Below are positions 1 to 64,000 of a DNA stretch of 64,000 nt, one piece after another (the stretch's first letter is position 1; each line of letters begins with the position of its first letter). Made by a program: the position numbers and the translations under genes. Origin of the DNA: Candidatus Micrarchaeia archaeon (lineage in GTDB: Archaea > Micrarchaeota > Micrarchaeia > Anstonellales > Anstonellaceae). The notes beneath the pieces are model-generated. The model was given only the letters and a program-made list of their open reading frames with translations, was not told the origin of the DNA and ran no database searches. Location: positions 107,350 to 171,349 of the forward strand of contig JBAYHU010000002.1 of NCBI GenBank assembly GCA_041665945.1. The letters are read 5' to 3'.

Positions 1-1
1 C

Positions 2-151
2 GGAAGGCAGCTGATAATCGACAACGTGGGAGTCAACCTCGTATCAAGGAATGGGGAGACTGTGAGCGCGACTTTCACGCCGAAAACAGCAGGGCAGTAC
101 AATTTCCACTGCGGGATGAACATGTTCCGCGGCGTGCTGGTGGCAAGTTGA
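2..151 (+). CDS. cupredoxin-like copper-binding protein, C-terminal fragment (5' end lies outside the window)
   Basis: Frame-2 ORF runs off the left edge. It ends ...TAGQYNFHCGMNMFRGVLVAS with TGA at 149-151. The Tyr/Phe/His/Cys/Met-rich terminal strand resembles the copper-site strand of plastocyanin/halocyanin-type cupredoxins. The call is tentative. Confidence 0.3.
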   Translation, partial: GRQLIIDNVGVNLVSRNGETVSATFTPKTAGQYNFHCGMNMFRGVLVAS

Positions 152-186
152 TAGCAACTTAAACATTGCTGGAAGAAAAGACGGAT

Positions 187-687
187 ATGGAAAATTGGAA
201 GGAAGGGCTTGCGCTTGTATTCGCAAACCGCAAATACTCCGCGCTGTTCGTAGTGCTGTTCGCAGTGCTGACGCCGGTTTACGCCGTGCTGACTGACATC
301 GTAATCCTCTCGCCGCTTGCGCTCAACCCGGGCATCAGGCCACTTGAAACCGCGCTTGTTTTCTGCGTCTCGGTTCTGGCATCGCTTGGATTTACCATAG
401 CCGCTTTCCAGATTTTCGAGGCGCATTCGATTTCGAAAAAAAGCTTGGGCGGAAGCGTGCTTGGGGCTGGCGCGGGCGGGACCGTCCTTGCGACATTTGC
501 ATCCGCCTGCACGGTGTGCCAGCCGATTTGGCTTTTCTGGCTGGGGTTGGGGAGCGCCACGGCTTTCCTTGCGGATTACGGGATTTACATAATGCTTGCC
601 AGCATGGCGATACTCCTGTATTCCATTGATTCCGGATTGGCGGCGATAACGCATGGCTGCGCGGTGAAGCCGAAGAGGAAGCGCTGA
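187..687 (+). CDS. polytopic membrane protein with intramembrane CxxC motif (MerT-like / heavy-metal-handling membrane protein, tentative)
   Basis: The track ORF 166..687 starts at a TTG; the first ATG is at 187 (MENWKEG...). Several hydrophobic helices. GAGAGGTVLATFASACTVCQPIWLF resembles the Gly-rich Cys-containing first helix of MerT/CcdA-type metal or thiol transporters. It lies next to the cupredoxin-like fragment. Confidence 0.5.
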   Translation: MENWKEGLALVFANRKYSALFVVLFAVLTPVYAVLTDIVILSPLALNPGIRPLETALVFCVSVLASLGFTIAAFQIFEAHSISKKSLGGSVLGAGAGGTVLATFASACTVCQPIWLFWLGLGSATAFLADYGIYIMLASMAILLYSIDSGLAAITHGCAVKPKRKR

Positions 688-767
688 ACTGTCAATACCG
701 TATTAACAACATTTATAAATTTAAACTGCCCGAATCAAGCGATAAGCATTACCTCTGAGGCTCGGCT

Positions 768-1889
768 ATGTCCACCAAAAAGGATTACTACGAGATACTG
801 GGCGTTGCGCGCACGGCTACCAAGGACCAGATAAAGGACGCCTACCGCACGCTCGCGCTCAAGTTCCATCCCGACCGCAACAAGGACGCGGGCGCGGAGG
901 ACAGATTCAAGGAGATTTCTGAGGCATATGCCGTGCTGTCGGACAACGAGAAGAGGCAGACATATGACCAGTACGGGCACGCGGGATTCGACCAGCGCTA
1001 TTCGCAGGAGGACATATTCAGGAACGCAAATTTCGAGGACATTTTCCGCGAGTTCGGCTTTGCTGGCGCGGGCGGCTCGCCTTTCGACGACATGTTCGCA
1101 TCCGCGTTTTTCGGAGGGACGCCTCGAAGGCAGGTTGGCAGGGGGGCGGATTTGAGATACGACCTGCACATCTCGCTTGAGGAAGCCGCAAAGGGGCTTA
1201 CGCATGAAATCGCGTACAAGCGCAACCGCGCGTGCGAACGCTGCAACGGAAGCGGCGCGGAGCCGGGAAGCAAGGTCGCCACATGCAAGGCGTGCGGGGG
1301 CAGGGGGCAGGTTCGCCAAAGCAGGTCGCTTGGCGCGTTCGGAAGCTTCACAAGCGTGGTCACCTGCCCGCAATGCGCTGGCAACGGCAGGCGGCCGGAG
1401 AAAGCGTGCAAGGATTGCAAAGGGAGCGGCTCGCAGATTTACGATGAAAAGCTCGAGGTGGAAATACCCGCGGGCGTGGACACCGGCTCGCGGCTGCGCG
1501 TGGCCGGAATGGGCGAGCGCGGCCCCGCGGCAAGCGGCGACCTTTACGTTTTTGTCATGGTGAAGGAGCACCAGCTCTTCAAGCGGGAAGGGGACGACAT
1601 CCACCTTGAGACGCCAATCAGCTTTTCGCAGGCCGCGCTTGGCGCGGAAATAGAACTGCCCACTCTTTCGGGCAAGGCGAAGCTCAAGATTCCGGCAGGC
1701 ACGCAGACCGGCGCAATCTTCCGCCTGAAAGGAGAGGGCATGCCCCGCGTCCAATACAGCAGCAAGGGGGATCTGTTCGTGCACATCGTCGTCAGGACGC
1801 CCACCAACCTGTCCGACAAGCAGAAGAAAATTCTGTCGGACTTGGGCGACACTCCGAAGAAAGGCTTCTTTGATGGGATGTTTAGATGA
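768..1889 (+). CDS. dnaJ: molecular chaperone DnaJ (Hsp40)
   Basis: J-domain KDYYEILGV...HPDRN with HPD motif. Gly/Phe-rich linker. Four CxxCxGxG zinc-finger repeats. C-terminal substrate-binding domains. Confidence 0.95.
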   Translation: MSTKKDYYEILGVARTATKDQIKDAYRTLALKFHPDRNKDAGAEDRFKEISEAYAVLSDNEKRQTYDQYGHAGFDQRYSQEDIFRNANFEDIFREFGFAGAGGSPFDDMFASAFFGGTPRRQVGRGADLRYDLHISLEEAAKGLTHEIAYKRNRACERCNGSGAEPGSKVATCKACGGRGQVRQSRSLGAFGSFTSVVTCPQCAGNGRRPEKACKDCKGSGSQIYDEKLEVEIPAGVDTGSRLRVAGMGERGPAASGDLYVFVMVKEHQLFKREGDDIHLETPISFSQAALGAEIELPTLSGKAKLKIPAGTQTGAIFRLKGEGMPRVQYSSKGDLFVHIVVRTPTNLSDKQKKILSDLGDTPKKGFFDGMFR

Positions 1890-2124
1890 GCGAAGCGAAT
1901 CTAAACAGACAAGCATCCGTAGATGCTTGGATGTTCCGCTGAGTCGCAACGAAGCGGAACAGACAGCACGAAGCGCTGGATGTTTAGGTGAGTCAGACGA
2001 ACCTAAACAGATGACAATGCCGCAGCATTGGCGGATGTTCAGGTGAGCGAAGCGAATCTAAACAGACAGTGCCCGCAGGCACTGGATGTTCAGGTGAGCG
2101 TTTTGCAAAGCCGCAACTTTGCAA
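1876..2124 (+). repeat. tandem array of about 4.5 units (49-55 bp), each with two stem-loops and an ATG-TTY-Arg-TGA mini-ORF; ends in a TTGCAAAG/CTTTGCAA hairpin
   Basis: Units start at 1876, 1929, 1978, 2033 and 2084 with the conserved core GGATGTTyAGrTGAGCGAAGCGAAyCTAAACAGACA. The first stem shows compensatory change (GTTTAGAT/ATCTAAAC versus GTTCCGCT/AGCGGAAC). The second hairpin is variable but palindromic (AAGCATCcgtaGATGCTT, CAATGCcgcaGCATTG, AGTGCCcgcAGGCACT). Unit 1 overlaps the dnaJ stop codon. Confidence 0.8.
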
Positions 2125-2130
2125 GTTAGT

Positions 2131-2160
2131 GTTAAAAAATGGGAAAGTATATATACTACT
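2131..2160 (+). promoter_or_regulatory. archaeal TATA/BRE promoter for the leaderless gene starting at 2178
   Basis: AT-rich aaaaaatgggaaagtatatatactact with TATA-like gtatatata about 25 nt upstream of ATG 2178. Confidence 0.4.
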
Positions 2161-2177
2161 AGTTGCACATCAGCATC

Positions 2178-2843
2178 ATGCCCCAAGCCTCCCTGCTTTA
2201 CCGGAAAGGCTCCAGCCTACTGGTCAAGGACGGCTTTGACTGGGCCAACCCATTGAAATCGAAGATTAAAGGGCCGCTTATCCTGCATGGCACATCCAGC
2301 CTTCTCTTGGAAAACATAATGAAGCGTGGTTTGGACCGCAGGGTGCCCCTGCTTACTGCTGAAGAAAGAAAGGTTCTGGAGACTCCGCTTTCCAAAAGCC
2401 CAGTAATTCTGAACCAGAAGAGCATCTCGACCGGGAATGTCGAGCGGATAAGCCTGACATATTCGACTGGCATTGCAATATGCCATGCGAGAAAAGGGCC
2501 GGAAATATTCGAGCGCATAATGATGGCGTTTAAGTCCGGGCAAATGCCGGATTTGCCCGAATTCAGGAGCATATTTGAGAAACTTCAGGGATTTCTAGCT
2601 GGGCACAAGCCAGTTGTGCTGTTCATCGATTCCGTTAAGCTTGGCGCAAGCCGCCCGGAGGCTGACGCACCAGATACCCCCGTACTCCTCAGAAATCTTG
2701 GAAAGGATGGCTGGAGCAAATCGCAGATTCTGGAATTCATCGCGCGGGAGAAGAACCATTATTGCATAGAGCAGGATATCGCCGGAGTTCCGCCCGAAGC
2801 GATTGTGGCGGCAGAAAACGTGGAAAGATTTGCCATGAAATGA
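2178..2843 (+). CDS. hypothetical protein (GC lower than flanking genes)
   Basis: The track ORF 2163..2843 begins at a TTG; the ATG at 2178 (MPQASLLYRKG...) sits a leaderless distance from the TATA box. No recognisable motif. GC about 50% against about 58% around it. Confidence 0.6.
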   Translation: MPQASLLYRKGSSLLVKDGFDWANPLKSKIKGPLILHGTSSLLLENIMKRGLDRRVPLLTAEERKVLETPLSKSPVILNQKSISTGNVERISLTYSTGIAICHARKGPEIFERIMMAFKSGQMPDLPEFRSIFEKLQGFLAGHKPVVLFIDSVKLGASRPEADAPDTPVLLRNLGKDGWSKSQILEFIAREKNHYCIEQDIAGVPPEAIVAAENVERFAMK

Positions 2844-2888
2844 CGGCAGCAGGCACTTTGGCAAAAGAGAACTCTTTTTTATCCTTGC

Positions 2889-4508
2889 ATGCAAATCCAG
2901 CTCATGCCTGAAAACAAAACAGACGACGAAACAAAGAAATCCCTCCACTGGTCCGAGCAGCTTGCGCAGCAGATAATCGCCGAGAAGAACAAGCCATACG
3001 TGATTTCAGGCGGGCTTACCACTTCGGGGCCCACTCATTTGGGCACTGTTTGCGAATTCCTCTTCCCGCAGGCGATTGTGGACGCGCTGCGCTATTTGGG
3101 GGATGAGGCGAAATACTATTTTGTTGCGGACATTGCCGACTCGTTTGACGGAGTGCCATCTGCATTCGAGCAATACAAAGCCGTTCTTGAGCCGCACCTT
3201 GGGAAACCGCTTACTGACGTTCCGGACCCGACAGGGACAACCGCCTCGTTCGGCGATTACTTCCTTGCGGACGCGAAAGCGGCGATGGACAAGTTCGGCG
3301 TGAAGCCGGAAATAATCAGGGCAACTGACCTTTATGCAAAAGGGGCATTTGACAAATATGCGATTCTGTTTTTGAAAGAAGAAGCGCAGGTGCGCGAGAT
3401 TGTCGCAAAGTCCTCGCTTCGCGAGAAATTGCCGGACTGGTGGAGCCCGATAATGCCGACCTGCGGAAAATGCGGCAGGAACGCCACCACGCACGTGCTC
3501 AGGCACAGCGCGATGAAGGGAACCGAGAGGCTGGAGAGCAACAGCGGCGATGACATTGAATACGAATACGCTTGCGACCGCGATGTGAAATACACCAAGG
3601 GCTGCGGGCATGTTGGCAGGAACAAGATATCCGACCACAAGTACAAGCTCACTTGGAGGTTGCACTGGCCGGCATGGCAGGACCACTTCAACACCACCGC
3701 GGAGGGAGGGGGCGTGGACCACTTCACGCGCGGCGGGAGCAGGGACACGCTTGAGGTTGTTTTCAGGGACATTTTCAACAAGTCCCCGTCAATCGGCTAC
3801 AAGTTCGGGTTCATACTTTTCGAGGGAAAGAAATATTCCAAGTCAAAGGGGACGGGAATGGGCGTCTCCGAACTGATGGAGCTTCTCCCGCCCGAAGTGA
3901 TGAAGTACATGCTTCTCAAGCCGGACTTGCAGGAGAACATAGATATCGTGCCGACGGGCGTGAATCTTCTTAGGACGATTGATGATTATGAAAAGGCGAT
4001 AGTTCTTCTTGCGTCCGGCAAGATGGATGAGCTGACGCGCGCGGACCACAAGCGCGTGATGGCTGCGCGGCTCGCATCCGAGTCCGCGCAGATGGGGCGC
4101 GGCTGGAAGACGCCGTTCCTTGACCTTATACTGTACAGGAATTTGCAGTGGAGCTGGGAGAAAATCGCCGAGAAGACCGGCGATGCCGCGGCAGTGCAGA
4201 AGCTCTCGCCCTATCTTGAGGCATGGGAAAGGAGGAATTTCGTCCCCGAGGAATACGCGTTTGCCTACAAGCCGCAGAAAACGGCAGAAGGAAGCGCGGC
4301 TCGCGCGTTTTTCAGCAAGCTGAACGCATCCATGCCCGCGCTTGAAATCCACAACCTCGCTTTTGCGACTGCGAAGGAGATGAACGTCCCTCCTGCGCAG
4401 ATGTTCACCGAATGCTACACTGCGCTTCTTTCAAAGCCGAAGGGACCGAAGCTTGGCAAGCTGATTGAGGCGATGGGCGTTGAAAAAGTGAAGTCAGATG
4501 TCCTCTAA
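2889..4508 (+). CDS. lysK: class I lysyl-tRNA synthetase (archaeal type)
   Basis: HIGH-region variant (TSGPTHLGTVCEF) and KMSKS motif (KYSKSKGTG). Length of about 540 aa and the Zn-binding Cys cluster (CGKCGR...C) are typical of class I LysRS. Confidence 0.7.
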   Translation: MQIQLMPENKTDDETKKSLHWSEQLAQQIIAEKNKPYVISGGLTTSGPTHLGTVCEFLFPQAIVDALRYLGDEAKYYFVADIADSFDGVPSAFEQYKAVLEPHLGKPLTDVPDPTGTTASFGDYFLADAKAAMDKFGVKPEIIRATDLYAKGAFDKYAILFLKEEAQVREIVAKSSLREKLPDWWSPIMPTCGKCGRNATTHVLRHSAMKGTERLESNSGDDIEYEYACDRDVKYTKGCGHVGRNKISDHKYKLTWRLHWPAWQDHFNTTAEGGGVDHFTRGGSRDTLEVVFRDIFNKSPSIGYKFGFILFEGKKYSKSKGTGMGVSELMELLPPEVMKYMLLKPDLQENIDIVPTGVNLLRTIDDYEKAIVLLASGKMDELTRADHKRVMAARLASESAQMGRGWKTPFLDLILYRNLQWSWEKIAEKTGDAAAVQKLSPYLEAWERRNFVPEEYAFAYKPQKTAEGSAARAFFSKLNASMPALEIHNLAFATAKEMNVPPAQMFTECYTALLSKPKGPKLGKLIEAMGVEKVKSDVL

Positions 4509-5412
4509 AATTCGCGAAACAAACAAGAAATACTATTCATCCAAAGGCAAGAAGATTTACTCCGACTTCTCCACGTTCGCGCAGGGGAAAACGCTTGCGA
4601 AATGCAACGCGCTTGAGTTCGTGCGCGACTTTTCCGCAAGCAAATCCCCGCGGGTGGTGGTTTGCGAATACGGGATTGGCAGGGGAGACTTTGCCAAGAA
4701 TTTTCTTGACGAAGTGAAGAAGCTTGACAGGAAGCTGTATGCGAGGACAAGGTATTACCTGTTCGACTTTTCGGAAAAGATGATTGATGATGCGCGCGAG
4801 AACCTCGCCTCGCACGGGGCGGTTTGCGTTTTCGGGAAGTTCGATGCGGCGGCAGAGCAGCCGTTTTTGCAATTCGATTATTGCAGGATAAACGAGCTTC
4901 TGACCGATTTGCCGACGCTGGTTTGCCAGCTCAACAACGGAACCCTTCGCGAACTGGGAGGGAAGCCGATTGGGGATGCGTCGCCTTTTGTCGTCGAATT
5001 CCTCAAGCGCGTGGAGGACGGCAGGGCAATGCCGTTCAATTTCATTGGCGCGGAATTCCTCGCGAAGCTTTGCGCTTGCGGAAAGAAGAGCTTCAGGATT
5101 GACGTTTTCGATTACGGGTTTTATTCCTCAGATGAAGTGTTCGAGCATCCGGTTGATGAATGGAACAGGCTCATGGTGAGGGATTACGGCGGGCAGCTCA
5201 CGACGGATTTGAACGTTCCGTTCGTGCTCGCCCACCTTTCAGCCGCAGGCATAATCGCGAAAGCGGAGAAGCAGAAGGAATACTGCGAAAAAGTGCTTGG
5301 GAAAAAGCTTGCTCTTGCGGAACTGAAAAGCGGGCTGGACTACGTGCCTGTGAAAAAGGGCGACGCGATTTCGGAGGACGACGGGTTTTATCATTTGCGG
5401 CTGGGGAAGTAG
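4498..5412 (+). CDS. hypothetical protein, possible Rossmann/SAM-methyltransferase-fold
   Basis: VVVCEYGIGRGDF resembles methyltransferase motif I and YLFDFSEKMIDDA resembles motif II. The call is weak. It overlaps the lysK stop by 11 nt, suggesting co-transcription. Confidence 0.5.
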   Translation: MSSKIRETNKKYYSSKGKKIYSDFSTFAQGKTLAKCNALEFVRDFSASKSPRVVVCEYGIGRGDFAKNFLDEVKKLDRKLYARTRYYLFDFSEKMIDDARENLASHGAVCVFGKFDAAAEQPFLQFDYCRINELLTDLPTLVCQLNNGTLRELGGKPIGDASPFVVEFLKRVEDGRAMPFNFIGAEFLAKLCACGKKSFRIDVFDYGFYSSDEVFEHPVDEWNRLMVRDYGGQLTTDLNVPFVLAHLSAAGIIAKAEKQKEYCEKVLGKKLALAELKSGLDYVPVKKGDAISEDDGFYHLRLGK

Positions 5413-5413
5413 C

Positions 5414-5716
5414 ATGGAATTCACGCCCAAGCAAAAGGAGAAACTGGCAAAACTTACGCCGTTCCAGAGGGCAGTCCTTTTGGAGTGCGCGAAAATCCAG
5501 AAAGGCAAGACAAGGACATATGCGCAGATTGCAAAAGCCATAGGCAAGCCCAAGGCAGTGCGCGCAGTTGGCAATGCGCTTGGGAAGAATCCGCTTGCGC
5601 CGCTCATCCCCTGCCACAGGGTAGTAAAGTCAGATGGCAGCGTGGGCGGATACTCCGCAAAGGGCGGAAGCAGGAAAAAGACGCAGCTTCTGATGCGCGA
5701 GCGCACGAAGATTTAA
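5414..5716 (+). CDS. ogt: methylated-DNA--protein-cysteine methyltransferase (Ogt/MGMT), DNA-binding catalytic domain only
   Basis: Active-site PCHRVV with helix-turn-helix (TYAQIAKAIGKPKAVRAVGNA). About 100 aa, i.e. a stand-alone C-terminal MGMT domain. Confidence 0.8.
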   Translation: MEFTPKQKEKLAKLTPFQRAVLLECAKIQKGKTRTYAQIAKAIGKPKAVRAVGNALGKNPLAPLIPCHRVVKSDGSVGGYSAKGGSRKKTQLLMRERTKI

Positions 5717-5742
5717 AACCACACCTATAGATATTTTTACAC

Positions 5743-6585
5743 ATGCTTGCAGCGCCCAAAACAGTGCACCCCCCATTCCTGAAACTGGATAATCGCGAGA
5801 AGAAGGCACTGTTTGTATACGAGTTTGATAAGTATCACCAGTATAAGATAAATATTGAATGCTACTCTGGGGAGTTTTATCGCTTGAAATTTCCCGGCGT
5901 GACGGCATTCGCCCAGGCGCCGTCCATAAAAGAGAATATTGTTCGCATACTCCCGTTGATTGGGGAGATAAACCGGAACCTTCCACAAAATTCAAGGACA
6001 AACTTGCTCGTTTTTTACAGTGCGCCCGGAGTGTTCATGACAGAACTTTCGTATAACAAAGAGTTCCGTTGCATCTATGGGTTCGAAGAAGCATTGGAAT
6101 TTTCGGACTATTCCCGCCCGGCCATTTTTCATGAGCAGGCCCACGCCGCCTATTGGCACCTCGTTGTGCCCTCCCAAGAGAATCTGGTATCCTTGAATCA
6201 GCTGTACCGGAGATTCCATGCCGCGTTATTTGTTCCGTATGATAAATGCGCCCTTGTGCAGATGCTTTCGGAAAACAGCTATGCGAACATTCGGGACTAC
6301 AACGAGCTGTTCGGGCATCCATATACCAACTTAAATGAGAATTTTGCAAGCAATGAACTTTTTGCAAGCACTTCCACCATCCTGAGGTTTTTCCACTTGG
6401 AATTCTTTGGCCGGCTTGCCAGGAAAGACAAAGACGTTTCTGGCCTGCTTTATGAAATAGCGGCCGGAGTTGTGCAGGCGTGGGGCAGCGCCAAAATTTT
6501 TGCGGATGAAGTCTACTGGAAGCTCGGCCTTCCGGTTCCTGCTGGAAAGGAGTCGCTTCTTCTGAAAGAACGCAGGAACATTTAA
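5743..6585 (+). CDS. hypothetical protein with HExxH zinc-metallopeptidase-like motif
   Basis: FHEQAHAAYWH (HExxH with a downstream His). GC visibly lower than neighbours. No other recognisable domain. Confidence 0.45.
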   Translation: MLAAPKTVHPPFLKLDNREKKALFVYEFDKYHQYKINIECYSGEFYRLKFPGVTAFAQAPSIKENIVRILPLIGEINRNLPQNSRTNLLVFYSAPGVFMTELSYNKEFRCIYGFEEALEFSDYSRPAIFHEQAHAAYWHLVVPSQENLVSLNQLYRRFHAALFVPYDKCALVQMLSENSYANIRDYNELFGHPYTNLNENFASNELFASTSTILRFFHLEFFGRLARKDKDVSGLLYEIAAGVVQAWGSAKIFADEVYWKLGLPVPAGKESLLLKERRNI

Positions 6586-6775
6586 ATACACTTATATACA
6601 CTTAATTGACTTGCGTGGGAGATAAATTATTAAACAGGAAAGGAATATCTCAGGCACTCTCTTACTACAGGTTCCGCGTTTCCGCGCTGTGCGGGCGGTG
6701 CCAAAAGGGTGTTTACTGCCCAATTTCGCTCGCGCGAAATGGGCGTGAACTTCGGGAGTTCACTGAGGTGTCATT

Positions 6776-7309
6776 ATGGGATTAAGACCAGCAAGAACTT
6801 GCAGAACGCTTGAAAAGGCCGCGTGGGCGAGATACTCGAAGAAGAAGCCCCGCAAGAGCTTCGTCAAGGCGCTTCCCCACCTGTCGCTTCTCGTATACGA
6901 GATGGGCAACCAGAAGCAGCACTTCGACTTCGTGTTCAACTTCGTGGCAAAGCACGACGTGCAGCTGCGCGACAACACGCTCGAGGCGGCAAGGCAGGCG
7001 GCGAATAGGTACCTCGAAAAGGTCATCCCCAACTTGTATTTCTTCAAGGTGCGCGTGTTTCCCCACAACGTCATCAGGGAAAACCGCATGATTGCGGGCG
7101 CAGGCGCCGACCGTCTGCAGAAGGGAATGAGGCAGGCATACGGAAGGCCGATGGACCGCGCGGCGAGAGTGCACGCGGAACAGCCGGTGTTCACGGTTTA
7201 CGTCGCGAAGGAGAATACCTCGCACATCGCTGAGGCGTTCAGAAGGGCGCGGCGCAAGATGTCCGGCAAATACACGATTGTTCAAAGCGAATACAAGATG
7301 AGAAAGTAG
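6776..7309 (+). CDS. rpl10e: 50S ribosomal protein L10e (uL16)
   Basis: N-terminal MGLRPARTCR...YSKKKPRKSF matches archaeal/eukaryotic L10e. SD gaggtg lies 6 nt upstream. Confidence 0.9.
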   Translation: MGLRPARTCRTLEKAAWARYSKKKPRKSFVKALPHLSLLVYEMGNQKQHFDFVFNFVAKHDVQLRDNTLEAARQAANRYLEKVIPNLYFFKVRVFPHNVIRENRMIAGAGADRLQKGMRQAYGRPMDRAARVHAEQPVFTVYVAKENTSHIAEAFRRARRKMSGKYTIVQSEYKMRK

Positions 7310-7322
7310 GGAGGGCAGCATT

Positions 7323-9521
7323 ATGGACGCGGACGGCAGCATAAGGACGCAATTCGATGATTTGGTCGCGGGCATAAAGCGTGCCGGCGGAAATCCGATA
7401 AGCGCCGCGGAGCTTTCGTCCGCTACAGGGCTCTCCCCAGCCAGCGTAATGAAATGGCTGACTCTGCTTGAAAAGCAAAAGCGCGTCCACATCGTGAACC
7501 GCCTCTCGGGAGTATACGTCCACTGGGCAGGCGAACCGGAAAAAATCAAGCCTCTTGCCCACGGGACCGTGGATGCGGCGGCGGGAATCCGTTCGACTTC
7601 AGACATCGACATAGCGCGCGGGCACGAGGAGGAAGCGAAGCGGAAGCTCGCGTCCGAGTCAGAAGGCGAAAAAACAAGGCAGGCAGATGCCGCAGCCCCA
7701 AGCGAGGAGGAGCTCGCGATGCTCCGCCACAGGGAAGTCATAGTCTCAGCCGGCTCGGAGCTTGCGGATGTCGGCGAAAAAATCGAGAAAATCGGCACGC
7801 TCATTTCAGAACTCAAGAGAAGGAAGGCAAGCGCGCGCAGGGAAGCAGCGCAATCCAGGGCAGCGGAAGTTCGGGCAAAGCCAACCGCGCCCACGATGAC
7901 AGTCATAACAAACGACACGCCGGACGCAGGGGCATCGTCCCTTGAAGAGCTGTCCCACGCGGAAAAAACCGCAAAGCCCAGCATGGACGTGTTCGGGACT
8001 CCTGATACCGAGGAGCTGATTGGCGAGATTGCAGAGGAAAAGGCTGAGCCGGAAGCGGCTAAAAAAATCGAGCCCAATGTAAAGCCCAAGGCGCGGGAAA
8101 TAAAAATCGAGGAGCAGGTCGCGCAGGTTGAAGAGCAGGCGCAGCCAATCAACCCCGAGCTTGAGGAGCCTACGCAGCTTTCAATCCAGGAAAACGGGAT
8201 TCAAATCATGCCGATTCTTCCGAAGAGGAAGGTCAGGATACGGAAAATCACGAGGATGGAACCTGTCCAGCCCACTTCAGTTTCACTCCAGTTTTCCGAG
8301 AAGATGGCAAGGCACGTCAGGAAAATAATGGGGCAGACGCAGGAAATCGAGAAGCTCAAGATGGAGAAGGAGAAGCTTCTCGCCGAGCACTACATGCCAA
8401 TGCAGCGCAGGCTCGAGGTTGAAATCGAGACCATTTCCGACCGCGTGCTTCGCATGGAGAAGAACATTCTTGCAATACAGGAGCGCGCAAGCGAATTGCC
8501 CAACAGAGTGCAGAATGTCGAGAAGCTGCAAATTTCAACTATCAAGGCGCACGCGGAAATGAGGCGCGCGCACGACGAGGCAGGGGCGCTTGTGGAGGAA
8601 GCCACGCGCCAGCTTGCGGAAGAGCGCGAAAAGATGTCCATGATGGTGGAGCAGAGCAGACAGGAGCTTGCCGAGCACCGCGCGAAGTCCGAGGAGCTTT
8701 CACACACTATTGAGAAAATCAACAGGATGGAAGAGGAAGCTGCGAACCTCGTTATTTCGGCGAGGGGCGCGCTTGCAGAGCAGGCTGAGAGGCTTGCCAT
8801 TGCCGAAGTCAACGCGCAGGAACTCACGGCGCTCAAGACAGAGATTGCCGAGGGAGTTGCAACAGCCAAGCGCGAAATGGGCGCGGCAAAGGGAGTGCTC
8901 ACTGGCTTGGAAAAGCAGATGTCCCAGATGCGCCAGATTGAAATCTGGGCAAACTCGGTGAGGCAGGAATACGAGAAGAAGATGGTGGACATTGACGATT
9001 ACATCAGGAACGGCAACAACGAGTTCGAGACATTGCGCGAGTCGGTCGAGGCGAATTTCGTGCGCAGGTATCTGCGCGAGCTTCGCCAGCTGACAGATTC
9101 TTACACCTTCGAGCTCAACCAGGTGAAAAACGCCGAGGGCAACATAGACCAGCGCATAAATGAGGAGAAGAAGAAGCTGGAAGACCTGCTTGAAGAGGGC
9201 AGGAAAATCGCCTACCTTTACGAAATGCAGTCCCGCGAAATCGAGGGCGGGGACAGGTTCGAGAAGCATGGCGAGGAATTCCGCACGCTGTCCGAGATAT
9301 CGGCGTCCCGCACGCAGCTTGAGCAGATGATTGCGCAGGTCGTGGGCAACAGAAGCGGGCACGAGACGAAGGAAAACGAGGTCATTGATATTCCAAGGCC
9401 GAAGACAATCGCCTCCCGCAGGCACTTCGCAAAGGCGAAGGCAAAAAGCAAGCCCGCTGCAAAGGCAAAACCCAAGCAGAAGAAATCCGGCAAGGCAAAG
9501 AAAGCAGGGCGGAAGAAGTAG
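7323..9521 (+). CDS. long coiled-coil protein with N-terminal winged-helix domain and C-terminal Lys/Ala-rich basic tail
   Basis: N-terminal SAAELSSATGLSPASVMKWLTLLEKQKRVHIV is winged-helix-like. More than 500 aa of E/K/R/A/Q-rich heptad-like sequence follows. The C-terminus is AKAKAKSKPAAKAKPKQKKSGKAKKAGRKK. It lies between rpl10e and rpl1 where L11 would be expected. Confidence 0.6.
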   Translation: MDADGSIRTQFDDLVAGIKRAGGNPISAAELSSATGLSPASVMKWLTLLEKQKRVHIVNRLSGVYVHWAGEPEKIKPLAHGTVDAAAGIRSTSDIDIARGHEEEAKRKLASESEGEKTRQADAAAPSEEELAMLRHREVIVSAGSELADVGEKIEKIGTLISELKRRKASARREAAQSRAAEVRAKPTAPTMTVITNDTPDAGASSLEELSHAEKTAKPSMDVFGTPDTEELIGEIAEEKAEPEAAKKIEPNVKPKAREIKIEEQVAQVEEQAQPINPELEEPTQLSIQENGIQIMPILPKRKVRIRKITRMEPVQPTSVSLQFSEKMARHVRKIMGQTQEIEKLKMEKEKLLAEHYMPMQRRLEVEIETISDRVLRMEKNILAIQERASELPNRVQNVEKLQISTIKAHAEMRRAHDEAGALVEEATRQLAEEREKMSMMVEQSRQELAEHRAKSEELSHTIEKINRMEEEAANLVISARGALAEQAERLAIAEVNAQELTALKTEIAEGVATAKREMGAAKGVLTGLEKQMSQMRQIEIWANSVRQEYEKKMVDIDDYIRNGNNEFETLRESVEANFVRRYLRELRQLTDSYTFELNQVKNAEGNIDQRINEEKKKLEDLLEEGRKIAYLYEMQSREIEGGDRFEKHGEEFRTLSEISASRTQLEQMIAQVVGNRSGHETKENEVIDIPRPKTIASRRHFAKAKAKSKPAAKAKPKQKKSGKAKKAGRKK

Positions 9522-9533
9522 AGTGGTGCGGGC

Positions 9534-10067
9534 ATGCTGATGAAAAAACAGCCTAGCAACGGGAATGGCTCCGCCGTGAAAAATGCGCTTGGCTCCAAGC
9601 CCCTGCTCAGGGAGCTTTCGCCCGAAACCCTGCTCAAAATCGACAGGTTCGCAATCGGGTTCGTGGAAACCGTGAAGAAAAAAGATTACGATGGGATGGA
9701 TGAGAGAGTATCCGACCTGTTCGAGATACTCAAAGGCGTGGCTGCGCAGAACAAGGGCTTTGAATTCGATTTTGCCAAAACCGTCCATCACTTCTTTAGG
9801 GCGCCAAACCCAGGGATAATCGGGATTGACATTACCCGGAAAGGCAAGCAGTTTTCCTACGTGGTGATAACGTACTCCGAAGAGCGAACGTACTCGGAAG
9901 AGCGCAAATCTCTAAGCATCAGCGCTTATTGCGATGGCGGGATTGAACCGGCGCGCCCCCGCGCCTATTCCACTGCGAGCGAGATTTCCGAAAAGATGCA
10001 GGCGCTCGCCACGAACATCCTCAACCTGAAGAAAGGCGACAGCCCCCTCATGATGAATGTCGAATAG
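9534..10067 (+). CDS. hypothetical protein
   Basis: 177-aa ORF with coding-like codon bias. Contains an internal YSEER TYSEER direct repeat. No recognised motif. Confidence 0.5.
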   Translation: MLMKKQPSNGNGSAVKNALGSKPLLRELSPETLLKIDRFAIGFVETVKKKDYDGMDERVSDLFEILKGVAAQNKGFEFDFAKTVHHFFRAPNPGIIGIDITRKGKQFSYVVITYSEERTYSEERKSLSISAYCDGGIEPARPRAYSTASEISEKMQALATNILNLKKGDSPLMMNVE

Positions 10068-10170
10068 GCGCGCCCTTCGGAACGTTTTAAAACATTTCCA
10101 TTCATATCCGACGCTACAGACGGCTTTTCCCGCCGTTTACCATTCGTAAAAGCGAATGGGAGGGAATTTG

Positions 10171-10806
10171 ATGGTTGACAAACAGAAAGTAGTAAACGCC
10201 ATAACGAAGGCGCTGGAAGACAAAGGCAAGCGCAAGTTTTCCCAGTCCGTGGAGTTCATCGTTAACTTCCGCGGCATCGACTTCGCCAAGGCAGAAAACC
10301 GCCTGAACCTCGACATCCTCCTTCCGAAAGGCAAGGGCAAGGAACAGAAGGTCATGGTCTTCGCAGACGGGCAAATCGCCCTCGACGCGAAGAACGCTGG
10401 CGCGAACGAAGTAATCGACAACGCCGGCATCCTCAAGATGGCGCAGGACCGCAAGAAGGTCAAGATGATTGCAAAGCAGCACGAGTTCATCGCCCAGCCC
10501 AACATGATGGTGAACGTCGGAAAGTCGCTTGGTCAGGTGCTCGGCGCGAAGGGAAAGCTCCCCCGCCCGATTACAGGCCAGACGAAGGACGCCGTGGACG
10601 CGGCAAAGCGCCGTGTGCGCCTCGCATCCAAGGGCAAGTACCTGCCTGTCGCGCAGTGCGTGATTGGCTCCGAATCGATGAACGCGGACGAGCTTGCGGA
10701 GAACTTCGCAGCCGTCTACGAGAAGGTTGCCGCGAAAGTGCTTGAGCCGAACATCAAGTCGGTGTATGTCAAGCTCTCGATGGGCAAGCCTGTCAAGGTC
10801 GCATAA
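10171..10806 (+). CDS. rpl1: 50S ribosomal protein L1 (uL1)
   Basis: MVDKQKVVNAITKA...FSQSVEFIVNFRGID is typical of L1. GGAGGG SD lies 7 nt upstream of ATG 10171 (the track ORF starts earlier at 10156). Confidence 0.9.
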   Translation: MVDKQKVVNAITKALEDKGKRKFSQSVEFIVNFRGIDFAKAENRLNLDILLPKGKGKEQKVMVFADGQIALDAKNAGANEVIDNAGILKMAQDRKKVKMIAKQHEFIAQPNMMVNVGKSLGQVLGAKGKLPRPITGQTKDAVDAAKRRVRLASKGKYLPVAQCVIGSESMNADELAENFAAVYEKVAAKVLEPNIKSVYVKLSMGKPVKVA

Positions 10807-10814
10807 GGGTGTTT

Positions 10815-11756
10815 ATGATGACAAGGAAGAAAATCAAGGCAACCGTGAAGCGCAAGGAAAGCCCGATGCTCCACGCGAAGAAGGAGAAGGTCGAGGAAAT
10901 TCACAAGCACGCGGGCAAGTTCCCGGTAATCGCGCTTCTGAACATCCGCAACCTCCCTGACCGCATCTTGCAGTCTTCGAAGAAGAAGCTGCGCGGCAGC
11001 GCTGAATTCTCGGTCGCGAAAAACAGCGTCATTGCGCGCGCGCTTGAGAAGTCCGGCAAGGGCGATCTCGCCAAGGCAATGGACTTCCCGACCTCGCTCG
11101 TGTTCACTACGCACACGCCCTATGAGCTTTTCAAGTTCTTCAAGGACAACAAGGTGAAAGTCGCCGCAAAGCCAGGGATGATAGCCCCGTTCGACATCAT
11201 CGTCCCTGAAGGCGAAACCGACCTTATGCCCGGGCCTGCGCTCTCCGAATTGAAGAACGCCGGCATCAACGCCCAGATAAAGGGCGGCAAGATTATCGTG
11301 GCAAAGGACTCGACCGTTGTGAAGAAGGGCGCCAAAATAAGCGACAATGTTTGCAAGGCGCTCCAGAAGCTCAACATTCTCCCGTTCGACGCGATGGTGA
11401 ACATGGTGGCTGCCTACGACGGCAAATTCACCTACACCGCAAGCGCACTGGACATCGATGAAACGCAGCTGCACGCGGACCTCGTGGAATGCCTGTCGCA
11501 GTCTTTCAACGTGTCATTCAATGCATCTTTCCCGACATCGCAGAACATCGAAGCCCTCCTGTCACAGGCGGTATCGCAGGGCAGGAACATGGCGGTAAAC
11601 GGCTGCATCTACTCGGAGGCTTCAACCGAGTTGCTTCTGGTGCAGGCTGTCCTTCTGGGGAGCACGCTCTCCGGCAAGGTCGGGAATCTCGAATCAGGCT
11701 CAAGCGCAACGCCGGCCGCTTCTACCGGCGCAGCGCCAACTGAACAGAAACAGTAG
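10815..11756 (+). CDS. rplP0: 50S ribosomal protein P0 (uL10)
   Basis: Archaeal acidic ribosomal protein P0 architecture. The C-terminal Ala/Ser/Gly-rich stalk tail ends in a short hydrophilic peptide. Confidence 0.85.
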   Translation: MMTRKKIKATVKRKESPMLHAKKEKVEEIHKHAGKFPVIALLNIRNLPDRILQSSKKKLRGSAEFSVAKNSVIARALEKSGKGDLAKAMDFPTSLVFTTHTPYELFKFFKDNKVKVAAKPGMIAPFDIIVPEGETDLMPGPALSELKNAGINAQIKGGKIIVAKDSTVVKKGAKISDNVCKALQKLNILPFDAMVNMVAAYDGKFTYTASALDIDETQLHADLVECLSQSFNVSFNASFPTSQNIEALLSQAVSQGRNMAVNGCIYSEASTELLLVQAVLLGSTLSGKVGNLESGSSATPAASTGAAPTEQKQ

Positions 11757-11767
11757 GAGGTAATGCT

Positions 11768-12073
11768 ATGAAAATTGACTCGTATCTGCACGCGGCTCTC
11801 GTCCTCAAGGGCGCAGAGAAGGAAATCACGAAGGAGAGCCTTGTGGCTGTCCTCAAGGCAGCCGGCGCCCCCGTCGAGGAGGCAAAGGCACAGGTCCTTG
11901 CGGAGGCTGTCAAGGGCGTCGACTTCGCCGAGCTTTTGAAGGCGGCAGTGGCACCGGTTGCAGCAGCGCCGGCGGCAGCAGCCCCGTCTGAGCACAAGAA
12001 GGAAGAGAAGAAGGAAGACCCTGCGAAGACCGAAGCGGCAGCCGCTGAGGGACTCGCGTCGCTCTTTGGCTAA
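11768..12073 (+). CDS. rpl12: 50S ribosomal stalk protein P1 (aL12)
   Basis: MKIDSYLHAALVL..., an Ala/Pro hinge, and the C-terminal EEKKEDPAKTEAAAAEGLASLFG. GGAGGT SD upstream. Confidence 0.9.
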   Translation: MKIDSYLHAALVLKGAEKEITKESLVAVLKAAGAPVEEAKAQVLAEAVKGVDFAELLKAAVAPVAAAPAAAAPSEHKKEEKKEDPAKTEAAAAEGLASLFG

Positions 12074-12100
12074 ATAGGCCTGAAAACTTTTTTCTCTCGG

Positions 12101-12200
12101 AAGACTGCGGCAGCAGTCTTACGCGCCTAAGGCAACTGCAACAGCAGTTGTCTGCGAGGTAGAGCCCGAAGGGCTCTACAACGTAGAGCCGCAGGCTCTA
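12101..12200 (+). repeat. array of four consecutive perfect stem-loops followed by an oligo-T tract (intrinsic terminator region)
   Basis: AAGACTGCggcaGCAGTCTT (12101-12120), CAACTGCaacaGCAGTTG (12133-12150), GTAGAGCCCgaaGGGCTCTAC (12159-12179) and TAGAGCCgcaGGCTCTA (12184-12200). The hairpin pairs differ by compensatory substitutions. The T-rich run 12207-12240 serves the convergent genes. Confidence 0.7.
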
Positions 12201-12232
12201 AGCGCGTTTTAATTTCTTTTTTTATTGTTTTT

Positions 12233-13108
12233 TTATTCTTTAGAATCCGTGAGCGGAAGCCTTTCTTCCTGCGTTGGCATGATACCGTAGAATGAGCCGG
12301 TCCTGCGAGGGGTTTTCGCCCCGATTTCGACGTCCCCTCCGGTGCTCCAGCGAAGCCCGACCGCCTCTTCGGGGTTTAGGTTGCCGATTTCAATGCCCCT
12401 GCTGCCAAGCTGCTCAAAAAGATTGGAAAGCGTGGCTTGCAATCCGAGGTTCTTGGTTTCCCTTGTCAGTTTGTCAAGCTGCTCAAAGCAATCGTCCACT
12501 ATCTTTTGAGTTTCGCCGTCGCCCGTTTCTTTCGCCTTTTCGCGAATCTGCGCGAGCTTGGTGAGGGTAAACTGCATGCAGGCGGCCATTTCCCCGCCGC
12601 TCACGCCGTTTTCAGACACGTACGTGTGCAATTCGTACGCCGGAAGGGCGATTCCCTTGCCGTCTTCCTGAAACTCGATGGGAACCGGAGTGATTCTTGT
12701 GAGCAGGTCGGAACCCAGGTGCCCGTTCGGATAATGCGTGATGTCGAGGCGGCCGTAGACCTCGGAATTGAAATAAAGCGGAGGGGGCGTCTTGAAATCC
12801 CTTGTTTTGGACTGCTCGATGATTTTCGAGTAGTTTTCAGGGCTTGTTGCGTCCGCCTTCTTCCATTTCGCCTCGAAGTAAAAATACGAGCCAGCTGCCA
12901 CGACAGGGGTGAACGCGAAGACGGCAGCCACCGCAACACCTGCAAACGGAAGGATGCCCTGCCCCTCGCAGCCGGCGAGCATGGAAAGCGAGGCAATGCC
13001 CGTGCCTGCGAGGAATTTTTTGAAAAAGCGGGATTTTGAAGCGCAGGGCTGGGACGCGGGAATTCCGCTATCGACCTGTCTGGGGATTTTTTTGTTATGC
13101 ATGGGCAT
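12233..13108 (-). CDS. hypothetical lipoprotein (signal peptide with lipobox LAGC)
   Basis: N-terminal basic region, hydrophobic stretch, and LAGC|EGQ lipobox. The rest has no known domain. Confidence 0.55.
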   Translation of the reverse strand: MPMHNKKIPRQVDSGIPASQPCASKSRFFKKFLAGTGIASLSMLAGCEGQGILPFAGVAVAAVFAFTPVVAAGSYFYFEAKWKKADATSPENYSKIIEQSKTRDFKTPPPLYFNSEVYGRLDITHYPNGHLGSDLLTRITPVPIEFQEDGKGIALPAYELHTYVSENGVSGGEMAACMQFTLTKLAQIREKAKETGDGETQKIVDDCFEQLDKLTRETKNLGLQATLSNLFEQLGSRGIEIGNLNPEEAVGLRWSTGGDVEIGAKTPRRTGSFYGIMPTQEERLPLTDSKE

Positions 13109-13119
13109 TCCCGCCTAAC

Positions 13120-13734
13120 TTAACGCCAGAGTATCTTCGCAGGCGTGCCGTTCCTTTGCGCCACTGCATCAGTTATTGTCCTGTAATAGGGCTTGGGCGA
13201 GTCGTTGCCGAATGAATTGGTGAACCTGCGCCCGCCTGTTGCCTCGCCCCACGTCTTGAAGCGGACGTTCGGGATTTCAGGCGCGTCCCTGCCGGGCTTG
13301 TTTTCGCTCCGCCAGTTGGAATTGGTTTTTGCCATTCCGGGGACATCGTGCCATGACTTGTATGTGTCGGCAGAGTGCTTTTTCGCGTCCGGCTTTTCAA
13401 CCCATGAGAGGGTTTTGGCTTTCTCCTGCGGTTTGGGCGAAGCTTCGATGAATATCGGCTCGGAGTTTTCCGCCGCTTCTGCTTCAAGGCGGGCGAGTTT
13501 CTCGACTGCGGCATTGTGCTCGGCAATGCGCGCCGCCTTGGCGTGGTTGCGCAGTATGTCGCCCACGCAGCCGGTGAATGAAACCGCGAGCATCCCGACC
13601 AGAAAGAGAATGGAATTTTCCGAAATCTCGCCGTTTTTCGTGAAGGGGGAGCAGCCAGTCTGGAGGAGTGAAGAACCCATTGCAAGGGGAAGAAGGGCGC
13701 TTGTTTTCGCTTTTGCCAGCAGGGAAGTCGTCAT
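13120..13734 (-). CDS. hypothetical membrane-anchored or lipoprotein-like protein
   Basis: N-terminal LLPLAMGSSLLQTGC lipobox-like signal and a second hydrophobic segment. The C-terminal part is Lys/Pro-rich. Confidence 0.5.
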   Translation of the reverse strand: MTTSLLAKAKTSALLPLAMGSSLLQTGCSPFTKNGEISENSILFLVGMLAVSFTGCVGDILRNHAKAARIAEHNAAVEKLARLEAEAAENSEPIFIEASPKPQEKAKTLSWVEKPDAKKHSADTYKSWHDVPGMAKTNSNWRSENKPGRDAPEIPNVRFKTWGEATGGRRFTNSFGNDSPKPYYRTITDAVAQRNGTPAKILWR

Positions 13735-13907
13735 GATATACTATTAATAGCGACATATTTATATATATGCCCGACGTCGGGATGCCGGGATTCGCGGCGC
13801 CATGCACCGGCACCACCGGCACGTTGCCCCTTGTCCCGCTTTATATATGAAAAATAGCGCAAGCAGTGAGCCGGGGAAGCGCCCTGGCGGAAAAAAAGGT
13901 GGCGACC

Positions 13908-14099
13908 ATGAAAATCAACATAGACGAACTGACCTACGAGGAAATCAAGGAAGTGGTGGACAGGCTGCGCGAGATGAAGATTGAAACCATCATACGGAAA
14001 TCCGGCCCCAGCGTCATTCTCCAGACCGAGCAGGGGCCTGTGCAGATTGCCGAAGATGAGGCGACCGAAATATACGGCGTGCCCGCCATGATGTTCTGA
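13908..14099 (+). CDS. small hypothetical protein (63 aa)
   Basis: ATG 13908 preceded by a GGTGG SD (the track ORF starts upstream at 13866). MKINIDELTYEEIKEVVDRLREMKIE... has coding-like codon bias. There are divergent TATA boxes at about 13765 and 13840. Confidence 0.4.
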   Translation: MKINIDELTYEEIKEVVDRLREMKIETIIRKSGPSVILQTEQGPVQIAEDEATEIYGVPAMMF

Positions 14100-14180
14100 C
14101 TTGTATGCCCTTTTAGTGTAAGTTTAATAATAGTTTAGTGCTATAAAAATGCACAGATTGGCTTGCATGGGGGCGAAAAG

Positions 14181-14426
14181 ATGGATGTGAACCTGCATCT
14201 TGAAGGAGAAACTGCAAATTACATAGAGGCGCTCGTGAAAAGGGGGCTTGCCGCCAACAAGACGGAGGCAATACGGCTCAGCATAGTGCGCTCCATGGAA
14301 AGGGAGCCGGAGGGCGAGGCAGGGAGATTCAGCCAGGCAATAATCGAGAAGGCGTGGAACGGGCCGAAAGACAAGGAAGCCGGAAATTTCTACAGGCAGA
14401 GGTATTTGCGTGGCAAAAAGGCGTGA
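14181..14426 (+). CDS. ribbon-helix-helix (CopG/RHH) antitoxin
   Basis: MDVNLHLEGETANYIEALVKRGLAANKTEAIRLSI has the beta-strand plus two helices of RHH antitoxins. TATA ctataaaaa lies about 30 nt upstream. The 3' end overlaps the toxin gene by 17 nt. Confidence 0.65.
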   Translation: MDVNLHLEGETANYIEALVKRGLAANKTEAIRLSIVRSMEREPEGEAGRFSQAIIEKAWNGPKDKEAGNFYRQRYLRGKKA

Positions 14427-14736
14427 AGTCGTCCTCGCGGAAATCTTCTTTTCCGATGCCCCGGACAGCAAAACCCGCCCTTGCATCGTCCTTTCGGACG
14501 GAGCGTATTGCGATGGCAAGTATTCCGTTGTCGCCATGATAACGAGCGAATGCGACGAGCATTGCCTGCCGATAAGCGAAAATGACGCCGGTTGCCGATT
14601 TTATGGGGGAAGCGGAGTGCGGTTCAACTGCATGGCAAGGATAGGGGCTGCGCAGCTCGAGCGGCGCATAGGGAAGGTTGCGCCGGAATTCTATTCGCGG
14701 CTCGTCGGCAGGATAAACGGAATCATCGGAAAATGA
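14410..14736 (+). CDS. mazF: PemK/MazF-family endoribonuclease toxin
   Basis: RREVVLAEIFFSDAPDSKTRPCIVLSD...VVAMITSE...RIGKVAPEFYSRLVGRINGIIG matches the MazF/PemK fold signature. It overlaps the upstream RHH gene. Confidence 0.7.
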   Translation: MAKRREVVLAEIFFSDAPDSKTRPCIVLSDGAYCDGKYSVVAMITSECDEHCLPISENDAGCRFYGGSGVRFNCMARIGAAQLERRIGKVAPEFYSRLVGRINGIIGK

Positions 14737-14783
14737 ACAGAGGGAAAAGCAAGCAATAAAAGCCCAGAGCAGGAAGTTTTTGC

Positions 14784-15374
14784 ATGGCAGAGGAAAACAG
14801 GATTGAAGAGGATGCTCCTGAAGAGGAGCGAGAGGAGAAAGAAGATGGAAAGCGGACAATCGCCGCGAGCCGCAGCGAGGGGCGAGCTGTGCCCGAAGGG
14901 CACACAATAGCATCAAGGGGCATTCCCTCCAAGGATTCGCTTTACCTCCCTCCGCACAATTCCCCGGAGCTTCGCGCATTCCAGGACGGGAATGAGGGGA
15001 TAACGCGGAACATCTGGAACCTTGAGGAGATAGCGAACTTTGTTTTCCCCAAGAAATACCAGGCGAAATACAACGAGATAGCCGTGGCGTTCCTCAAGCT
15101 CGCGCTTGACAGGGGCACGCTGTCCGGCGACGACATAGGGCATTTCGTTTCGCAGAACGGGATATCCAAGGCGACATTCTACAACAGGGTGCTGCCTCGC
15201 CTCAAGAGAATCGGGATGCTGAAGGTGGAGAGGCAGACCATAATCGCGCTTGAGAGCAAGAGGAAATTCCGCCCCATGACAATCACGCTTTCGAAAACCT
15301 TCGGGAACTACCTGATGAAGATAGGCGACTCGTGGCTCGCGCTTGTGGATGACGCGCGCAGCAAGAAGAAATAG
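14784..15374 (+). CDS. hypothetical protein with acidic N-terminus and winged-helix-like C-terminal half (putative regulator)
   Basis: Glu-rich N-terminus, then NEIAVAFLKLALDRGTLSGDDIGHFVSQNGISKATFYNRVLPRLKRIGMLK, which is HTH-like. Leaderless promoter spacing. Confidence 0.5.
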   Translation: MAEENRIEEDAPEEEREEKEDGKRTIAASRSEGRAVPEGHTIASRGIPSKDSLYLPPHNSPELRAFQDGNEGITRNIWNLEEIANFVFPKKYQAKYNEIAVAFLKLALDRGTLSGDDIGHFVSQNGISKATFYNRVLPRLKRIGMLKVERQTIIALESKRKFRPMTITLSKTFGNYLMKIGDSWLALVDDARSKKK

Positions 15375-15429
15375 ACGGGCGCTCTAGCACAGCTATCCAT
15401 TTTAAACCATTCTGCATAGATTGAATCTC

Positions 15430-16137
15430 ATGCTCGTCGCAGACAAAACCGGGGGGAAACAGGGCGCCATATTCACAACGCAGGTCCTCGGGGAAAATAA
15501 ACTCTCTCTAATCAAGACTGCCGACGATACACGAAGGAAACGCTTTATGTCCGATGGCAGTTCCAGATTGACATCAGGGACAGTGCCATACTGGGCCAAT
15601 TGCACGTCACCCCATGGGCGAGCCAAAAGAACCATAGAGCCCCTTGTGGACAAAATTTACGGCGGGGAAATACTCGAGATAGGATGTTCCACGGGATTGT
15701 CGACCAGAGAAATCGCCACTCTTTTTCCGGATTCGAAGATAACCGCAATAGACAACCGGGAGGATGCAATCGAAGTCGCTATGCGCCAAAACCTATCGCT
15801 TGTGAAAAACAGGGGGGTTGAATTTGTGCTTGCAGACGGATACTTCCTTGCGGAGTGGTTTGGGAACAGGCTCTTTGGCACGATAATGGCGATGAACAAC
15901 ATCCTCTTCAACTTAGATTCGTTTCCGGAAAATGACCTTGCCTGCGTCATGCATAATCTTGTGAGGGGACTGAAAACCGGCGGCTCGTTGCTTTTTTCGA
16001 AGGAAGAGTTCAGCGTGCTATTTCGAAAGGAGGAACGCCGCCTGATGCTCCTTAGCACCACTGCCAAGCTTTCCTCAGATTATAAGAGCATAAACAGGCT
16101 GATGGAAGTCGCAAACAAACCGGCTATTCGTCCTTGA
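15430..16137 (+). CDS. class I SAM-dependent methyltransferase
   Basis: Motif I EILEIGCSTG, motif II ITAIDNRED, plus FVLADG and LKTGGSLLF. ATG 15430 sits at leaderless distance from TATA attttaaacc (the track ORF starts at a TTG, 15421). Confidence 0.65.
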   Translation: MLVADKTGGKQGAIFTTQVLGENKLSLIKTADDTRRKRFMSDGSSRLTSGTVPYWANCTSPHGRAKRTIEPLVDKIYGGEILEIGCSTGLSTREIATLFPDSKITAIDNREDAIEVAMRQNLSLVKNRGVEFVLADGYFLAEWFGNRLFGTIMAMNNILFNLDSFPENDLACVMHNLVRGLKTGGSLLFSKEEFSVLFRKEERRLMLLSTTAKLSSDYKSINRLMEVANKPAIRP

Positions 16138-16951
16138 TGTCGTAGAACACTTCGGCTTCGGGATAGACCTTGATTCCCACGCCTTCCACGAACTCGAAGG
16201 GGCAGAGCCTGTCCGAGAATTTCGCACCCCTCATTTTCAGCACTTCAAGCGCGCGGTAGCGGCTTCCCTGCAATCGCGGGTGGTGCATTACAATCACGCC
16301 GTCCGAGAGGTATTCCATTCCTGCGGTGGCGCGGTCGGCGTTGGTGGGCGTGCCTTCAGCCGAAAGAAGCGCGGTGCATTCCCATTTCCGCAGAATGTCG
16401 AACAGGAGAATCTCAGCCTCGCGCGCCTTGTATTGCGAGTCGAAAAGGACGGTGTAGGAAGTGAGCGAGTCTATTGCGAGGCGCTTTGCCCCAAGCGAGG
16501 TTATGGTGTCAAGTATGAGCCCGCCGCCCTCGTCAACGAGCTTTTTTATCTCGTGCGGGCGGTAGCTTATCTGGGTGAAAAGCCCCTGCTTTTCAAGCGC
16601 GTTGAAGTCGAATCCGAAGCTTGCCATGTGCCTGACTACCGAATCGTGGGACTCTTCGAATGACAGAAGCACGCCCGGCTCGCCGTTTTCAACCGCGCCG
16701 TTGTTCAGGAACTGCGCGAGGAAAGTGGTCTTGCCGCAGCCCGCCCCGCCCATGACAAGGGTGGTGCTCGCGACCTCGAAGCCGCCCCCGAGAAGGGAGT
16801 CCAGCCCGGGGATTCCCGATGGGACGCGCCTGTCCTGGGGCGCCCTTGATTGCACCGGAAATGGCGCCCTGCTGTTGAATGAACTGCCCGGCTGCGCCCT
16901 TTTTATGGGCCGCACGGTCGGCTTCAGTCTTGGCTCCTCCTCATCCGGCAT
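16124..16951 (-). CDS. KaiC-like RecA-superfamily ATPase (intact Walker A)
   Basis: GIPGLDSLLGGGFEVASTTLVMGGAGCGKTTFLAQFL (Walker A) and LILDTITSL (Walker B-like). The single KaiC/RadA-like domain starts at ATG 16949-16951; the longer track ORF carries a low-complexity N-terminal extension. Confidence 0.7.
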   Translation of the reverse strand: MPDEEEPRLKPTVRPIKRAQPGSSFNSRAPFPVQSRAPQDRRVPSGIPGLDSLLGGGFEVASTTLVMGGAGCGKTTFLAQFLNNGAVENGEPGVLLSFEESHDSVVRHMASFGFDFNALEKQGLFTQISYRPHEIKKLVDEGGGLILDTITSLGAKRLAIDSLTSYTVLFDSQYKAREAEILLFDILRKWECTALLSAEGTPTNADRATAGMEYLSDGVIVMHHPRLQGSRYRALEVLKMRGAKFSDRLCPFEFVEGVGIKVYPEAEVFYDIKDE

Positions 16952-17039
16952 GTTTTCCCTCGTAGAGAGTAACCCAAGAACTTTTATAAACATGCGAGCC
17001 GCTATTTCTCGTCGAAAAGAACGATTCTGCGTGATTGCC

Positions 17040-17741
17040 ATGCCATCCGACCTGCTAATGCCCACCGGGATAAAAACCCTTGACAAGATGCTGGGCGGAG
17101 GGCTGCCTGTCGCCGGAAACGTCCTTCTGCTTGGCGACCCGCTGTGCGGGAAAAAGCCCCTGATGATGCAGTTCATCTACGAGGGGCTGCAGATGAACAT
17201 CCCCGGCATATTCGTGCTCACCGATTTCGGCTATCTCGAGTGGAAGGAGATGATGGACAGCTCCAAGTGGGACGTGTCGGAATACGAGAAAAACGGGCTT
17301 TTGCAGATAATCGACTGCTATTCCAAGACGTTCGACGCGTCGCTGCAGGACGAGGGGATTGTTGCCTACACAAGCGGCGGGGCGGACCTGTCGGAAATCT
17401 CCATGCAGCTCACGGGATTGCAGGGGCAGATAATGCAGATTGCCGACAACCACCGGCTCAGCTTCCATTCGCTCTCCTCGCTTCTTGAGACCAACCCGCC
17501 GGAGTCTGTTTACCGCTTCCTGCAATTCATCACCGGCAAGTTCCGCCGCGCAGGCGCGACCGCCATGTACGCCCTTGAAAAGGGCATGCACGACGAGAAG
17601 CAGGAGAAGATGGTGGAGCACCTCATGGACTGCGTGATAGAATTCCACGAGGATGAGGTGCGCGTGCGCGGGCTTCCGGGAGTGCCGACCGCATGGCACA
17701 AGTACGAGATGGGCGAGAAGGGGCTGTATATCGCGCCGTAA
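17040..17741 (+). CDS. KaiC-like ATPase paralog with degenerate Walker A (likely non-catalytic partner)
   Basis: GIKTLDKMLGGGLPVAGNVLLLGDPLCGKKPLMMQF has the KaiC fold signature, but GK is followed by K rather than S/T. ATG 17040 lies divergent to the other KaiC-like gene; the track ORF starts far upstream inside that gene. Confidence 0.6.
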   Translation: MPSDLLMPTGIKTLDKMLGGGLPVAGNVLLLGDPLCGKKPLMMQFIYEGLQMNIPGIFVLTDFGYLEWKEMMDSSKWDVSEYEKNGLLQIIDCYSKTFDASLQDEGIVAYTSGGADLSEISMQLTGLQGQIMQIADNHRLSFHSLSSLLETNPPESVYRFLQFITGKFRRAGATAMYALEKGMHDEKQEKMVEHLMDCVIEFHEDEVRVRGLPGVPTAWHKYEMGEKGLYIAP

Positions 17742-17759
17742 TGGCGGGCGGTTGTTTTC

Positions 17760-18020
17760 ATGGCGGATTATCTTGGCATCGTCGGGCTTGTTCTCATACT
17801 TGCGGGATGGACGATAGAGCTTATCAACGCAATCAGGGCGGGAAAATCGCAGGTGCCGCTTTCGTTTGCCGTGCTTTACGCAGCTGGAAGCGGGCTTCTT
17901 GCGTGGCACAGCCTTGAAATAGGAGACATGGTCTTTCTTGTGCTCAACGCGGCAGCGACGCTTGTTGCTGTTGTGAACATCGTTTTCTGCCTCTTTGCAA
18001 AGGGGAAGAAAAAGAGGTGA
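17760..18020 (+). CDS. small membrane protein (86 aa, 2-3 TM helices)
   Basis: Hydrophobic helices and a KGKKKR tail. Sits immediately downstream of the degenerate KaiC-like gene and is followed by a hairpin. Confidence 0.5.
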   Translation: MADYLGIVGLVLILAGWTIELINAIRAGKSQVPLSFAVLYAAGSGLLAWHSLEIGDMVFLVLNAAATLVAVVNIVFCLFAKGKKKR

Positions 18021-18046
18021 GGGCGGGCGTTTCGCCCCCTGCCCTC
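18019..18046 (+). terminator. GC-rich two-part stem-loop immediately after the stop codon
   Basis: GAGGGCGGGCGtttCGCCCCctGCCCTC. Confidence 0.4.
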
Positions 18047-18243
18047 GACGCAGGTTCCCTTACAAACCTATATAAGCATTTCTTTTCTTATAGCAAGCAC
18101 TTCTGTTCTTCTATCTCATAAAACTGTTATTTGAAGTAGGAGACAATTTTTTCAAAAACAGGAAGACCTGACAGTTTAGGCGACAGGAATTTCAGGGATA
18201 ATCGCGGCGGAATCAGATTCCGGCGCGGCAACGAGGGATTTCT

Positions 18244-18888
18244 ATGGCGACTCCAGAACGCAATGATGCCAAGGACAAGACGCTTTCCACCGGAACGACT
18301 ACCGTGGGGCTTGTCTGCAGCGACGGCATAGTGATGGCGTCCGACCGCAGGGCGACCATGGGATTCTTCATCGCCAACAAGGACATCCAGAAGGTTTACC
18401 AGATTGACGACAACATTTCCATGACGATTGCGGGGGGCGTGGGCGACGCTCAGGCGCTTATCCGCATGATGCAAGCTGAAACTTCGCTTTACAAGTTCAA
18501 GCACGGCAGGATGATTTCCGTGAAGGCGGCGGCATCACTTTTGTCGAACCTGCTCCACAACTACCGCTTCTACCCCTTCTACGTCCAGCTGATAATCGGA
18601 GGGTATGACGGCGAAAAGGCGGAAATATACAGCCTCGACGCCATGGGCGGGCTGACCAGCGAGAAATACGTCTCCACCGGCTCGGGCTCACCGATTGCGT
18701 ACGGGCTTCTTGAGGAGCTTTACAAGGACGGCGGCTCGGTCAAGGACAACCTCCGCGCGGCTGGCAAGGCGATTGCCGCGGCCATGAAGCGCGACGCGGC
18801 GACCGGCGAGCACGTGGATTTGATATCGATTACGAAAACAGGATTCAAGAGATACGAGAGGGCAGAAGTGGAAAAGATGCTCCAGTAG
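18244..18888 (+). CDS. psmB: proteasome subunit beta
   Basis: Propeptide then TTTVGL (catalytic Thr1 context) and GGVGDAQAL. Length and pattern match the archaeal 20S beta subunit. Confidence 0.9.
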   Translation: MATPERNDAKDKTLSTGTTTVGLVCSDGIVMASDRRATMGFFIANKDIQKVYQIDDNISMTIAGGVGDAQALIRMMQAETSLYKFKHGRMISVKAAASLLSNLLHNYRFYPFYVQLIIGGYDGEKAEIYSLDAMGGLTSEKYVSTGSGSPIAYGLLEELYKDGGSVKDNLRAAGKAIAAAMKRDAATGEHVDLISITKTGFKRYERAEVEKMLQ

Positions 18889-18948
18889 CTTTAGTCTTTC
18901 TTAACCAGGCGAAGCAAGGCATACTGCATACATCATAGAGGCGACTAT

Positions 18949-20844
18949 TTGGAATTGAAAGAAATCGAGAAGAAACTGCACGAGCTTGTGCCCAGCGAAT
19001 GCCTCATGACAAAGGTGGAGGCAGAGGGGCTTGACATTGTCATTTACCTCAAGGACATCAACGCTTTCTACGCGAACGACCAGCTAATCAAGAAGATTGC
19101 AGGCACCATCCGCAAGAGAATCCTTGTGAAGACCGACCCCTCGGCGCTCATGGCGCAGGACGAGGCAGTGAAGATAATCAAGGAGGTCGTACCCATAGAG
19201 GCCGGAGTCTCGTCCGTGAGCTTCAACCCCGAATTCTGCGAAGTCAACATCGAGTCGCTCAAGCCCGGGCTTGTAATCGGCAAGGGCGGGATGACACTCA
19301 AGACAATCATACAAAGGACGAAGTGGGCTCCGAACATACTCAGAACGCCCACCATGCCATCCTCCACCATAAAGGGAGTGCGGGCGACCATGCTCAAGGA
19401 AGCGGCGAGCAGGAAGAAGTTCTTAAACGCGCTTGGCAAGAAAATCTGCGCCCCGCAAACGGAAAAAAGCGACTGGGTAAAAGTGACCGCGCTTGGCGGC
19501 TTTTACGAGGTCGGCAGGAGCTGCGCGCTTGTGCAGACTCCTCACAGCAACGTGCTTGTGGACTGCGGCATAAACCCCGAAACTTTCGAGCCGTCCAAAG
19601 CTTATCCTTACCTTAACGCCATGAATTTGGAGCTTGACAAGATAGACGCGGTCATCCTCACGCACGCGCACATGGACCACTGCGGCTTCATACCATACCT
19701 TTACGCTTACGGATACGACGGGCCGGTGTACTGCACCACGCCCACGCGCGACCTTGCGATGCTTTTGCAGATGGACTACATCGCGATTGCGAACAAGAAC
19801 TCCAAGTACCCGCCGCCTTACGGCATCAAGGACATACAAAAGGAGCTTTCGCACATGGTCACTGTCGATTACGGCGAAGTGATTGACATCACGCCGGAAA
19901 TCAAGCTCACGTTCTACAACGCGGGGCACATCCTCGGTTCCGCCATGGTGCATTTGCACATAGGCGACGGATTGCACAACCTCGTGTTCTCGGGAGACAT
20001 CAAGTACGGATTCACGCGCCTCTTCGACCAGGCGAACACGAACTTCCCGAGGGTGGAAACGCTCTTCCTAGACTCCACGTATGGAGGCAGGAACGACATC
20101 CAGCCCAACAGGTTCGATTCCGACAAGCGCCTGATGGACATGGCTGTGCAGGTGCTGCAGCGCGGAGGCAAGGTCCTCATCCCGACGTTCTCGGTCGGCC
20201 GCTCGCAGGAAATCATGCTTGTAATGGAGGAATACGCCTCGCGCAACAAGGACTTCAACTGGCCGGTCTACATAGACGGCATGATTCTTGAGGCGTCGGC
20301 AATACACACCGCCTACCCCGAATACCTGAGGCACAACCTCCAGAGGCGCATACTTTCAAACGACTCGCCCTTCGAGTCGCCAATCTTTGAGCCGGTGAAG
20401 AAGGACCGCAAGGAAATCGCGGAAGGCGGGCCTGCAGTGATAATCGCGCCCTCGGGCATGTTGTCCGGCGGGCCTTCGGTGGAATACCTCAGGCTTCTTG
20501 CCGAGGACCCGAAAAGCGCGCTTTTCTTCGTGGGATACCAATCCTCGCTCTCGCTTGGCAGGAAACTGCAGAGGGGGATGAGGGAAATCGCCACCGTGGA
20601 TGATGAGGGCAGGGCGACATCGCTCAAGGTCAACATGCAGATTGAGACCGTGGAGGGCTATTCCGGGCACTCGGACAGGCACCAGCTCCTCTCCATGCTC
20701 AAGAACATGCGCCCCAAGCCCGAGCGGGTTTTCACGCTCCATGGCGACGAAAAGAAATGCGAGGATCTCTCGCACACCATCGCCAAGCTCATGCGCATCG
20801 AATCTCGCGCGCCGATGGACTTGGACACCATTAGGCTCAAGTAA
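18949..20844 (+). CDS. aCPSF1 (archaeal beta-CASP/MBL ribonuclease with N-terminal KH domains; FttA)
   Basis: N-terminal KH repeats (LVIGKGGMTLKTI), metallo-beta-lactamase motif HAHMDHCG, and beta-CASP region. About 630 aa. The track start codon is TTG. Confidence 0.9.
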   Translation: MELKEIEKKLHELVPSECLMTKVEAEGLDIVIYLKDINAFYANDQLIKKIAGTIRKRILVKTDPSALMAQDEAVKIIKEVVPIEAGVSSVSFNPEFCEVNIESLKPGLVIGKGGMTLKTIIQRTKWAPNILRTPTMPSSTIKGVRATMLKEAASRKKFLNALGKKICAPQTEKSDWVKVTALGGFYEVGRSCALVQTPHSNVLVDCGINPETFEPSKAYPYLNAMNLELDKIDAVILTHAHMDHCGFIPYLYAYGYDGPVYCTTPTRDLAMLLQMDYIAIANKNSKYPPPYGIKDIQKELSHMVTVDYGEVIDITPEIKLTFYNAGHILGSAMVHLHIGDGLHNLVFSGDIKYGFTRLFDQANTNFPRVETLFLDSTYGGRNDIQPNRFDSDKRLMDMAVQVLQRGGKVLIPTFSVGRSQEIMLVMEEYASRNKDFNWPVYIDGMILEASAIHTAYPEYLRHNLQRRILSNDSPFESPIFEPVKKDRKEIAEGGPAVIIAPSGMLSGGPSVEYLRLLAEDPKSALFFVGYQSSLSLGRKLQRGMREIATVDDEGRATSLKVNMQIETVEGYSGHSDRHQLLSMLKNMRPKPERVFTLHGDEKKCEDLSHTIAKLMRIESRAPMDLDTIRLK

Positions 20845-20903
20845 AGAAGGGGCAATCGTGGCGGAAGAAGCAGATACTCCTTAATCCGAAGGCTGTGAAT
20901 TTG

Positions 20904-22706
20904 TTATTGCTTCGGAGGCAGCTTGGGCGGCACTATGGGCTTGGGAGCTGCTTTCGGAGGAGTTTGCGGCTGCGCAGGGGCTTGCTGCATTGGAGGCTGC
21001 GCCGGCTGCACGGGTTTCTCCTGCGCGGGCGGCTGCGCCTGCGTTTGCTGTTGCGACTGCTGCAAAGCAACGGGCTTTTCCTGCACCGGGGGCTGTTGCA
21101 TCTGCGAAGGGGAACGGAAATCCGGCTGCTTGGCTGGCTGGGATTGCTTGGGCTGCCAGAGGGGCTGCGATGAAGACTCCTTTTGCTGTGGCTGGAAAGA
21201 AGGCTGGTCGTCGCCGGGCTTTTCCCTGCGCGCGGGCAGTATCCTCGATATCAGGCTCTTTTTCGGCTCCTGAAGCGAAATGTCGATTGCCTGCTGGTCC
21301 TGCTGGGGCTGATTTTCGCTTCCTGGCAGGACAGGCGCAGGGCGCCTTGTCTGCTGCGTGGAGCGGTAAAGCATGCGCAGGTAGTTGAGTATGAAGCTGA
21401 AGGAGCCTCCCAAGTTGTTTTTCGCGAAAAACACCACGCCGGCGAGGATGGCTATCCCGATTGCGACAAGCGCCCAGAGGAAAAAGTCCTCGGTCTGCTT
21501 CTTCGTGTCAGGCGGGAGCGTCGTGGAAGTCTGCCCGCTTGGCACCGGCACCGCATACTCGAGCCCGACCGACGCCTCGGCAACATCGTACTTGTTGGAT
21601 GCCTTGACCGAGATGATGGTATTGGACTGTATGCACGGGCGCACGAAGAGCATTCCCTGCTCGTCCGTGCTTGCCGTCATGTTCGTGGTAGTTTTGCCGT
21701 CGCTGCTCGTGAACACGACCTGCAGGGGCAGTTGCTTTCGCGGGTCGGAGATTTTTGCCGTGACGCGGTAGCAGTTCTCCCCTTCCCGGACCGGCGCAAG
21801 TGGCTCGATTGTGAGGAGGTGGGGGAGCTTTATCGTGTCCGGCATGGAGCCCTCCGGCACATAGGCGATGTTGAGCTGGTGCTCGTCCACGACCATGGTC
21901 ATATTGATTGAGATTCCGACGAACGCGTCGAAGCTCGCAGCGCCGTTGCCATCCGTGGTCGCAGTCTGCTGCCGCCCGCGGTAATAGTAAGTGATTGGCT
22001 GGTTGGCGAACGGCTCCCCGTCGGGCGAGAAGAATGTCAGCGGGGAAATGATGCGCGTCGCCTGCTGGGGGCCCTGGTTGTTTTCAGGAGACCAGCTGTC
22101 CGAGATAATGACATTTATCGAGCGGCGCCCGTCCTTGTCCGCGCTCGCGCTGTCGCTGTAAAAAAGCTTGCGGTTCTCGCCGGAAATCACGTATCCGGAA
22201 AATCTCAGCCCCGTGGGCACGCGCAGTATCGCAACGCCGTTCAGGAAAGGCTCGATTACCGGCGAGCCGTATATGGAAACCTGCGAGCCCGGAGGGAGGT
22301 TTTCGGGCGGGACCGCCTTCACGGTGACGTTTTCGAGCTTGAAGGGGATGGTGAGGCGCAGGTTCTTCTGCCCGGCGTTGTCCACCTCGAATTGCGAGTT
22401 GCTTCCCGCCCAGTAGTATGTCGAGATGCTCACGGAATAGGATTTTTTCTCCTGCGACTGCGGGACTGAATTGGAAAGCAGCACGGAGAACGAGCCTTCC
22501 TCGTTTGTCTGCCCCTGCTCGCGCCCGTCGGCAGTTGAGTCGGGCAGCGCCTTTTGATAAAGTATTGTGACCGACGCGTATTTGACGGGCATGCCATTCA
22601 TGTCCACGACCGTTATGTTGAGCGCCTGGCTCCAGAGGGCTGACACCGGCTGCGCTGCCAGAAGCAGGAAGAGCGCGAAGATTGCGAATGAACTTGCTCT
22701 CCTCAT
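20904..22706 (-). CDS. large secreted/surface protein with C-terminal TM anchor and Pro/Gln-rich cytoplasmic tail
   Basis: Signal peptide MRRASSFAIFALFLLLAAQPVSA. Beta-rich extracellular domains. TM helix FFLWALVAIGIAILAGVVFF. A tail of more than 150 aa rich in P/Q/K. The ATG at 22704-22706 overlaps the stop of the upstream mini-gene. Confidence 0.7.
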   Translation of the reverse strand: MRRASSFAIFALFLLLAAQPVSALWSQALNITVVDMNGMPVKYASVTILYQKALPDSTADGREQGQTNEEGSFSVLLSNSVPQSQEKKSYSVSISTYYWAGSNSQFEVDNAGQKNLRLTIPFKLENVTVKAVPPENLPPGSQVSIYGSPVIEPFLNGVAILRVPTGLRFSGYVISGENRKLFYSDSASADKDGRRSINVIISDSWSPENNQGPQQATRIISPLTFFSPDGEPFANQPITYYYRGRQQTATTDGNGAASFDAFVGISINMTMVVDEHQLNIAYVPEGSMPDTIKLPHLLTIEPLAPVREGENCYRVTAKISDPRKQLPLQVVFTSSDGKTTTNMTASTDEQGMLFVRPCIQSNTIISVKASNKYDVAEASVGLEYAVPVPSGQTSTTLPPDTKKQTEDFFLWALVAIGIAILAGVVFFAKNNLGGSFSFILNYLRMLYRSTQQTRRPAPVLPGSENQPQQDQQAIDISLQEPKKSLISRILPARREKPGDDQPSFQPQQKESSSQPLWQPKQSQPAKQPDFRSPSQMQQPPVQEKPVALQQSQQQTQAQPPAQEKPVQPAQPPMQQAPAQPQTPPKAAPKPIVPPKLPPKQ

Positions 22707-22858
22707 CAATCCTCACCCGTAGTTTCGAAGACCGGCGGGAAATCCTTTACCAGCTTCAGCCTTGCCCCGCAGTCAGGGCAAATCATTATTTCCCCGACCT
22801 GAAGCCCGGGCTCAAGCGCGATGTGGAACGTGCATGCCGGGCACTCAGATATTGCCAT
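22706..22858 (-). CDS. LysW-like zinc-ribbon small protein (50 aa), below the 60-aa ORF-track cutoff
   Basis: MAISECPACTFHIALEPGLQVGEIMICPDCGARLKLVKDFPPVFETTGED has a CPxC...CPDCGA zinc ribbon with a short acidic C-terminus, like the LysW/ArgW amino-group carrier proteins. Its stop TGA shares the A with the ATG of the surface-protein gene. A TATA-like tttaaaa lies upstream. Confidence 0.55.
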   Translation of the reverse strand: MAISECPACTFHIALEPGLQVGEIMICPDCGARLKLVKDFPPVFETTGED

Positions 22859-22920
22859 GTTATCGCACGTCCTTCGGCGGCTATGGTTTTAAAGGTTGCA
22901 CAGGCGGTGGCGGCGGGAAA

Positions 22921-24216
22921 TCAGGGCTTTACCCTTACCCTGTCCCTCGGGAAGAGCACCGCCTCGCGGATGTTGTGCAAGCCGCAGATTTTCATTGTGA
23001 AGCGGTCAAGCCCGATGGACCAGCCGGCATGCGGCGGGGCGCCGACGCGGAACGCGTTTATGTAGAACTCGAAGTCCGCGGGGTTCAGCCCCCTAGCCTT
23101 GAGCTGCTCAATCAGCACTTCGGGCCTGTGGACACGCTGCGCGCCCGAGGAAATTTCCAATCCCTCGTAATTCAGGTCGTAAGCGTGGCAGATTTTCGGG
23201 TTGGATTCGTCGGGCTGCGAGTAGAACGCGCGCACAGCGGTCGGCCACTCGGTGATGAAATAGGTGGAGTAGCCGAGCACTTCGGTGAGCTTCGCCTCTG
23301 TTTCGCGCGAGAAGTCCTCGCCCCAAACGAATGTGACGCCGGCGGCGTTGAGCTTGTCCACAAGCTCGGTGTAGGTGTGGCGCGGGATTGATGCCGGAAC
23401 GGCAAGCTCGCGGTTGAGGGTTTTGAGTTCAGCCGCGCAATTTTCCTTCACGCGGGAGAGCACGTGGAGAACGACTGCTTCAAGCGCGTCGATGGCATCC
23501 TTGGGCGTGGCAAAGCCAAGCTCCAAGTCCATCTGCGTCGCCTCGTTCAAATGCGTGAGCGTGTTGTGCTTCTCGGCGCGGAAAACTGGCACGGTCATGA
23601 ACACCTTGTCCATGCCGCCGATTACCGCGAGCTGCTTGTAAAGCTGCGGGGACTGCACAAGATATGCCTCCTTCTCGAAGTATTGCACCTTGAACAGGTC
23701 TGCGCCGCCCTCTGTCGCGGCTTCCACGATTGTGGGAGGGTGGAGCTCCACTGCGCCAAGCATGCGGCATTTTTCGCGGAATGCCTGCGCTATTTCAGAG
23801 CGGATGCGGAATATGGCGGCAGTGTTCGCCGTGCGCATGTCGACATAGCGGTAGTCGAGCCGCACTTCGAGGTCCGCCGGCACCTTGCCAGTCACTTCGA
23901 ATGGCACCTTGGTTGTGATTGGATTCAGAACGGTGAAACTCGTGGGAAGGAGTTCGCAGCCCGCTTCAGCCATCTTGCTTGCGACCACTTTGCCAGTAAC
24001 CGTTACCACTGTTTCTTTCGGCTGGGACATTGCCGCAAGAACAGCATCGGGCTCGCGCCCGTTCTTCGCCGTAACCTGTATGATGCCGCTCCTGTCGCGC
24101 ACCTGCACGAACTTGAGCTTGCCCAAGTCGCGCACCTCGTGCACCCAGCCTGCAATCGTTATTTCCTTTTCAAGAAGGCTTTTCGCCTCGGATATGTAAT
24201 GTGTCCTGTACATCAT
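22921..24216 (-). CDS. aspS: aspartyl-tRNA synthetase (class IIb, archaeal type; AsnRS not excluded)
   Basis: N-terminal OB fold, QSPQLYKQ, class II motifs and the C-terminal GAPPHAGWSIGLDRFTMKICGLHNIREAVLFPRD. Confidence 0.8.
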   Translation of the reverse strand: MMYRTHYISEAKSLLEKEITIAGWVHEVRDLGKLKFVQVRDRSGIIQVTAKNGREPDAVLAAMSQPKETVVTVTGKVVASKMAEAGCELLPTSFTVLNPITTKVPFEVTGKVPADLEVRLDYRYVDMRTANTAAIFRIRSEIAQAFREKCRMLGAVELHPPTIVEAATEGGADLFKVQYFEKEAYLVQSPQLYKQLAVIGGMDKVFMTVPVFRAEKHNTLTHLNEATQMDLELGFATPKDAIDALEAVVLHVLSRVKENCAAELKTLNRELAVPASIPRHTYTELVDKLNAAGVTFVWGEDFSRETEAKLTEVLGYSTYFITEWPTAVRAFYSQPDESNPKICHAYDLNYEGLEISSGAQRVHRPEVLIEQLKARGLNPADFEFYINAFRVGAPPHAGWSIGLDRFTMKICGLHNIREAVLFPRDRVRVKP

Positions 24217-24222
24217 AACACC

Positions 24223-24735
24223 TCATTCGAATACAAGCTGCACCTCGTGCCCGATGAGCGAGCGCAGCGCCTTTTCAAGAGTGGGGATGTCAATCGGGAG
24301 GTGCGCGATTTCGCTTTTCGCGATGCGCACCTTCGTGATTTCCCTGCCCTCGTGGAATACCTGGTTGATGCCCAGCAGGCGCGTGGGCATGATGACGTCG
24401 GCGACCGATTTTTTCACGTCCCCGCCGACTTCGGCTATGCGCACCTTGCGCCCGAGCGCGGATGAGAGTTCGGAGACGATTTTGCCGTCCTTGCCGATGA
24501 GCAACCCGGCTTCGCCGCGGGTGAGCACAAGGACCGCACGCCCCAAGTCGAGCGACTTGAAGAACGACGCATTGGAAATGTTGTACCGCTCGTTTATCCT
24601 GTACAGTATGCGCGCGATTTCCCAGTCCAGTTCGGATATCTTTCCCTCGAAGATGCTTCTGCGGGTGGCGTCGGACAGCTCTCCGCGCCTCAGGTCTTCA
24701 TCGGGGATGGGGGTCTTCATCCTATCACCTATCAC
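24223..24735 (-). CDS. KH-domain RNA-binding protein (archaeal NusA-like)
   Basis: LLIGKDGKIVSELSSALGRKVRIAEV KH motif and a second KH-like segment. About 170 aa. Confidence 0.5.
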   Translation of the reverse strand: MIGDRMKTPIPDEDLRRGELSDATRRSIFEGKISELDWEIARILYRINERYNISNASFFKSLDLGRAVLVLTRGEAGLLIGKDGKIVSELSSALGRKVRIAEVGGDVKKSVADVIMPTRLLGINQVFHEGREITKVRIAKSEIAHLPIDIPTLEKALRSLIGHEVQLVFE

Positions 24736-24764
24736 GGCAGAAGCAGTCGGGGAGAGTGCCTTGC

Positions 24765-25106
24765 TTACTTGATTAGCTTGATTTCGATTACCGAGACTTT
24801 CGTCTTGCTTCCGTCTTCGGAGTCAAGTTCCTCGGTGCGGATTACGATTCCGTCGAGCTTGGCTTCCGGCAGGAAGCGGTTGCGGACAATCTCGGCGACG
24901 TCCACGGCGCGGGAAATCGACTTGCCCCTCGCCTTGATGTAAACTTCGGAAAGCCCGCTGTTGAACTGCGTCACAACTGCCAGCACGTAGCCCATGACGC
25001 TTTTCTTCCCTATGTAAATGACGTTCGGATCCTTGCGCTCGCGCGGCGCGATTTCGGAGTCATTCGTAATGGTTCCAGTCTGTGGAATAGTTGTGGTCTC
25101 GTCCAT
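24765..25106 (-). CDS. albA: DNA/RNA-binding protein Alba
   Basis: [51 protein letters not shown] is nearly canonical Alba. It has a short N-terminal extension. Confidence 0.9.
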
Positions 25107-25126
25107 GCAGGCACCTCCTGTAATGG

Positions 25127-26119
25127 CTATCTCCTCCCCCTTCTGTATTCTGCCACTAACTTGTCTAAGTCCATTTTTCGCTCGCCCAAATTATATAAAC
25201 CCACGTCATGGGAGGTGGCTTTCTGGGAGGGGGGCGGCAAGGGGGCGGAAACGTGCTGTTTTTTGGGGATTGTGGCGGATTTTGCGGGGTTTTGCTTCTG
25301 GGGATTGGATTGCTTGGCGGGGACGTGCGGGTTTTGGGTTTTATGCTGCGGGTTTTGGGGCTTGTCCACCCTGTTTTTCCCGTGCAAGCCGATTTTTTCA
25401 AGCGCGAGATTCAGCTTGAAGCGAAGCTTGCGAAGCTCGGAGTCGTGAAACACGGACTGGCGCACGCCGTTTTCAAGCAGGCGCACCCTGTTTTCAAGCT
25501 GCTGTTTTTCGTTTTCGAGCCGCGTTGCGAGCATGCGAAGATGCGCGTTCTCGCGGGCAAGCGCTGAAACGCGGGCGCGGAGCTCTTCAGAGGAAAGGGA
25601 GCGCTGCAGAGTGTCCTGCTTTTGAGATGGAGAGGATGACTCGGCTGGCGCGGATTTACCAAGCTCCAAAAACGCGTCTTTCACCTTGTAGCCCTTGAGT
25701 ATGAGGTGCTTCACGCGGTCCCTGTCCTCCCGCGGGACGTCATCAATGGCGTCTATCTGGCGCAGTTTGTTGGCGTGCGCGCGGAAAGCGAAAACCGCGG
25801 CAGTGTATGCGTCGCGCTCGTGGTTGTTTTCCACGCCTGAGCCGCGGGCAATCTGCCGCTTGTCATCCTCGCAGATGTTGTGCGGGGGCGAGTGCAGGCG
25901 GCAGGAGAAGTATGACGCGATTTTCTGCGCGAACTCGGGGGCAGGGGAAACGTCGCATGCGATAAGCGAGGGCGTGCCGCTTTTCTCTATGAAGGAAACC
26001 GCCTCGGAAATCCCGCCGCCTGAAAAGGAGCCTGTGGTGATTTTTTCGCCTGAAAGGGAGAGGATTGCGACGCCTATCGTGGCGCCCGGGTCCAATCCGA
26101 CGACTATGTGCCTGTGCAA
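25127..26119 (-). CDS. hypothetical protein: RNase-H-like N-terminal domain (DUF460-like), coiled-coil, basic Pro/Gln-rich tail
   Basis: [23 protein letters not shown] resembles YqgF/RuvC-like folds. A central heptad region ([30 protein letters not shown]). C-terminal [12 protein letters not shown] repeats. Confidence 0.5.
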
Positions 26120-26229
26120 TCATTCACCACGATTGCTCAGAGGGAACATGTTTTTGAGCGTATTGTTCCAAGCTCCGATTAATATACGTTTATATACTTA
26201 TTGCAACATTAAAAAAGCAGGTGGTATTC

Positions 26230-26616
26230 ATGCAGAACCTGAAGGGAAAGCTCGTACAAAGCTGGAATATTTGCATTGACGGAAAGGATGGAAACACTGT
26301 CAACGCCAAGGTCACAAAGACGATGCCCGTATTCGGAAAAATGGCAGTGGAGGTAAGGGGCATTGAGCTTCCGCTCGTAGTCTCCAAAAGAGATGTCAAT
26401 GATTTCAGGAAGTCGGAACTGTACGATGGAAGCAGGGGGAAAGCGTCCGAAGACATGGCAAAAAAAATAGACTTCGCATACCAGCTTGCTTACGAAGACG
26501 GACTAAGTTCGTATGAGGGAGTCGAAGCGCTCAAGTTTGCCAGCACGCACTTCTTCAAAGGCAAAACTGACATGGCAACCTACTTGCAGGCAAAACTGAT
26601 GGACGCAATGGTCTGA
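26230..26616 (+). CDS. hypothetical protein
   Basis: First ATG of the track ORF 26221..26616. TATA tttatata lies upstream. No motif recognised. Confidence 0.45.
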   Translation: MQNLKGKLVQSWNICIDGKDGNTVNAKVTKTMPVFGKMAVEVRGIELPLVVSKRDVNDFRKSELYDGSRGKASEDMAKKIDFAYQLAYEDGLSSYEGVEALKFASTHFFKGKTDMATYLQAKLMDAMV

Positions 26617-26624
26617 GGCTGCGC

Positions 26625-27881
26625 TCACTCGCCGGATTTTGAGTCGAGCTTCTGCTTGGTGAGCGCCTGGTGCAGGACGAGGTGCGTCTTTCTCTCGACG
26701 TTTTCCTTGACGACTATCCCCGCGTCAATCCAGCAGGAGTCGCCTATCATCTTGCCCGGCATCACGGAAGTCAGCACGCCCATCTTCACGTTGTCGCCGA
26801 TTATCGCGCCCAGCTTGTTGCGGTTGGTGTCGATTATAACGTCGTTGACGACCGCCTTGATATTGCCCGCGTCGAAGCGGTAGTTCGCGATTTGCGTCGC
26901 CGCCCCGAAGTTGCAGTTCGAGCCGATTATGGAATCGCCGACGTATGTCAGGTGCTTGGCGTTCACGTGGTCGAATACTATGCTGTTTTTTATCGTGGTG
27001 GAGTCGCCTATGCCGCAGTTCTTGCCGATGGAGGTAGTGCCGCGGATGTAGGCGTGCGGGCCCACGTAGGAGCCTGCCCCGATGTAGACGTTGCCCTCGA
27101 TTACCGAGTCGTGTATCTCCGCTCCCTTCTCCATAATCAGCTTGCCGCGCACAGTCACGTTCTCGAGTTTTTCGCGCTTTTCGGGAAGCTTTGAGAGCAG
27201 GAATTCGTTCGCGGAGAAAAGCTGCCATGGCATGCCCATGTCAAGCCAGTAGTCGTTTATTTCCACGGCTTTCGCCCCGATGAGAAGGTCGGTGATTTCG
27301 TATTCTCCGCGCGGGGACTTTTTCAGCGCTTTTATTTTCTTGAACACGGTTGGCTCGAAAACGTAAAGCGAGCAGTTTGCGAGGTTGGATTTCGGCTTTC
27401 CCGCCTTTTCCTCGAAGGATGAGATGTTCCCGCCCTTGAGAATGGCTGTGCCGTATTCGCGCGCGTCCTCCACGGGATGAAGCGCGGCAGTCACTTCGCC
27501 TTCCGCCTTTTCCCCGAGTTTTTTGAGCGCGGACGCCTCGGTTATGATGTCGCCGGCAACTCCGAAGAAAGTTTCGGTGGCGAATTGTTCCGCGTAGCCG
27601 AAAGCCGCCGCGGTTCCGTAGCTGTCGCCCTGCTCGATGAATGTGAGTTTCATGCCCGGAATGGGGTTTGCGGCGAAGTAGTCGGTGATTGCCTCTTTCT
27701 TGTACTTGACCACGATTGCCGCGTCGTTCACTCCCGCGGACTTGAGATTCTCAAGCACGTGCTGGAGTATGGGCTTGCCCGCAAGCTGTATCATGCATTT
27801 CGGGCGCGTGTAGGTGAGCGGGCGCAGGCGCTTGCCCTCCCCTGCAGCCAAAACCACTGCTTTGCGTATTTGGTTTGCCAT
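26625..27881 (-). CDS. glmU: bifunctional sugar-1-phosphate nucleotidyltransferase / acetyltransferase (GlmU-like)
   Basis: N-terminal AVVLAAGEGKRLRPLTYTRPKCM nucleotidyltransferase motif. C-terminal left-handed beta-helix hexapeptide repeats. Start placed at MANQIRK (the track ORF extends to 27923 and would overlap the divergent gene). Confidence 0.8.
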   Translation of the reverse strand: MANQIRKAVVLAAGEGKRLRPLTYTRPKCMIQLAGKPILQHVLENLKSAGVNDAAIVVKYKKEAITDYFAANPIPGMKLTFIEQGDSYGTAAAFGYAEQFATETFFGVAGDIITEASALKKLGEKAEGEVTAALHPVEDAREYGTAILKGGNISSFEEKAGKPKSNLANCSLYVFEPTVFKKIKALKKSPRGEYEITDLLIGAKAVEINDYWLDMGMPWQLFSANEFLLSKLPEKREKLENVTVRGKLIMEKGAEIHDSVIEGNVYIGAGSYVGPHAYIRGTTSIGKNCGIGDSTTIKNSIVFDHVNAKHLTYVGDSIIGSNCNFGAATQIANYRFDAGNIKAVVNDVIIDTNRNKLGAIIGDNVKMGVLTSVMPGKMIGDSCWIDAGIVVKENVERKTHLVLHQALTKQKLDSKSGE

Positions 27882-27944
27882 GGAGGAATTTGAGGACGAG
27901 GAGTTTATTAAGTTTGTTTGCAAGACGTTGAACGGGGTGCTGCC

Positions 27945-28793
27945 ATGGGCAAAGTTGACGTCATTTCATCCATTTTCGAATCGTTCGAGCTTATCAGGGA
28001 ACATTACAAGGAAGTCGCAGTCCCGCTGCTTGTCCTCATACTGCTTTCCGGAATCGGGCACTTCGGCGGCTCGTCGTTTTCCAACAATTATGGCCAGAAC
28101 GGAGCCGAGCCGTTTGAAGGTGCTGGGCTTGCCAACGCGATGATGGGCGACAACGGCGGCGTGCTCGCGCTGGGCGGATTCCTGCTTCTGTTAATCGCAG
28201 CAGTTATACTGATGTTCCTCGCAGTCATGGTAATCTCCGAGGCGACCACGTTCTACATATACGAGCATTTCTATGCGATACTCAACAAGAAGAAAATCAA
28301 GGCAAAATGGACCGAGCGGTTCGGCAGGCTGGCGGGCAAATCAATTGTCCTTATCCTGTTCAGGCTCGCGATTTTCGCTGCAGTGTTCATGCTGCCCCTC
28401 CTGCAGTTTTGGAACATTGTTTCAACGCTTGAGGCGATGTCGGTTGCCGGGATAATCGGCGCGCTTTTCTCAATCGCCTTCGCGCTTGTCGCTGGCATAG
28501 TCATGTTCGTGATTGTGAGTTTCGCGCTCACTCCGCTGTGGGTCTATTATGTGATGGACGGGAAAGGGCTTTTCGACTCGGCGGGAAAATCGGTGAACCT
28601 CGTTGTCGGCAACCCGGCATCGTTTATGCTGATGGCGTTCGTATTCGGCCTTCTCGGAATCGGGATGGCATGCACGATAATGATTTCAACGTGCTGCTGC
28701 CTCTCGTGGCTTGTCTCGCCAATATTGAGCGTGGGCTTCAGCATGCTCTACGGAGTGACGCTGATGAAGGTCAAGCTCGCGATTGAGAAGTGA
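27945..28793 (+). CDS. hypothetical polytopic membrane protein
   Basis: Multiple hydrophobic helices. First ATG of the track ORF 27918..28793. Confidence 0.5.
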   Translation: MGKVDVISSIFESFELIREHYKEVAVPLLVLILLSGIGHFGGSSFSNNYGQNGAEPFEGAGLANAMMGDNGGVLALGGFLLLLIAAVILMFLAVMVISEATTFYIYEHFYAILNKKKIKAKWTERFGRLAGKSIVLILFRLAIFAAVFMLPLLQFWNIVSTLEAMSVAGIIGALFSIAFALVAGIVMFVIVSFALTPLWVYYVMDGKGLFDSAGKSVNLVVGNPASFMLMAFVFGLLGIGMACTIMISTCCCLSWLVSPILSVGFSMLYGVTLMKVKLAIEK

Positions 28794-28843
28794 GGGGCGC
28801 GCCTTTTCTTTTTTTATTTTTCGGACTTAGCCCGCGGCAGGCG

Positions 28844-30181
28844 CTACTTTGCCTTGTCGATTTCCTGCACGATGATGTTCTCCGCGCGCTGGGCGACTTC
28901 CGTGAGCCGCTTTTGCGTGCGGGCTTCGCAGGTAAGGCGGATTGCCGGCTCGGTGCCGGACGCGCGGATGAGCATCCAGCCGTCGTCAAAATCGTAGCGC
29001 AGCCCGTCCACCGTGGAGAGCTTGCCCTCAAGCTGCGGGCGGGCGCCGATTGCGTGCATTATCGCGTCTTTTTTGCCCGCGAGGCACTTGTATTTGCGCC
29101 TGTCCATGCTGTAGGTTTTGATCGAGGATGCAAGCGTGGAGAGCTTGCCGCCTGTTGCGAATATTTCAGCAATGACAAGCGCGGAGAGTATGCCCTCGGC
29201 GCATGGCGTTGCCGAGGGGAAGACGTATTCCCCGCACGGCTCGCCGCCGAATATGGCGCCCTGCTTTTTCACTTCCTCGGCAACGTGAAGGCTTCCGACC
29301 GGCGTTATAGACACCGTTCCGCCGAGAGACTCGACTGTTTCGCGGACGGTAAGGGATGCTTCGACCGTGCTAATCACCCTCTTGTTGCCGTCCTTTGCCT
29401 TTGCGATGAAGTGCTTGCAGAACATGGCAAGCTGGACATCAAGGGGCAGGGCATTGCCTTTTTCGTCAATCGCGATTGCGCGGTCGCCGTCCCCGTCGAA
29501 CGCTATGCCGAAGTCGCACTTCTCCTTTTTCACCGCCTTTGCCGCCTCGGCAAGAGTGGAGGGGTTGGGCTCGAGGTTGCGCTTGAAGTCCCCCGGCTTG
29601 TCGCAGTAGTGGCGCACCACCACGCAGCCCGCGGCTTCGAGAAGCTCCGGGCCGACCCGGTATGCCGCGGCATTGCCCGCGTCCACTAGGACCTTGGGCG
29701 CCACGGACTTTACCAGGGCGGAATCGGCTTTTGACAGGAGGTAGCCGATGTATTCGTGGGAATAGTCCTTCTCGGAGAGCTGCCCCGCGGACTTCCACTC
29801 GGATATTCTCTCCCCGGCGGCAACCGCCTGCTCGATTTCCTTTTCCTGAGGCTTCGCGTATTCCATGCCGTGCGAGAAGAGCTTGATGCCGTTGTATTCC
29901 GGCGGGTTGTGCGAGGCGGTTATCATGGCGCCGTCGCACTTTTCCTTCATGCACGCGTATGCGAGAAGCGGGGTGGGCGCGACGCCTATGTCAATCACGC
30001 TGCAGCCCGCAGACATGGCGCCTGCTGCGAGCGATTTTGCGAGTATGGGCGAGGTGGAGCGCGTGTCGCGCGCGAGTATGAGCTTCTTGCCCCTCAAGCC
30101 AACGGCATTGCCCACCTTGCGGGCGAGTTCTGGCGTGACGTCGGAGCCGTACAGCCCCCGGATTCCTGATGTTCCAAACAT
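28844..30181 (-). CDS. glmM: phosphoglucosamine mutase / phosphomannomutase
   Basis: MFGTSGIRG and the active-site ITASHNPPEYNGIK. Four alpha-D-phosphohexomutase domains. Confidence 0.85.
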   Translation of the reverse strand: MFGTSGIRGLYGSDVTPELARKVGNAVGLRGKKLILARDTRSTSPILAKSLAAGAMSAGCSVIDIGVAPTPLLAYACMKEKCDGAMITASHNPPEYNGIKLFSHGMEYAKPQEKEIEQAVAAGERISEWKSAGQLSEKDYSHEYIGYLLSKADSALVKSVAPKVLVDAGNAAAYRVGPELLEAAGCVVVRHYCDKPGDFKRNLEPNPSTLAEAAKAVKKEKCDFGIAFDGDGDRAIAIDEKGNALPLDVQLAMFCKHFIAKAKDGNKRVISTVEASLTVRETVESLGGTVSITPVGSLHVAEEVKKQGAIFGGEPCGEYVFPSATPCAEGILSALVIAEIFATGGKLSTLASSIKTYSMDRRKYKCLAGKKDAIMHAIGARPQLEGKLSTVDGLRYDFDDGWMLIRASGTEPAIRLTCEARTQKRLTEVAQRAENIIVQEIDKAK

Positions 30182-30233
30182 GACATGATTCGCTTGAATA
30201 GGTTTTTAAATTCTTGATATGTGAAGTTCGACT

Positions 30234-30413
30234 ATGAGCGTAGACAGGATATCGGTTTCAGGGCCCCAGTCATCGGCGGGCATACTCGGCATCAGCTCGA
30301 ACACCAACCTCGGCGGGCTCAAGTTCAACCCAAGGGGAGTGGCGCTGTTCGCGGCGGCATTCATAATAGTGGTCAAGATAATCGACATAATCGTGGCGAC
30401 GAAGACCATCTGA
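30234..30413 (+). CDS. Sec61-beta/SecG-like tail-anchored membrane protein (59 aa), below the ORF-track cutoff
   Basis: MSVDRISVSGPQSSAGILGISSNTNLGGLKFNPRGVALFAAAFIIVVKIIDIIVATKTI, with strong G/C third-position codon bias matching real genes. TATA tttttaaa lies about 25 nt upstream (leaderless). The antisense track ORF 30206..30409 is judged spurious. Confidence 0.5.
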   Translation: MSVDRISVSGPQSSAGILGISSNTNLGGLKFNPRGVALFAAAFIIVVKIIDIIVATKTI

Positions 30414-30445
30414 TTGTGGAGAACAGCCAGGATTTTATTTCACGC

Positions 30446-30808
30446 TTAGCGCAGCAACCCGAACAGGCGGCGCATCTTGGCGGAAGCCGTTATTTGCTCA
30501 GCCTTGGGTGATTTGAAGGCAGCGTCGTTTTCAAAGCCCGGCAGCGGATTGACGACGTATATGTGGGTGCAGCAAACTGCAACATCGTTTCCTTTGGAGT
30601 CGCGATAGGAGACGTTCGGTTTTCCCTTGAACCATGATTCCACAAGATACAGCTTGGCTCCGGGGTATTTCAGCGCCCTCGCGTTCGCCTTTTCGAAGTT
30701 CATGATGCTGAAAGAGCCGATTATCTTTGCCGCGGGATTGTTGTTTTGCATGACGACGCCGGCTTTCACCGAGTATCCCGCATTTTCCTGCTGTTTCGTA
30801 TGCTGCAT
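30446..30808 (-). CDS. hypothetical protein
   Basis: Track ORF 30446..30817. First ATG (MQHTKQQ...) is at 30808. No motif. Confidence 0.4.
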   Translation of the reverse strand: MQHTKQQENAGYSVKAGVVMQNNNPAAKIIGSFSIMNFEKANARALKYPGAKLYLVESWFKGKPNVSYRDSKGNDVAVCCTHIYVVNPLPGFENDAAFKSPKAEQITASAKMRRLFGLLR

Positions 30809-30888
30809 GAATATCACCAGAGCTTACTCTGGCGAGAAATCATTATTAACCATTCTATAACTTTTAATACCACGATTCTTCCGCCGTC

Positions 30889-32001
30889 TTACTTTCCAAG
30901 AAGCTTTGCCGCCTTGTCCGCCACTTTCTTCACGTTTCTTTCCCCGCAGATGGCAAGCACGTCCAGCCGCGGCTTTTGCATCCTCGAAAGCGAGCGCACA
31001 AGCTCGGATGCGCGGGAAAGCGGAATTTCGCTTCCGTCCTCGCGAGACATCTTTATCTGCGTCTGCGAAGAGAGGCGCGGCACGTCAAGAAGCACGTCGC
31101 AGCCGCACGCATCTGAAAGCTCGGATTCCATCGCGCCTATTTTCCCCTTGAAGCCCGAAAGCGGGAATGAATATGCCTTTTTGTAGAGCCTGCGCTCTGC
31201 GAGCCCTTTTGCATATGCGCCGCCGGTCTTTGAGCCTTGGAGGATTTCGAGCATTTTCGCGTCGGACAAGCCGCTTGCCGCCTGCGCGTCAAGGGTTCCG
31301 TCCTCAAGCGCGAGGCGCATGGATTGCTGGAGCATGCGGGAGGCTATGCGCACTGTCTTGTGGAGATAGACCGTGGAGAACATTGTGAAGCGCGCGACTA
31401 ACAGGCTTTCAGCCGCGGGAAGCCCGCGCTCGGCAAGGTAGAGCCTGCCGCCTGAGAGGAGAAGCGAGGCACAGAGCCATTCCGAGTCAATCGCTCCGTA
31501 AGCAACGCCGGTGTAATGCGAGTCACGCAGGAGGTAGTCCATCCTGTCCGCGCCTATGTCCGAGGATATTATCTCCCCCATGCGGGTGTGCGGGAGTTTC
31601 GCGATTTTCTTGGGGGAATATTGCTCCGAGAGGATGTCGCGGATTTCGCCGGACATTATCATCCCTTCGCCGACCTTCTCGTGGTTGCCTATGAATTTGG
31701 AAAGGACTGCCTCGCCTTCGTGCGAGAATGCTGTGTGCCCGACGTCGTGCAGAAGGGCGGCTGCGCGGACTTCCCCTGCCTCATCCTTTCCAAGCCCCAT
31801 TTCCCTGCAAATCCTGTCTGCAAGAGCGAGGGTGCCGATTGAGTGCTCGAAGCGCGTGTGGTTCGCGCCCGGATAGACGAGATACGCCATGGCGAGCTGG
31901 CGTATGCCGCGAAGGCGCTGCATCTGCCGGGAGTCGAGCAGCTTCTCCTCCAAATCGGAGAGCTGCACTGTTCCGTGCAATGGGTCGCGTATTCGAAGCA
32001 T
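30889..32001 (-). CDS. HD-domain metal-dependent phosphohydrolase (dNTP triphosphohydrolase-like)
   Basis: NHTRFEHSIGT...LLHDVGHTAFSH HD motif. About 370 aa. Confidence 0.8.
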   Translation of the reverse strand: MLRIRDPLHGTVQLSDLEEKLLDSRQMQRLRGIRQLAMAYLVYPGANHTRFEHSIGTLALADRICREMGLGKDEAGEVRAAALLHDVGHTAFSHEGEAVLSKFIGNHEKVGEGMIMSGEIRDILSEQYSPKKIAKLPHTRMGEIISSDIGADRMDYLLRDSHYTGVAYGAIDSEWLCASLLLSGGRLYLAERGLPAAESLLVARFTMFSTVYLHKTVRIASRMLQQSMRLALEDGTLDAQAASGLSDAKMLEILQGSKTGGAYAKGLAERRLYKKAYSFPLSGFKGKIGAMESELSDACGCDVLLDVPRLSSQTQIKMSREDGSEIPLSRASELVRSLSRMQKPRLDVLAICGERNVKKVADKAAKLLGK

Positions 32002-32015
32002 AAAACCATCTGCAA

Positions 32016-32813
32016 CTATGCCTTTGTGAATTTGCCCCTGTGCTTTTCCATTGCCTCGCCCTCTTCGCAGAGGTGGAGGAGGACTGCGCGGCAGCCGTCA
32101 GGGGGCATGCCCGCCTCTTCGGCTATTTCCTCGGTGGTCTTTTCGGACTTTGACAATGCGAGCAGCACCTTCTTTTCCCATTCCTCGTAGTACGCCCGCC
32201 TCACGAAATAGTATTTCATGTCGAATGCGCGCGTTCCCCTCACTTCGCCGGACTTTATCTTTTCTGAAAACGCGTTGCCGAACCCCCGCGCGTCGGTTTC
32301 GTTTTCAAGCACCATCCAGCCGAATGATTCGAGGTGCGCGACAGAGGAAACCGAAATCGGGGATGACGGCGCTGAGGGGGCGGGGGATTGCGATGATGGC
32401 TCCCGCACCGCGTTGAACGTCGCGTCCGGGACATTGTAGACTCCTTCGGGATATTTCTGGCTGTGCAGGATGTCGACTATCCTCTTTTTTACAAGCAAAT
32501 CAAGCTCGTCCTTTTCGCCCCTTGAAAACGTCTTTGCCACTTCGGACAGGCTGCGCTTCTCGAAGCGGATGGAAAGAAGCTTTCTCACAAGCTCCTTTTC
32601 CTTTTCGGAAAACTGCGAGCCGGCTGCTGCGCCGCCCGCGCCTGCACCCTGCGATTGGGCGGGCTTCCCCGCTATCGCGCCTTTTATCGTGAGAAGGTAG
32701 ATTCCGTCCTTCAGGGGGAAAATCTCAAGCGAGGAGGAGGCGGCAATGTCTGCGGGCAGCGCGCCTGCAAGCAGAAGCCCGTCCCTTGTTTTTGATGCCT
32801 TGATTTCAGCCAA
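32016..32813 (-). CDS. hypothetical protein with low-complexity Ala/Gly/Ser/Pro regions
   Basis: No known motif. A possible winged helix at the C-terminus. Confidence 0.45.
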   Translation of the reverse strand: MAEIKASKTRDGLLLAGALPADIAASSSLEIFPLKDGIYLLTIKGAIAGKPAQSQGAGAGGAAAGSQFSEKEKELVRKLLSIRFEKRSLSEVAKTFSRGEKDELDLLVKKRIVDILHSQKYPEGVYNVPDATFNAVREPSSQSPAPSAPSSPISVSSVAHLESFGWMVLENETDARGFGNAFSEKIKSGEVRGTRAFDMKYYFVRRAYYEEWEKKVLLALSKSEKTTEEIAEEAGMPPDGCRAVLLHLCEEGEAMEKHRGKFTKA

Positions 32814-32828
32814 ATGCCCACCCGCGGA

Positions 32829-33443
32829 TTATGATTTCACCAGTTTCTTCTGCTTCACCTTGCCGTCCGGCTTGTCCTCGGAAAACACCAGCGCCTGGAA
32901 GCTGCTTATCTTCGCCGAGGGGGACTTCCACATGTTGCGCGGCAGTCCCGCCTTTTCGCAGAGGTGCCCGAGGAATTCCGTTTCGTTCCAGTTCCACTCG
33001 ATTGGCACCTGCGGAAGGAGAAGCCCGGATGCGTAGCCGTATTCGATAATGAGCCCGTCCCGCCCCACCTTTATCTTCTTGGGGTAATCTTCAGGGGATG
33101 CGGCTTTCACGGTTTCCGGAACGGTAAGCACGCTCACTTCCACCGTTGTCTTGTCAAGCTCGGATTTCGACATCGGGGGGAAGCGGGGGTCCTCGAACGC
33201 CGCGTGGAGCGCGTTTTCCGCGACCGAAAGCGAGAGTTCCTTTATGGGAAGAGGGTAGCCTATGCAGCCGCGCAATTCGTGCGAGGGGAACGATTCCAGC
33301 GTCACGAAAACGCCGCGTTTCTCGCCCAAAACGCCGTCTTTCCTCTCGGGCATGAGCCGCTTTCCCGCGGCAAAGTAGTGCTCGATTGAACGGCGGGCAA
33401 GGGACACGAGGTACGCGCCCTGCTCCAGAGTCACTTCGCCCAT
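32829..33443 (-). CDS. AMMECR1-domain protein
   Basis: LRGCIGYPLP motif and length of about 200 aa. Confidence 0.85.
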   Translation of the reverse strand: MGEVTLEQGAYLVSLARRSIEHYFAAGKRLMPERKDGVLGEKRGVFVTLESFPSHELRGCIGYPLPIKELSLSVAENALHAAFEDPRFPPMSKSELDKTTVEVSVLTVPETVKAASPEDYPKKIKVGRDGLIIEYGYASGLLLPQVPIEWNWNETEFLGHLCEKAGLPRNMWKSPSAKISSFQALVFSEDKPDGKVKQKKLVKS

Positions 33444-33564
33444 ATTACCATCACACGAAGCTAACCTTCCACATTCAGATTTGGGGCAGGCAGGTTTAAA
33501 ATTGGCTATTGCCGTCGGTGGGGAGAGGGGGGCGAAGAACGAATTTTAACTTAACCGCGCCAAA

Positions 33565-34086
33565 ATGGTGCGTATGGATTTTATTGAGGAAATCGTGCGG
33601 GTGAAAAAACCGGCGTTGCGCCTGAACGACAACCTCAGGGAGCAGTATTCGGCAATAGCGTTCAAGTTCGGCTATTTCGAGGCGCAATACCCCTGCTGGC
33701 TCTACTTCATGAGGAAGGACGGGCAGACCGCGGCATTCGAGCTGCAGTTCGGCAATGTCTCCGAGTTCAAGACCTCGCTTGAGAGGCTCAACAAGTCCAA
33801 CGCGCAGATATGCTTTTTCATCACCAGCTCGCGCGCGCACACCATGCGCCTTGAGGCCGTGCGCGGCTTGCTGCTCCGCAATTTCCAGATAAAGGAGCAG
33901 AAATTCGTGATAATGGACATCGAGAACGGAAGGTGCCTGCGCGTGAATTTCGAGTGGGACGAGTTCGAGCGGGGGATAGATGCGGATTCCCAGCAGGGCA
34001 TGATAGAGAAGGAAAAGCCGCTATTCCGCGAGGTGCGCCGCAAGAAAATCTACGGCAGGCGCGGCGAGCACAAGGAACAGGACTGA
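33565..34086 (+). CDS. hypothetical protein
   Basis: 173-aa ORF, coding-like. No motif. Confidence 0.45.
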   Translation: MVRMDFIEEIVRVKKPALRLNDNLREQYSAIAFKFGYFEAQYPCWLYFMRKDGQTAAFELQFGNVSEFKTSLERLNKSNAQICFFITSSRAHTMRLEAVRGLLLRNFQIKEQKFVIMDIENGRCLRVNFEWDEFERGIDADSQQGMIEKEKPLFREVRRKKIYGRRGEHKEQD

Positions 34087-34283
34087 TGCCGCAGGGCGGA
34101 AGTGGCGGCGCGCGGAAGCCGCCCCTATGGCAAGGAACAGGGCGGGCTGCGCTTCGGCAACAGGGCTGGTGGGCTACTCTCCGGCTTTTGGCAGGCGGGA
34201 TTTCGTCTTACATGGTTTCCCACCAAATACAAAGATTTATATACCATTACCGCCATAAAAACAGTGTTATCAGGGGGTTGAAT

Positions 34284-35819
34284 ATGAATAAATTCGCATT
34301 CGTGCTGGGCATTGTTTTCCTCTTCGCAGCGGCGGCAGCCGAAAACTACACGCAGTCATTCACCGTGGATGACTGGCTGAAGGTAACGCGCTTTGCCGAA
34401 ACTTCGGAGAGCAGCGGCTGCACTTCGGTGACCGACTCCTGCTCTGACACTGGCGCGCTTCTTCCCAGCTACATGGGCGGCGTGTCGGGCGCATTCACCT
34501 CGGTAACGCTCACTTTCGAGAACATGGGCTCAAGCGACAGGCAGGAAGTCCAGCTGTCCGAAAGCCTCTCCTACATACCGGACGGGGCAAAGGTCGTATT
34601 CGACCCCCAGCCCGCATACACTGACGGAAGGACCGCCACTTGGACTGCGCAGACCATGAAAGCCGGCGCAAAGATGGCGATGCATTACACTTACACGGCA
34701 AAGAGCAGCGCGGATGATTTCGCGAGCGCCATAAACACGCAGGTCAAGGCGAAATCCACCGCGATTTCATTCACCGCGCCGAGGTCGGCAAAGGTCGGCG
34801 AGCGCGTCCCGATATTCGCGATGACTCCCGAGGGCGCGCCGCTTTCAGGAGCGAAAGTCACAATCACATATCCTGACGGGACAATCCAGCAGGTGAAGAC
34901 CGACTCAAAGGGGAGCGCGTCGTTCGTTGCCGCGAAGGAAGGGTTCTACACCTATTCCATCGAGGGGTACTCGATGACGAAACTCTCCTCGACTGAAACC
35001 GCGCCAGCCGAAATTCCGGCAGCTGCGGCAGCAGCCGTGGCATCTGACGGGCTCTTCTCATCCATCTCAGGAATCCTGCCCGCGCTTGCGGCGATATTCG
35101 TGATTGCCGTGGTGGCGCTCATTGCATACAACTTCTTCACCTCGAGAAAAGAGGAGGAGGAATACGTTGCGGCACCGCCCCAGCAGCCGGCGGGCAGCAA
35201 CCCATCAGCCCAGCGCCCGGTGCCCGAGCCTCCTCAGGCGCCCCACGCGTATTCGAATTCGGGCGCGCAGGGAGTGGCAACTTACAGCCAGCAATACACT
35301 TTCGGTTCGCAGAAGAAAGCTGATGCCCCCAAGCCAGCCCCGGTTGCTTCGCAGCCGCAATCAGCGGAAGGCAAAACATACGGCAGCCGCGAGCAGTCGC
35401 CCGCGATGAGGCCTGTGATTGTGCCACCGCACATGCTAAACAGGCAGGCGGAGAAGTATTCTGAGAGCACCTCGTCAGACGAGGACGTGGAGAACGAGCT
35501 TGCCTCGCTTGAAAGGAAGGCGCGCGAGGAGGGCGAAGGCGCCACGCACGAGCAGGAAATCGAGAACGCGATATCCGAGCTCGAAGCCATACGCCAGAAG
35601 CTGCGCGAGCGCAAGGAGCAGATGGACTCACTTGAGAGCCGCCTGTCCGGCTCGAAAAAAAAGGAATCCGAAGAGGAGGCAGAAGCCGATTCGGACGAGC
35701 CTGACGAGCCGACCGCCTCGAGGAAGGCGCCTGCAAGAAGGGCGGCTCCTGCGCCGAGGGTGCTTCCGCCCAAGGGCAAGAAGCTCAAATTCGCGACGCA
35801 CGGCATAAGGCGCAAGTAG
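34284..35819 (+). CDS. secreted/surface protein with C-terminal TM anchor and charged coiled-coil cytoplasmic tail
   Basis: Signal peptide MNKFAFVLGIVFLFAAAAA after a GGGGG SD and TATA tttatata. TM LPALAAIFVIAVVALIAYNFF. Acidic/basic tail. The track ORF 33933..35819 carries a spurious N-terminal extension. Confidence 0.65.
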   Translation: MNKFAFVLGIVFLFAAAAAENYTQSFTVDDWLKVTRFAETSESSGCTSVTDSCSDTGALLPSYMGGVSGAFTSVTLTFENMGSSDRQEVQLSESLSYIPDGAKVVFDPQPAYTDGRTATWTAQTMKAGAKMAMHYTYTAKSSADDFASAINTQVKAKSTAISFTAPRSAKVGERVPIFAMTPEGAPLSGAKVTITYPDGTIQQVKTDSKGSASFVAAKEGFYTYSIEGYSMTKLSSTETAPAEIPAAAAAAVASDGLFSSISGILPALAAIFVIAVVALIAYNFFTSRKEEEEYVAAPPQQPAGSNPSAQRPVPEPPQAPHAYSNSGAQGVATYSQQYTFGSQKKADAPKPAPVASQPQSAEGKTYGSREQSPAMRPVIVPPHMLNRQAEKYSESTSSDEDVENELASLERKAREEGEGATHEQEIENAISELEAIRQKLRERKEQMDSLESRLSGSKKKESEEEAEADSDEPDEPTASRKAPARRAAPAPRVLPPKGKKLKFATHGIRRK

Positions 35820-35891
35820 TTTTTTGTTTTTCCCTTTCTTTTTTCCGCCTTTCTTTTCTTTCCTGTTCTTTTCCTTGCTTTATTGGAGACC

Positions 35892-36539
35892 TTAGTTGCA
35901 GGAAAGAGAATTCCCAGTCAGCGGGGATGCCTGCCCGTCAGGAAGGCAGGGGCCGAAGCCCGTGCCGCATTTGTCGCAGGTCGCATACCCGAACGAACAT
36001 GAGTTGTAGGCGCAGCCAATCCTTGTTCCGGGAGCGCATTTCTTGCTTGGAAGCACGCATCCGCCCCACCCGCCGTTGAAGCAGGTGCTTTTGCCGGCGC
36101 AGCCGTCGCGCTCGCAGGATTTTATCTCTCCGTCCAAGCATTCAGGCCGCACCACCTGCACGGGGACTGAAACAGTGCAGTTCCCGCCGGAAGCGGTTAT
36201 CGAGTGGTTGCCGGCAGGGAGGGCGAATGAGAATTCCTGCCCGGACGTCCCTTCGCATATCTCGTTTCCGTCGGCTGAAATCGTGAAGTTCCCGCAGGTG
36301 GAATACGCCTTGAATTTCGCGTCCTGCCCTTCAAGCAGGAGCCGTGATTCGACAATCAGGCGGATTTCACCGGCTTCCTCCTGCAGGGGCTGGGAGGGCG
36401 AGAAATAGCGGAATGCTGCAAGCGACGCGAAAAGCACGATTCCCGCGCACGCGAGGACCGTTGCAACCACGTAAAGCCTCGACTTCGCGCTGCCGTCGTC
36501 TTCTGGAAGGCTGACATTTATCGGGGGTTTGCTGCGCAT
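35892..36539 (-). CDS. membrane-anchored Cys-rich secreted protein
   Basis: N-terminal TM helix, then about 20 Cys in Gly-rich context, suggesting a disulfide-rich extracellular domain. Confidence 0.5.
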   Translation of the reverse strand: MRSKPPINVSLPEDDGSAKSRLYVVATVLACAGIVLFASLAAFRYFSPSQPLQEEAGEIRLIVESRLLLEGQDAKFKAYSTCGNFTISADGNEICEGTSGQEFSFALPAGNHSITASGGNCTVSVPVQVVRPECLDGEIKSCERDGCAGKSTCFNGGWGGCVLPSKKCAPGTRIGCAYNSCSFGYATCDKCGTGFGPCLPDGQASPLTGNSLSCN

Positions 36540-36543
36540 CGCA

Positions 36544-37455
36544 TCACTGGTAAAGTATCTTCGGGGCTATTGCGCCGCGAAGAAGCGTGCCTATTGCCTC
36601 TGAGGATAGCGAGCCGAATATGCCACGCTTCCCGCCGGACGATGAAAGGGCGCACAGGCGCGGCTCGTCGGATTCGATTCCGCCCATTTTCGCAGCCTGT
36701 TTTATTGCGTCTTTCCTGTTGCCAAGCGAATCGACCAGCCCTATTTTCTCAGCCTGCCTGCCGGTCAGTATGCGCGCGTCAAGGATTGTCTTGAAGCCCG
36801 CCATGTCGAGGCGCGAGCCCCTGCCCTCTAAGACTGCGGACTTGAAGTCCTCGAAGCTTTCATCCACTATGCTTTGGAAAACCGCACGCTCCTCCTCGGT
36901 CATGGGGCGGGACGCCGTTCCCATGTCCTTCATGCTGCCCGACTTTACCGAAGTCTCGTTGTAGCCGAGTTTCGCGAACAATCCGGACATGTCGGAAAGC
37001 GTGGCGCGCGCGCCGATGTTGCCAGTGAGCGACAGCGGGTTTGCCACTATGTAGTCCGTCCCTGCCGCGACATAGTAGCCGCCGGATGCCGCCATTTCGT
37101 TTATGTAGGCGACTTTCGACTTGTTGACTGCGCGCAGCGCGTCATAAATCCTGCGGGAGGCGACAGCCGAGCCGCCGGGCGAGTCGATGATTACAAGGAT
37201 GGACTTTATGTCCGGGCGGTTTGCCGCGGACTCTATTTCCTCAGCGATTGTGTCGCCGCCCTTTATTTCGTCTGAAAACAGGGTGGAGGGCGTATCGTCG
37301 CTCACTATCTCGCCTTTTATCTCGACCACGCCCACGCAGCCCGCCATGGGAAGCGCTGCGAATGCGTAGATTGCGACTATTGCAAGCGCGAAAACGAACA
37401 ATCCGCCGATAAGAATCGGGAGGTAATTCTGCCCGTCTGTTTTTTTGAAAGCCAT
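36544..37455 (-). CDS. sppA: signal peptide peptidase SppA (S49 family)
   Basis: N-terminal TM helix and the ClpP-fold motifs ILVIIDSPGGSAVAS and EMAASGGYYVAAG. Confidence 0.85.
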   Translation of the reverse strand: MAFKKTDGQNYLPILIGGLFVFALAIVAIYAFAALPMAGCVGVVEIKGEIVSDDTPSTLFSDEIKGGDTIAEEIESAANRPDIKSILVIIDSPGGSAVASRRIYDALRAVNKSKVAYINEMAASGGYYVAAGTDYIVANPLSLTGNIGARATLSDMSGLFAKLGYNETSVKSGSMKDMGTASRPMTEEERAVFQSIVDESFEDFKSAVLEGRGSRLDMAGFKTILDARILTGRQAEKIGLVDSLGNRKDAIKQAAKMGGIESDEPRLCALSSSGGKRGIFGSLSSEAIGTLLRGAIAPKILYQ

Positions 37456-37534
37456 TCCATCCCCTCTCGCACAGGGGATAAAGTATGTTCAAACGTTAAT
37501 AAACTTGCTCTCATGTAAATTAGCGTTGGTCCGC

Positions 37535-38071
37535 ATGGACGTTTTGCAGATGATGGCGCAGGCAGTGATATTCATCCTTCCCTCTTATTTTGCGAACTCC
37601 ATACCCGTTCTTCTGGGAGGGGGCGCCGCAATCGACGGGGGCAGGAAATTTTCCGACGGAAACAGGCTTTTCGGCGACGGAAAGACAATCCGCGGGTTTT
37701 TCGCGGGCATTTTTGCGGCATTGCTTGTCGGCTCGATTCAGGCGGTTTTCCTGCCGGGCACCGCGTGGGACATCTACGGCGGGAATCCGCACACTTACGT
37801 TTATGCGGGGCTCCTGCTCGGCACCGGCACCATGATTGGCGACCTGGCGGGAAGCTTCATCAAAAGGAGGCAGGGAGTCGCGCGAGGGAAGCAGTCGGTC
37901 ATCCTCGACCAGCTCACTTTCCTTTTTGTCGCGCTCGCATTCGCATATCCGATTGCCTCGCGCATGATTACAATTGAGGCAGTTGTTTTCCTGTTCATAC
38001 TCACTTATTTCGCGCACGTCGCAGCGAACGTGCTTGCGCACAAGTGGGGCTTGAAGAAAGTGCCGTGGTAA
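37535..38071 (+). CDS. carS: CDP-archaeol synthase
   Basis: PVLLGGGAAIDGGRKFSDGNRLFGDGKTIRGF is the CarS/DUF46 signature. The internal ATG at 37535 was chosen because the track start at 37445 would overlap sppA. Confidence 0.75.
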   Translation: MDVLQMMAQAVIFILPSYFANSIPVLLGGGAAIDGGRKFSDGNRLFGDGKTIRGFFAGIFAALLVGSIQAVFLPGTAWDIYGGNPHTYVYAGLLLGTGTMIGDLAGSFIKRRQGVARGKQSVILDQLTFLFVALAFAYPIASRMITIEAVVFLFILTYFAHVAANVLAHKWGLKKVPW

Positions 38072-38072
38072 G

Positions 38073-38729
38073 TCAGCATATGTTTCGGTAAGTGATGCAT
38101 CTTAGTTTGTCCAAGAAATCGACGAATTCGATTGCACGGGATACTTCCAGAAAAGCCACTGAGACTGCGACCAAACCATGGTACATCAGATGGTCTGATT
38201 GGCTGTGCATGATGTCGAGGCACATGGCGCCATCGCACATGACCCTCTCGAGTTCGTCGCCAAAGGTCTTCAAAAAAACCGCAAGCCGTTCCTTGTCCAC
38301 TCCGGAAAAAAGCGCGATTGCCTCGTCTTTCCTGTCCTCGAATTTTTGCTTAACAAAATCGTTCATGCTTTTGCGCTCGTAAGGGGTTTCTTCCATCGCA
38401 ATGATGGAAAGCAGGAAATCCCTGAATTTTTTGGAGAATGCCGGGTCGATTTCGGATATCGTTTCCGCCTTGAAGCAGAGGAGCACCATCTCGTGTTTGG
38501 TCACTTTGTTGAAATTCGATTGGTTTGCTTTTACTTCATTTGCGACTTGCGAGGACTGGCTTTTGGAAGACAGAAAAAATGCGTAATCCTTGAATGGCAT
38601 CTTTCGGATAGTTTCCAACTGCGCAGGGTATTTGGCCTGCAGGAATCTGGAATACTTGCCTGAAACCGATAGTGTCAGGGCTGGCCTTTTAACTATGGCT
38701 TCTTTGGCAGTCCAGGCTTTGCGCTCCAT
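38073..38729 (-). CDS. hypothetical protein (low-GC gene)
   Basis: 218 aa with no motif. GC about 47%, clearly below the flanking genes. Confidence 0.45.
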   Translation of the reverse strand: MERKAWTAKEAIVKRPALTLSVSGKYSRFLQAKYPAQLETIRKMPFKDYAFFLSSKSQSSQVANEVKANQSNFNKVTKHEMVLLCFKAETISEIDPAFSKKFRDFLLSIIAMEETPYERKSMNDFVKQKFEDRKDEAIALFSGVDKERLAVFLKTFGDELERVMCDGAMCLDIMHSQSDHLMYHGLVAVSVAFLEVSRAIEFVDFLDKLRCITYRNIC

Positions 38730-38772
38730 GAATATCCAGCTATTCAGAAAAGAAGTGGTTATAAATGTATTT

Positions 38773-39171
38773 TCAAAACAAGACGGTTCCCTTCTCGCCG
38801 TCCACTTGAAGTTCCATCCCGTCTTTCAGCGCAAAAAGCGCGCCTTTTTCCAGCTTGTCCACCATGGGGATTTTCGAGATGATTGCGCCCACGGCAATTA
38901 TCGGCTCTGCCTCTGCGTTGATTATTGCCGCAGGCGCGACTCCGTTTTTCTTGAGCTGGAGCATAACATAGGAGCCGACCGTGGAGCCCTTGCCGCGGGG
39001 GAAAATAAGCACCCTGCCTGCCACGCACTTGCCCTCAATTGCGTGCCCTGCCTCGACAACCATCCCCGTTTTCGGGTCAATGCCGCCGAGGAATGAAATA
39101 GCGTCTTTTGAGACAAGCGCAATGCCCTTGCCGATTCCTCGCGAAATTGACCTTCCTTTTATCGTTGCCAA
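38773..39171 (-). CDS. phosphomevalonate dehydratase small subunit (aconitase-X swivel domain, DUF126)
   Basis: About 130 aa, with GRVLIFPRGKGSTVGSYVMLQL typical of the AcnX small subunit. Immediately downstream of the AcnX large-subunit gene. Confidence 0.75.
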   Translation of the reverse strand: MATIKGRSISRGIGKGIALVSKDAISFLGGIDPKTGMVVEAGHAIEGKCVAGRVLIFPRGKGSTVGSYVMLQLKKNGVAPAAIINAEAEPIIAVGAIISKIPMVDKLEKGALFALKDGMELQVDGEKGTVLF

Positions 39172-39190
39172 GCTTTCACCTGAAAAATTT

Positions 39191-40363
39191 TCACCTGAAT
39201 ATTATGTCTTCGATGTCGCCGAATATTACCTTCTGCTTCTGGAGTGTCTGGAGGTATTTTGCCGCCTTGCCCGAATTGCACGCTGTTATGTGGAATCCCA
39301 TGTCCTCAAGCGGGCAGACCACCATGCAGGTATCCGCGACCACGCGCCCGCCAGCCTGCGCTATGGTTTCGGTGAAGCCCGCCTTGTCGGCTTTTTCCTT
39401 TGTCTGCCTTGCTGTGCAAACCCATAATTCGCATGCCACCTTCTTCCCTTTCACAAGCGAGGCGACCTCGGAAATTTCATCAAGCGAGGCGTGCGGGCAG
39501 CCAATTGCCACGATTTGCGGGCGTTCAGGCAAGCCCATCTTCGCTTTCATCTCGGAGATTTCCTTTTTGCCAATCGTGATTTTTTCCGGCTTCTCCGCCA
39601 CGGAAAATTCGGGAGTTACCCCCTTCATGTTGAAAAGCGCGTTTGAGCCCCAAGCAGCCATGGAAGCGCCAAGCGCCTTGAGCCGGTCATCGCTTGCCGC
39701 CTTGATTCCCGTGAATGCGACATTCTTTCCTTTTGATGCGCCGCCCACGTATGCCCCAAGCGCGCCGAAATCCGTGGAGGAGGAAAGCGGGCATTCCACA
39801 TGCGCGGCAAAATCGCAAACCCTGTTTTCATCGAGGTGATAGCCGTATTCGGGGGTTGCCCCGCAAATCGCGGCTGCGAGTGCAGAGGGACCGCCTTCGC
39901 GGTTTGTCCGCGCCCCGAGAACTGAATTGCAGAATACTACTGCAGAGGATTCGGACCACGCCACGTGCTCGCCAACCTTCGGGCGGATGCCCACGAGGTA
40001 GGGTGTGCAGGTGCAGCTCTGCGCAATGCCCATTTTCGCGTAAGCCGCAAGCACTTCAAGCTGCTTTTCGGCAAATGCCGCAGGCACTTTCATCTCCTTC
40101 CACTGCTCGCGGTCCATGCCCGCAGGGTTGAGGAAAGATGGAACGCGCACTTTCGCCCCGTTTTTCGCCATGTCGTTCAAGTAGGAGAGGCCGGCTTCGC
40201 CTATTGTCTTGTAGGATACTCCCGCGATTTGGGCGGAAGTGATGGAAACCGTTCGCTTGGCGCCGTAAATCTTCCCGAGGGCGACTAATATTTCCATTGA
40301 CTGGCGGGCTGCCTCGCCCGATTCCCCGTCGAACATTTTTTGCTCCTGCGCACTAAGCTCCAT
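39191..40363 (-). CDS. phosphomevalonate dehydratase large subunit (aconitase X catalytic domain, DUF521)
   Basis: AcnX family features across about 390 aa. Start MELSAQEQ at 40361-40363, just after the upstream gene's stop; the track ORF carries an N-terminal extension. Confidence 0.75.
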   Translation of the reverse strand: MELSAQEQKMFDGESGEAARQSMEILVALGKIYGAKRTVSITSAQIAGVSYKTIGEAGLSYLNDMAKNGAKVRVPSFLNPAGMDREQWKEMKVPAAFAEKQLEVLAAYAKMGIAQSCTCTPYLVGIRPKVGEHVAWSESSAVVFCNSVLGARTNREGGPSALAAAICGATPEYGYHLDENRVCDFAAHVECPLSSSTDFGALGAYVGGASKGKNVAFTGIKAASDDRLKALGASMAAWGSNALFNMKGVTPEFSVAEKPEKITIGKKEISEMKAKMGLPERPQIVAIGCPHASLDEISEVASLVKGKKVACELWVCTARQTKEKADKAGFTETIAQAGGRVVADTCMVVCPLEDMGFHITACNSGKAAKYLQTLQKQKVIFGDIEDIIFR

Positions 40364-40367
40364 TGTT

Positions 40368-41933
40368 TCACTTCTTTTTCTTTCCCGGCGGGATGTTAAA
40401 TATGGATGCGTCAAGCCCGCCCTTTTTCCCAAGCTCGCCATTGATGTAGTCGAGAAGGATTTTCTTGAGCCGCGTGTAATCTTCCCTACCCACCTGCTGG
40501 TTGCAGAATGCATAGGCGAGCGCCTTGGCGTTGAAGCAGAACATCGCGTCGTTCACGTTCTCGCAGTTGTGGCAGAAGAACGAGTCCCTTGACGAGTACG
40601 AGCAGTCCACTTCGAAGCAGCCCTTCAGGCTGGTGGAATCGAACACGTTGATGCAGAATTGCGACTGCAAAATCCTGAAATAGCCGCCGAAGATGTGCTC
40701 GGATTTTATCACAGCAGAGGAATACGCGGAATATTTCGAATCCGTGGTGTCCTGCAGCTTGTAGATGACGCTCCCGCCGTAGAGGTTGGGCGTGTCCACG
40801 CACCTGTCGTGCACCCCGTCCACGAATTCGTGGGAGAACAGCGCTACTTTTGAAACGCGCGAAAGCGCCTCGCGCAGGGTGAGCTCCTCGCCGGGCTTGA
40901 TTGCGATTGGATGCTGCCTCGACGCTTCTATTCCCTCCTCGTGAGTCACCAGCCTGTCTGCGGGTATGTCCTTTATCGTGGGCAATGCGCCCACCTTGTA
41001 AGTCGGCGTGCCCTTCGCGCCCTTCACCTTTTTCACCGGAATGGCGCGAGTCAGTAGCCACTTGCCGAAGCGCCTGATGTCTTTATGCTCCTGCCCGAGC
41101 ACTATGCGGCAGGTGGAGGAAAACGCCTCCTCGATTTTCGGCGGGGGCGGGCTGTCAAACGCGATTTTCTCCTCGGGAATGCCCTTTTTGTCCCTGCCGA
41201 AATAGGCGATGTCCGCAACCGAGAAAAGCCTCTTCTTGCTGCGAAGCTCGCCCGCCATTTCGGACAGGAGCTTTTTCTTGAGGCGCAAAAACTCGTCTTT
41301 CGGAAGCTCGAGATTGCCGATTACGTTGCGCTTGGAGTGGAGGTTGAAGGCGAAGATGCAATTCGAGCATCCCACGCAGTTGAAGGAGTAGTACATGTCC
41401 GAGAGGCTGGTGCCGAAATAAGTCTCGAAGCAGCGGCTCGCCCCCACTCCGTCGCACATCCTCATGCCGAACTGCGCCTTGGGAAAGCCGCACACGCCGA
41501 ACACGTATTCCGCCTCGCGGAGCGTGGAAACGTACGCGCCGCATTTCACCTGATAGAGGCTGTGCCCGTGGAATATCGAGGACGAATCCACGCAGTTGTC
41601 CACGTCCGAAACCTCGGTGTTCCTGCCGAAGAGCTTGTTGCCGCAGAAAACCGCGCGCTCGGAAGCCGCGGAGAAAAGCGAATCGATGTCCTTTATTTCA
41701 TTGATATCAAGCGGGGGGAATTTCACCAGCGGGATTTCCTCCTGCGAGATGAATTTCCCGTCCTGCGGATAGAAGCTGTTCGAGACCATGACCGGTTTTC
41801 CCGAGACAAACGAGCGCTTCATCTGATAGGGGAACATCATTTCCTCGAAGTAGGGCGCAAAATCGCGCAGGCTGCCTATTTCCTCGCCGAAAATGACTTT
41901 CGATGTTGATTTGAATGCCTGCTCGACGTCCAT
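40368..41933 (-). CDS. uncharacterised Cys-rich protein embedded in the mevalonate operon
   Basis: About 520 aa with Cys clusters (CGFPKAQFGMRMCDGVGASRC, NCVGCSNC, FFCHNCENVNDAMFCFNAKALAYAFC). No match to a known mevalonate-pathway enzyme. Tightly packed between the UbiD-like and AcnX genes. Confidence 0.55.
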   Translation of the reverse strand: MDVEQAFKSTSKVIFGEEIGSLRDFAPYFEEMMFPYQMKRSFVSGKPVMVSNSFYPQDGKFISQEEIPLVKFPPLDINEIKDIDSLFSAASERAVFCGNKLFGRNTEVSDVDNCVDSSSIFHGHSLYQVKCGAYVSTLREAEYVFGVCGFPKAQFGMRMCDGVGASRCFETYFGTSLSDMYYSFNCVGCSNCIFAFNLHSKRNVIGNLELPKDEFLRLKKKLLSEMAGELRSKKRLFSVADIAYFGRDKKGIPEEKIAFDSPPPPKIEEAFSSTCRIVLGQEHKDIRRFGKWLLTRAIPVKKVKGAKGTPTYKVGALPTIKDIPADRLVTHEEGIEASRQHPIAIKPGEELTLREALSRVSKVALFSHEFVDGVHDRCVDTPNLYGGSVIYKLQDTTDSKYSAYSSAVIKSEHIFGGYFRILQSQFCINVFDSTSLKGCFEVDCSYSSRDSFFCHNCENVNDAMFCFNAKALAYAFCNQQVGREDYTRLKKILLDYINGELGKKGGLDASIFNIPPGKKKK

Positions 41934-41941
41934 TAACGCAC

Positions 41942-43258
41942 CTAGACGTAGTCCTCCGCGTTGACCTTCATCCATCCGGCTTTCGTGAAATTCTTCCCGT
42001 GCGCCACAAGCGGCTTTGTGGCGTCGATGCCCATCTTGGATGTCGCGTAAGTGTGCGGGTCCGCCGAGGGGTCGAGGGATGAGCCTTTTTGGTTGCTTAG
42101 GATGACGATGTCCTTGTCAGCTTGTGCACGGGTTGCGATTGCCCATTCAACAGAGGCAGGAGAATAGATGTCAATGTCATCGTCCACAATGACAACGTGC
42201 TTGAGGGACTTGTGCCCTGCGAATGCCGCGGCAATCGCCTTCTTTCCGTCGTCCTCGTTTTTCTTTTTTATGCCGACAACGGCGTGCAGCCACGAGCAGC
42301 CGCCGGGCGTGATGTTTACCCCTGTGCAGGTTGCGACCTTGTTCACTTCATTCCAGATGGTAGGCTCTCTTGGCATGCCCATGAGTATCTTGTGCTCAAG
42401 GCAGCCAGGCAAAAGCACGTGCCAGATTGGCTCCTTGCGGTGGTGCAACTTCTTGAATTCCACTATGCGCTGGCTGCGGACAACGTCGTAAGTTTCCGTG
42501 AGGTCAACGAAAGGGCCTTCATCGTGCATCTTGCTTGTGATTCGGGCTTCGAAAACGAATTCCGCATCCGCGGGCACCTCGATTCCGCTTTCGAGTTTTA
42601 CCGTGCGAAGCGGCATGAGGGAATTTGCGATTTCCATTTCGTTCTTGCCAAGCTCGACCGAGGTCGCTGCGGCAAGGAGAAAATTGATTGGAGCACCCAC
42701 GACTATTGCGACATCCAATTCTCCGCCGTTGCGGCTTATGAATTCCTCAAGATGCCTGTGGAGGATGCGCGCGACAACGCGGTTCTTGTCAAGCACCATC
42801 ATCCTGTGGAACGAGCAGTTCTGCCCCAGTTCCTTGTCCTTTGCAATCACGACCGCGGATGAGAAGTAAGCGCCGCCGTCCTTGGGCGCATGCACCGGAA
42901 TCGGGAGTTTCGTGAGGTCGACTTCCCCCGAAACTTCAAGAACCGGCGCGTCTTTCGCAGGAATAACACGCGGCTTGGATGGGTTGTTTATCGCATGGAT
43001 GAGTTTTGGCATAAGCTCGCTTTGCTTTATTCCGAAGTAATCGCAGATAAGTTCCCTCGTCGAGAAAATATTGCCTGCAACGCGCGCGCCTGAAAGTTCC
43101 GAGATTTTTTCCGAGTAAACTGGCTTTCCGTCAAGCGCGGCAAGAACGCCGGCAAGCTCAAGCTTCAGTGAAGCGGGTTTTTTCAGCTCCACGAGTTTCT
43201 TTTCCTTTTTCAATTGCGCTATGAAATCCCTGAAGCTTTTTTCATTGTCCTTTGCCAT
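41942..43258 (-). CDS. UbiD-family decarboxylase (anhydromevalonate phosphate decarboxylase-like)
   Basis: UbiD fold length and motifs. Co-located with UbiX and the AcnX subunits. ATG 43256-43258 is preceded by a GGTGG SD. Confidence 0.75.
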   Translation of the reverse strand: MAKDNEKSFRDFIAQLKKEKKLVELKKPASLKLELAGVLAALDGKPVYSEKISELSGARVAGNIFSTRELICDYFGIKQSELMPKLIHAINNPSKPRVIPAKDAPVLEVSGEVDLTKLPIPVHAPKDGGAYFSSAVVIAKDKELGQNCSFHRMMVLDKNRVVARILHRHLEEFISRNGGELDVAIVVGAPINFLLAAATSVELGKNEMEIANSLMPLRTVKLESGIEVPADAEFVFEARITSKMHDEGPFVDLTETYDVVRSQRIVEFKKLHHRKEPIWHVLLPGCLEHKILMGMPREPTIWNEVNKVATCTGVNITPGGCSWLHAVVGIKKKNEDDGKKAIAAAFAGHKSLKHVVIVDDDIDIYSPASVEWAIATRAQADKDIVILSNQKGSSLDPSADPHTYATSKMGIDATKPLVAHGKNFTKAGWMKVNAEDYV

Positions 43259-43787
43259 CTTTCCACCTTTTGAACATCTTGTTTTCAACGCCTATCTGGT
43301 CAAGCGTTTTTCCCACGACGAAATCCACCATGTCCGAAACTGTTTTCGGCTTGTGGTAAAAGCCCGGGCACGCAGGCAGGATTACTCCGCCGGCAAGCGT
43401 GATTGTCTCCATGTTTTTCAGCGCTATGTAGGAGAGAGGGGTTTCGCGAACGACGAGGACAAGCTTTTTCCTCTCCTTGAGCGCGACTTCGGAGGCGCGA
43501 GTGATTAGCGTGTTGCCAACTCCGTTGGCTATTTCGCCAAGCGTTTTGAGAGAGCAGGGGCAGATTACCACTGCGTCGGCGGCGTTTGAGCCGGATGCAA
43601 AGGGGGAGGAGAAGTCCGATTCGGAATAGTCGCATTTCGGGAGGGTTTCGCCTTCGGCTTTTGCGACTTTTTCCGCCCCGGAACTTGCCACGACTGCGAC
43701 ATCATGCTTTCCCGCGCGGAGAACCTCTGCCAGCCGCAGACCATAGGCTATGCCCGAAGCTCCGGTTATCGCCAATAAAATGCGCAT
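43242..43787 (-). CDS. ubiX: flavin prenyltransferase UbiX (prenylated-FMN synthase)
   Basis: MRILLAITGASGIAYGLRL and CPCSLKTLGEIANG. About 180 aa. Confidence 0.85.
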   Translation of the reverse strand: MRILLAITGASGIAYGLRLAEVLRAGKHDVAVVASSGAEKVAKAEGETLPKCDYSESDFSSPFASGSNAADAVVICPCSLKTLGEIANGVGNTLITRASEVALKERKKLVLVVRETPLSYIALKNMETITLAGGVILPACPGFYHKPKTVSDMVDFVVGKTLDQIGVENKMFKRWKDGKGQ

Positions 43788-43838
43788 ATTGTCCTTTCTC
43801 CTCCACCATTTTAAAGGGGTTTTGCCTATAGGGAGGAT

Positions 43839-44594
43839 ATGCAGATACTCAAGCTCGGCGGCAGCGCCATCACGAAGAAATCCGGCTATATGCAGGCAGA
43901 TAAAGTAGGCATTTCGCGGCTTGCGAAGGCGGTGTCGCTGGTGTGGCACAAGGGCTGCACCGACATGGTGCTGGTCAACGGAGCCGGCTCATTCGGGCAC
44001 GCCCCTGTCCTTCGCTTCGGCATAGGGGACGGAGTGAAAACCGAAAAGCAGAAGCTCGGCTTTTGCATCACGCACGCGGCTGTTGCGAGCCTGTCCTCGC
44101 TTGTTGTAGAGGAACTGTTGCGAAACGGCGTGCCTGCGATTGCAATCCCGCCTGCAGCGGTAATTCGGCAGAGGAACAAGCGCATCGTAAGATTCGACAC
44201 GCGCCCTGTTTTTGAGTACCTGAAAGCGGGCTACCTGCCGGTGCTTTACGGAGATATGGTGCCTGACGAAAAACTTGGCGGCTCGGTCTGCTCGGGCGAC
44301 CAGATTGTTTCATACTTGGGAAAGAAGGCGAAGCGCGTGGTTCTCGCCTCGAATGTCGAGGGGATTCTCGCGAACGGCAAGCTCGTGCCGAAAATAACGC
44401 ACAGGAATTTCGCCGAGGTAAGGGAGCACCTCGGGCAGTCGGGCTCGCCTGATGTCACGGGCGGCATGGCGGGAAAAATAGCCGAGCTTCTGAAGGTAAA
44501 GGCGCCCTGCTTCATAGTGAGCGCGCACAAGCCGGAGAGGATTCAGGCTCTGCTTCTTGGCAAAAAGGCGGTTTGCACCGAGATTAGGTTCTAG
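43839..44594 (+). CDS. ipk: isopentenyl phosphate kinase
   Basis: Amino-acid-kinase fold. MQILKLGGSAITKK and LVNGAGSFGH. Confidence 0.8.
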   Translation: MQILKLGGSAITKKSGYMQADKVGISRLAKAVSLVWHKGCTDMVLVNGAGSFGHAPVLRFGIGDGVKTEKQKLGFCITHAAVASLSSLVVEELLRNGVPAIAIPPAAVIRQRNKRIVRFDTRPVFEYLKAGYLPVLYGDMVPDEKLGGSVCSGDQIVSYLGKKAKRVVLASNVEGILANGKLVPKITHRNFAEVREHLGQSGSPDVTGGMAGKIAELLKVKAPCFIVSAHKPERIQALLLGKKAVCTEIRF

Positions 44595-44650
44595 ATTTGC
44601 AATCGCACGTGGAATAGGAGCTCCGCTAAGGAAGTAAAAAAACGTCCAAG

Positions 44651-45418
44651 CTACCTTATGTAGCTCAAATCGTGCTTGCCGTGCTCGGATGGCATGGTCA
44701 TGCCCTTTGCAGCCATTGCCTCCTTCTCCATCTTCTTGGCGAATACTTCGGATTCCTTTGCCCTCTGGTCGAGCTTCTTGGAATCCACCTTTACGTCGAC
44801 AATCTTGCAGAGGACTTCAAGCACGGACTGCGCGGATTTCGCGTCCACGAACCCGCCGTGCGTCTCGCCCATGAGGCAAAGCCCGGGCATCTTGCGGAGC
44901 TTGCCAAGCCCCAGAAGGAGCCCTGCAGCGCCGATTATCGAGCCCTTGGACTCGCCGAATATCACGCCGTATTTCTTGTAGGTTTCCACCATGGGCTTGT
45001 CGCTGACAATCCCGAAAACGCGGGGAGTGGTGTGCACCTTGCCCGTGCCGTAGCCGCCGAGCGTGATTGTCATCTTCACGCCGACTTTCTGGCAGTAGTC
45101 AAGCATCTTGCCCGTCGCCTCGTACTGCGCTTCGGAGGTGACGGCCTGCACGTCGCCAACAAGGAAAAGAAGGTCGTTTTTCTTGCCCTTCACGTGGTAA
45201 AAGCGGTTCTTTATCATGCGCATTACGCCGTTTTTCTGCATGATTACCTGGTGCGGGAAGTGCGGGGAGTAAAGATGCGCCACCTGCTTTGCGCCAAGCT
45301 CGTGAATCATGTGGTCTGCCGCGATTTTGCCGACCAAGCCGATGCCGGGCAGGCCCTCGATTAAAATCGGGTTCTTCATTTTCACTTTTGCGATTTCAAC
45401 GATGGTGGTTTTGTCCAT
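44651..45418 (-). CDS. PAC2-family proteasome assembly chaperone
   Basis: PILIEGLPGIGLVGKIAADHMI is the PAC2 signature. About 255 aa. Confidence 0.7.
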   Translation of the reverse strand: MDKTTIVEIAKVKMKNPILIEGLPGIGLVGKIAADHMIHELGAKQVAHLYSPHFPHQVIMQKNGVMRMIKNRFYHVKGKKNDLLFLVGDVQAVTSEAQYEATGKMLDYCQKVGVKMTITLGGYGTGKVHTTPRVFGIVSDKPMVETYKKYGVIFGESKGSIIGAAGLLLGLGKLRKMPGLCLMGETHGGFVDAKSAQSVLEVLCKIVDVKVDSKKLDQRAKESEVFAKKMEKEAMAAKGMTMPSEHGKHDLSYIR

Positions 45419-45423
45419 AAATA

Positions 45424-45570
45424 TCAACTTTCCCTTGCCTGCCGCCTGTATGCGGCGTATTTGTCATCTATGGAAAACCGTGCCGGGTGCGGATTTTTCG
45501 TCACTGCTCCGCAGTGCGTTGCCTTAAGCGTATAGGCGCCGCAGGCAGGGCATTTGCGCATGATTTTCAT
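45424..45570 (-). CDS. nop10: H/ACA RNP protein Nop10 (48 aa), below the ORF-track cutoff
   Basis: MKIMRKCPACGAYTLKATHCGAVTKNPHPARFSIDDKYAAYRRQARES. Conserved operon position between aIF2alpha and PAC2. Confidence 0.8.
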   Translation of the reverse strand: MKIMRKCPACGAYTLKATHCGAVTKNPHPARFSIDDKYAAYRRQARES

Positions 45571-45670
45571 CTTTTCTCCCCTGTTTTCCTTAAGTAAAGT
45601 GGATTTGCGCAGTTATATAAAGCCATGTTTTCGTCAGGCGTAAAAAAGAAGCGGAAAATGGCACGCTTGC

Positions 45671-46450
45671 TTACTTGCTTGCTTCCATTCGCGTGAATTC
45701 CATTGCCGAGTGGGACTCCTTTGCGAATGCGGTTATGGACTCGACAATGGATTCCATTGCCTTGTCAGCCGCCTTGAAGTCGTCGGCGACAACGCGTATC
45801 TGGTATTTCGGGGCGCCAAGATAGAGGATTTGCACTTCGGCGCCTTTCGGCTTTGCGAAGGATGAAAGGGCTTTCTTCACCACTTCCACGCCGTTGGGGG
45901 CGAATGATGTGAACGTGAGCATGCCGTCAAGCTCGGACTTCGCCTTCTTCATGTTCTTGGAGGCGACTTCAAGCAACGCGGCTGCGAGCCCCTTCTCAAT
46001 CTTCAGGCCCGCGACTGACTCCTCGCCCTTCTCGCCGATTGCCTCTATTGCGTCGATGATGTTGCCGTACTTGCCCGCGAGCGCGGTCCTCGCCGCCATG
46101 GACTCGTGGGTGGTGGATTTCGCGATTTTTACGGCGACTTCGAAGAGCTTCTCCGCGCGCTTCTCGCGGCGGTTGCCCTCAATTTTGAGCTTGCGCTCGG
46201 ATTCGGTGACGCGCTTTAATGAGAGGTCGATTTGGTTCTTTTCCAAGTCGAGGTGGTAGACTTTCGCCACCAGCTTCTGCCCGTCGTGGAGGAATTCGTG
46301 GATGTTTTTTATCCAGCGGGGCGCGACTTCTGAGATGTGCACGAACGCCTCGCGGGCGGCGTACTCGTCAAGCGAGCAAAACGCGCCGTAGGGCATGATT
46401 TTCTTCACTGTCACAAGGACAAGTTCATCCTGTTCGGGCATATCCGCCAT
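45671..46450 (-). CDS. eif2a: translation initiation factor 2 subunit alpha
   Basis: S1 domain (ELVLVTVKKIMPYGAFCSL) and length match aIF2alpha. Confidence 0.9.
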   Translation of the reverse strand: MADMPEQDELVLVTVKKIMPYGAFCSLDEYAAREAFVHISEVAPRWIKNIHEFLHDGQKLVAKVYHLDLEKNQIDLSLKRVTESERKLKIEGNRREKRAEKLFEVAVKIAKSTTHESMAARTALAGKYGNIIDAIEAIGEKGEESVAGLKIEKGLAAALLEVASKNMKKAKSELDGMLTFTSFAPNGVEVVKKALSSFAKPKGAEVQILYLGAPKYQIRVVADDFKAADKAMESIVESITAFAKESHSAMEFTRMEASK

Positions 46451-46517
46451 AATAAACGTCTTCCGCCGGCTTTGCCGGCTATTGCTCCGCTACCGGAGTT
46501 GCAGTATGTTTCGCTCT

Positions 46518-46682
46518 TCAGAGGATCTTGAGGACCTTGGTGCCGCCGCTCACGTTCACGCGGGAGCCGGTCGGGGACGCAAGCTCAAGCCCGCAGACAA
46601 GGCAGGAGACCTTGCGGCTCGCGTGGCCGAAGATGTTCTGCTCGTTTCCGCAGGCGCATTTCACTCTCAGGAATTTGCTCAT
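46518..46682 (-). CDS. rps27e: 30S ribosomal protein S27e (54 aa), below the ORF-track cutoff
   Basis: MSKFLRVKCACGNEQNIFGHASRKVSCLVCGLELASPTGSRVNVSGGTKVLKIL has the C4 zinc finger of eS27. Confidence 0.85.
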   Translation of the reverse strand: MSKFLRVKCACGNEQNIFGHASRKVSCLVCGLELASPTGSRVNVSGGTKVLKIL

Positions 46683-46706
46683 AAAAATACCTCGTTATAC
46701 CGAATC

Positions 46707-46988
46707 TTACGTGCTCAGTTCGAGCTTCTTCTTCGTGCGTGTCCCGATGACGCGCTCCTGCTTCTTCTTGCAGATGCTGCATTCAAGGATGATTTTCTGG
46801 CGCTTGCCCTGCTTTTTCACCGACTTTTCACCGGCGCGCTTTCCTCCGTGCCCGACGAGTTTCCTCTCGTGCTTGCGGTTTCCCATTGCGAGCGGGCGTG
46901 CCTTGCCCTTGGACGCGAGCTTCACCTTGTGGGGCGCGTGCTTGCGGCACTTGGGGCAGTATGCGTTCACTTCTTTTGGATATTTCAT
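46707..46988 (-). CDS. rpl44e: 50S ribosomal protein L44e (eL42)
   Basis: MKYPKEVNAYCPKCRKHAPHKV...ECSICKKKQ. Confidence 0.9.
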   Translation of the reverse strand: MKYPKEVNAYCPKCRKHAPHKVKLASKGKARPLAMGNRKHERKLVGHGGKRAGEKSVKKQGKRQKIILECSICKKKQERVIGTRTKKKLELST

Positions 46989-47024
46989 ATTAACACTCCT
47001 AAAACGCCTGCAATCTAAAGGGCG

Positions 47025-47642
47025 TTATTCGAGGGATTCCGCGAGCTTCCCGCGCGTGAGCCACTCGGCTTCGCTTGTCGGGAGCTGCCCCTCCTCGCCG
47101 GGCTTGAAGGGGCCCAAAGTCTCGTTATTGGGGCCCTTATACGCCGGCACCTCTTTTAGAAACCTCACTTTTTTAAGGCTGCTGGCGGGCGCAACGACGG
47201 AGGCGCCTTTTTGGGCGTCAATCGCGGCTTTCGCCCCGCTCTCCTCGCGGCGCTGGTTTGGCGTCTTTTTCTTGCTCTCGTACTGCAGAAGAAGCGTCTC
47301 AAGCCCCGATCGGGCATCCTCGATTACCGCGCAGAAGCGGTCGTAAAGCTCGTGCTCGTCCTTTGTCATCAAATCCGTGCCCGTGTGCGCTCCGCCGTTC
47401 CTTATTGCCTTGAAAAGTATCTTCTGCTGACGGATTGTCGATATTTCGCGGATTATTGCCACCGCGTTCTCGAATTCGCGCATCTGCATTACCGAGCGGC
47501 TGGATTCCATTTCAGTGAAGCGTGTCGAGAGGAAAGCCGAAATATCTGTGTAGAAGTCAGGCGGGAGCGAAACGAGGCTGGGCTGGACCTTCTCTTCCCG
47601 CGCCAAATCGCGCAATCTCTTGTAAGTAAGTTCTTCTGACAT
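47025..47642 (-). CDS. GINS subunit-like protein (Gins15/Sld5 family), tentative
   Basis: N-terminal LRDLAREEKVQPSLVSLPPDFY. C-terminal VRFLKEVPAYKGPNNETLGPFKPGEEGQLP resembles the GINS B-domain. Adjacent to the primase genes. Confidence 0.45.
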   Translation of the reverse strand: MSEELTYKRLRDLAREEKVQPSLVSLPPDFYTDISAFLSTRFTEMESSRSVMQMREFENAVAIIREISTIRQQKILFKAIRNGGAHTGTDLMTKDEHELYDRFCAVIEDARSGLETLLLQYESKKKTPNQRREESGAKAAIDAQKGASVVAPASSLKKVRFLKEVPAYKGPNNETLGPFKPGEEGQLPTSEAEWLTRGKLAESLE

Positions 47643-47728
47643 GCGCCCTCCCGTATTTTTCCTATTGAATAAGTATAAAAATCGAACTGAGCCGGCGTGA
47701 GAGGCGCACAGGAAGAGGAGTTTTTACG

Positions 47729-47947
47729 TCAGTAAGTGTCCAAATACTTCCTGTTCGGATACGGATAGAGGATGCCCTCGAAGTTGCTGCTCTGGGACGG
47801 CTTGAACCTTTCCATTTCCATCTTCACAAGTTCGGTGCGGTCCCCGGCAAGGCATGAGACGTTTCTTATCTCATCCTTGAAGGGGCGACGGAAGGGAACC
47901 AGTTTCGGCGGCGCTGTGTTTTTCACTATTTTCACCATAAAAACCAC
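47729..47947 (-). CDS. small hypothetical protein
   Basis: 72-aa track ORF between priS and the GINS-like gene. No motif. Confidence 0.25.
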   Translation of the reverse strand: MVFMVKIVKNTAPPKLVPFRRPFKDEIRNVSCLAGDRTELVKMEMERFKPSQSSNFEGILYPYPNRKYLDTY

Positions 47948-47985
47948 AAAATAATCGGCAGGATAGTTTTTATTAAACCTGCAGT

Positions 47986-49092
47986 TCAGGCGAGGATTGC
48001 GGCTTTTTTGCAGAGAAGATAGACCGCGGATGCCATCGGAAGCTCAAGCGTGAGCCCTGCTGCAAGATGCTCGGGGACAAGGTGCGGCACTTCAGGGACT
48101 TCCTCGGTTGTCTTCACCCGAAGCGTGCCGCTCGTGAAAATCTGCGCGGACTTCATCGGGTCAAAGCCCTTCAATTCGGATGCTTCCATGCGCTTTGCAG
48201 CCAAGCCGCTGCCGCCGTGTATGGAGTCGGGCATGCGGATAAGCTTTGATGTGTCCGCAGTCACGTTGGCGTCAATCCTTCCTGCGAGCGTGAGCTTCAT
48301 CTGGTCGAACTTTTCCTGCAGTTTTTTCTCGCGGTTGGTGATGCCTATGTTGTCCCAGTTGCCGTTTTCGATTGCGGACTTGAGTTTTGCCCGCTCCTCC
48401 GGCTTTTTGAGCTTGCGGGAAACGGAAAGCGCGAATTTGTCGTCGTTGAGCTTTTCGACATAGGCGCGGGCGAATTTGCCGCCATACCCCCCCTGCGAGG
48501 GATTGGGACCGAGGAATTTCTTCCCATCCGCCCAGAACAAACGGGTGAACTCCAACCCTGTGCCTGTGACATAGTCTGCCACTTCGCGCCGCGCGTCGCG
48601 GTCAAGCTCTTTTACGGCATCGGAGCGCACATGCACGTGGTAGCCGCGGCTCCCTGAGAAATTGATTGAAAGCTCGCTTTTTGAAAATCCGAAGTCGGAG
48701 AGAAGGAAGTCGTTTATGAGCTGGAGCGCCTCCTCTTTCACCTTGTCCATGCAGTGCTGGCAGGTGAATTTGCCGCAGCTGTGCCCTTCGGCGTCGAGGT
48801 CGAAAATCAGGTCTGCGCCGAGCCAATTTTTCCTCACCATGGGGCGGGCATCGGGAAATTCGTAGTAGCCGACCGAGTGCGAGACGTAAAGCGGGGCTTC
48901 GGAAACGAGCTTCGCGCGCAGCTGTTCCTCGTTTTTCACTCCGATGTGGCGGAATTCGATTTTCTTTTCCCAGCCGCCGAAGCCGAACTCGCGCTTTTCC
49001 GGGGAAACGACACTTATGCCGCCGTGCTTGTAGTGCTCGGAGAATATTTTCCTGAGGAATTTCTCTTCCGGAGATTGGAGTGTTTGGCTCAT
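47986..49092 (-). CDS. priS: DNA primase small (catalytic) subunit
   Basis: DLIFDLDAEGH and SGSRGYHVHV catalytic motifs. Confidence 0.9.
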   Translation of the reverse strand: MSQTLQSPEEKFLRKIFSEHYKHGGISVVSPEKREFGFGGWEKKIEFRHIGVKNEEQLRAKLVSEAPLYVSHSVGYYEFPDARPMVRKNWLGADLIFDLDAEGHSCGKFTCQHCMDKVKEEALQLINDFLLSDFGFSKSELSINFSGSRGYHVHVRSDAVKELDRDARREVADYVTGTGLEFTRLFWADGKKFLGPNPSQGGYGGKFARAYVEKLNDDKFALSVSRKLKKPEERAKLKSAIENGNWDNIGITNREKKLQEKFDQMKLTLAGRIDANVTADTSKLIRMPDSIHGGSGLAAKRMEASELKGFDPMKSAQIFTSGTLRVKTTEEVPEVPHLVPEHLAAGLTLELPMASAVYLLCKKAAILA

Positions 49093-50072
49093 GGCTTTTC
49101 ACTTCCCTTGTTCTCTTCTTCCATTCGCTTGAGGCGCCTGCCATGTATTTCCTGCCTGAAGTTCAGTGGCGTTCCGCAGTGGCACTCCGCTACGCACGCG
49201 CCGTAGCTGTCCATCGTCGAGCAGGAGGGCATGTTGTATTTCCTCGCGCGGATGTGCTCCACCTGATAGCGGGTTGTCTTTTCGTTGAAGTCAGGCGCGT
49301 GGCGGAAAAATTCCACGATTTTGTCTGTTGTAAGCCCGACGTTCACGAGGTAGATGGCAAGCGCCACCCTGCCGGTGTGCGGCACGTTGATGTTCAGCGC
49401 GAGCTCCTCAATCATCTTCGTAATGCACGGGGGATATCCTTCCTGCCCCACGCGGATAAGCGCTGTTTCGAGCTTGGGAAGGATTGATAGTATCCTTGCG
49501 CCAGCCGCCTTGACTTCGGGCTGGAATTCCGCCCTTATGGGAAGGGATGATTCGGTGCGCTTTTTCACAGCTTCCTCAAGAATGCGGAGCCGCTCCATTT
49601 TCTTCACGCGCACCTTGCCGCCAGATACTTCACGGTTGGAGAGCTTGTAGTCAATCGAGCGGGGGGTGTAGGCAAGATAGCCGGAAAGCGGGAGGGCATA
49701 CCACTCGCCGGACTTTTCGAATTTCACGCCGAATTCGGATGCCACTTCGTCAATGAAGGCGGGGCGGGAGGCGTCGTCGGAATTGAGGTATTCCCTTGCG
49801 CGCTTCGCCTCTGCGACGGCATAGCGGTTGATGAGATAGCGGTTGTTCGCGGAAGAGATTATCATGCGGGAAGCCGCGTAGAGCGCGAGCTCCTCTTCCA
49901 TGGTGTCGGGAAGCTCGGCAACTCGGCGTATTTTGCCGTCAAGCACCGCTTCTTTCACCCGCGCTTCCGCCTTGTCAAGGATGGAAGAAGTGAGTTCAAG
50001 CCCCTTTCCTGAAACGTATTCCTTTGCCTGGCGAGAGAAAGGGTAATGTGAGCAGAAAACCAAATCCGCCAT
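49089..50072 (-). CDS. priL: DNA primase large subunit
   Basis: C-terminal 4Fe-4S domain (CSTMDSYGACVAECHCGTP). Its stop overlaps the priS start. Start set at MADLVF (50070-50072) because the longer track ORF reads through the tRNA gene. Confidence 0.8.
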   Translation of the reverse strand: MADLVFCSHYPFSRQAKEYVSGKGLELTSSILDKAEARVKEAVLDGKIRRVAELPDTMEEELALYAASRMIISSANNRYLINRYAVAEAKRAREYLNSDDASRPAFIDEVASEFGVKFEKSGEWYALPLSGYLAYTPRSIDYKLSNREVSGGKVRVKKMERLRILEEAVKKRTESSLPIRAEFQPEVKAAGARILSILPKLETALIRVGQEGYPPCITKMIEELALNINVPHTGRVALAIYLVNVGLTTDKIVEFFRHAPDFNEKTTRYQVEHIRARKYNMPSCSTMDSYGACVAECHCGTPLNFRQEIHGRRLKRMEEENKGSEKP

Positions 50073-50222
50073 GGCGACCGGATTATTCTTTGCTTTTGTG
50101 TTTAAAAAATCAAGGTAAGGATGATACCGCTGAAGAAGTAGGAAGCCCCCGACGAGCGACAACACGAAGTGTTGTCGCGATTTTGACCCGCAGGTCAAAA
50201 CGGGGGCTCGAACCGCAGTGAG

Positions 50223-50294
50223 AGCCCCCGACGAGGATTGAACTCGTGACCTCGTGCTTACCATGCACGCGCTCTACCGCTGAGCTACAGGGGC
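50223..50294 (-). tRNA. tRNA-Thr (anticodon GGU)
   Basis: Reverse complement reads GCCCCTGTAGCTCAGCGGTAGAGCGCGTGCATGGTAAGCACGAGGTCACGAGTTCAATCCTCGTCGGGGGCT. 7-bp acceptor stem with one G-U pair. D-arm GCTC/GAGC. Anticodon stem CGTGC/GCACG with loop AUGGUAA. T-arm ACGAG/CTCGT with loop TTCAATC. No encoded CCA. Confidence 0.85.
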
Positions 50295-50383
50295 ATGGAA
50301 AATTTCCTCAGAAATTTTCCAGTATTCGAGCCGCAGCTCGAATCTGATTTACAAAATCCCGCAGGATTTTGTAAAATTGACGC

Positions 50384-52775
<2,392 letters not shown>

Positions 52776-52783
52776 GAAAGCAC

Positions 52784-53152
52784 CTATCTTAGCCTGTTTT
52801 CCTTGATTGCCTTCTCAAGGATTGCGCGAAGCTCGTCGAAGCGCGGGCGGAGCTTGTCCTCCTGCTTGGTAAGGACGGTTATGCGCATTTCGAAAAGCTC
52901 CTTCTTGCCCTTCAGGTCGGCGTTGGCGTCGGCCTTGGTGGTCTCCATAAGCAGGGGGCCGACTGCGCGGTAAATGGTGCCTTTTTCAGCCTTGCCGAGT
53001 TCCTCCTCTGCCATCTTGAGTTCCTCGACTTGGAGAGAGAGTTGCTGCCTTTGGGCGGTCACGAACTGGAGCTGCCTTTGCGTCTCCTGGAATTCGGTAA
53101 GCTGCTTCTGGAGTTCATCAGGGTTGCGGAGCGGTTCTGCCATCAATATCAC
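52784..53152 (-). CDS. pfdB: prefoldin subunit beta
   Basis: Two coiled-coil helices flanking the YRAVGPLLM beta-hairpin. About 120 aa. Confidence 0.8.
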   Translation of the reverse strand: MILMAEPLRNPDELQKQLTEFQETQRQLQFVTAQRQQLSLQVEELKMAEEELGKAEKGTIYRAVGPLLMETTKADANADLKGKKELFEMRITVLTKQEDKLRPRFDELRAILEKAIKENRLR

Positions 53153-53158
53153 CTTTGC

Positions 53159-53449
53159 TTAATCTTTTTCTATGTCTTGCTCAACAGTTTTAATGATATG
53201 CATCAGCCGGAGATAGGAATTTATCGAGGCGCGAAGCGACACAGGGTCGTCCGCCTTTATCTCCACGCGCACGGTTTTTCCGGACAGGAAAACCTTCGAG
53301 CCGCCGCGGTGCGAGAAGTCCGCCTCCTGCAATAATGCGTCATAAGCCGCTTTTGAGGAGCGGGCGGAATCGAATGTGAGGGAAAGGGACGCGGCGCCCG
53401 TTACTTTCCGGGCTTTGGTTGCCTTTTCATTTTTCATATGAAACGCCAA
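53159..53449 (-). CDS. pcc1: KEOPS subunit Pcc1-like
   Basis: About 90 aa with DPVSLRASINSYLRLMHII typical of Pcc1. Conserved position between the Brix and prefoldin-beta genes. Confidence 0.55.
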   Translation of the reverse strand: MAFHMKNEKATKARKVTGAASLSLTFDSARSSKAAYDALLQEADFSHRGGSKVFLSGKTVRVEIKADDPVSLRASINSYLRLMHIIKTVEQDIEKD

Positions 53450-53909
53450 GCGAGAGAATCTTCTTTTTGCCGACTGAAATCGAAAGCGCGCGTGCGCCAG
53501 CGGTTATCTTCGAGCCGGCTTCTTCATCCTGCGAATTGCGGGGAGACAGGAGGCGCGAGAGAACCTTTGCCTTTGCGCCGGAGATGGAAAGGCGGGAGGA
53601 CTGCGCAGTTTTTTTGGGCATCCTGCCCGCGGGCTTTGCGCTTGTGATTGAAATTGCCGGGGACAGCCAGCCCCACTCACCATCGTCAGCTATTTCCATG
53701 AAACGGATATGGGAGGGCTTGCCTGATTCGCTGTGTATCGCGCACAGGCGCGTGAAATGGAGCTTTTGCGCCCGCGTGATAAGGGAGGAAAGCGTGCGCT
53801 TGCCTCGGAATTCAACGCGGGATTCCGGCACGGCAATGCCAAACGCGAGGGCTATTGCCCTCGAAACGCGGCTGGGGTTCTTGCCGGTTGTAATCAGCAC
53901 CGGAATCAC
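53427..53909 (-). CDS. Brix-domain (Imp4-like) ribosome biogenesis protein
   Basis: VLITTGKNPSRVSRAIALAFGIAV N-terminal signature. Conserved position in the exosome superoperon. Confidence 0.55.
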   Translation of the reverse strand: MIPVLITTGKNPSRVSRAIALAFGIAVPESRVEFRGKRTLSSLITRAQKLHFTRLCAIHSESGKPSHIRFMEIADDGEWGWLSPAISITSAKPAGRMPKKTAQSSRLSISGAKAKVLSRLLSPRNSQDEEAGSKITAGARALSISVGKKKILSLGVSYEK

Positions 53910-53920
53910 GTTCGCGGCGT

Positions 53921-54058
53921 TCAGTCTGTCGAGACTTCACGCGCTACGGGCTGGCGGACCTTGCAAAGCACCCTGTGCCCGCAGTACGGGCAGCGGGTGA
54001 ACTTGGTGTCCAGCTTCTCGATTTTTTTCTTGCACTTCTGGTTTGCGCAAAGATACAT
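53921..54058 (-). CDS. rpoP: RNA polymerase subunit P (Rpo12/RpoP, 45 aa), below the ORF-track cutoff
   Basis: MYLCANQKCKKKIEKLDTKFTRCPYCGHRVLCKVRQPVAREVSTD zinc ribbon. Lies inside the longer TTG-started track ORF 53921..54151. Conserved position after L37ae. Confidence 0.7.
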   Translation of the reverse strand: MYLCANQKCKKKIEKLDTKFTRCPYCGHRVLCKVRQPVAREVSTD

Positions 54059-54068
54059 AGTACGACCT

Positions 54069-54311
54069 CTATTGCTTCTGCCTGTGCTCCTCAATCGTGC
54101 GCGCGGCGACTTCGCCCGCCGGCGTGGAAAGCGAGTACGTGCCGCCGGCAATCACCGAGCCGCAGGACTTGCACTCCCAGCGGGAGTTCCCCTGCCGCTT
54201 GACCTTCTTCTTGCCGCATGTCGGGCAGGTGAAAAGGGACTGGCGGAGCCTGTCTACCTTGTCGGCGCGCTTCCTCAGTTCCGCGCCCGATCTTACGTTC
54301 TTGTTTGACAT
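54069..54311 (-). CDS. rpl37ae: 50S ribosomal protein L37ae (eL43)
   Basis: C4 zinc ribbon FTCPTCGKKKVKR...WECKSCG. Confidence 0.85.
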   Translation of the reverse strand: MSNKNVRSGAELRKRADKVDRLRQSLFTCPTCGKKKVKRQGNSRWECKSCGSVIAGGTYSLSTPAGEVAARTIEEHRQKQ

Positions 54312-54337
54312 ATTGCATCACCGTTGAAATGTTTTTC

Positions 54338-55117
54338 CTAATCGCTCTTCAGAAGCGCCCTGAGCTCCTTGCCCTTGTCAAGGGAAATCCCGTTCAGCTC
54401 GAGAATGTCCTTCTCGGTGAACGCGCCCCAGCCGCCTTTCTGCGCCGCGCAGAGGTGCGTTTCCGTGGTCGCAAGCGTGAGCCTGCAGTCCATCCCCTTC
54501 TCCTCGTCAAGCGTCGGGTCGAGGAAAATCCTGTCGCCAAGCTTTCCGAACGTGCAGGTCGTGACCATCTCCTTAACGGGCAGCTTTCCTGCGAATTCGC
54601 CGCGGATTATCTTGCCATCCTCGATTTTCGGCATCCTCGCCGCGAGAAGCGCCGCCATTGCGGCAAGCGATGACGCGTCGATAAGGTTGCCGTCGTGGTC
54701 AAGGATGAACATGTCGATGTAAAGCGCGAGCACCTTGTCCTCCGCAATGAAAAATGACTGGAGGTCGATGATGTTTGCGCTCCTGATTCCGCGGTCCACC
54801 ACGCGCGCAAGCTCGATTGACTCGTCGGAGGGCGGGCCTGTTTCGAACAGGTGCGATGCCAGCGGAAGCAGGTCTGCCGAAGTCGACAGCACGCCCTCTG
54901 TTGGGCGGTCGGCGAAGGGCTTGGCGATGTCGAACTTGATGCCCGCCATCACCTGGCTCTTGCCGATTGACGCTATTGCCGAGCCGTCCGCGTTCTGCAG
55001 GATGCCGGGCTGCATGACAATCTTGCGGTAGTCGTACATCCCGCGGTTGTCAGCGCGCCTGCCGGCAGACAGGAATGCGAGGAGGCTGTCGCGTTTTATC
55101 TCGTTTATTGGTTCCAT
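54338..55117 (-). CDS. rrp42: exosome complex component Rrp42 (RNase PH-like, non-catalytic)
   Basis: RNase PH fold. Follows rrp41 in the conserved operon. Confidence 0.8.
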   Translation of the reverse strand: MEPINEIKRDSLLAFLSAGRRADNRGMYDYRKIVMQPGILQNADGSAIASIGKSQVMAGIKFDIAKPFADRPTEGVLSTSADLLPLASHLFETGPPSDESIELARVVDRGIRSANIIDLQSFFIAEDKVLALYIDMFILDHDGNLIDASSLAAMAALLAARMPKIEDGKIIRGEFAGKLPVKEMVTTCTFGKLGDRIFLDPTLDEEKGMDCRLTLATTETHLCAAQKGGWGAFTEKDILELNGISLDKGKELRALLKSD

Positions 55118-55138
55118 AAATACACCTTGAAAAATTCC

Positions 55139-55906
55139 TTAATCCTTCTTCTCGATCACGAGGAACCTCTCCTCGCGCGGCTCGTCGTAGACCTTGCGGA
55201 TTGCCTCGACTTGTATTTCGCGGATTTTCGCGCTTGCGCCCTTGGCGAGCTCGAAGCCGCGTGCGAGTTCCTCGGGCGTGAGCATGCCGTCCATCTGGAA
55301 CAGCAGCACATCGCCGGTGCGGGGCGAGAACGCAATCGGCATGTCGGATTCGCCGAAGTTGTCCTCCTCCTTGCCCGGGTCGACCGCCATCTGCCCGTCT
55401 ATCTTGCAGACCGCCACCGCGTTCACGAGGTCCTTCATGGGGATTCCCGCGTCTGCGAGAGCCACTGCCGCAGCAGTTACCGCAGCGCAGCGCGTTCCGC
55501 CGTCGGACTGGAGAACCTCGAGGTAAATTTCAATCTGCGTCTTGGGGAAGTTCTCGGAAATTATGACATTCTCGAACGCTTCCTTGATGACTTTTGAGAG
55601 TTCCTTTGAGCGGCGGTTCGGCCCGCTGCGTCCGTGCTCCTCCGCGCCGGAGAAGGGCGCCATGTTGTAGCGGCACTTCACGATTGCGCGGTAGAGCGAC
55701 TGGTCGTGCCTCGGAATGCACTCCGAGGGGCCGTAGACGCCCGCGAGAATCTTGTTCTTGCCCCACTCAATGTAAGCGGAGCCGTCGGCGTCGTTCAGCA
55801 CGCGCGCGACTATCTTCAGAGGGCGCACGTCTTCCACGCTTCGCCCGTCCACGCGCTTCCCGTCCTTGAGAAGCACCGGCTTGTTTGCTGCATTTCCACC
55901 CATCAT
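55139..55906 (-). CDS. rrp41: exosome complex exonuclease Rrp41 (RNase PH)
   Basis: DGRSVEDVRPLKIV... and GGTRCAAVTAAAVALADAGIPM RNase PH motifs. Confidence 0.85.
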   Translation of the reverse strand: MMGGNAANKPVLLKDGKRVDGRSVEDVRPLKIVARVLNDADGSAYIEWGKNKILAGVYGPSECIPRHDQSLYRAIVKCRYNMAPFSGAEEHGRSGPNRRSKELSKVIKEAFENVIISENFPKTQIEIYLEVLQSDGGTRCAAVTAAAVALADAGIPMKDLVNAVAVCKIDGQMAVDPGKEEDNFGESDMPIAFSPRTGDVLLFQMDGMLTPEELARGFELAKGASAKIREIQVEAIRKVYDEPREERFLVIEKKD

Positions 55907-55930
55907 ATCACCGTTTCAATTATGAATTTT

Positions 55931-56710
55931 TTACTGCCTGTTCGAGTTTCCCCTGTAGCCGCCGGAGTGCGGGCGCGAGCCGCCGCTCCTGTATCCGCCT
56001 TCGCGCGGGCCGCTGCTGCGGTATCCGCCCTCGCGCCTCTCGTGCTGCTCTTCCTGCGGAGGCATCTGCGGCTGCTGCGGAGCGCCTGCCCCTTGGTCGA
56101 TTATGATTTGGGGCTGGGACTTGAGGAATGCCGCAACGCGGTCGGTAAGACCAGTCGTGTGCGCCTGCGCCTCAATCATCTTCACAGCCTTCTCGGCAAG
56201 CGGGGCGTTTCCCTTGCCCGCAATCCATACGTAGCCGTTCCTGCCCGCGAATATGTCGCAGCCGGTCGTTGCCTTTATCATGTCAATCATCGAGTTTTTC
56301 TTGCCGATGATTCTAGGTATTTTCACGGATGACACCTTCACCAGCTTGCCCGGCGGAAGCTTCATCGCGTCGTTGAGTTCCGTCGAGCGGACCTCGTCAA
56401 TCATGGCGATTTTCGCGAAAAGCGCGTCGCCCATCACGTATCTCTCGCGGATTTCCCTCGAGGAGAGGAACGCGGGGTATGCGCAGTTCATTTGGACCGA
56501 GTAGCCGGAAAATTTGACTTCTGTCACGATTCCGACAACGTAGTCGTCGGGCAGCGGCTCATACGGGCCTTCGAGCGGCACGAGTTTCCCCTCGTGGTAA
56601 AGCCCGACCACCGTGGAGTAGGTTTTTCCGTTCGCCACGTACGCGTAACTTATCCTGTCGGGCTTGTCGGATATCATCTCGCCCGGCATCACGATTTTTC
56701 CTTCCATCAT
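55931..56710 (-). CDS. rrp4: exosome RNA-binding subunit Rrp4 (S1 + KH) with C-terminal Gly/Tyr/Arg-rich tail
   Basis: S1 and KH (RIIGKKNSMIDMIKATTGCDI) domains. Tail EGGYRSSGPREGGYRSGGSRPHSGGYRGN. Confidence 0.8.
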   Translation of the reverse strand: MMEGKIVMPGEMISDKPDRISYAYVANGKTYSTVVGLYHEGKLVPLEGPYEPLPDDYVVGIVTEVKFSGYSVQMNCAYPAFLSSREIRERYVMGDALFAKIAMIDEVRSTELNDAMKLPPGKLVKVSSVKIPRIIGKKNSMIDMIKATTGCDIFAGRNGYVWIAGKGNAPLAEKAVKMIEAQAHTTGLTDRVAAFLKSQPQIIIDQGAGAPQQPQMPPQEEQHERREGGYRSSGPREGGYRSGGSRPHSGGYRGNSNRQ

Positions 56711-56739
56711 ATCACCATTCTTTTCGAAATGCGAATGCC

Positions 56740-57432
56740 TTACTTCACGATTTTCGTCTCGGCCTGCCCTGCCGTTGCCTTGTTCAATCGCTCGTAGAAT
56801 TCCCCCTGCGCTCCGGCAGGCATCTCAACGACGACCACGAGGCTCCCGTCCCGCGTCCATTCCTCTTTTTGTATGCCGTAGCCCTTGAGCATCCCGTAGA
56901 TGCGCTGGGCGAACGACGGCGAAATCTTCGCGGCGATTTTCACGCGCTCGAACTTCATGGGGATTATCGGGCGCATCGCCTTGATGACGTCTTCTATTTG
57001 CTCGGCGACTTCCTTGAACGCGTCGATGTGCACGCGCGACTCCTCAAGCGCCTGTTCCAATCGCATCTGTGTGTGCGGGCCGCCCGTCCTCGGGTCGATG
57101 CACTCGCGCGCGAGGAAGGCGATTACCTGCTTCTTGCGCTCGGCCAGCATCTTGCGCTTCTGGTCGGTCGTCAGCTGCAAGTCCCCCTTCCTGAGAATCC
57201 GCTCGGCAATCACGTAAATGTCCGTGGTGCCGAACGCCTTTTGCAATGAAGAGGTCGTGTGCCGCTCGCCCTTGTGGAAGTTCTTGAAAACCTCCTCGAC
57301 GGTCAGCACGTTGTTGAGCTCTTTTTTCTGCCCGGTCTTGTACAATTGCGCAAGGTCAGGGTCGACCATTATCTCGTACCGCTCGCCGTTGATGTCCATG
57401 TGGGCGGTGATTGAGTTTTCGATGGTCGTCAT
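56740..57432 (-). CDS. sdo1: ribosome maturation protein Sdo1 (SBDS family)
   Basis: FYSH N-terminal domain (ERYEIMVDPDLAQLYKTG). About 230 aa. Confidence 0.85.
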   Translation of the reverse strand: MTTIENSITAHMDINGERYEIMVDPDLAQLYKTGQKKELNNVLTVEEVFKNFHKGERHTTSSLQKAFGTTDIYVIAERILRKGDLQLTTDQKRKMLAERKKQVIAFLARECIDPRTGGPHTQMRLEQALEESRVHIDAFKEVAEQIEDVIKAMRPIIPMKFERVKIAAKISPSFAQRIYGMLKGYGIQKEEWTRDGSLVVVVEMPAGAQGEFYERLNKATAGQAETKIVK

Positions 57433-57457
57433 CGCATCATCTTTTTGCGCGGCGCGC

Positions 57458-58165
57458 TTACTTGAGGTATTTCTCGACCTCTTTCTGCGTGAGAACCTTG
57501 AACTCCTTGGTCTTCATTGTCGCGACAGCGATTTCAAGCGTGTCGGGCTTGATTTGCAGGTCGCCGGACTTCTTGAGAGCCTTGATTGCAAGCGCAATCG
57601 CCTCGTCCTGCGAGAGGTTCTGCTTGTATTCCTTCTCGAAGAACTCCTCGACTTCCTTCTTGCCAGAGCCCACCGCATCCGCGAGGTAGCCCGTGAGCGC
57701 GCCTGACGGCTCTGCTTCGTAAAGCCTCGGCTCGGAGTCAACTCCGCCGACCAGAAGGGATACGCCGAACGGGCGGATTCCCCCATACTGGGTGTAGACC
57801 TGCATGAGGTCGCAAAGCTCCTTGGAAATCAATTCGACGGACGCCGGCTCGGAGTACGCGAGGCGGTGCCTCTGCGATTCAAGGCGGGCGAGGTCAACAA
57901 GGCGGCGGGCGTCGGCGATAAGACCGGATGCCGTTGCCGCGATGTGCCTGTCGATTTCGAATATCTTCTTCATGGATTCGGGAACGAGAAGCTTGGAGGG
58001 CGCGTTCTTGTACGCCATGAGAAGCACTCCGTCCTCGAAGACCATGCCGATTGCCGTTGCTCCCCTCTTGACAGCTTCCTTGGCGTATTCCACCTGGAAG
58101 AGCCGCCCGTCGGGCGAGAAAACGGTGATTGCCCGGTCATATGCCTGTTGCGCTGGAGGATACAT
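57458..58165 (-). CDS. psmA: proteasome subunit alpha
   Basis: YDRAITVFSPDGRLFQVEYA N-terminal signature. ATG 58163-58165 is preceded by a GAGGTGG SD; the track ORF extends upstream. Confidence 0.9.
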   Translation of the reverse strand: MYPPAQQAYDRAITVFSPDGRLFQVEYAKEAVKRGATAIGMVFEDGVLLMAYKNAPSKLLVPESMKKIFEIDRHIAATASGLIADARRLVDLARLESQRHRLAYSEPASVELISKELCDLMQVYTQYGGIRPFGVSLLVGGVDSEPRLYEAEPSGALTGYLADAVGSGKKEVEEFFEKEYKQNLSQDEAIALAIKALKKSGDLQIKPDTLEIAVATMKTKEFKVLTQKEVEKYLK

Positions 58166-58328
58166 AGGTTCCACCTCTACAGAGATTTTCTGCCTCATTC
58201 TTAAGAGAAGACACAATTACTAAGTCGGTCTCCTTTTTGTTTTCTTGTTTACGTCCCTATTGTCCATGGGAGGGTTTAAAAGGTTTCTTGGGAGGCGACG
58301 GGTTGGGCGTTCGACGCCGGAGGGGCGC

Positions 58329-58724
58329 TTACTTCGGCTCCTGCCGCGTGATGCCCTTCACTTTGTCAAAATCCCGGTCATAGCTGCAGATTACGCCTAT
58401 GCCGGCAAGTTTCATCGTGGCGGCGTGGAATGCGTCAGTAACCTGCAAGCCGTCTTTTATGTAATGTATGGAAGCGATGGCTGTTTTTTCATCTATTGGC
58501 AAGACTGAGAGGGCGTTGAGGGAGGAAACGTGCTTATGGGCGTCTTCGACTCCAGCTATGCCCCGCGCCTCCTGCAGAAAATAGAACACCTCGTTGATGA
58601 CAAGGGCGCTCGTGGTAGCGTGCTGCTCCCCTCTGGCGACCCTGTCCAAAAGCGCCCGGGATTTCTTCCCTTTCTCAAGCGAATCGGTATAGGCGTAGAT
58701 AAAGATATTCGCATCAATGAACAT
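58329..58724 (-). CDS. vapC: PIN-domain ribonuclease toxin VapC
   Basis: MFIDANIFIY...D...HAAT has the PIN acidic residues. It overlaps the upstream antitoxin gene. Confidence 0.75.
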   Translation of the reverse strand: MFIDANIFIYAYTDSLEKGKKSRALLDRVARGEQHATTSALVINEVFYFLQEARGIAGVEDAHKHVSSLNALSVLPIDEKTAIASIHYIKDGLQVTDAFHAATMKLAGIGVICSYDRDFDKVKGITRQEPK

Positions 58725-58965
58725 TCTTCATTACCTCTGCGACTTTCCGCTTTTCGAGCTTGGTCATGAGCTTGTCCACTTCATCGGTTGTGTAGATTGC
58801 GTGCTTCGCCCTGATTTTCTCAAGCTCCTTCACAGGATCGTACTTTTCAAGGACGATTTTCCCCCCTTCGACGTTGACATTGAGGTTTGTCCCAGGGGTT
58901 ATTTTCAGCATGTCCCGTATGTATTTGGGAATGACAATCTGCCCTCGCTCGTAGACTTCGACCAT
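58714..58965 (-). CDS. vapB: AbrB/SpoVT-type (swapped-hairpin) antitoxin VapB
   Basis: MVEVYERGQIVIPKYIRDMLKITPGTNLNVNVEGGKIVLEK is a SpoVT/AbrB-like DNA-binding domain. Start chosen at the internal ATG of track ORF 58714..59073. Confidence 0.65.
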   Translation of the reverse strand: MVEVYERGQIVIPKYIRDMLKITPGTNLNVNVEGGKIVLEKYDPVKELEKIRAKHAIYTTDEVDKLMTKLEKRKVAEVMKNVH

Positions 58966-59109
58966 GGGAATCACTAATTCATACTGGTCGGTATGAATTT
59001 TATAATGATATGCCCCGAAGCCCAAAAGCTCACCAGATGAAACTGCTTTTGCGGTGTTTAAAAGGAAAAGCAAAGCTGGATGCCGGTGAAATAAAGAGAA
59101 AGGCGGGAT

Positions 59110-60534
59110 TCAGAGCTTTTCCTTCTTGCTTGGTCTTGTGAGCCGCTTTTCGGACATCAATAAGTCGAATTGCCGCTCTGTCAGCAGCTTTTCCTCCAGA
59201 ACCACTTGTTTGATGCCCTTGCCTTCCTTTTGGGCGCGCTTGACAAGCTCGCTCATTTTCGCGTAGCCGAAATAGGGGGCGAGCGCGGTGAGCGAGATTA
59301 GGGTGGATTCGAGGTTTTTCCTGATTTTCTCGCGGTTTATCTTCAAGCCTGCGATGCAGTCCTTGCGAAGCATGGCACAGCCGTTCGCCATGAGGGTTTG
59401 CGACTCGGATAGGCAGTGGAGGATAAGCGGAGTTTGAACGTTGAGCTGGAGCTGCCCGCCGATTGTGGCGAGTTCAACCGAGCGGTCGTTGCCAAGCACG
59501 CGGTTTGCAATCATCTCGGCGCATTCCGGCACAGAGGGATTCACTTTTCCGGGCATGATGGACGAGCCGGGCTCGACTTCGGGAAGCTGGTATTCGCCAA
59601 GCGCGGTATTCGGACCGGATGACAAGAGCTTCAGGTCGTTTGAGAGCTTGTGCATGGTGAGCGCAAGGGCGCGGAGCGCGGCGGAATAGTTCGCAAAGTC
59701 GGATGCCTGCGCTGTGAGGCGGAAGAGGTTCTTGCCTTCAACAACGCGGATGCCTGTGTTTATGGCGATGCGCTTTGTTACGAGGCGCTTGTAGTTTGGA
59801 TGGGTGTTTATTCCGGAGCCAAGCGCGGTTGCGCCTATGGGCAGTTCGCGGAGCTCATCTGCGGCAGCGTTGAGGCAGGAAATGTCCTTGCGAAGAGCGG
59901 ATGAAAAAGCGGAAAGTTCGTCGCCGACTGTGAGGGGGACTGCGTCCATAAGGTGCGTCCTGCCTGCCTTTACGACCTTGGAGAATTCGCGCGCCTTCCT
60001 GTCTATTTCGCGGGCGAGCTTTTCCGCTTCTGCCACGACTTGCGGATGCTCGGAGAGAAGAGTGAGGCGGATTGCCGTGGGAATTGCGTCGTTGGAAGAC
60101 TGGGACATGTTCACCGAGTTGTTCGGGTGCACGAGCTTGTAGCTGCCCTTTTTCCCGCCAAGCAATTCTTCCGCGCGGTTGGCAAGCACTTCGTTCATGT
60201 TCATGTTGAAGGGGGTGCCTGCGCCTGCTGTGAAGGAGTCAAGAGGGAACTGGGAGGAAAAGCGGGATTTTGAGGATGGGGCTGAAGAAAACTCTTCAGC
60301 GACCTCTTTTGCCGCCCTTGCGATTGCCGAGCCGGTGCGGGTTTTGAGGGAGCCGGTTGCCACGTTCGCCTCTGCCGCGCTTTTCTTCACAAGAGCAAGC
60401 TGTCGAATGAAGGTGCGCGAGGGGCGGTGGGAAGAGATGCGGAAGTTGTTGCCTGCGCGGACTGTGAAAATGCCGAAATACGCTTCGGACGGAACTGACA
60501 CTTTGCCTATGAAATCCTCTTCAATGCGTGCCAT
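59110..60534 (-). CDS. fumarate hydratase class II / aspartate ammonia-lyase family enzyme
   Basis: GSSIMPGKVNP signature, N-terminal FumC/AspA-like region. About 470 aa. Confidence 0.8.
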   Translation of the reverse strand: MARIEEDFIGKVSVPSEAYFGIFTVRAGNNFRISSHRPSRTFIRQLALVKKSAAEANVATGSLKTRTGSAIARAAKEVAEEFSSAPSSKSRFSSQFPLDSFTAGAGTPFNMNMNEVLANRAEELLGGKKGSYKLVHPNNSVNMSQSSNDAIPTAIRLTLLSEHPQVVAEAEKLAREIDRKAREFSKVVKAGRTHLMDAVPLTVGDELSAFSSALRKDISCLNAAADELRELPIGATALGSGINTHPNYKRLVTKRIAINTGIRVVEGKNLFRLTAQASDFANYSAALRALALTMHKLSNDLKLLSSGPNTALGEYQLPEVEPGSSIMPGKVNPSVPECAEMIANRVLGNDRSVELATIGGQLQLNVQTPLILHCLSESQTLMANGCAMLRKDCIAGLKINREKIRKNLESTLISLTALAPYFGYAKMSELVKRAQKEGKGIKQVVLEEKLLTERQFDLLMSEKRLTRPSKKEKL

Positions 60535-60651
60535 CGAGATACCCCCCGATTTATTCTTGTTATAAGAATTAAAGAAGCTTTGCCGGGCGGCTTGCCCAAG
60601 CCCCTTCTGCCAGCCGGTGTTGCAGGCAAAGAAGCTTTGCCGGGCGGCTGC

Positions 60652-61443
60652 CTAAACCTGCTTGCCCTCGCCCGTGTTGTAGGAAATCATGCGGCGAATC
60701 ATGTCGCACATCTCGTAGAACTCCGGGTCGCGCTCGTGGTCGTATCTCGGGCGCGGGATGTCAATCGGGATGTCGCCAATCACCCTGCCCGGGCGCTTGG
60801 AAAGCACGATGACGCGGTCAGCCATCATCACTGCTTCTTCTATCAGGTGGGTAATCATGAGGAAGGTGTTGGTGACTGTTTTCGCGTCGTTCCAGATTTC
60901 CAGAACATCGCGGCGCAATTGGTTCGCCGTCATGGCGTCAAGCGCGGAGAAGGGCTCGTCCATGAGCAAAACGCAGGGCTCAACGGCAAGGGCGCGGGCT
61001 ATTCCCACGCGCTGCTTCATGCCGCCCGAAAGCTCGTAGGGGTAGGCGTCGGCAAAGTCGTCGAGGTCCATGAGCCGGATGTATTTGAGAACGGTGGGCT
61101 TGCGCTTTTCCTTCGGAACCCCGATGGACTGCAAGCCGAGTTCTATGTTCTCGTAAACAGTGCGCCAGGGAAGAAGCGCGAATGTCTGGAAAATCATCGC
61201 AGAGGTGCGGGGATTTGGCCCTGTGATGTCGCGCCCGCGGAAAAGCGCCTTGCCCGTTGTCGCAGTGTCAAGCCCGGCAACAATCCGGAGAAGAGTGGAC
61301 TTGCCGCAGCCGGACGGCCCCAAGACGCACACGAACTCGTGCTCGTTTATGGAAAATGAGACGTCGTCGAGGATTTTCTTCCTCATCCTGCCCTCGGAAT
61401 ATTCCCTGCCCACGTGCTTGACTTCTATTTCGGGAACGAACAT
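60652..61443 (-). CDS. ABC transporter ATP-binding protein (NitT/TauT aliphatic sulfonate/nitrate family)
   Basis: Walker A GPSGCGKST, ABC signature LSGGMKQRVGIARAL, Walker B LLMDEPFSALD. Confidence 0.9.
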   Translation of the reverse strand: MFVPEIEVKHVGREYSEGRMRKKILDDVSFSINEHEFVCVLGPSGCGKSTLLRIVAGLDTATTGKALFRGRDITGPNPRTSAMIFQTFALLPWRTVYENIELGLQSIGVPKEKRKPTVLKYIRLMDLDDFADAYPYELSGGMKQRVGIARALAVEPCVLLMDEPFSALDAMTANQLRRDVLEIWNDAKTVTNTFLMITHLIEEAVMMADRVIVLSKRPGRVIGDIPIDIPRPRYDHERDPEFYEMCDMIRRMISYNTGEGKQV

Positions 61444-61453
61444 GCCTGCACCT

Positions 61454-63202
61454 TCACACGTTTTCGAACTTGAACCGCTCCGCGTAATTGAAAAGCGGCC
61501 GCCATATCAAGTAATTCATCAGAAGCACAATCGCGCTCATGGTCGCGACAATCAGCGTTATTTCCCACGGCTCCGGGACCGCGGCAAGCGTTGCCTGGTT
61601 GAGGTACGCCCCCAGCCCCTGCACCTGGTATACTTGCCCGCCGTAATTTATATATTCGCTGACAATCAGCGCGTTCCACGCCCCGCCCCATGCCTGTATG
61701 CTTCCAAGCAGAAGCCCGGGGATTATCGCGGGGAAGACCACGGTGGAATAGAACTGCCATCCGCGCAGGTCGAACGCGCGGGACGCCTCGAGGATGTTGC
61801 CGGGAATGGACTTCACAGCCCCGACTATGTTGAAGAACAGGTACCACTGCGTGCCTGTGAGGAGCAGCAGGATTGACGCAATTTCCACGCTCATGCCTGA
61901 CCCGCCGAACATGGAAATCACCATTATCACTATGAAGGGGAAAAGCGCGAGCGCGGGAGTGGACTGCCCGATGTCAAACATGGGCATGAAAATCGCCTGG
62001 AGCTTCTTGCTTCGCGCGACCGCGATTCCCGCGACAAGCGTCCAGGCAAGGGCGATTATGTACGCCACGAAAATCCTGCTTGCGGAATAAAGCCCGAAGA
62101 GCGGGAGATTCTGCAGGTTGGGGCGCGTGTCAAGCACGTGGGCAAGGCTTTGCAAAGGGAGCACGGAGAGCGCTGCCGCCACGAAAAACGCGAGGCACGC
62201 CATGATGGTCGCGAAGAGGAACACGTAAAGCGCGATTGTGAGGAGCGTCGCCCTTGTATGCCGCTTCTTGGAGGGCACGTGCTCGAGGAAGCGGAATGTC
62301 TTGCCGTACCTCTGCTGCAGCGACACCATGAACAGGTCCAGCCTGTCGCCGTATTTCGCGTCGAGCTTGTCCACGAAATAGATGAGGTGGCGGATGGGCC
62401 CGAACTCGGAATACACCAGCGGCTGCGTGCCTTCGGACACCATGGTCTGGGTGTTGAAGTATTTGGCGAACTCGGACAGGGGCTTCCACACAAAGGAGTT
62501 GATGAAGAAAACCACGAAGACAAACACGCAGAGCCCGAGGAAAGCCGAGGGCAGGTTGCCGAGGGAGAACACCGCGCTGCCGAGGAACGAGCCTATGCCG
62601 GGGAGCACGTGCACGGACGTCCCGTAGGAGAGCATCTCCGCGGCGACGAGGAAATACCAGCCGCCGCCCCACGCGAGGATGGAGCCGGTGACAAACGAGG
62701 GGAAAATTGCGGGAAGGACAATGTGGCGCACGTAGCGCCAGCCGCGCACCCCGAATGCGTTGGAAGCCTCGCGCAGGTCGTTGGGGATGTTGCGCACCGC
62801 GCCAAGCACGGAGAATGTGACAGCCCACGCCATGCCGGTGAAGATGAGAAGGATGGAGGCAAGCTCGTAGCCAAGCTCGCCCGGAAGCGCGCCTGAGAAC
62901 ATCAGAATCACGGGGGGCAGGTAGCCAAGCACGGGAATCGATTGCAGGATGTCAAGCACGGGAAGGAGGAAAATGCGCGGGCGGCGGTAAAGCCCCGCGA
63001 TTATGCCGAATGTCAGCCCGAATATCACGACAAGGACATAAGCCGCGAGCATGCGCAGCACCGAGCGGAAGACAAAATAGGGGAGAAGCAGCACCTGCGG
63101 GTTTGCAAACACGCTGTCCCACTGCCCAAAATAAGTGAACACGACCGCCGGCGCGGCAAGAAGGGTGAGAAGGACGGCGATTATCGTCTTGAGGTTTTTC
63201 AA
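61454..63202 (-). CDS. ABC transporter permease, fused tandem BPD-type transmembrane domains
   Basis: Two repeats of the about 6-TM permease unit with EAA-like loops (EASRAFGL/EASNAFGV). About 580 aa. Confidence 0.8.
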   Translation of the reverse strand: MKNLKTIIAVLLTLLAAPAVVFTYFGQWDSVFANPQVLLLPYFVFRSVLRMLAAYVLVVIFGLTFGIIAGLYRRPRIFLLPVLDILQSIPVLGYLPPVILMFSGALPGELGYELASILLIFTGMAWAVTFSVLGAVRNIPNDLREASNAFGVRGWRYVRHIVLPAIFPSFVTGSILAWGGGWYFLVAAEMLSYGTSVHVLPGIGSFLGSAVFSLGNLPSAFLGLCVFVFVVFFINSFVWKPLSEFAKYFNTQTMVSEGTQPLVYSEFGPIRHLIYFVDKLDAKYGDRLDLFMVSLQQRYGKTFRFLEHVPSKKRHTRATLLTIALYVFLFATIMACLAFFVAAALSVLPLQSLAHVLDTRPNLQNLPLFGLYSASRIFVAYIIALAWTLVAGIAVARSKKLQAIFMPMFDIGQSTPALALFPFIVIMVISMFGGSGMSVEIASILLLLTGTQWYLFFNIVGAVKSIPGNILEASRAFDLRGWQFYSTVVFPAIIPGLLLGSIQAWGGAWNALIVSEYINYGGQVYQVQGLGAYLNQATLAAVPEPWEITLIVATMSAIVLLMNYLIWRPLFNYAERFKFENV

Positions 63203-63276
63203 CTATCGCACCCGCTGCACTTGTGTTGGAAAAATGAAAAGGAAAAATGAAAAAGAAAAAAAAGGGATGAAGGCGC

Positions 63277-63792
63277 TTAGGACGCCTTCACTGTCTTGGT
63301 GACGAGGTTCGCGCTCACCGTGCGGAGGGGGTAGTTGTCGCCATCCTCCTCGTTGTGGTAGAACACCCAAATCTTGCCTGAGAAGTCAGCGCCCGGGTTC
63401 GTCTCAAAGGGCGTGATGCCATCGACCTTTGTGCAGATGGGCTGCGTGGCGGTGGTGTTGCCGAGGTCGTAGGTGGACTGCTTGAGCATCGTCATGTTGG
63501 CGAAGTAGCCGTGCCCGGATGACGGAGCCTCGGGCGCGTTCGGGGTCTTGTCCGCCGTGCAGACCACACCCACGAGCTTGATGTTGTTCGGGTTGCCATT
63601 CGTCAGGGGGAGGAACAGATTGCCCGCCGTGTCGATGAGAGGCGCTCCGCATGTGAAGCCCACGCGCTCGAAGGAGCATCCCTGCGGGGCGGAGAACAGG
63701 TTGAGCGAAACGAGTATCGCAATCACGATGACAATGACCAAGAGAGCCCAGCCATAGGTCATCAGGTATTCCATAGCCGCTTGGGCTTTCAT
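63277..63792 (-). CDS. archaeal type IV pilin-like protein (class III signal peptide)
   Basis: KKMKAQAAMEYLMTYGWALLVIVIVIAILV is a prepilin-peptidase-type motif with a hydrophobic helix. Start ambiguous (the track ORF extends to 63834). Confidence 0.6.
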   Translation of the reverse strand: MKAQAAMEYLMTYGWALLVIVIVIAILVSLNLFSAPQGCSFERVGFTCGAPLIDTAGNLFLPLTNGNPNNIKLVGVVCTADKTPNAPEAPSSGHGYFANMTMLKQSTYDLGNTTATQPICTKVDGITPFETNPGADFSGKIWVFYHNEEDGDNYPLRTVSANLVTKTVKAS

Positions 63793-63872
63793 TTTCTTCA
63801 GAATGTTTCCAGTCAACCAAACCACCTCTATCAATCATCATTCATCCTGTCGTGTTTCCAATCAAAGGAATA

Positions 63873-64000
63873 TCATACGTAAATGTTCGAAAGCATCCCC
63901 TCAAGCAGGTAGGACGTCACGAAGAATATCACAAGCGAAACCGCGAGGAGCACAGGCACATAGGGGATGCCGTCGCGCTTGCTGCCCTTTGAAATCACGC
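63873..64000 (-). CDS. C-terminal fragment of a membrane protein (5' end lies outside the window)
   Basis: Minus-strand ORF runs off the right edge. It ends ...IPYVPVLLAVSLVIFFVTSYLLEGMLSNIYV with TGA at about 63873. Confidence 0.3.
   Translation of the reverse strand, partial: VISKGSKRDGIPYVPVLLAVSLVIFFVTSYLLEGMLSNIYV

Follow-up and report, generated by a model that had tools for sequence, protein, structure and literature searches.

Duplicated tRNA 3′ ends are usually read as the footprints of integrated elements. One such duplication lies behind the gene for tRNA-Thr(GGU) in the 64-kb stretch of chromosome analyzed here (the window), which comes from Candidatus Micrarchaeia, a DPANN archaeon, and it raises the question of whether the short segment bounded by the repeat is mobile-element debris or a working part of the tRNA precursor. 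Our best explanation, to which the comparison of sequences gives about an even chance, is that the cassette forms a structured, lineage-specific part of the precursor of tRNA-Thr(GGU) and is not the debris of a mobile element.

The tRNA gene is flanked by purA and priL and has the acceptor stem GCCCCUG/CGGGGGC with discriminator U. The 13-mer AGCCCCCGACGAG occurs exactly twice, 66 bp apart, and on the tRNA strand consists of CUCGU, CGGGGGC and U, corresponding to the T-stem 3′ strand, the acceptor 3′ strand and the discriminator, respectively. Identity to the tRNA 3′ end is 13/13 in the window and 14/14 in the closest relative, L018. Allowing up to one mismatch, there are 2 matches in 64 kb compared with 0.11 expected from shuffles. 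The first-pass annotation had described the exact 13-bp direct repeat around 66 bp, along with the tRNA gene and six hairpins; each of these features was recovered in its place and above chance expectation (Table 1). The neighbors of the locus are housekeeping genes (purA, priL, priS, and GINS), and the same architecture is present in independent ENA and JGI assemblies, which excludes an assembly artefact. A search of the genome contigs with PurA gave a single match (45%), which is unrelated; the closest PurA relative is P0122 (89%). The continuation of the window contig for 7.4 kb beyond position 64000 (L024) contains no additional tRNA.

Table 1. Features of the tRNA-Thr(GGU) locus, in order of transcription of the tRNA strand (window coordinates)
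Feature	Position	Strand	Description
AUUGUUUUAAAAGACGU	50400..50416	minus	inside purA 3′ end
TTTTAAAA, putative TATA box	50405-50412	minus	118 nt before tRNA
Leader hairpin H1	50348-50375	minus	perfect Watson-Crick stem, 12 bp; loop UGCG on tRNA strand
Leader hairpin H2	50324-50343	minus	perfect Watson-Crick stem, 8 bp; loop UGCG on tRNA strand
Leader hairpin H3	50296-50321	minus	perfect Watson-Crick stem, 11 bp; loop UGAG on tRNA strand
tRNA-Thr(GGU)	50223..50294	minus	72 nt, CCA not encoded; ARAGORN; Rfam RF00005, 65.9 bits
Proximal 13-mer, CUCGUCGGGGGCU	50223..50235	minus	T-stem 3′ strand, acceptor 3′ strand, and discriminator
Spacer, CUCACUGCGGUUCG	50209..50222	minus	loop of hairpin Ha
Anti-acceptor, AGCCCCCG (GAGCCCCCG including 50209)	50201..50208	minus	complements tRNA 3′ acceptor strand
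Hairpin Ha	50201-50209 with 50222-50230		perfect 9 bp, 12-nt loop; uses tRNA 3′ strand
Hairpin HA, UUUUGACC-UGCG-GGUCAAAA	50181..50200	minus	perfect 8 bp; loop CGCA on forward strand
Hairpin HB, GCGACAACAC-UUC-GUGUUGUCGC	50156..50178	minus	perfect 10 bp; loop GAA on forward strand
Distal 13-mer	50144..50156	minus	exact copy of tRNA 3′ end
TTTTTTAAA	50101..50109	minus	first run of at least 5 T after cassette

One cassette unit is ∼80 nt long and stands directly behind the tRNA. It opens with a spacer of 10–17 nt, continues with an anti-acceptor segment and then the hairpins HA and HB, both very stable, and closes with the 13 nt of the tRNA 3′ end in a second copy. The first 6 nt of the spacer, CUCACU, are also the start of the tRNA trailer in L017 and L021. 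The anti-acceptor is close to a copy of the tRNA 5′ acceptor strand and has two possible partners: it pairs over 9 bp with the tRNA 3′ acceptor strand, forming hairpin Ha, or over 8 bp with the distal copy (50144–50151), forming helix P1. The latter complementarity makes the cassette able to close on itself as a three-way junction. Three of the four cassettes compared are closed by a perfect 8-bp helix, AGCCCCCG/CGGGGGCU or its local counterpart, which contributes −15.4 kcal/mol and reproduces the acceptor stem and discriminator. The GC-rich Ha leads into a U run, UUUU in the window and UUU in each of the other three cassettes.

The stems are nearly all perfect Watson-Crick helices with hardly any G-U pairs. 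Perfect hairpins with stems of 8 bp or more number ∼14 in the window, five of them no farther than 220 nt from the tRNA, and 8 hairpins combine such a stem with a 4-nt loop, compared with 0–3 in 20 shuffles. The c-UGCG-g arrangement occurs three times in the window and once more at the apex of Ha; the extra stability of cUNCGg loops is well established. The loops of HA and HB are 3–4 nt long, and the cassette has no tRNA covariance-model score. Rfam scans at gathering thresholds found nothing besides the tRNA, and a permissive cmscan (E up to 10) of window positions 50090–50400 and L016 positions 4100–4510 returned the true tRNA only. Tandem Repeats Finder had no repeat to report at this locus and did not pick up the divergent hairpin arrays. 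A hidden T-arm or permuted tRNA in GGUUCGAGCCCCCG...UUUUGACC was considered and rejected, as the T stem is imperfect, A58 is missing from one L016 unit (L016a), and the pattern is not conserved.

Comparison of the locus among relatives, a check proposed with the initial description, reveals the 66 bp plus 13 bp as a unit of presence and absence. The cassette is absent from L004, a close relative with the same locus, and from L021; it is present once in L018 and twice in tandem in L016. The limits of the indel are exactly the 13-nt repeat, and the sequence right after the tRNA in L004 is homologous to the window sequence beyond the second 13-mer. The four cassettes available, from three genomes, share one architecture and differ in sequence. 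Their interiors are 62%–69% identical, including the two L016 units, which at 65% are as diverged from each other as cassettes are across genomes, so that their duplication is old. Of the 52 positions in the distal 13-mers, by comparison, 49 agree with the local tRNA (94%; P about 7e-7 at 65% identity). Both ends of the cassette also carry the local tRNA allele (G69 or A69), as C:G in the window and U:A in L018 and L016, a correspondence that depends on one substitution event (4:69).

The hairpins themselves are maintained by paired changes. HA is homologous in L018 and L016 and compensatory at 3 of its 8 pairs: one of these shows three types of pair, and the other two show double changes. Its first three U-A pairs are invariant. 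The stem sequence of HB is wholly different between cassettes and its pairing is retained. In the second L016 unit (L016b), the anti-acceptor still pairs with the preceding 13-mer copy, and the following copy is degenerate. A scan of ∼200 kb of sequence for a perfect closing helix around two perfect hairpins found these cassettes behind tRNA-Thr only.

The surroundings of the tRNA are consistent with a single transcript containing the cassette. The element TTTTAAAA is probably the TATA box of the tRNA promoter. Across AUUGUUUUAAAAGACGU, six consecutive third-codon positions of purA are invariant in 9 loci, compared with 0 of 19 in the preceding codons, and the distance from the putative TATA box to the tRNA follows the number of leader hairpins. 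The leader hairpins are conserved in L004 and L021, with 5 of 31 pairs compensatory among these three close genomes, and hairpins of other sequence occupy the same place in L011, L014, L016, L017, and L022. On the other side of the cassette, TTTTTTAAA, conserved in L004 and L018, would be expected from archaeal oligo-T termination to act as the terminator of the tRNA transcript and may double as the TATA box of priL (ATG at 50070–50072). A promoter/terminator scan returned no intrinsic terminator, but it uses a bacterial consensus, with 5 T in 8 needed for a terminator, and is uninformative here. Hairpins are not needed for termination in archaea. On this reading, a promoter within the 3′ end of purA would drive tRNA and cassette together, and the RNA would take in three leader hairpins ahead of the tRNA and the cassette behind it and end at the T6 run before priL.

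Within such an RNA, the acceptor strands of the tRNA itself would be the pairing partners of the cassette ends. The anti-acceptor would take the tRNA 3′ strand in the 9-bp Ha helix, and the distal 13-mer would then serve as a second T-stem/acceptor 3′ strand for the tRNA body. This strand-exchange arrangement is the predicted minimum-free-energy fold, at −79.0 kcal/mol with Ha formed and the tRNA 5′ strand on the distal copy, compared with −54.8 kcal/mol for the cloverleaf with HA and HB and −70.2 kcal/mol when helix P1 is included. The same topology is the minimum-free-energy fold in L016, and the z-scores are −8.4 and −7.1. Alternatively, the cassette ends would pair with each other, in a three-way junction of 65 nt with the same acceptor stem and discriminator U as tRNA-Thr. 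We tentatively favor strand exchange, as it alone explains how both the anti-acceptor and the entire 13-mer, with its otherwise unpaired CUCGU, have kept their match to the local tRNA; the free-standing tRNA-like structure is the more doubtful of the two predicted arrangements.

Known systems offer partial parallels. Split tRNAs of Nanoarchaeum are said to carry complementary leader and trailer segments. Among the split and permuted tRNA genes of archaea (reviewed in PMC3978253), as in the cassette, GC-rich segments of a DPANN genome that lie outside the mature tRNA complement each other or the tRNA ends and guide, or in the cassette would guide, precursor folding. Split-tRNA segments, however, join gene halves through a bulge-helix-bulge, whereas here the tRNA gene is intact and there is no such junction. 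Another likeness is to tRNA-like processing signals such as mascRNA at the MALAT1 3′ end (PMC8457004) and the tRNA-like structures of viruses (PMC9976931), in which an acceptor-stem-like helix likewise closes a compact multi-helix fold. Those RNAs retain the T-arm and elbow mimicry, whereas the cassette lacks a T-loop, a D-loop, and an anticodon-like loop and, unlike them, sits directly behind the tRNA that it mimics and is matched to it in sequence. Since the cassette has a discriminator followed by a trailer, cleavage by RNase P or RNase Z may be possible in principle. In Haloferax volcanii, U73 and acceptor pairs are threonine identity elements (PMC9976931), which for the cassette is a lead only.

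The likely role of such a module would be the control or protection of tRNA-Thr 3′-end maturation. A more specific proposal, speculative and on balance improbable, is a cis-encoded “anti-acceptor plus spare 3′ end” switch or, as a related possibility, a released 65-nt mimic of the tRNA-Thr acceptor that could be CCA-tailed or charged. For the candidate switch, the trailer would invade the acceptor stem of a newly made tRNA-Thr, with the discriminator as toehold, and the tRNA 5′ strand would move to the second copy of the 3′ end; two alternative precursors would result, to be matured, tagged, or degraded differently. Copy numbers of 0, 1, or 2 would arise by recombination between the 13-nt direct repeats. 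The cassette may have originated either as a tandem tRNA copy whose interior was remodeled into hairpins or as an ancient integration-type 3′-end duplication that was later co-opted.

RNA processing in DPANN archaea is almost unstudied, and pairing of the cassette with the tRNA acceptor strands, if functional, would be a new cis-acting layer of tRNA maturation control in these organisms. A switch or mimic would amount to a previously undescribed control of one tRNA species, in a reduced DPANN genome. The case shows that a duplicated tRNA 3′ end can also enclose a small, conserved, structured unit with ends that co-evolve with the tRNA; automated callers of genomic islands and tRNA fragments would mislabel it. 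Our literature searches turned up no account of cassettes like these, or of the hairpin strings, for Micrarchaeota or DPANN archaea.

However, several observations weigh against a structured module. The sample is four cassettes from three genomes, the allele tracking is a single event, and the absence of the cassette from L004 and L021 shows that it is dispensable. Near-perfect Watson-Crick stems are unusual for an RNA under selection; a palindrome at the DNA level, or self-templated repair, would be compatible with them too. Transcription could often stop at the U3–4 tract immediately behind the anti-acceptor, in which case HA, HB, and the distal copy would be missing from many transcripts. 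Real att-type partial duplications exist at tRNA-Thr in L009/L015, making an integration origin of the distal copy conceivable. The hairpin loops give evidence on both sides. Among 40 flanking hairpins from 12 loci, 36 have a loop beginning with U when read on the tRNA strand and 3 when read on the other strand, a bias that supports the module by pointing to a single-strand function. In a similar, separate hairpin string at 1890–2125, however, the U-first loops are on the strand opposite the adjacent dnaJ gene, so the strand rule is not proven to follow transcription.

The cassette could instead be the neutral leftover of a tandem tRNA-Thr duplication, a pseudo-tRNA without specific function whose hairpins reflect a genome-wide tendency to spacer palindromes; we regard this as rather unlikely. 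It would account for the tRNA-like order and spacing (65–72 nt) in which the two acceptor strands, the 3′ strand of the T stem, and the discriminator are found, for the dispensability of the cassette, and for unique-hairpin strings in other spacers, a tRNA intron, and a partial tRNA copy. Pseudo-tRNAs left by tandem duplication are familiar from the duplication-random-loss model for mitochondrial genomes, and like them the cassette is a tRNA-sized unit beside its parent with some stem sequences retained. But pseudo-tRNAs decay uniformly and lose their structure, whereas the cassette has conserved ends and an interior rebuilt into perfect hairpins. Neutral decay should strike ends and interior equally and not leave them at 94% and ∼65%; nor does it fit ends that track the tRNA allele, double substitutions that preserve the stems, or the lack of any Rfam tRNA signal at E up to 10.

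Less likely still is an inert scar, in which an element integrated at the tRNA-Thr T-loop/3′ end, duplicated the last 13 nt, and was then deleted except for 66 functionless bp. Integrative elements reportedly leave partial direct repeats of the tRNA genes that serve as their att sites, and an integrase with crossover in the T-loop is said to leave repeats of the pattern seen here. The repeat is the exact 3′ end of the gene and starts at the T-loop/T-stem edge, at C61 in the window, U60 in L018, and A58/U59 in block 2 of L009. An insert is bounded by this repeat, and L004 and L021 show the empty site; presence thus differs among relatives. L009/L015 moreover contain a classic partial tRNA-Thr copy (positions 39–73), ∼0.8 kb downstream of the intact gene, and this longer 3′ copy marks tRNA-Thr as a recombination target in the lineage. 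Known tRNA att cases have repeats of ∼20–60 bp and kb-sized elements with an integrase. Archaeal examples typically have ∼44-bp repeats around kb-sized islands (PMC9897764). The cassette shares with these a 3′-end direct repeat downstream of an intact tRNA, variable presence, and a start at a loop/stem edge but differs in having 13–14 bp repeats around a gene-free 66–74 bp, an inverted acceptor copy, conserved hairpins, and tandem units.

The suggestion of an integration or excision scar made in the first-pass annotation stands as far as the repeat-bounded indel is concerned and fails in the search for its agent. No integrase or mobile-element gene was found in the 64-kb window or beside the locus when the 26 window ORFs were scanned against Pfam for recombinases and the precomputed Pfam annotation of L024 was consulted, and exact-pattern scans of one collection, IMG/VR, gave 0 matches to an attP-like junction, the tRNA, or the double 13-mer. 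An integrase-bearing element with matching att sites, which that annotation proposed to look for, thus did not emerge. A scar also does not predict a remnant of the same architecture and 66–74 nt in three genomes, twice in one of them, or an inverted copy of the acceptor strand that tracks the tRNA allele. The hairpins are kept by compensatory change and the 13-mer is far better conserved than the interior; together with the inverted acceptor copy, this argues against the earlier idea of a remnant of an excised element.

An active miniature DNA cassette is very unlikely. Here a recombinase with its gene elsewhere would insert, excise, or amplify a non-autonomous unit of ∼80 nt at the tRNA 3′ end; the 13-mer would be the core site, and the hairpins would fold as single-stranded DNA in the manner of integron attC or IS200/IS605-type chemistry. 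Consistent with this, a single fixed site holds 0, 1, or 2 copies, each unit ends in the core repeat, and the core agrees with the target allele of its own locus, a requirement of strand-exchange chemistry. The stems are perfectly paired, the loop asymmetry is strand specific, and the three hairpin strings of the window all lie on one chromosome strand regardless of the orientation of the neighboring gene. A fixed chromosome-strand rule is, however, contradicted by a string in L009 with U-first loops on the strand opposite the tRNA. The divergence of the L016 units, as great as that between genomes, gives no sign of recent movement, and in ∼200 kb the cassettes were found behind tRNA-Thr only. 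There are no terminal inverted repeats, attC core of the GTTRRRY type, or recombinase. An integron attC was rejected on the lack of GTTRRRY/RYYYAAC on either cassette strand and of an IntI integrase, and a MITE or IS-derived miniature element on the lack of terminal inverted repeats, the single-copy hairpin arms, and the restriction to tRNA-Thr. A copy-pasted multicopy hairpin module, also raised at the outset, is contradicted by the same arms: a search for further copies in the 64 kb found none.

Finally, a non-canonical intron or alternative 3′ exon, in which 79 nt (66+13) would be spliced out and the distal copy would become the mature 3′ end, is essentially refuted even though the distal copy is the partner of the tRNA 5′ strand in the minimum-free-energy fold and this tRNA has a canonical-position intron in L022/L023: boundaries that are direct repeats cannot pair into a bulge-helix-bulge, none (3-nt bulge/4-bp helix/3-nt bulge) was present in the predicted folds inspected, the proximal copy already completes a normal tRNA, and the distal copies of L016 (CUCUU..., CAGAGUC) would disrupt one or other of the T and acceptor stems.

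The hairpins flanking the tRNA belong to a wider pattern. Many of their loops are of the cUNCGg type, with UGCG, UUCG, and UCCG making up 12 of 40 in the 12-locus census. Strings of short stable hairpins in spacers by gene ends recall REP/BIME elements and hairpin clusters, the latter mentioned as terminators in one source (PMC8355165). REP elements form multicopy families tied to RAYT transposases, whereas here every stem is unique and the U-first, UNCG-like loop type alone is shared; REP/BIME-type palindromes were rejected on these grounds. The string at 1890–2125, which includes a UACG loop, was also considered as a CRISPR-like array and rejected, the “spacers” being 13–21 nt hairpins. A short contig inside the window (L026) is identical to the window across the 1831–2200 array. 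In these genomes, strings of unique, perfect hairpins with U-first (UNCG-like) loops are found in leaders and trailers, in a tRNA intron, and in other spacers, and unique-hairpin strings extend to a partial tRNA copy as well.

The first-pass annotation's description of the tRNA-Thr(GGU) locus is accurate. ARAGORN and Rfam both call the tRNA gene, all six hairpins noted around it are perfect stems, and the 13-mer that duplicates its 3' end, AGCCCCCGACGAG, occurs in two exact copies with no third site in the window, even at one mismatch (0.11 such matches predicted by shuffles). Read on the tRNA strand, this 13-mer is CUCGU-CGGGGGC-U and corresponds precisely to the 3' strands of the T stem and acceptor stem plus the discriminator. 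The hairpins cluster strongly: the 64-kb window contains ∼14 perfect hairpins with 8 bp or more, and 5 of them lie within 220 nt of the tRNA. Eight hairpins in the window combine a 4-nt loop with a stem of 8 bp or longer, against 0–3 in shuffles. PriL and PurA homologues carry source names that assign the window, a chromosome segment, to a Candidatus Micrarchaeia (DPANN) archaeon. An independent ENA assembly (L002) carries an identical locus. The Logan contig SRR6484324_110345 (L003) matches the window without a difference across purA and the tRNA and ends 3 nt past the tRNA 3' end; this could reflect strains that differ at the cassette junction, or merely low coverage, in that sample.

Coordinates of the tRNA-Thr locus, its repeats and related hairpin strings
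Feature	Position	Strand	Remarks
tRNA-Thr(GGU)	window 50223-50294	minus	CCA not encoded
13-mer, two copies	window 50144-50156 (distal) and 50223-50235 (proximal)
purA	window 50384-51694		one side of tRNA-Thr
priL	window 49089-50072		other side of tRNA-Thr
ATTGTTTTAAAAGACGT	window 50400-50416		purA 3' end; nucleotide-identical in nine loci; six invariant synonymous sites
Hairpin array beside dnaJ	window 1890-2125	read on minus	∼5 units
Hairpin string beside rpP1	window 12095-12200		four consecutive perfect hairpins
Partial tRNA-Thr copy	L009 1005-1149 (also L015)	minus	positions 39-58, ∼107-nt hairpin-rich insert, positions 59-73
Further hairpin string	L009 785-990		∼7 hairpins
Intron-bearing tRNA-Thr(GGU)	L022/L023 ∼3403-3562
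Additional leader hairpins	L004 2303-2357		two, between H3 and tRNA; not in window

The cassette, comprising the 66-bp hairpin unit and the 13-bp distal copy, is an indel unit bounded by the repeat of the tRNA 3' end. The first-pass annotation had proposed comparing the locus in relatives, and these were found through PriL and PurA homologues, their contigs and a single search of metagenomes for a tRNA-specific pattern. L004 (PurA 88%, PriL 85%) keeps the purA-tRNA-priL order without the cassette, and in alignment its trailer matches the part of the window behind the second 13-mer, not the first. The cassette is likewise absent from L021 (PurA 83%), where the tRNA is followed by CUCACUUUUU, and from the more distant loci L011, L012, L017 and L010/13; the L014 contig stops 6 nt beyond the tRNA and is uninformative on the trailer. 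A single cassette is present in the closest relative, L018 (PriL 87%), where its last 14 nt repeat the tRNA 3' end exactly, and L016 (PurA 80%) has two in tandem (L016a and L016b). On the PurA tree, ((window, L004), L021), L016, this pattern requires either an old cassette that was lost at least twice or a cassette gained repeatedly. Both the two-unit array and the empty site are obtainable by unequal recombination between two 13-mers, and we infer that copy number changes by such repeat recombination.

The four cassettes, homologous across three genomes, share one order: a spacer of 10–17 nt, an anti-acceptor segment, hairpin HA, a short linker, hairpin HB, a linker and the distal 13-mer. A scan of ∼200 kb of sequence for a perfect closing helix around two perfect hairpins matched only these cassettes. 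The anti-acceptor (AGCCCCCG, or AGCCUCCG and variants) is a near-copy of the tRNA 5' strand, and is complementary both to the tRNA 3' acceptor strand (9, 9, 8 and 6 bp, reaching past the discriminator in two cases) and to the distal copy (8, 8 and 8 bp; 4/6 in L016b). The two hairpins are maintained by compensatory change. In every cassette HA opens with three U-A pairs immediately after CCG, followed by U-A/C-G/G-C, A-U/C-G and C-G/G-C variation at three positions, and HB stems of 7–10 bp are unrelated between cassettes. Cassette interiors are 62–69% identical in every pair; L016a and L016b are as diverged as the others, so the L016 tandem array is old. The cassette ends, one a complement and the other a copy of tRNA acceptor-strand sequence, remain matched to the tRNA. 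There are two main tRNA alleles, GCCCCUG/CGGGGGC (window) and GCCUCCG/CGGAGGC (L004, L016 and L018), and in each genome the local one recurs in both the anti-acceptor and the distal copy. Summed over the distal 13-mers, 49 of 52 positions are those of the local tRNA (P ∼7e-7 at 65% identity). The interior thus drifts within the limits set by pairing, whereas the ends stay tied to the sequence of the tRNA.

Folding of the 255-nt region gives z = -8.4 (L016 region, -7.1). For the 165-nt precursor, the cloverleaf with HA and HB is predicted at -54.8 kcal/mol, and at -70.2 kcal/mol once the closing helix P1, between anti-acceptor and distal copy, completes a three-way junction. The minimum-free-energy fold, at -79.0 kcal/mol, places the tRNA 3' strand and the anti-acceptor in a hairpin (Ha) and the tRNA 5' strand on the distal copy. 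The cloverleaf is helped by tertiary interactions within the tRNA and by the order of transcription, so both states are plausible. We prefer a model in which the cassette would be a cis-acting module pairing with the tRNA's own acceptor strands, as it alone accounts for the constraint shared by the anti-acceptor and all 13 distal nucleotides, including the otherwise unpaired CUCGU. A free-standing mimic of the tRNA-Thr acceptor would be a close second; threonine identity elements in Haloferax include acceptor pairs and U73 (PMC9976931). Candidate roles for the cassette are control or protection of tRNA 3' maturation, and assistance to termination by a hairpin and U-tract.

The reading of the locus as the scar of a mobile element was only partly right: the repeat-bounded indel unit stands, and the mobile machinery was not found. 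No recombinase was found in 26 ORFs of the window or in the flank with annotation, exact-pattern scans of IMG/VR gave no attP-like junction, tRNA copy or double 13-mer, and the hairpin arms, proposed to recur as a copied module, are single-copy in the window. The neighbours are all housekeeping genes: priS and GINS downstream of priL, and DHH, prefoldin, Pcc1, L37ae and exosome genes upstream. tRNA-Thr is nevertheless a recombination target in this lineage, as a partial copy in L009/L015 shows. This copy shares the chromosomal neighbourhood of the intact gene, lying ∼0.8 kb downstream of it, and looks like a true att-type remnant, the attR left by a small integrated element into which hairpins came later; the intervening unannotated 222-aa ORF has no Pfam or PHROG match. 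A T-loop-crossover integrase would produce repeats starting at the T-loop/T-stem edge. Repeats start there in the window, L018 and L009 alike, so an integration-type origin of the distal copy is possible. Typical archaeal cases have ∼44-bp repeats around ∼20-kb islands (PMC9897764). The repeat recalls an att scar, the closing helix a tRNA-like processing element and the pairing outside the mature tRNA Nanoarchaeum-type guide complementarity, but the cassette lacks defining features of each; no description of it was found in the searchable literature.

The final purA codons include CG ATT GTT TTA AAA GAC GT, in which six consecutive third positions are invariant across nine divergent loci, against 0 of 19 in the preceding codons. 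The nine loci with ATTGTTTTAAAAGACGT are the window, L004, L011, L012, L014, L016, L017, L021 and L022. The distance from TTTTAAAA to the tRNA rises with leader hairpin number, from 39 nt in L012, without leader hairpins, to 118–125 nt in six loci with three and 167 and 175 nt in two loci with five. TTTTAAAA is probably the TATA box of a tRNA promoter that lies inside the purA coding sequence, and the leader hairpins would belong to a long 5' leader of the tRNA transcript. Hairpin count varies on this side too, the additional L004 pair being GGUUGUGC-UGAU-GCACAACC and CAACUGC-UUC-GCAGUUG. The first run of at least five Ts after the tRNA (50104-50109) sits beyond the cassette, so, judging by archaeal oligo-T termination, the cassette is probably transcribed, presumably together with the tRNA.

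Loop composition would fit action at the RNA level. Among 40 perfect flanking hairpins in 12 loci, U is the first loop base in 36 on the tRNA strand and in only 3 on the other, and C-G-closed UGCG, UUCG and UCCG loops are among the commonest types (12/40). Such a strand bias is incompatible with a function as a simple double-stranded palindrome and is consistent with RNA. As a caution, the stems are nearly devoid of G-U pairs, and the two further window strings, beside dnaJ and rpP1, also have U-first loops on the minus strand, even though the former lies downstream of plus-strand dnaJ. That string could be a separate minus-strand RNA starting at the palindromic TATATATA. In L009, a string beside a plus-strand ORF carries its U-first loops on the non-tRNA strand, which argues against a fixed chromosome-strand rule.

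The array between dnaJ (768-1889, plus) and the following plus-strand gene alternates a unique perfect hairpin (UGCG, UACG or UUC loop) with a ∼35-nt semi-conserved one, GUCUGUUUAGAUUCGCUUCGCUCAYCURAACAUCC. In one copy the stem is GUUCCGC/GCGGAAC, a compensatory change, and the plus strand of the unit has GCGAAGC with tandem G-A on its flanks. The array (fold z = -6.8) is identical in a JGI contig, has no Rfam match, was not detected by TRF and may be a novel ncRNA or dnaJ 3' UTR. The other string lies between convergent rpP1 (11768-12073, plus) and an ORF (12233-13108, minus), with minus-strand loops UGCG, UUC, UGUU and UGCC.

The tRNA gene itself also varies. In L022/L023 (PurA 77%) it holds a ∼90-nt intron at the canonical 37/38 position, which contains hairpins, and default-mode ARAGORN fails to call it. 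The alleles GCCCCUG... and GCCUCCG... differ at six positions, each 100% conserved across divergent genomes. Their distribution conflicts with the PurA tree, the window sharing its allele with distant outgroups and its nearest relatives carrying the other, which suggests either tRNA gene replacement by recombination or parallel change.
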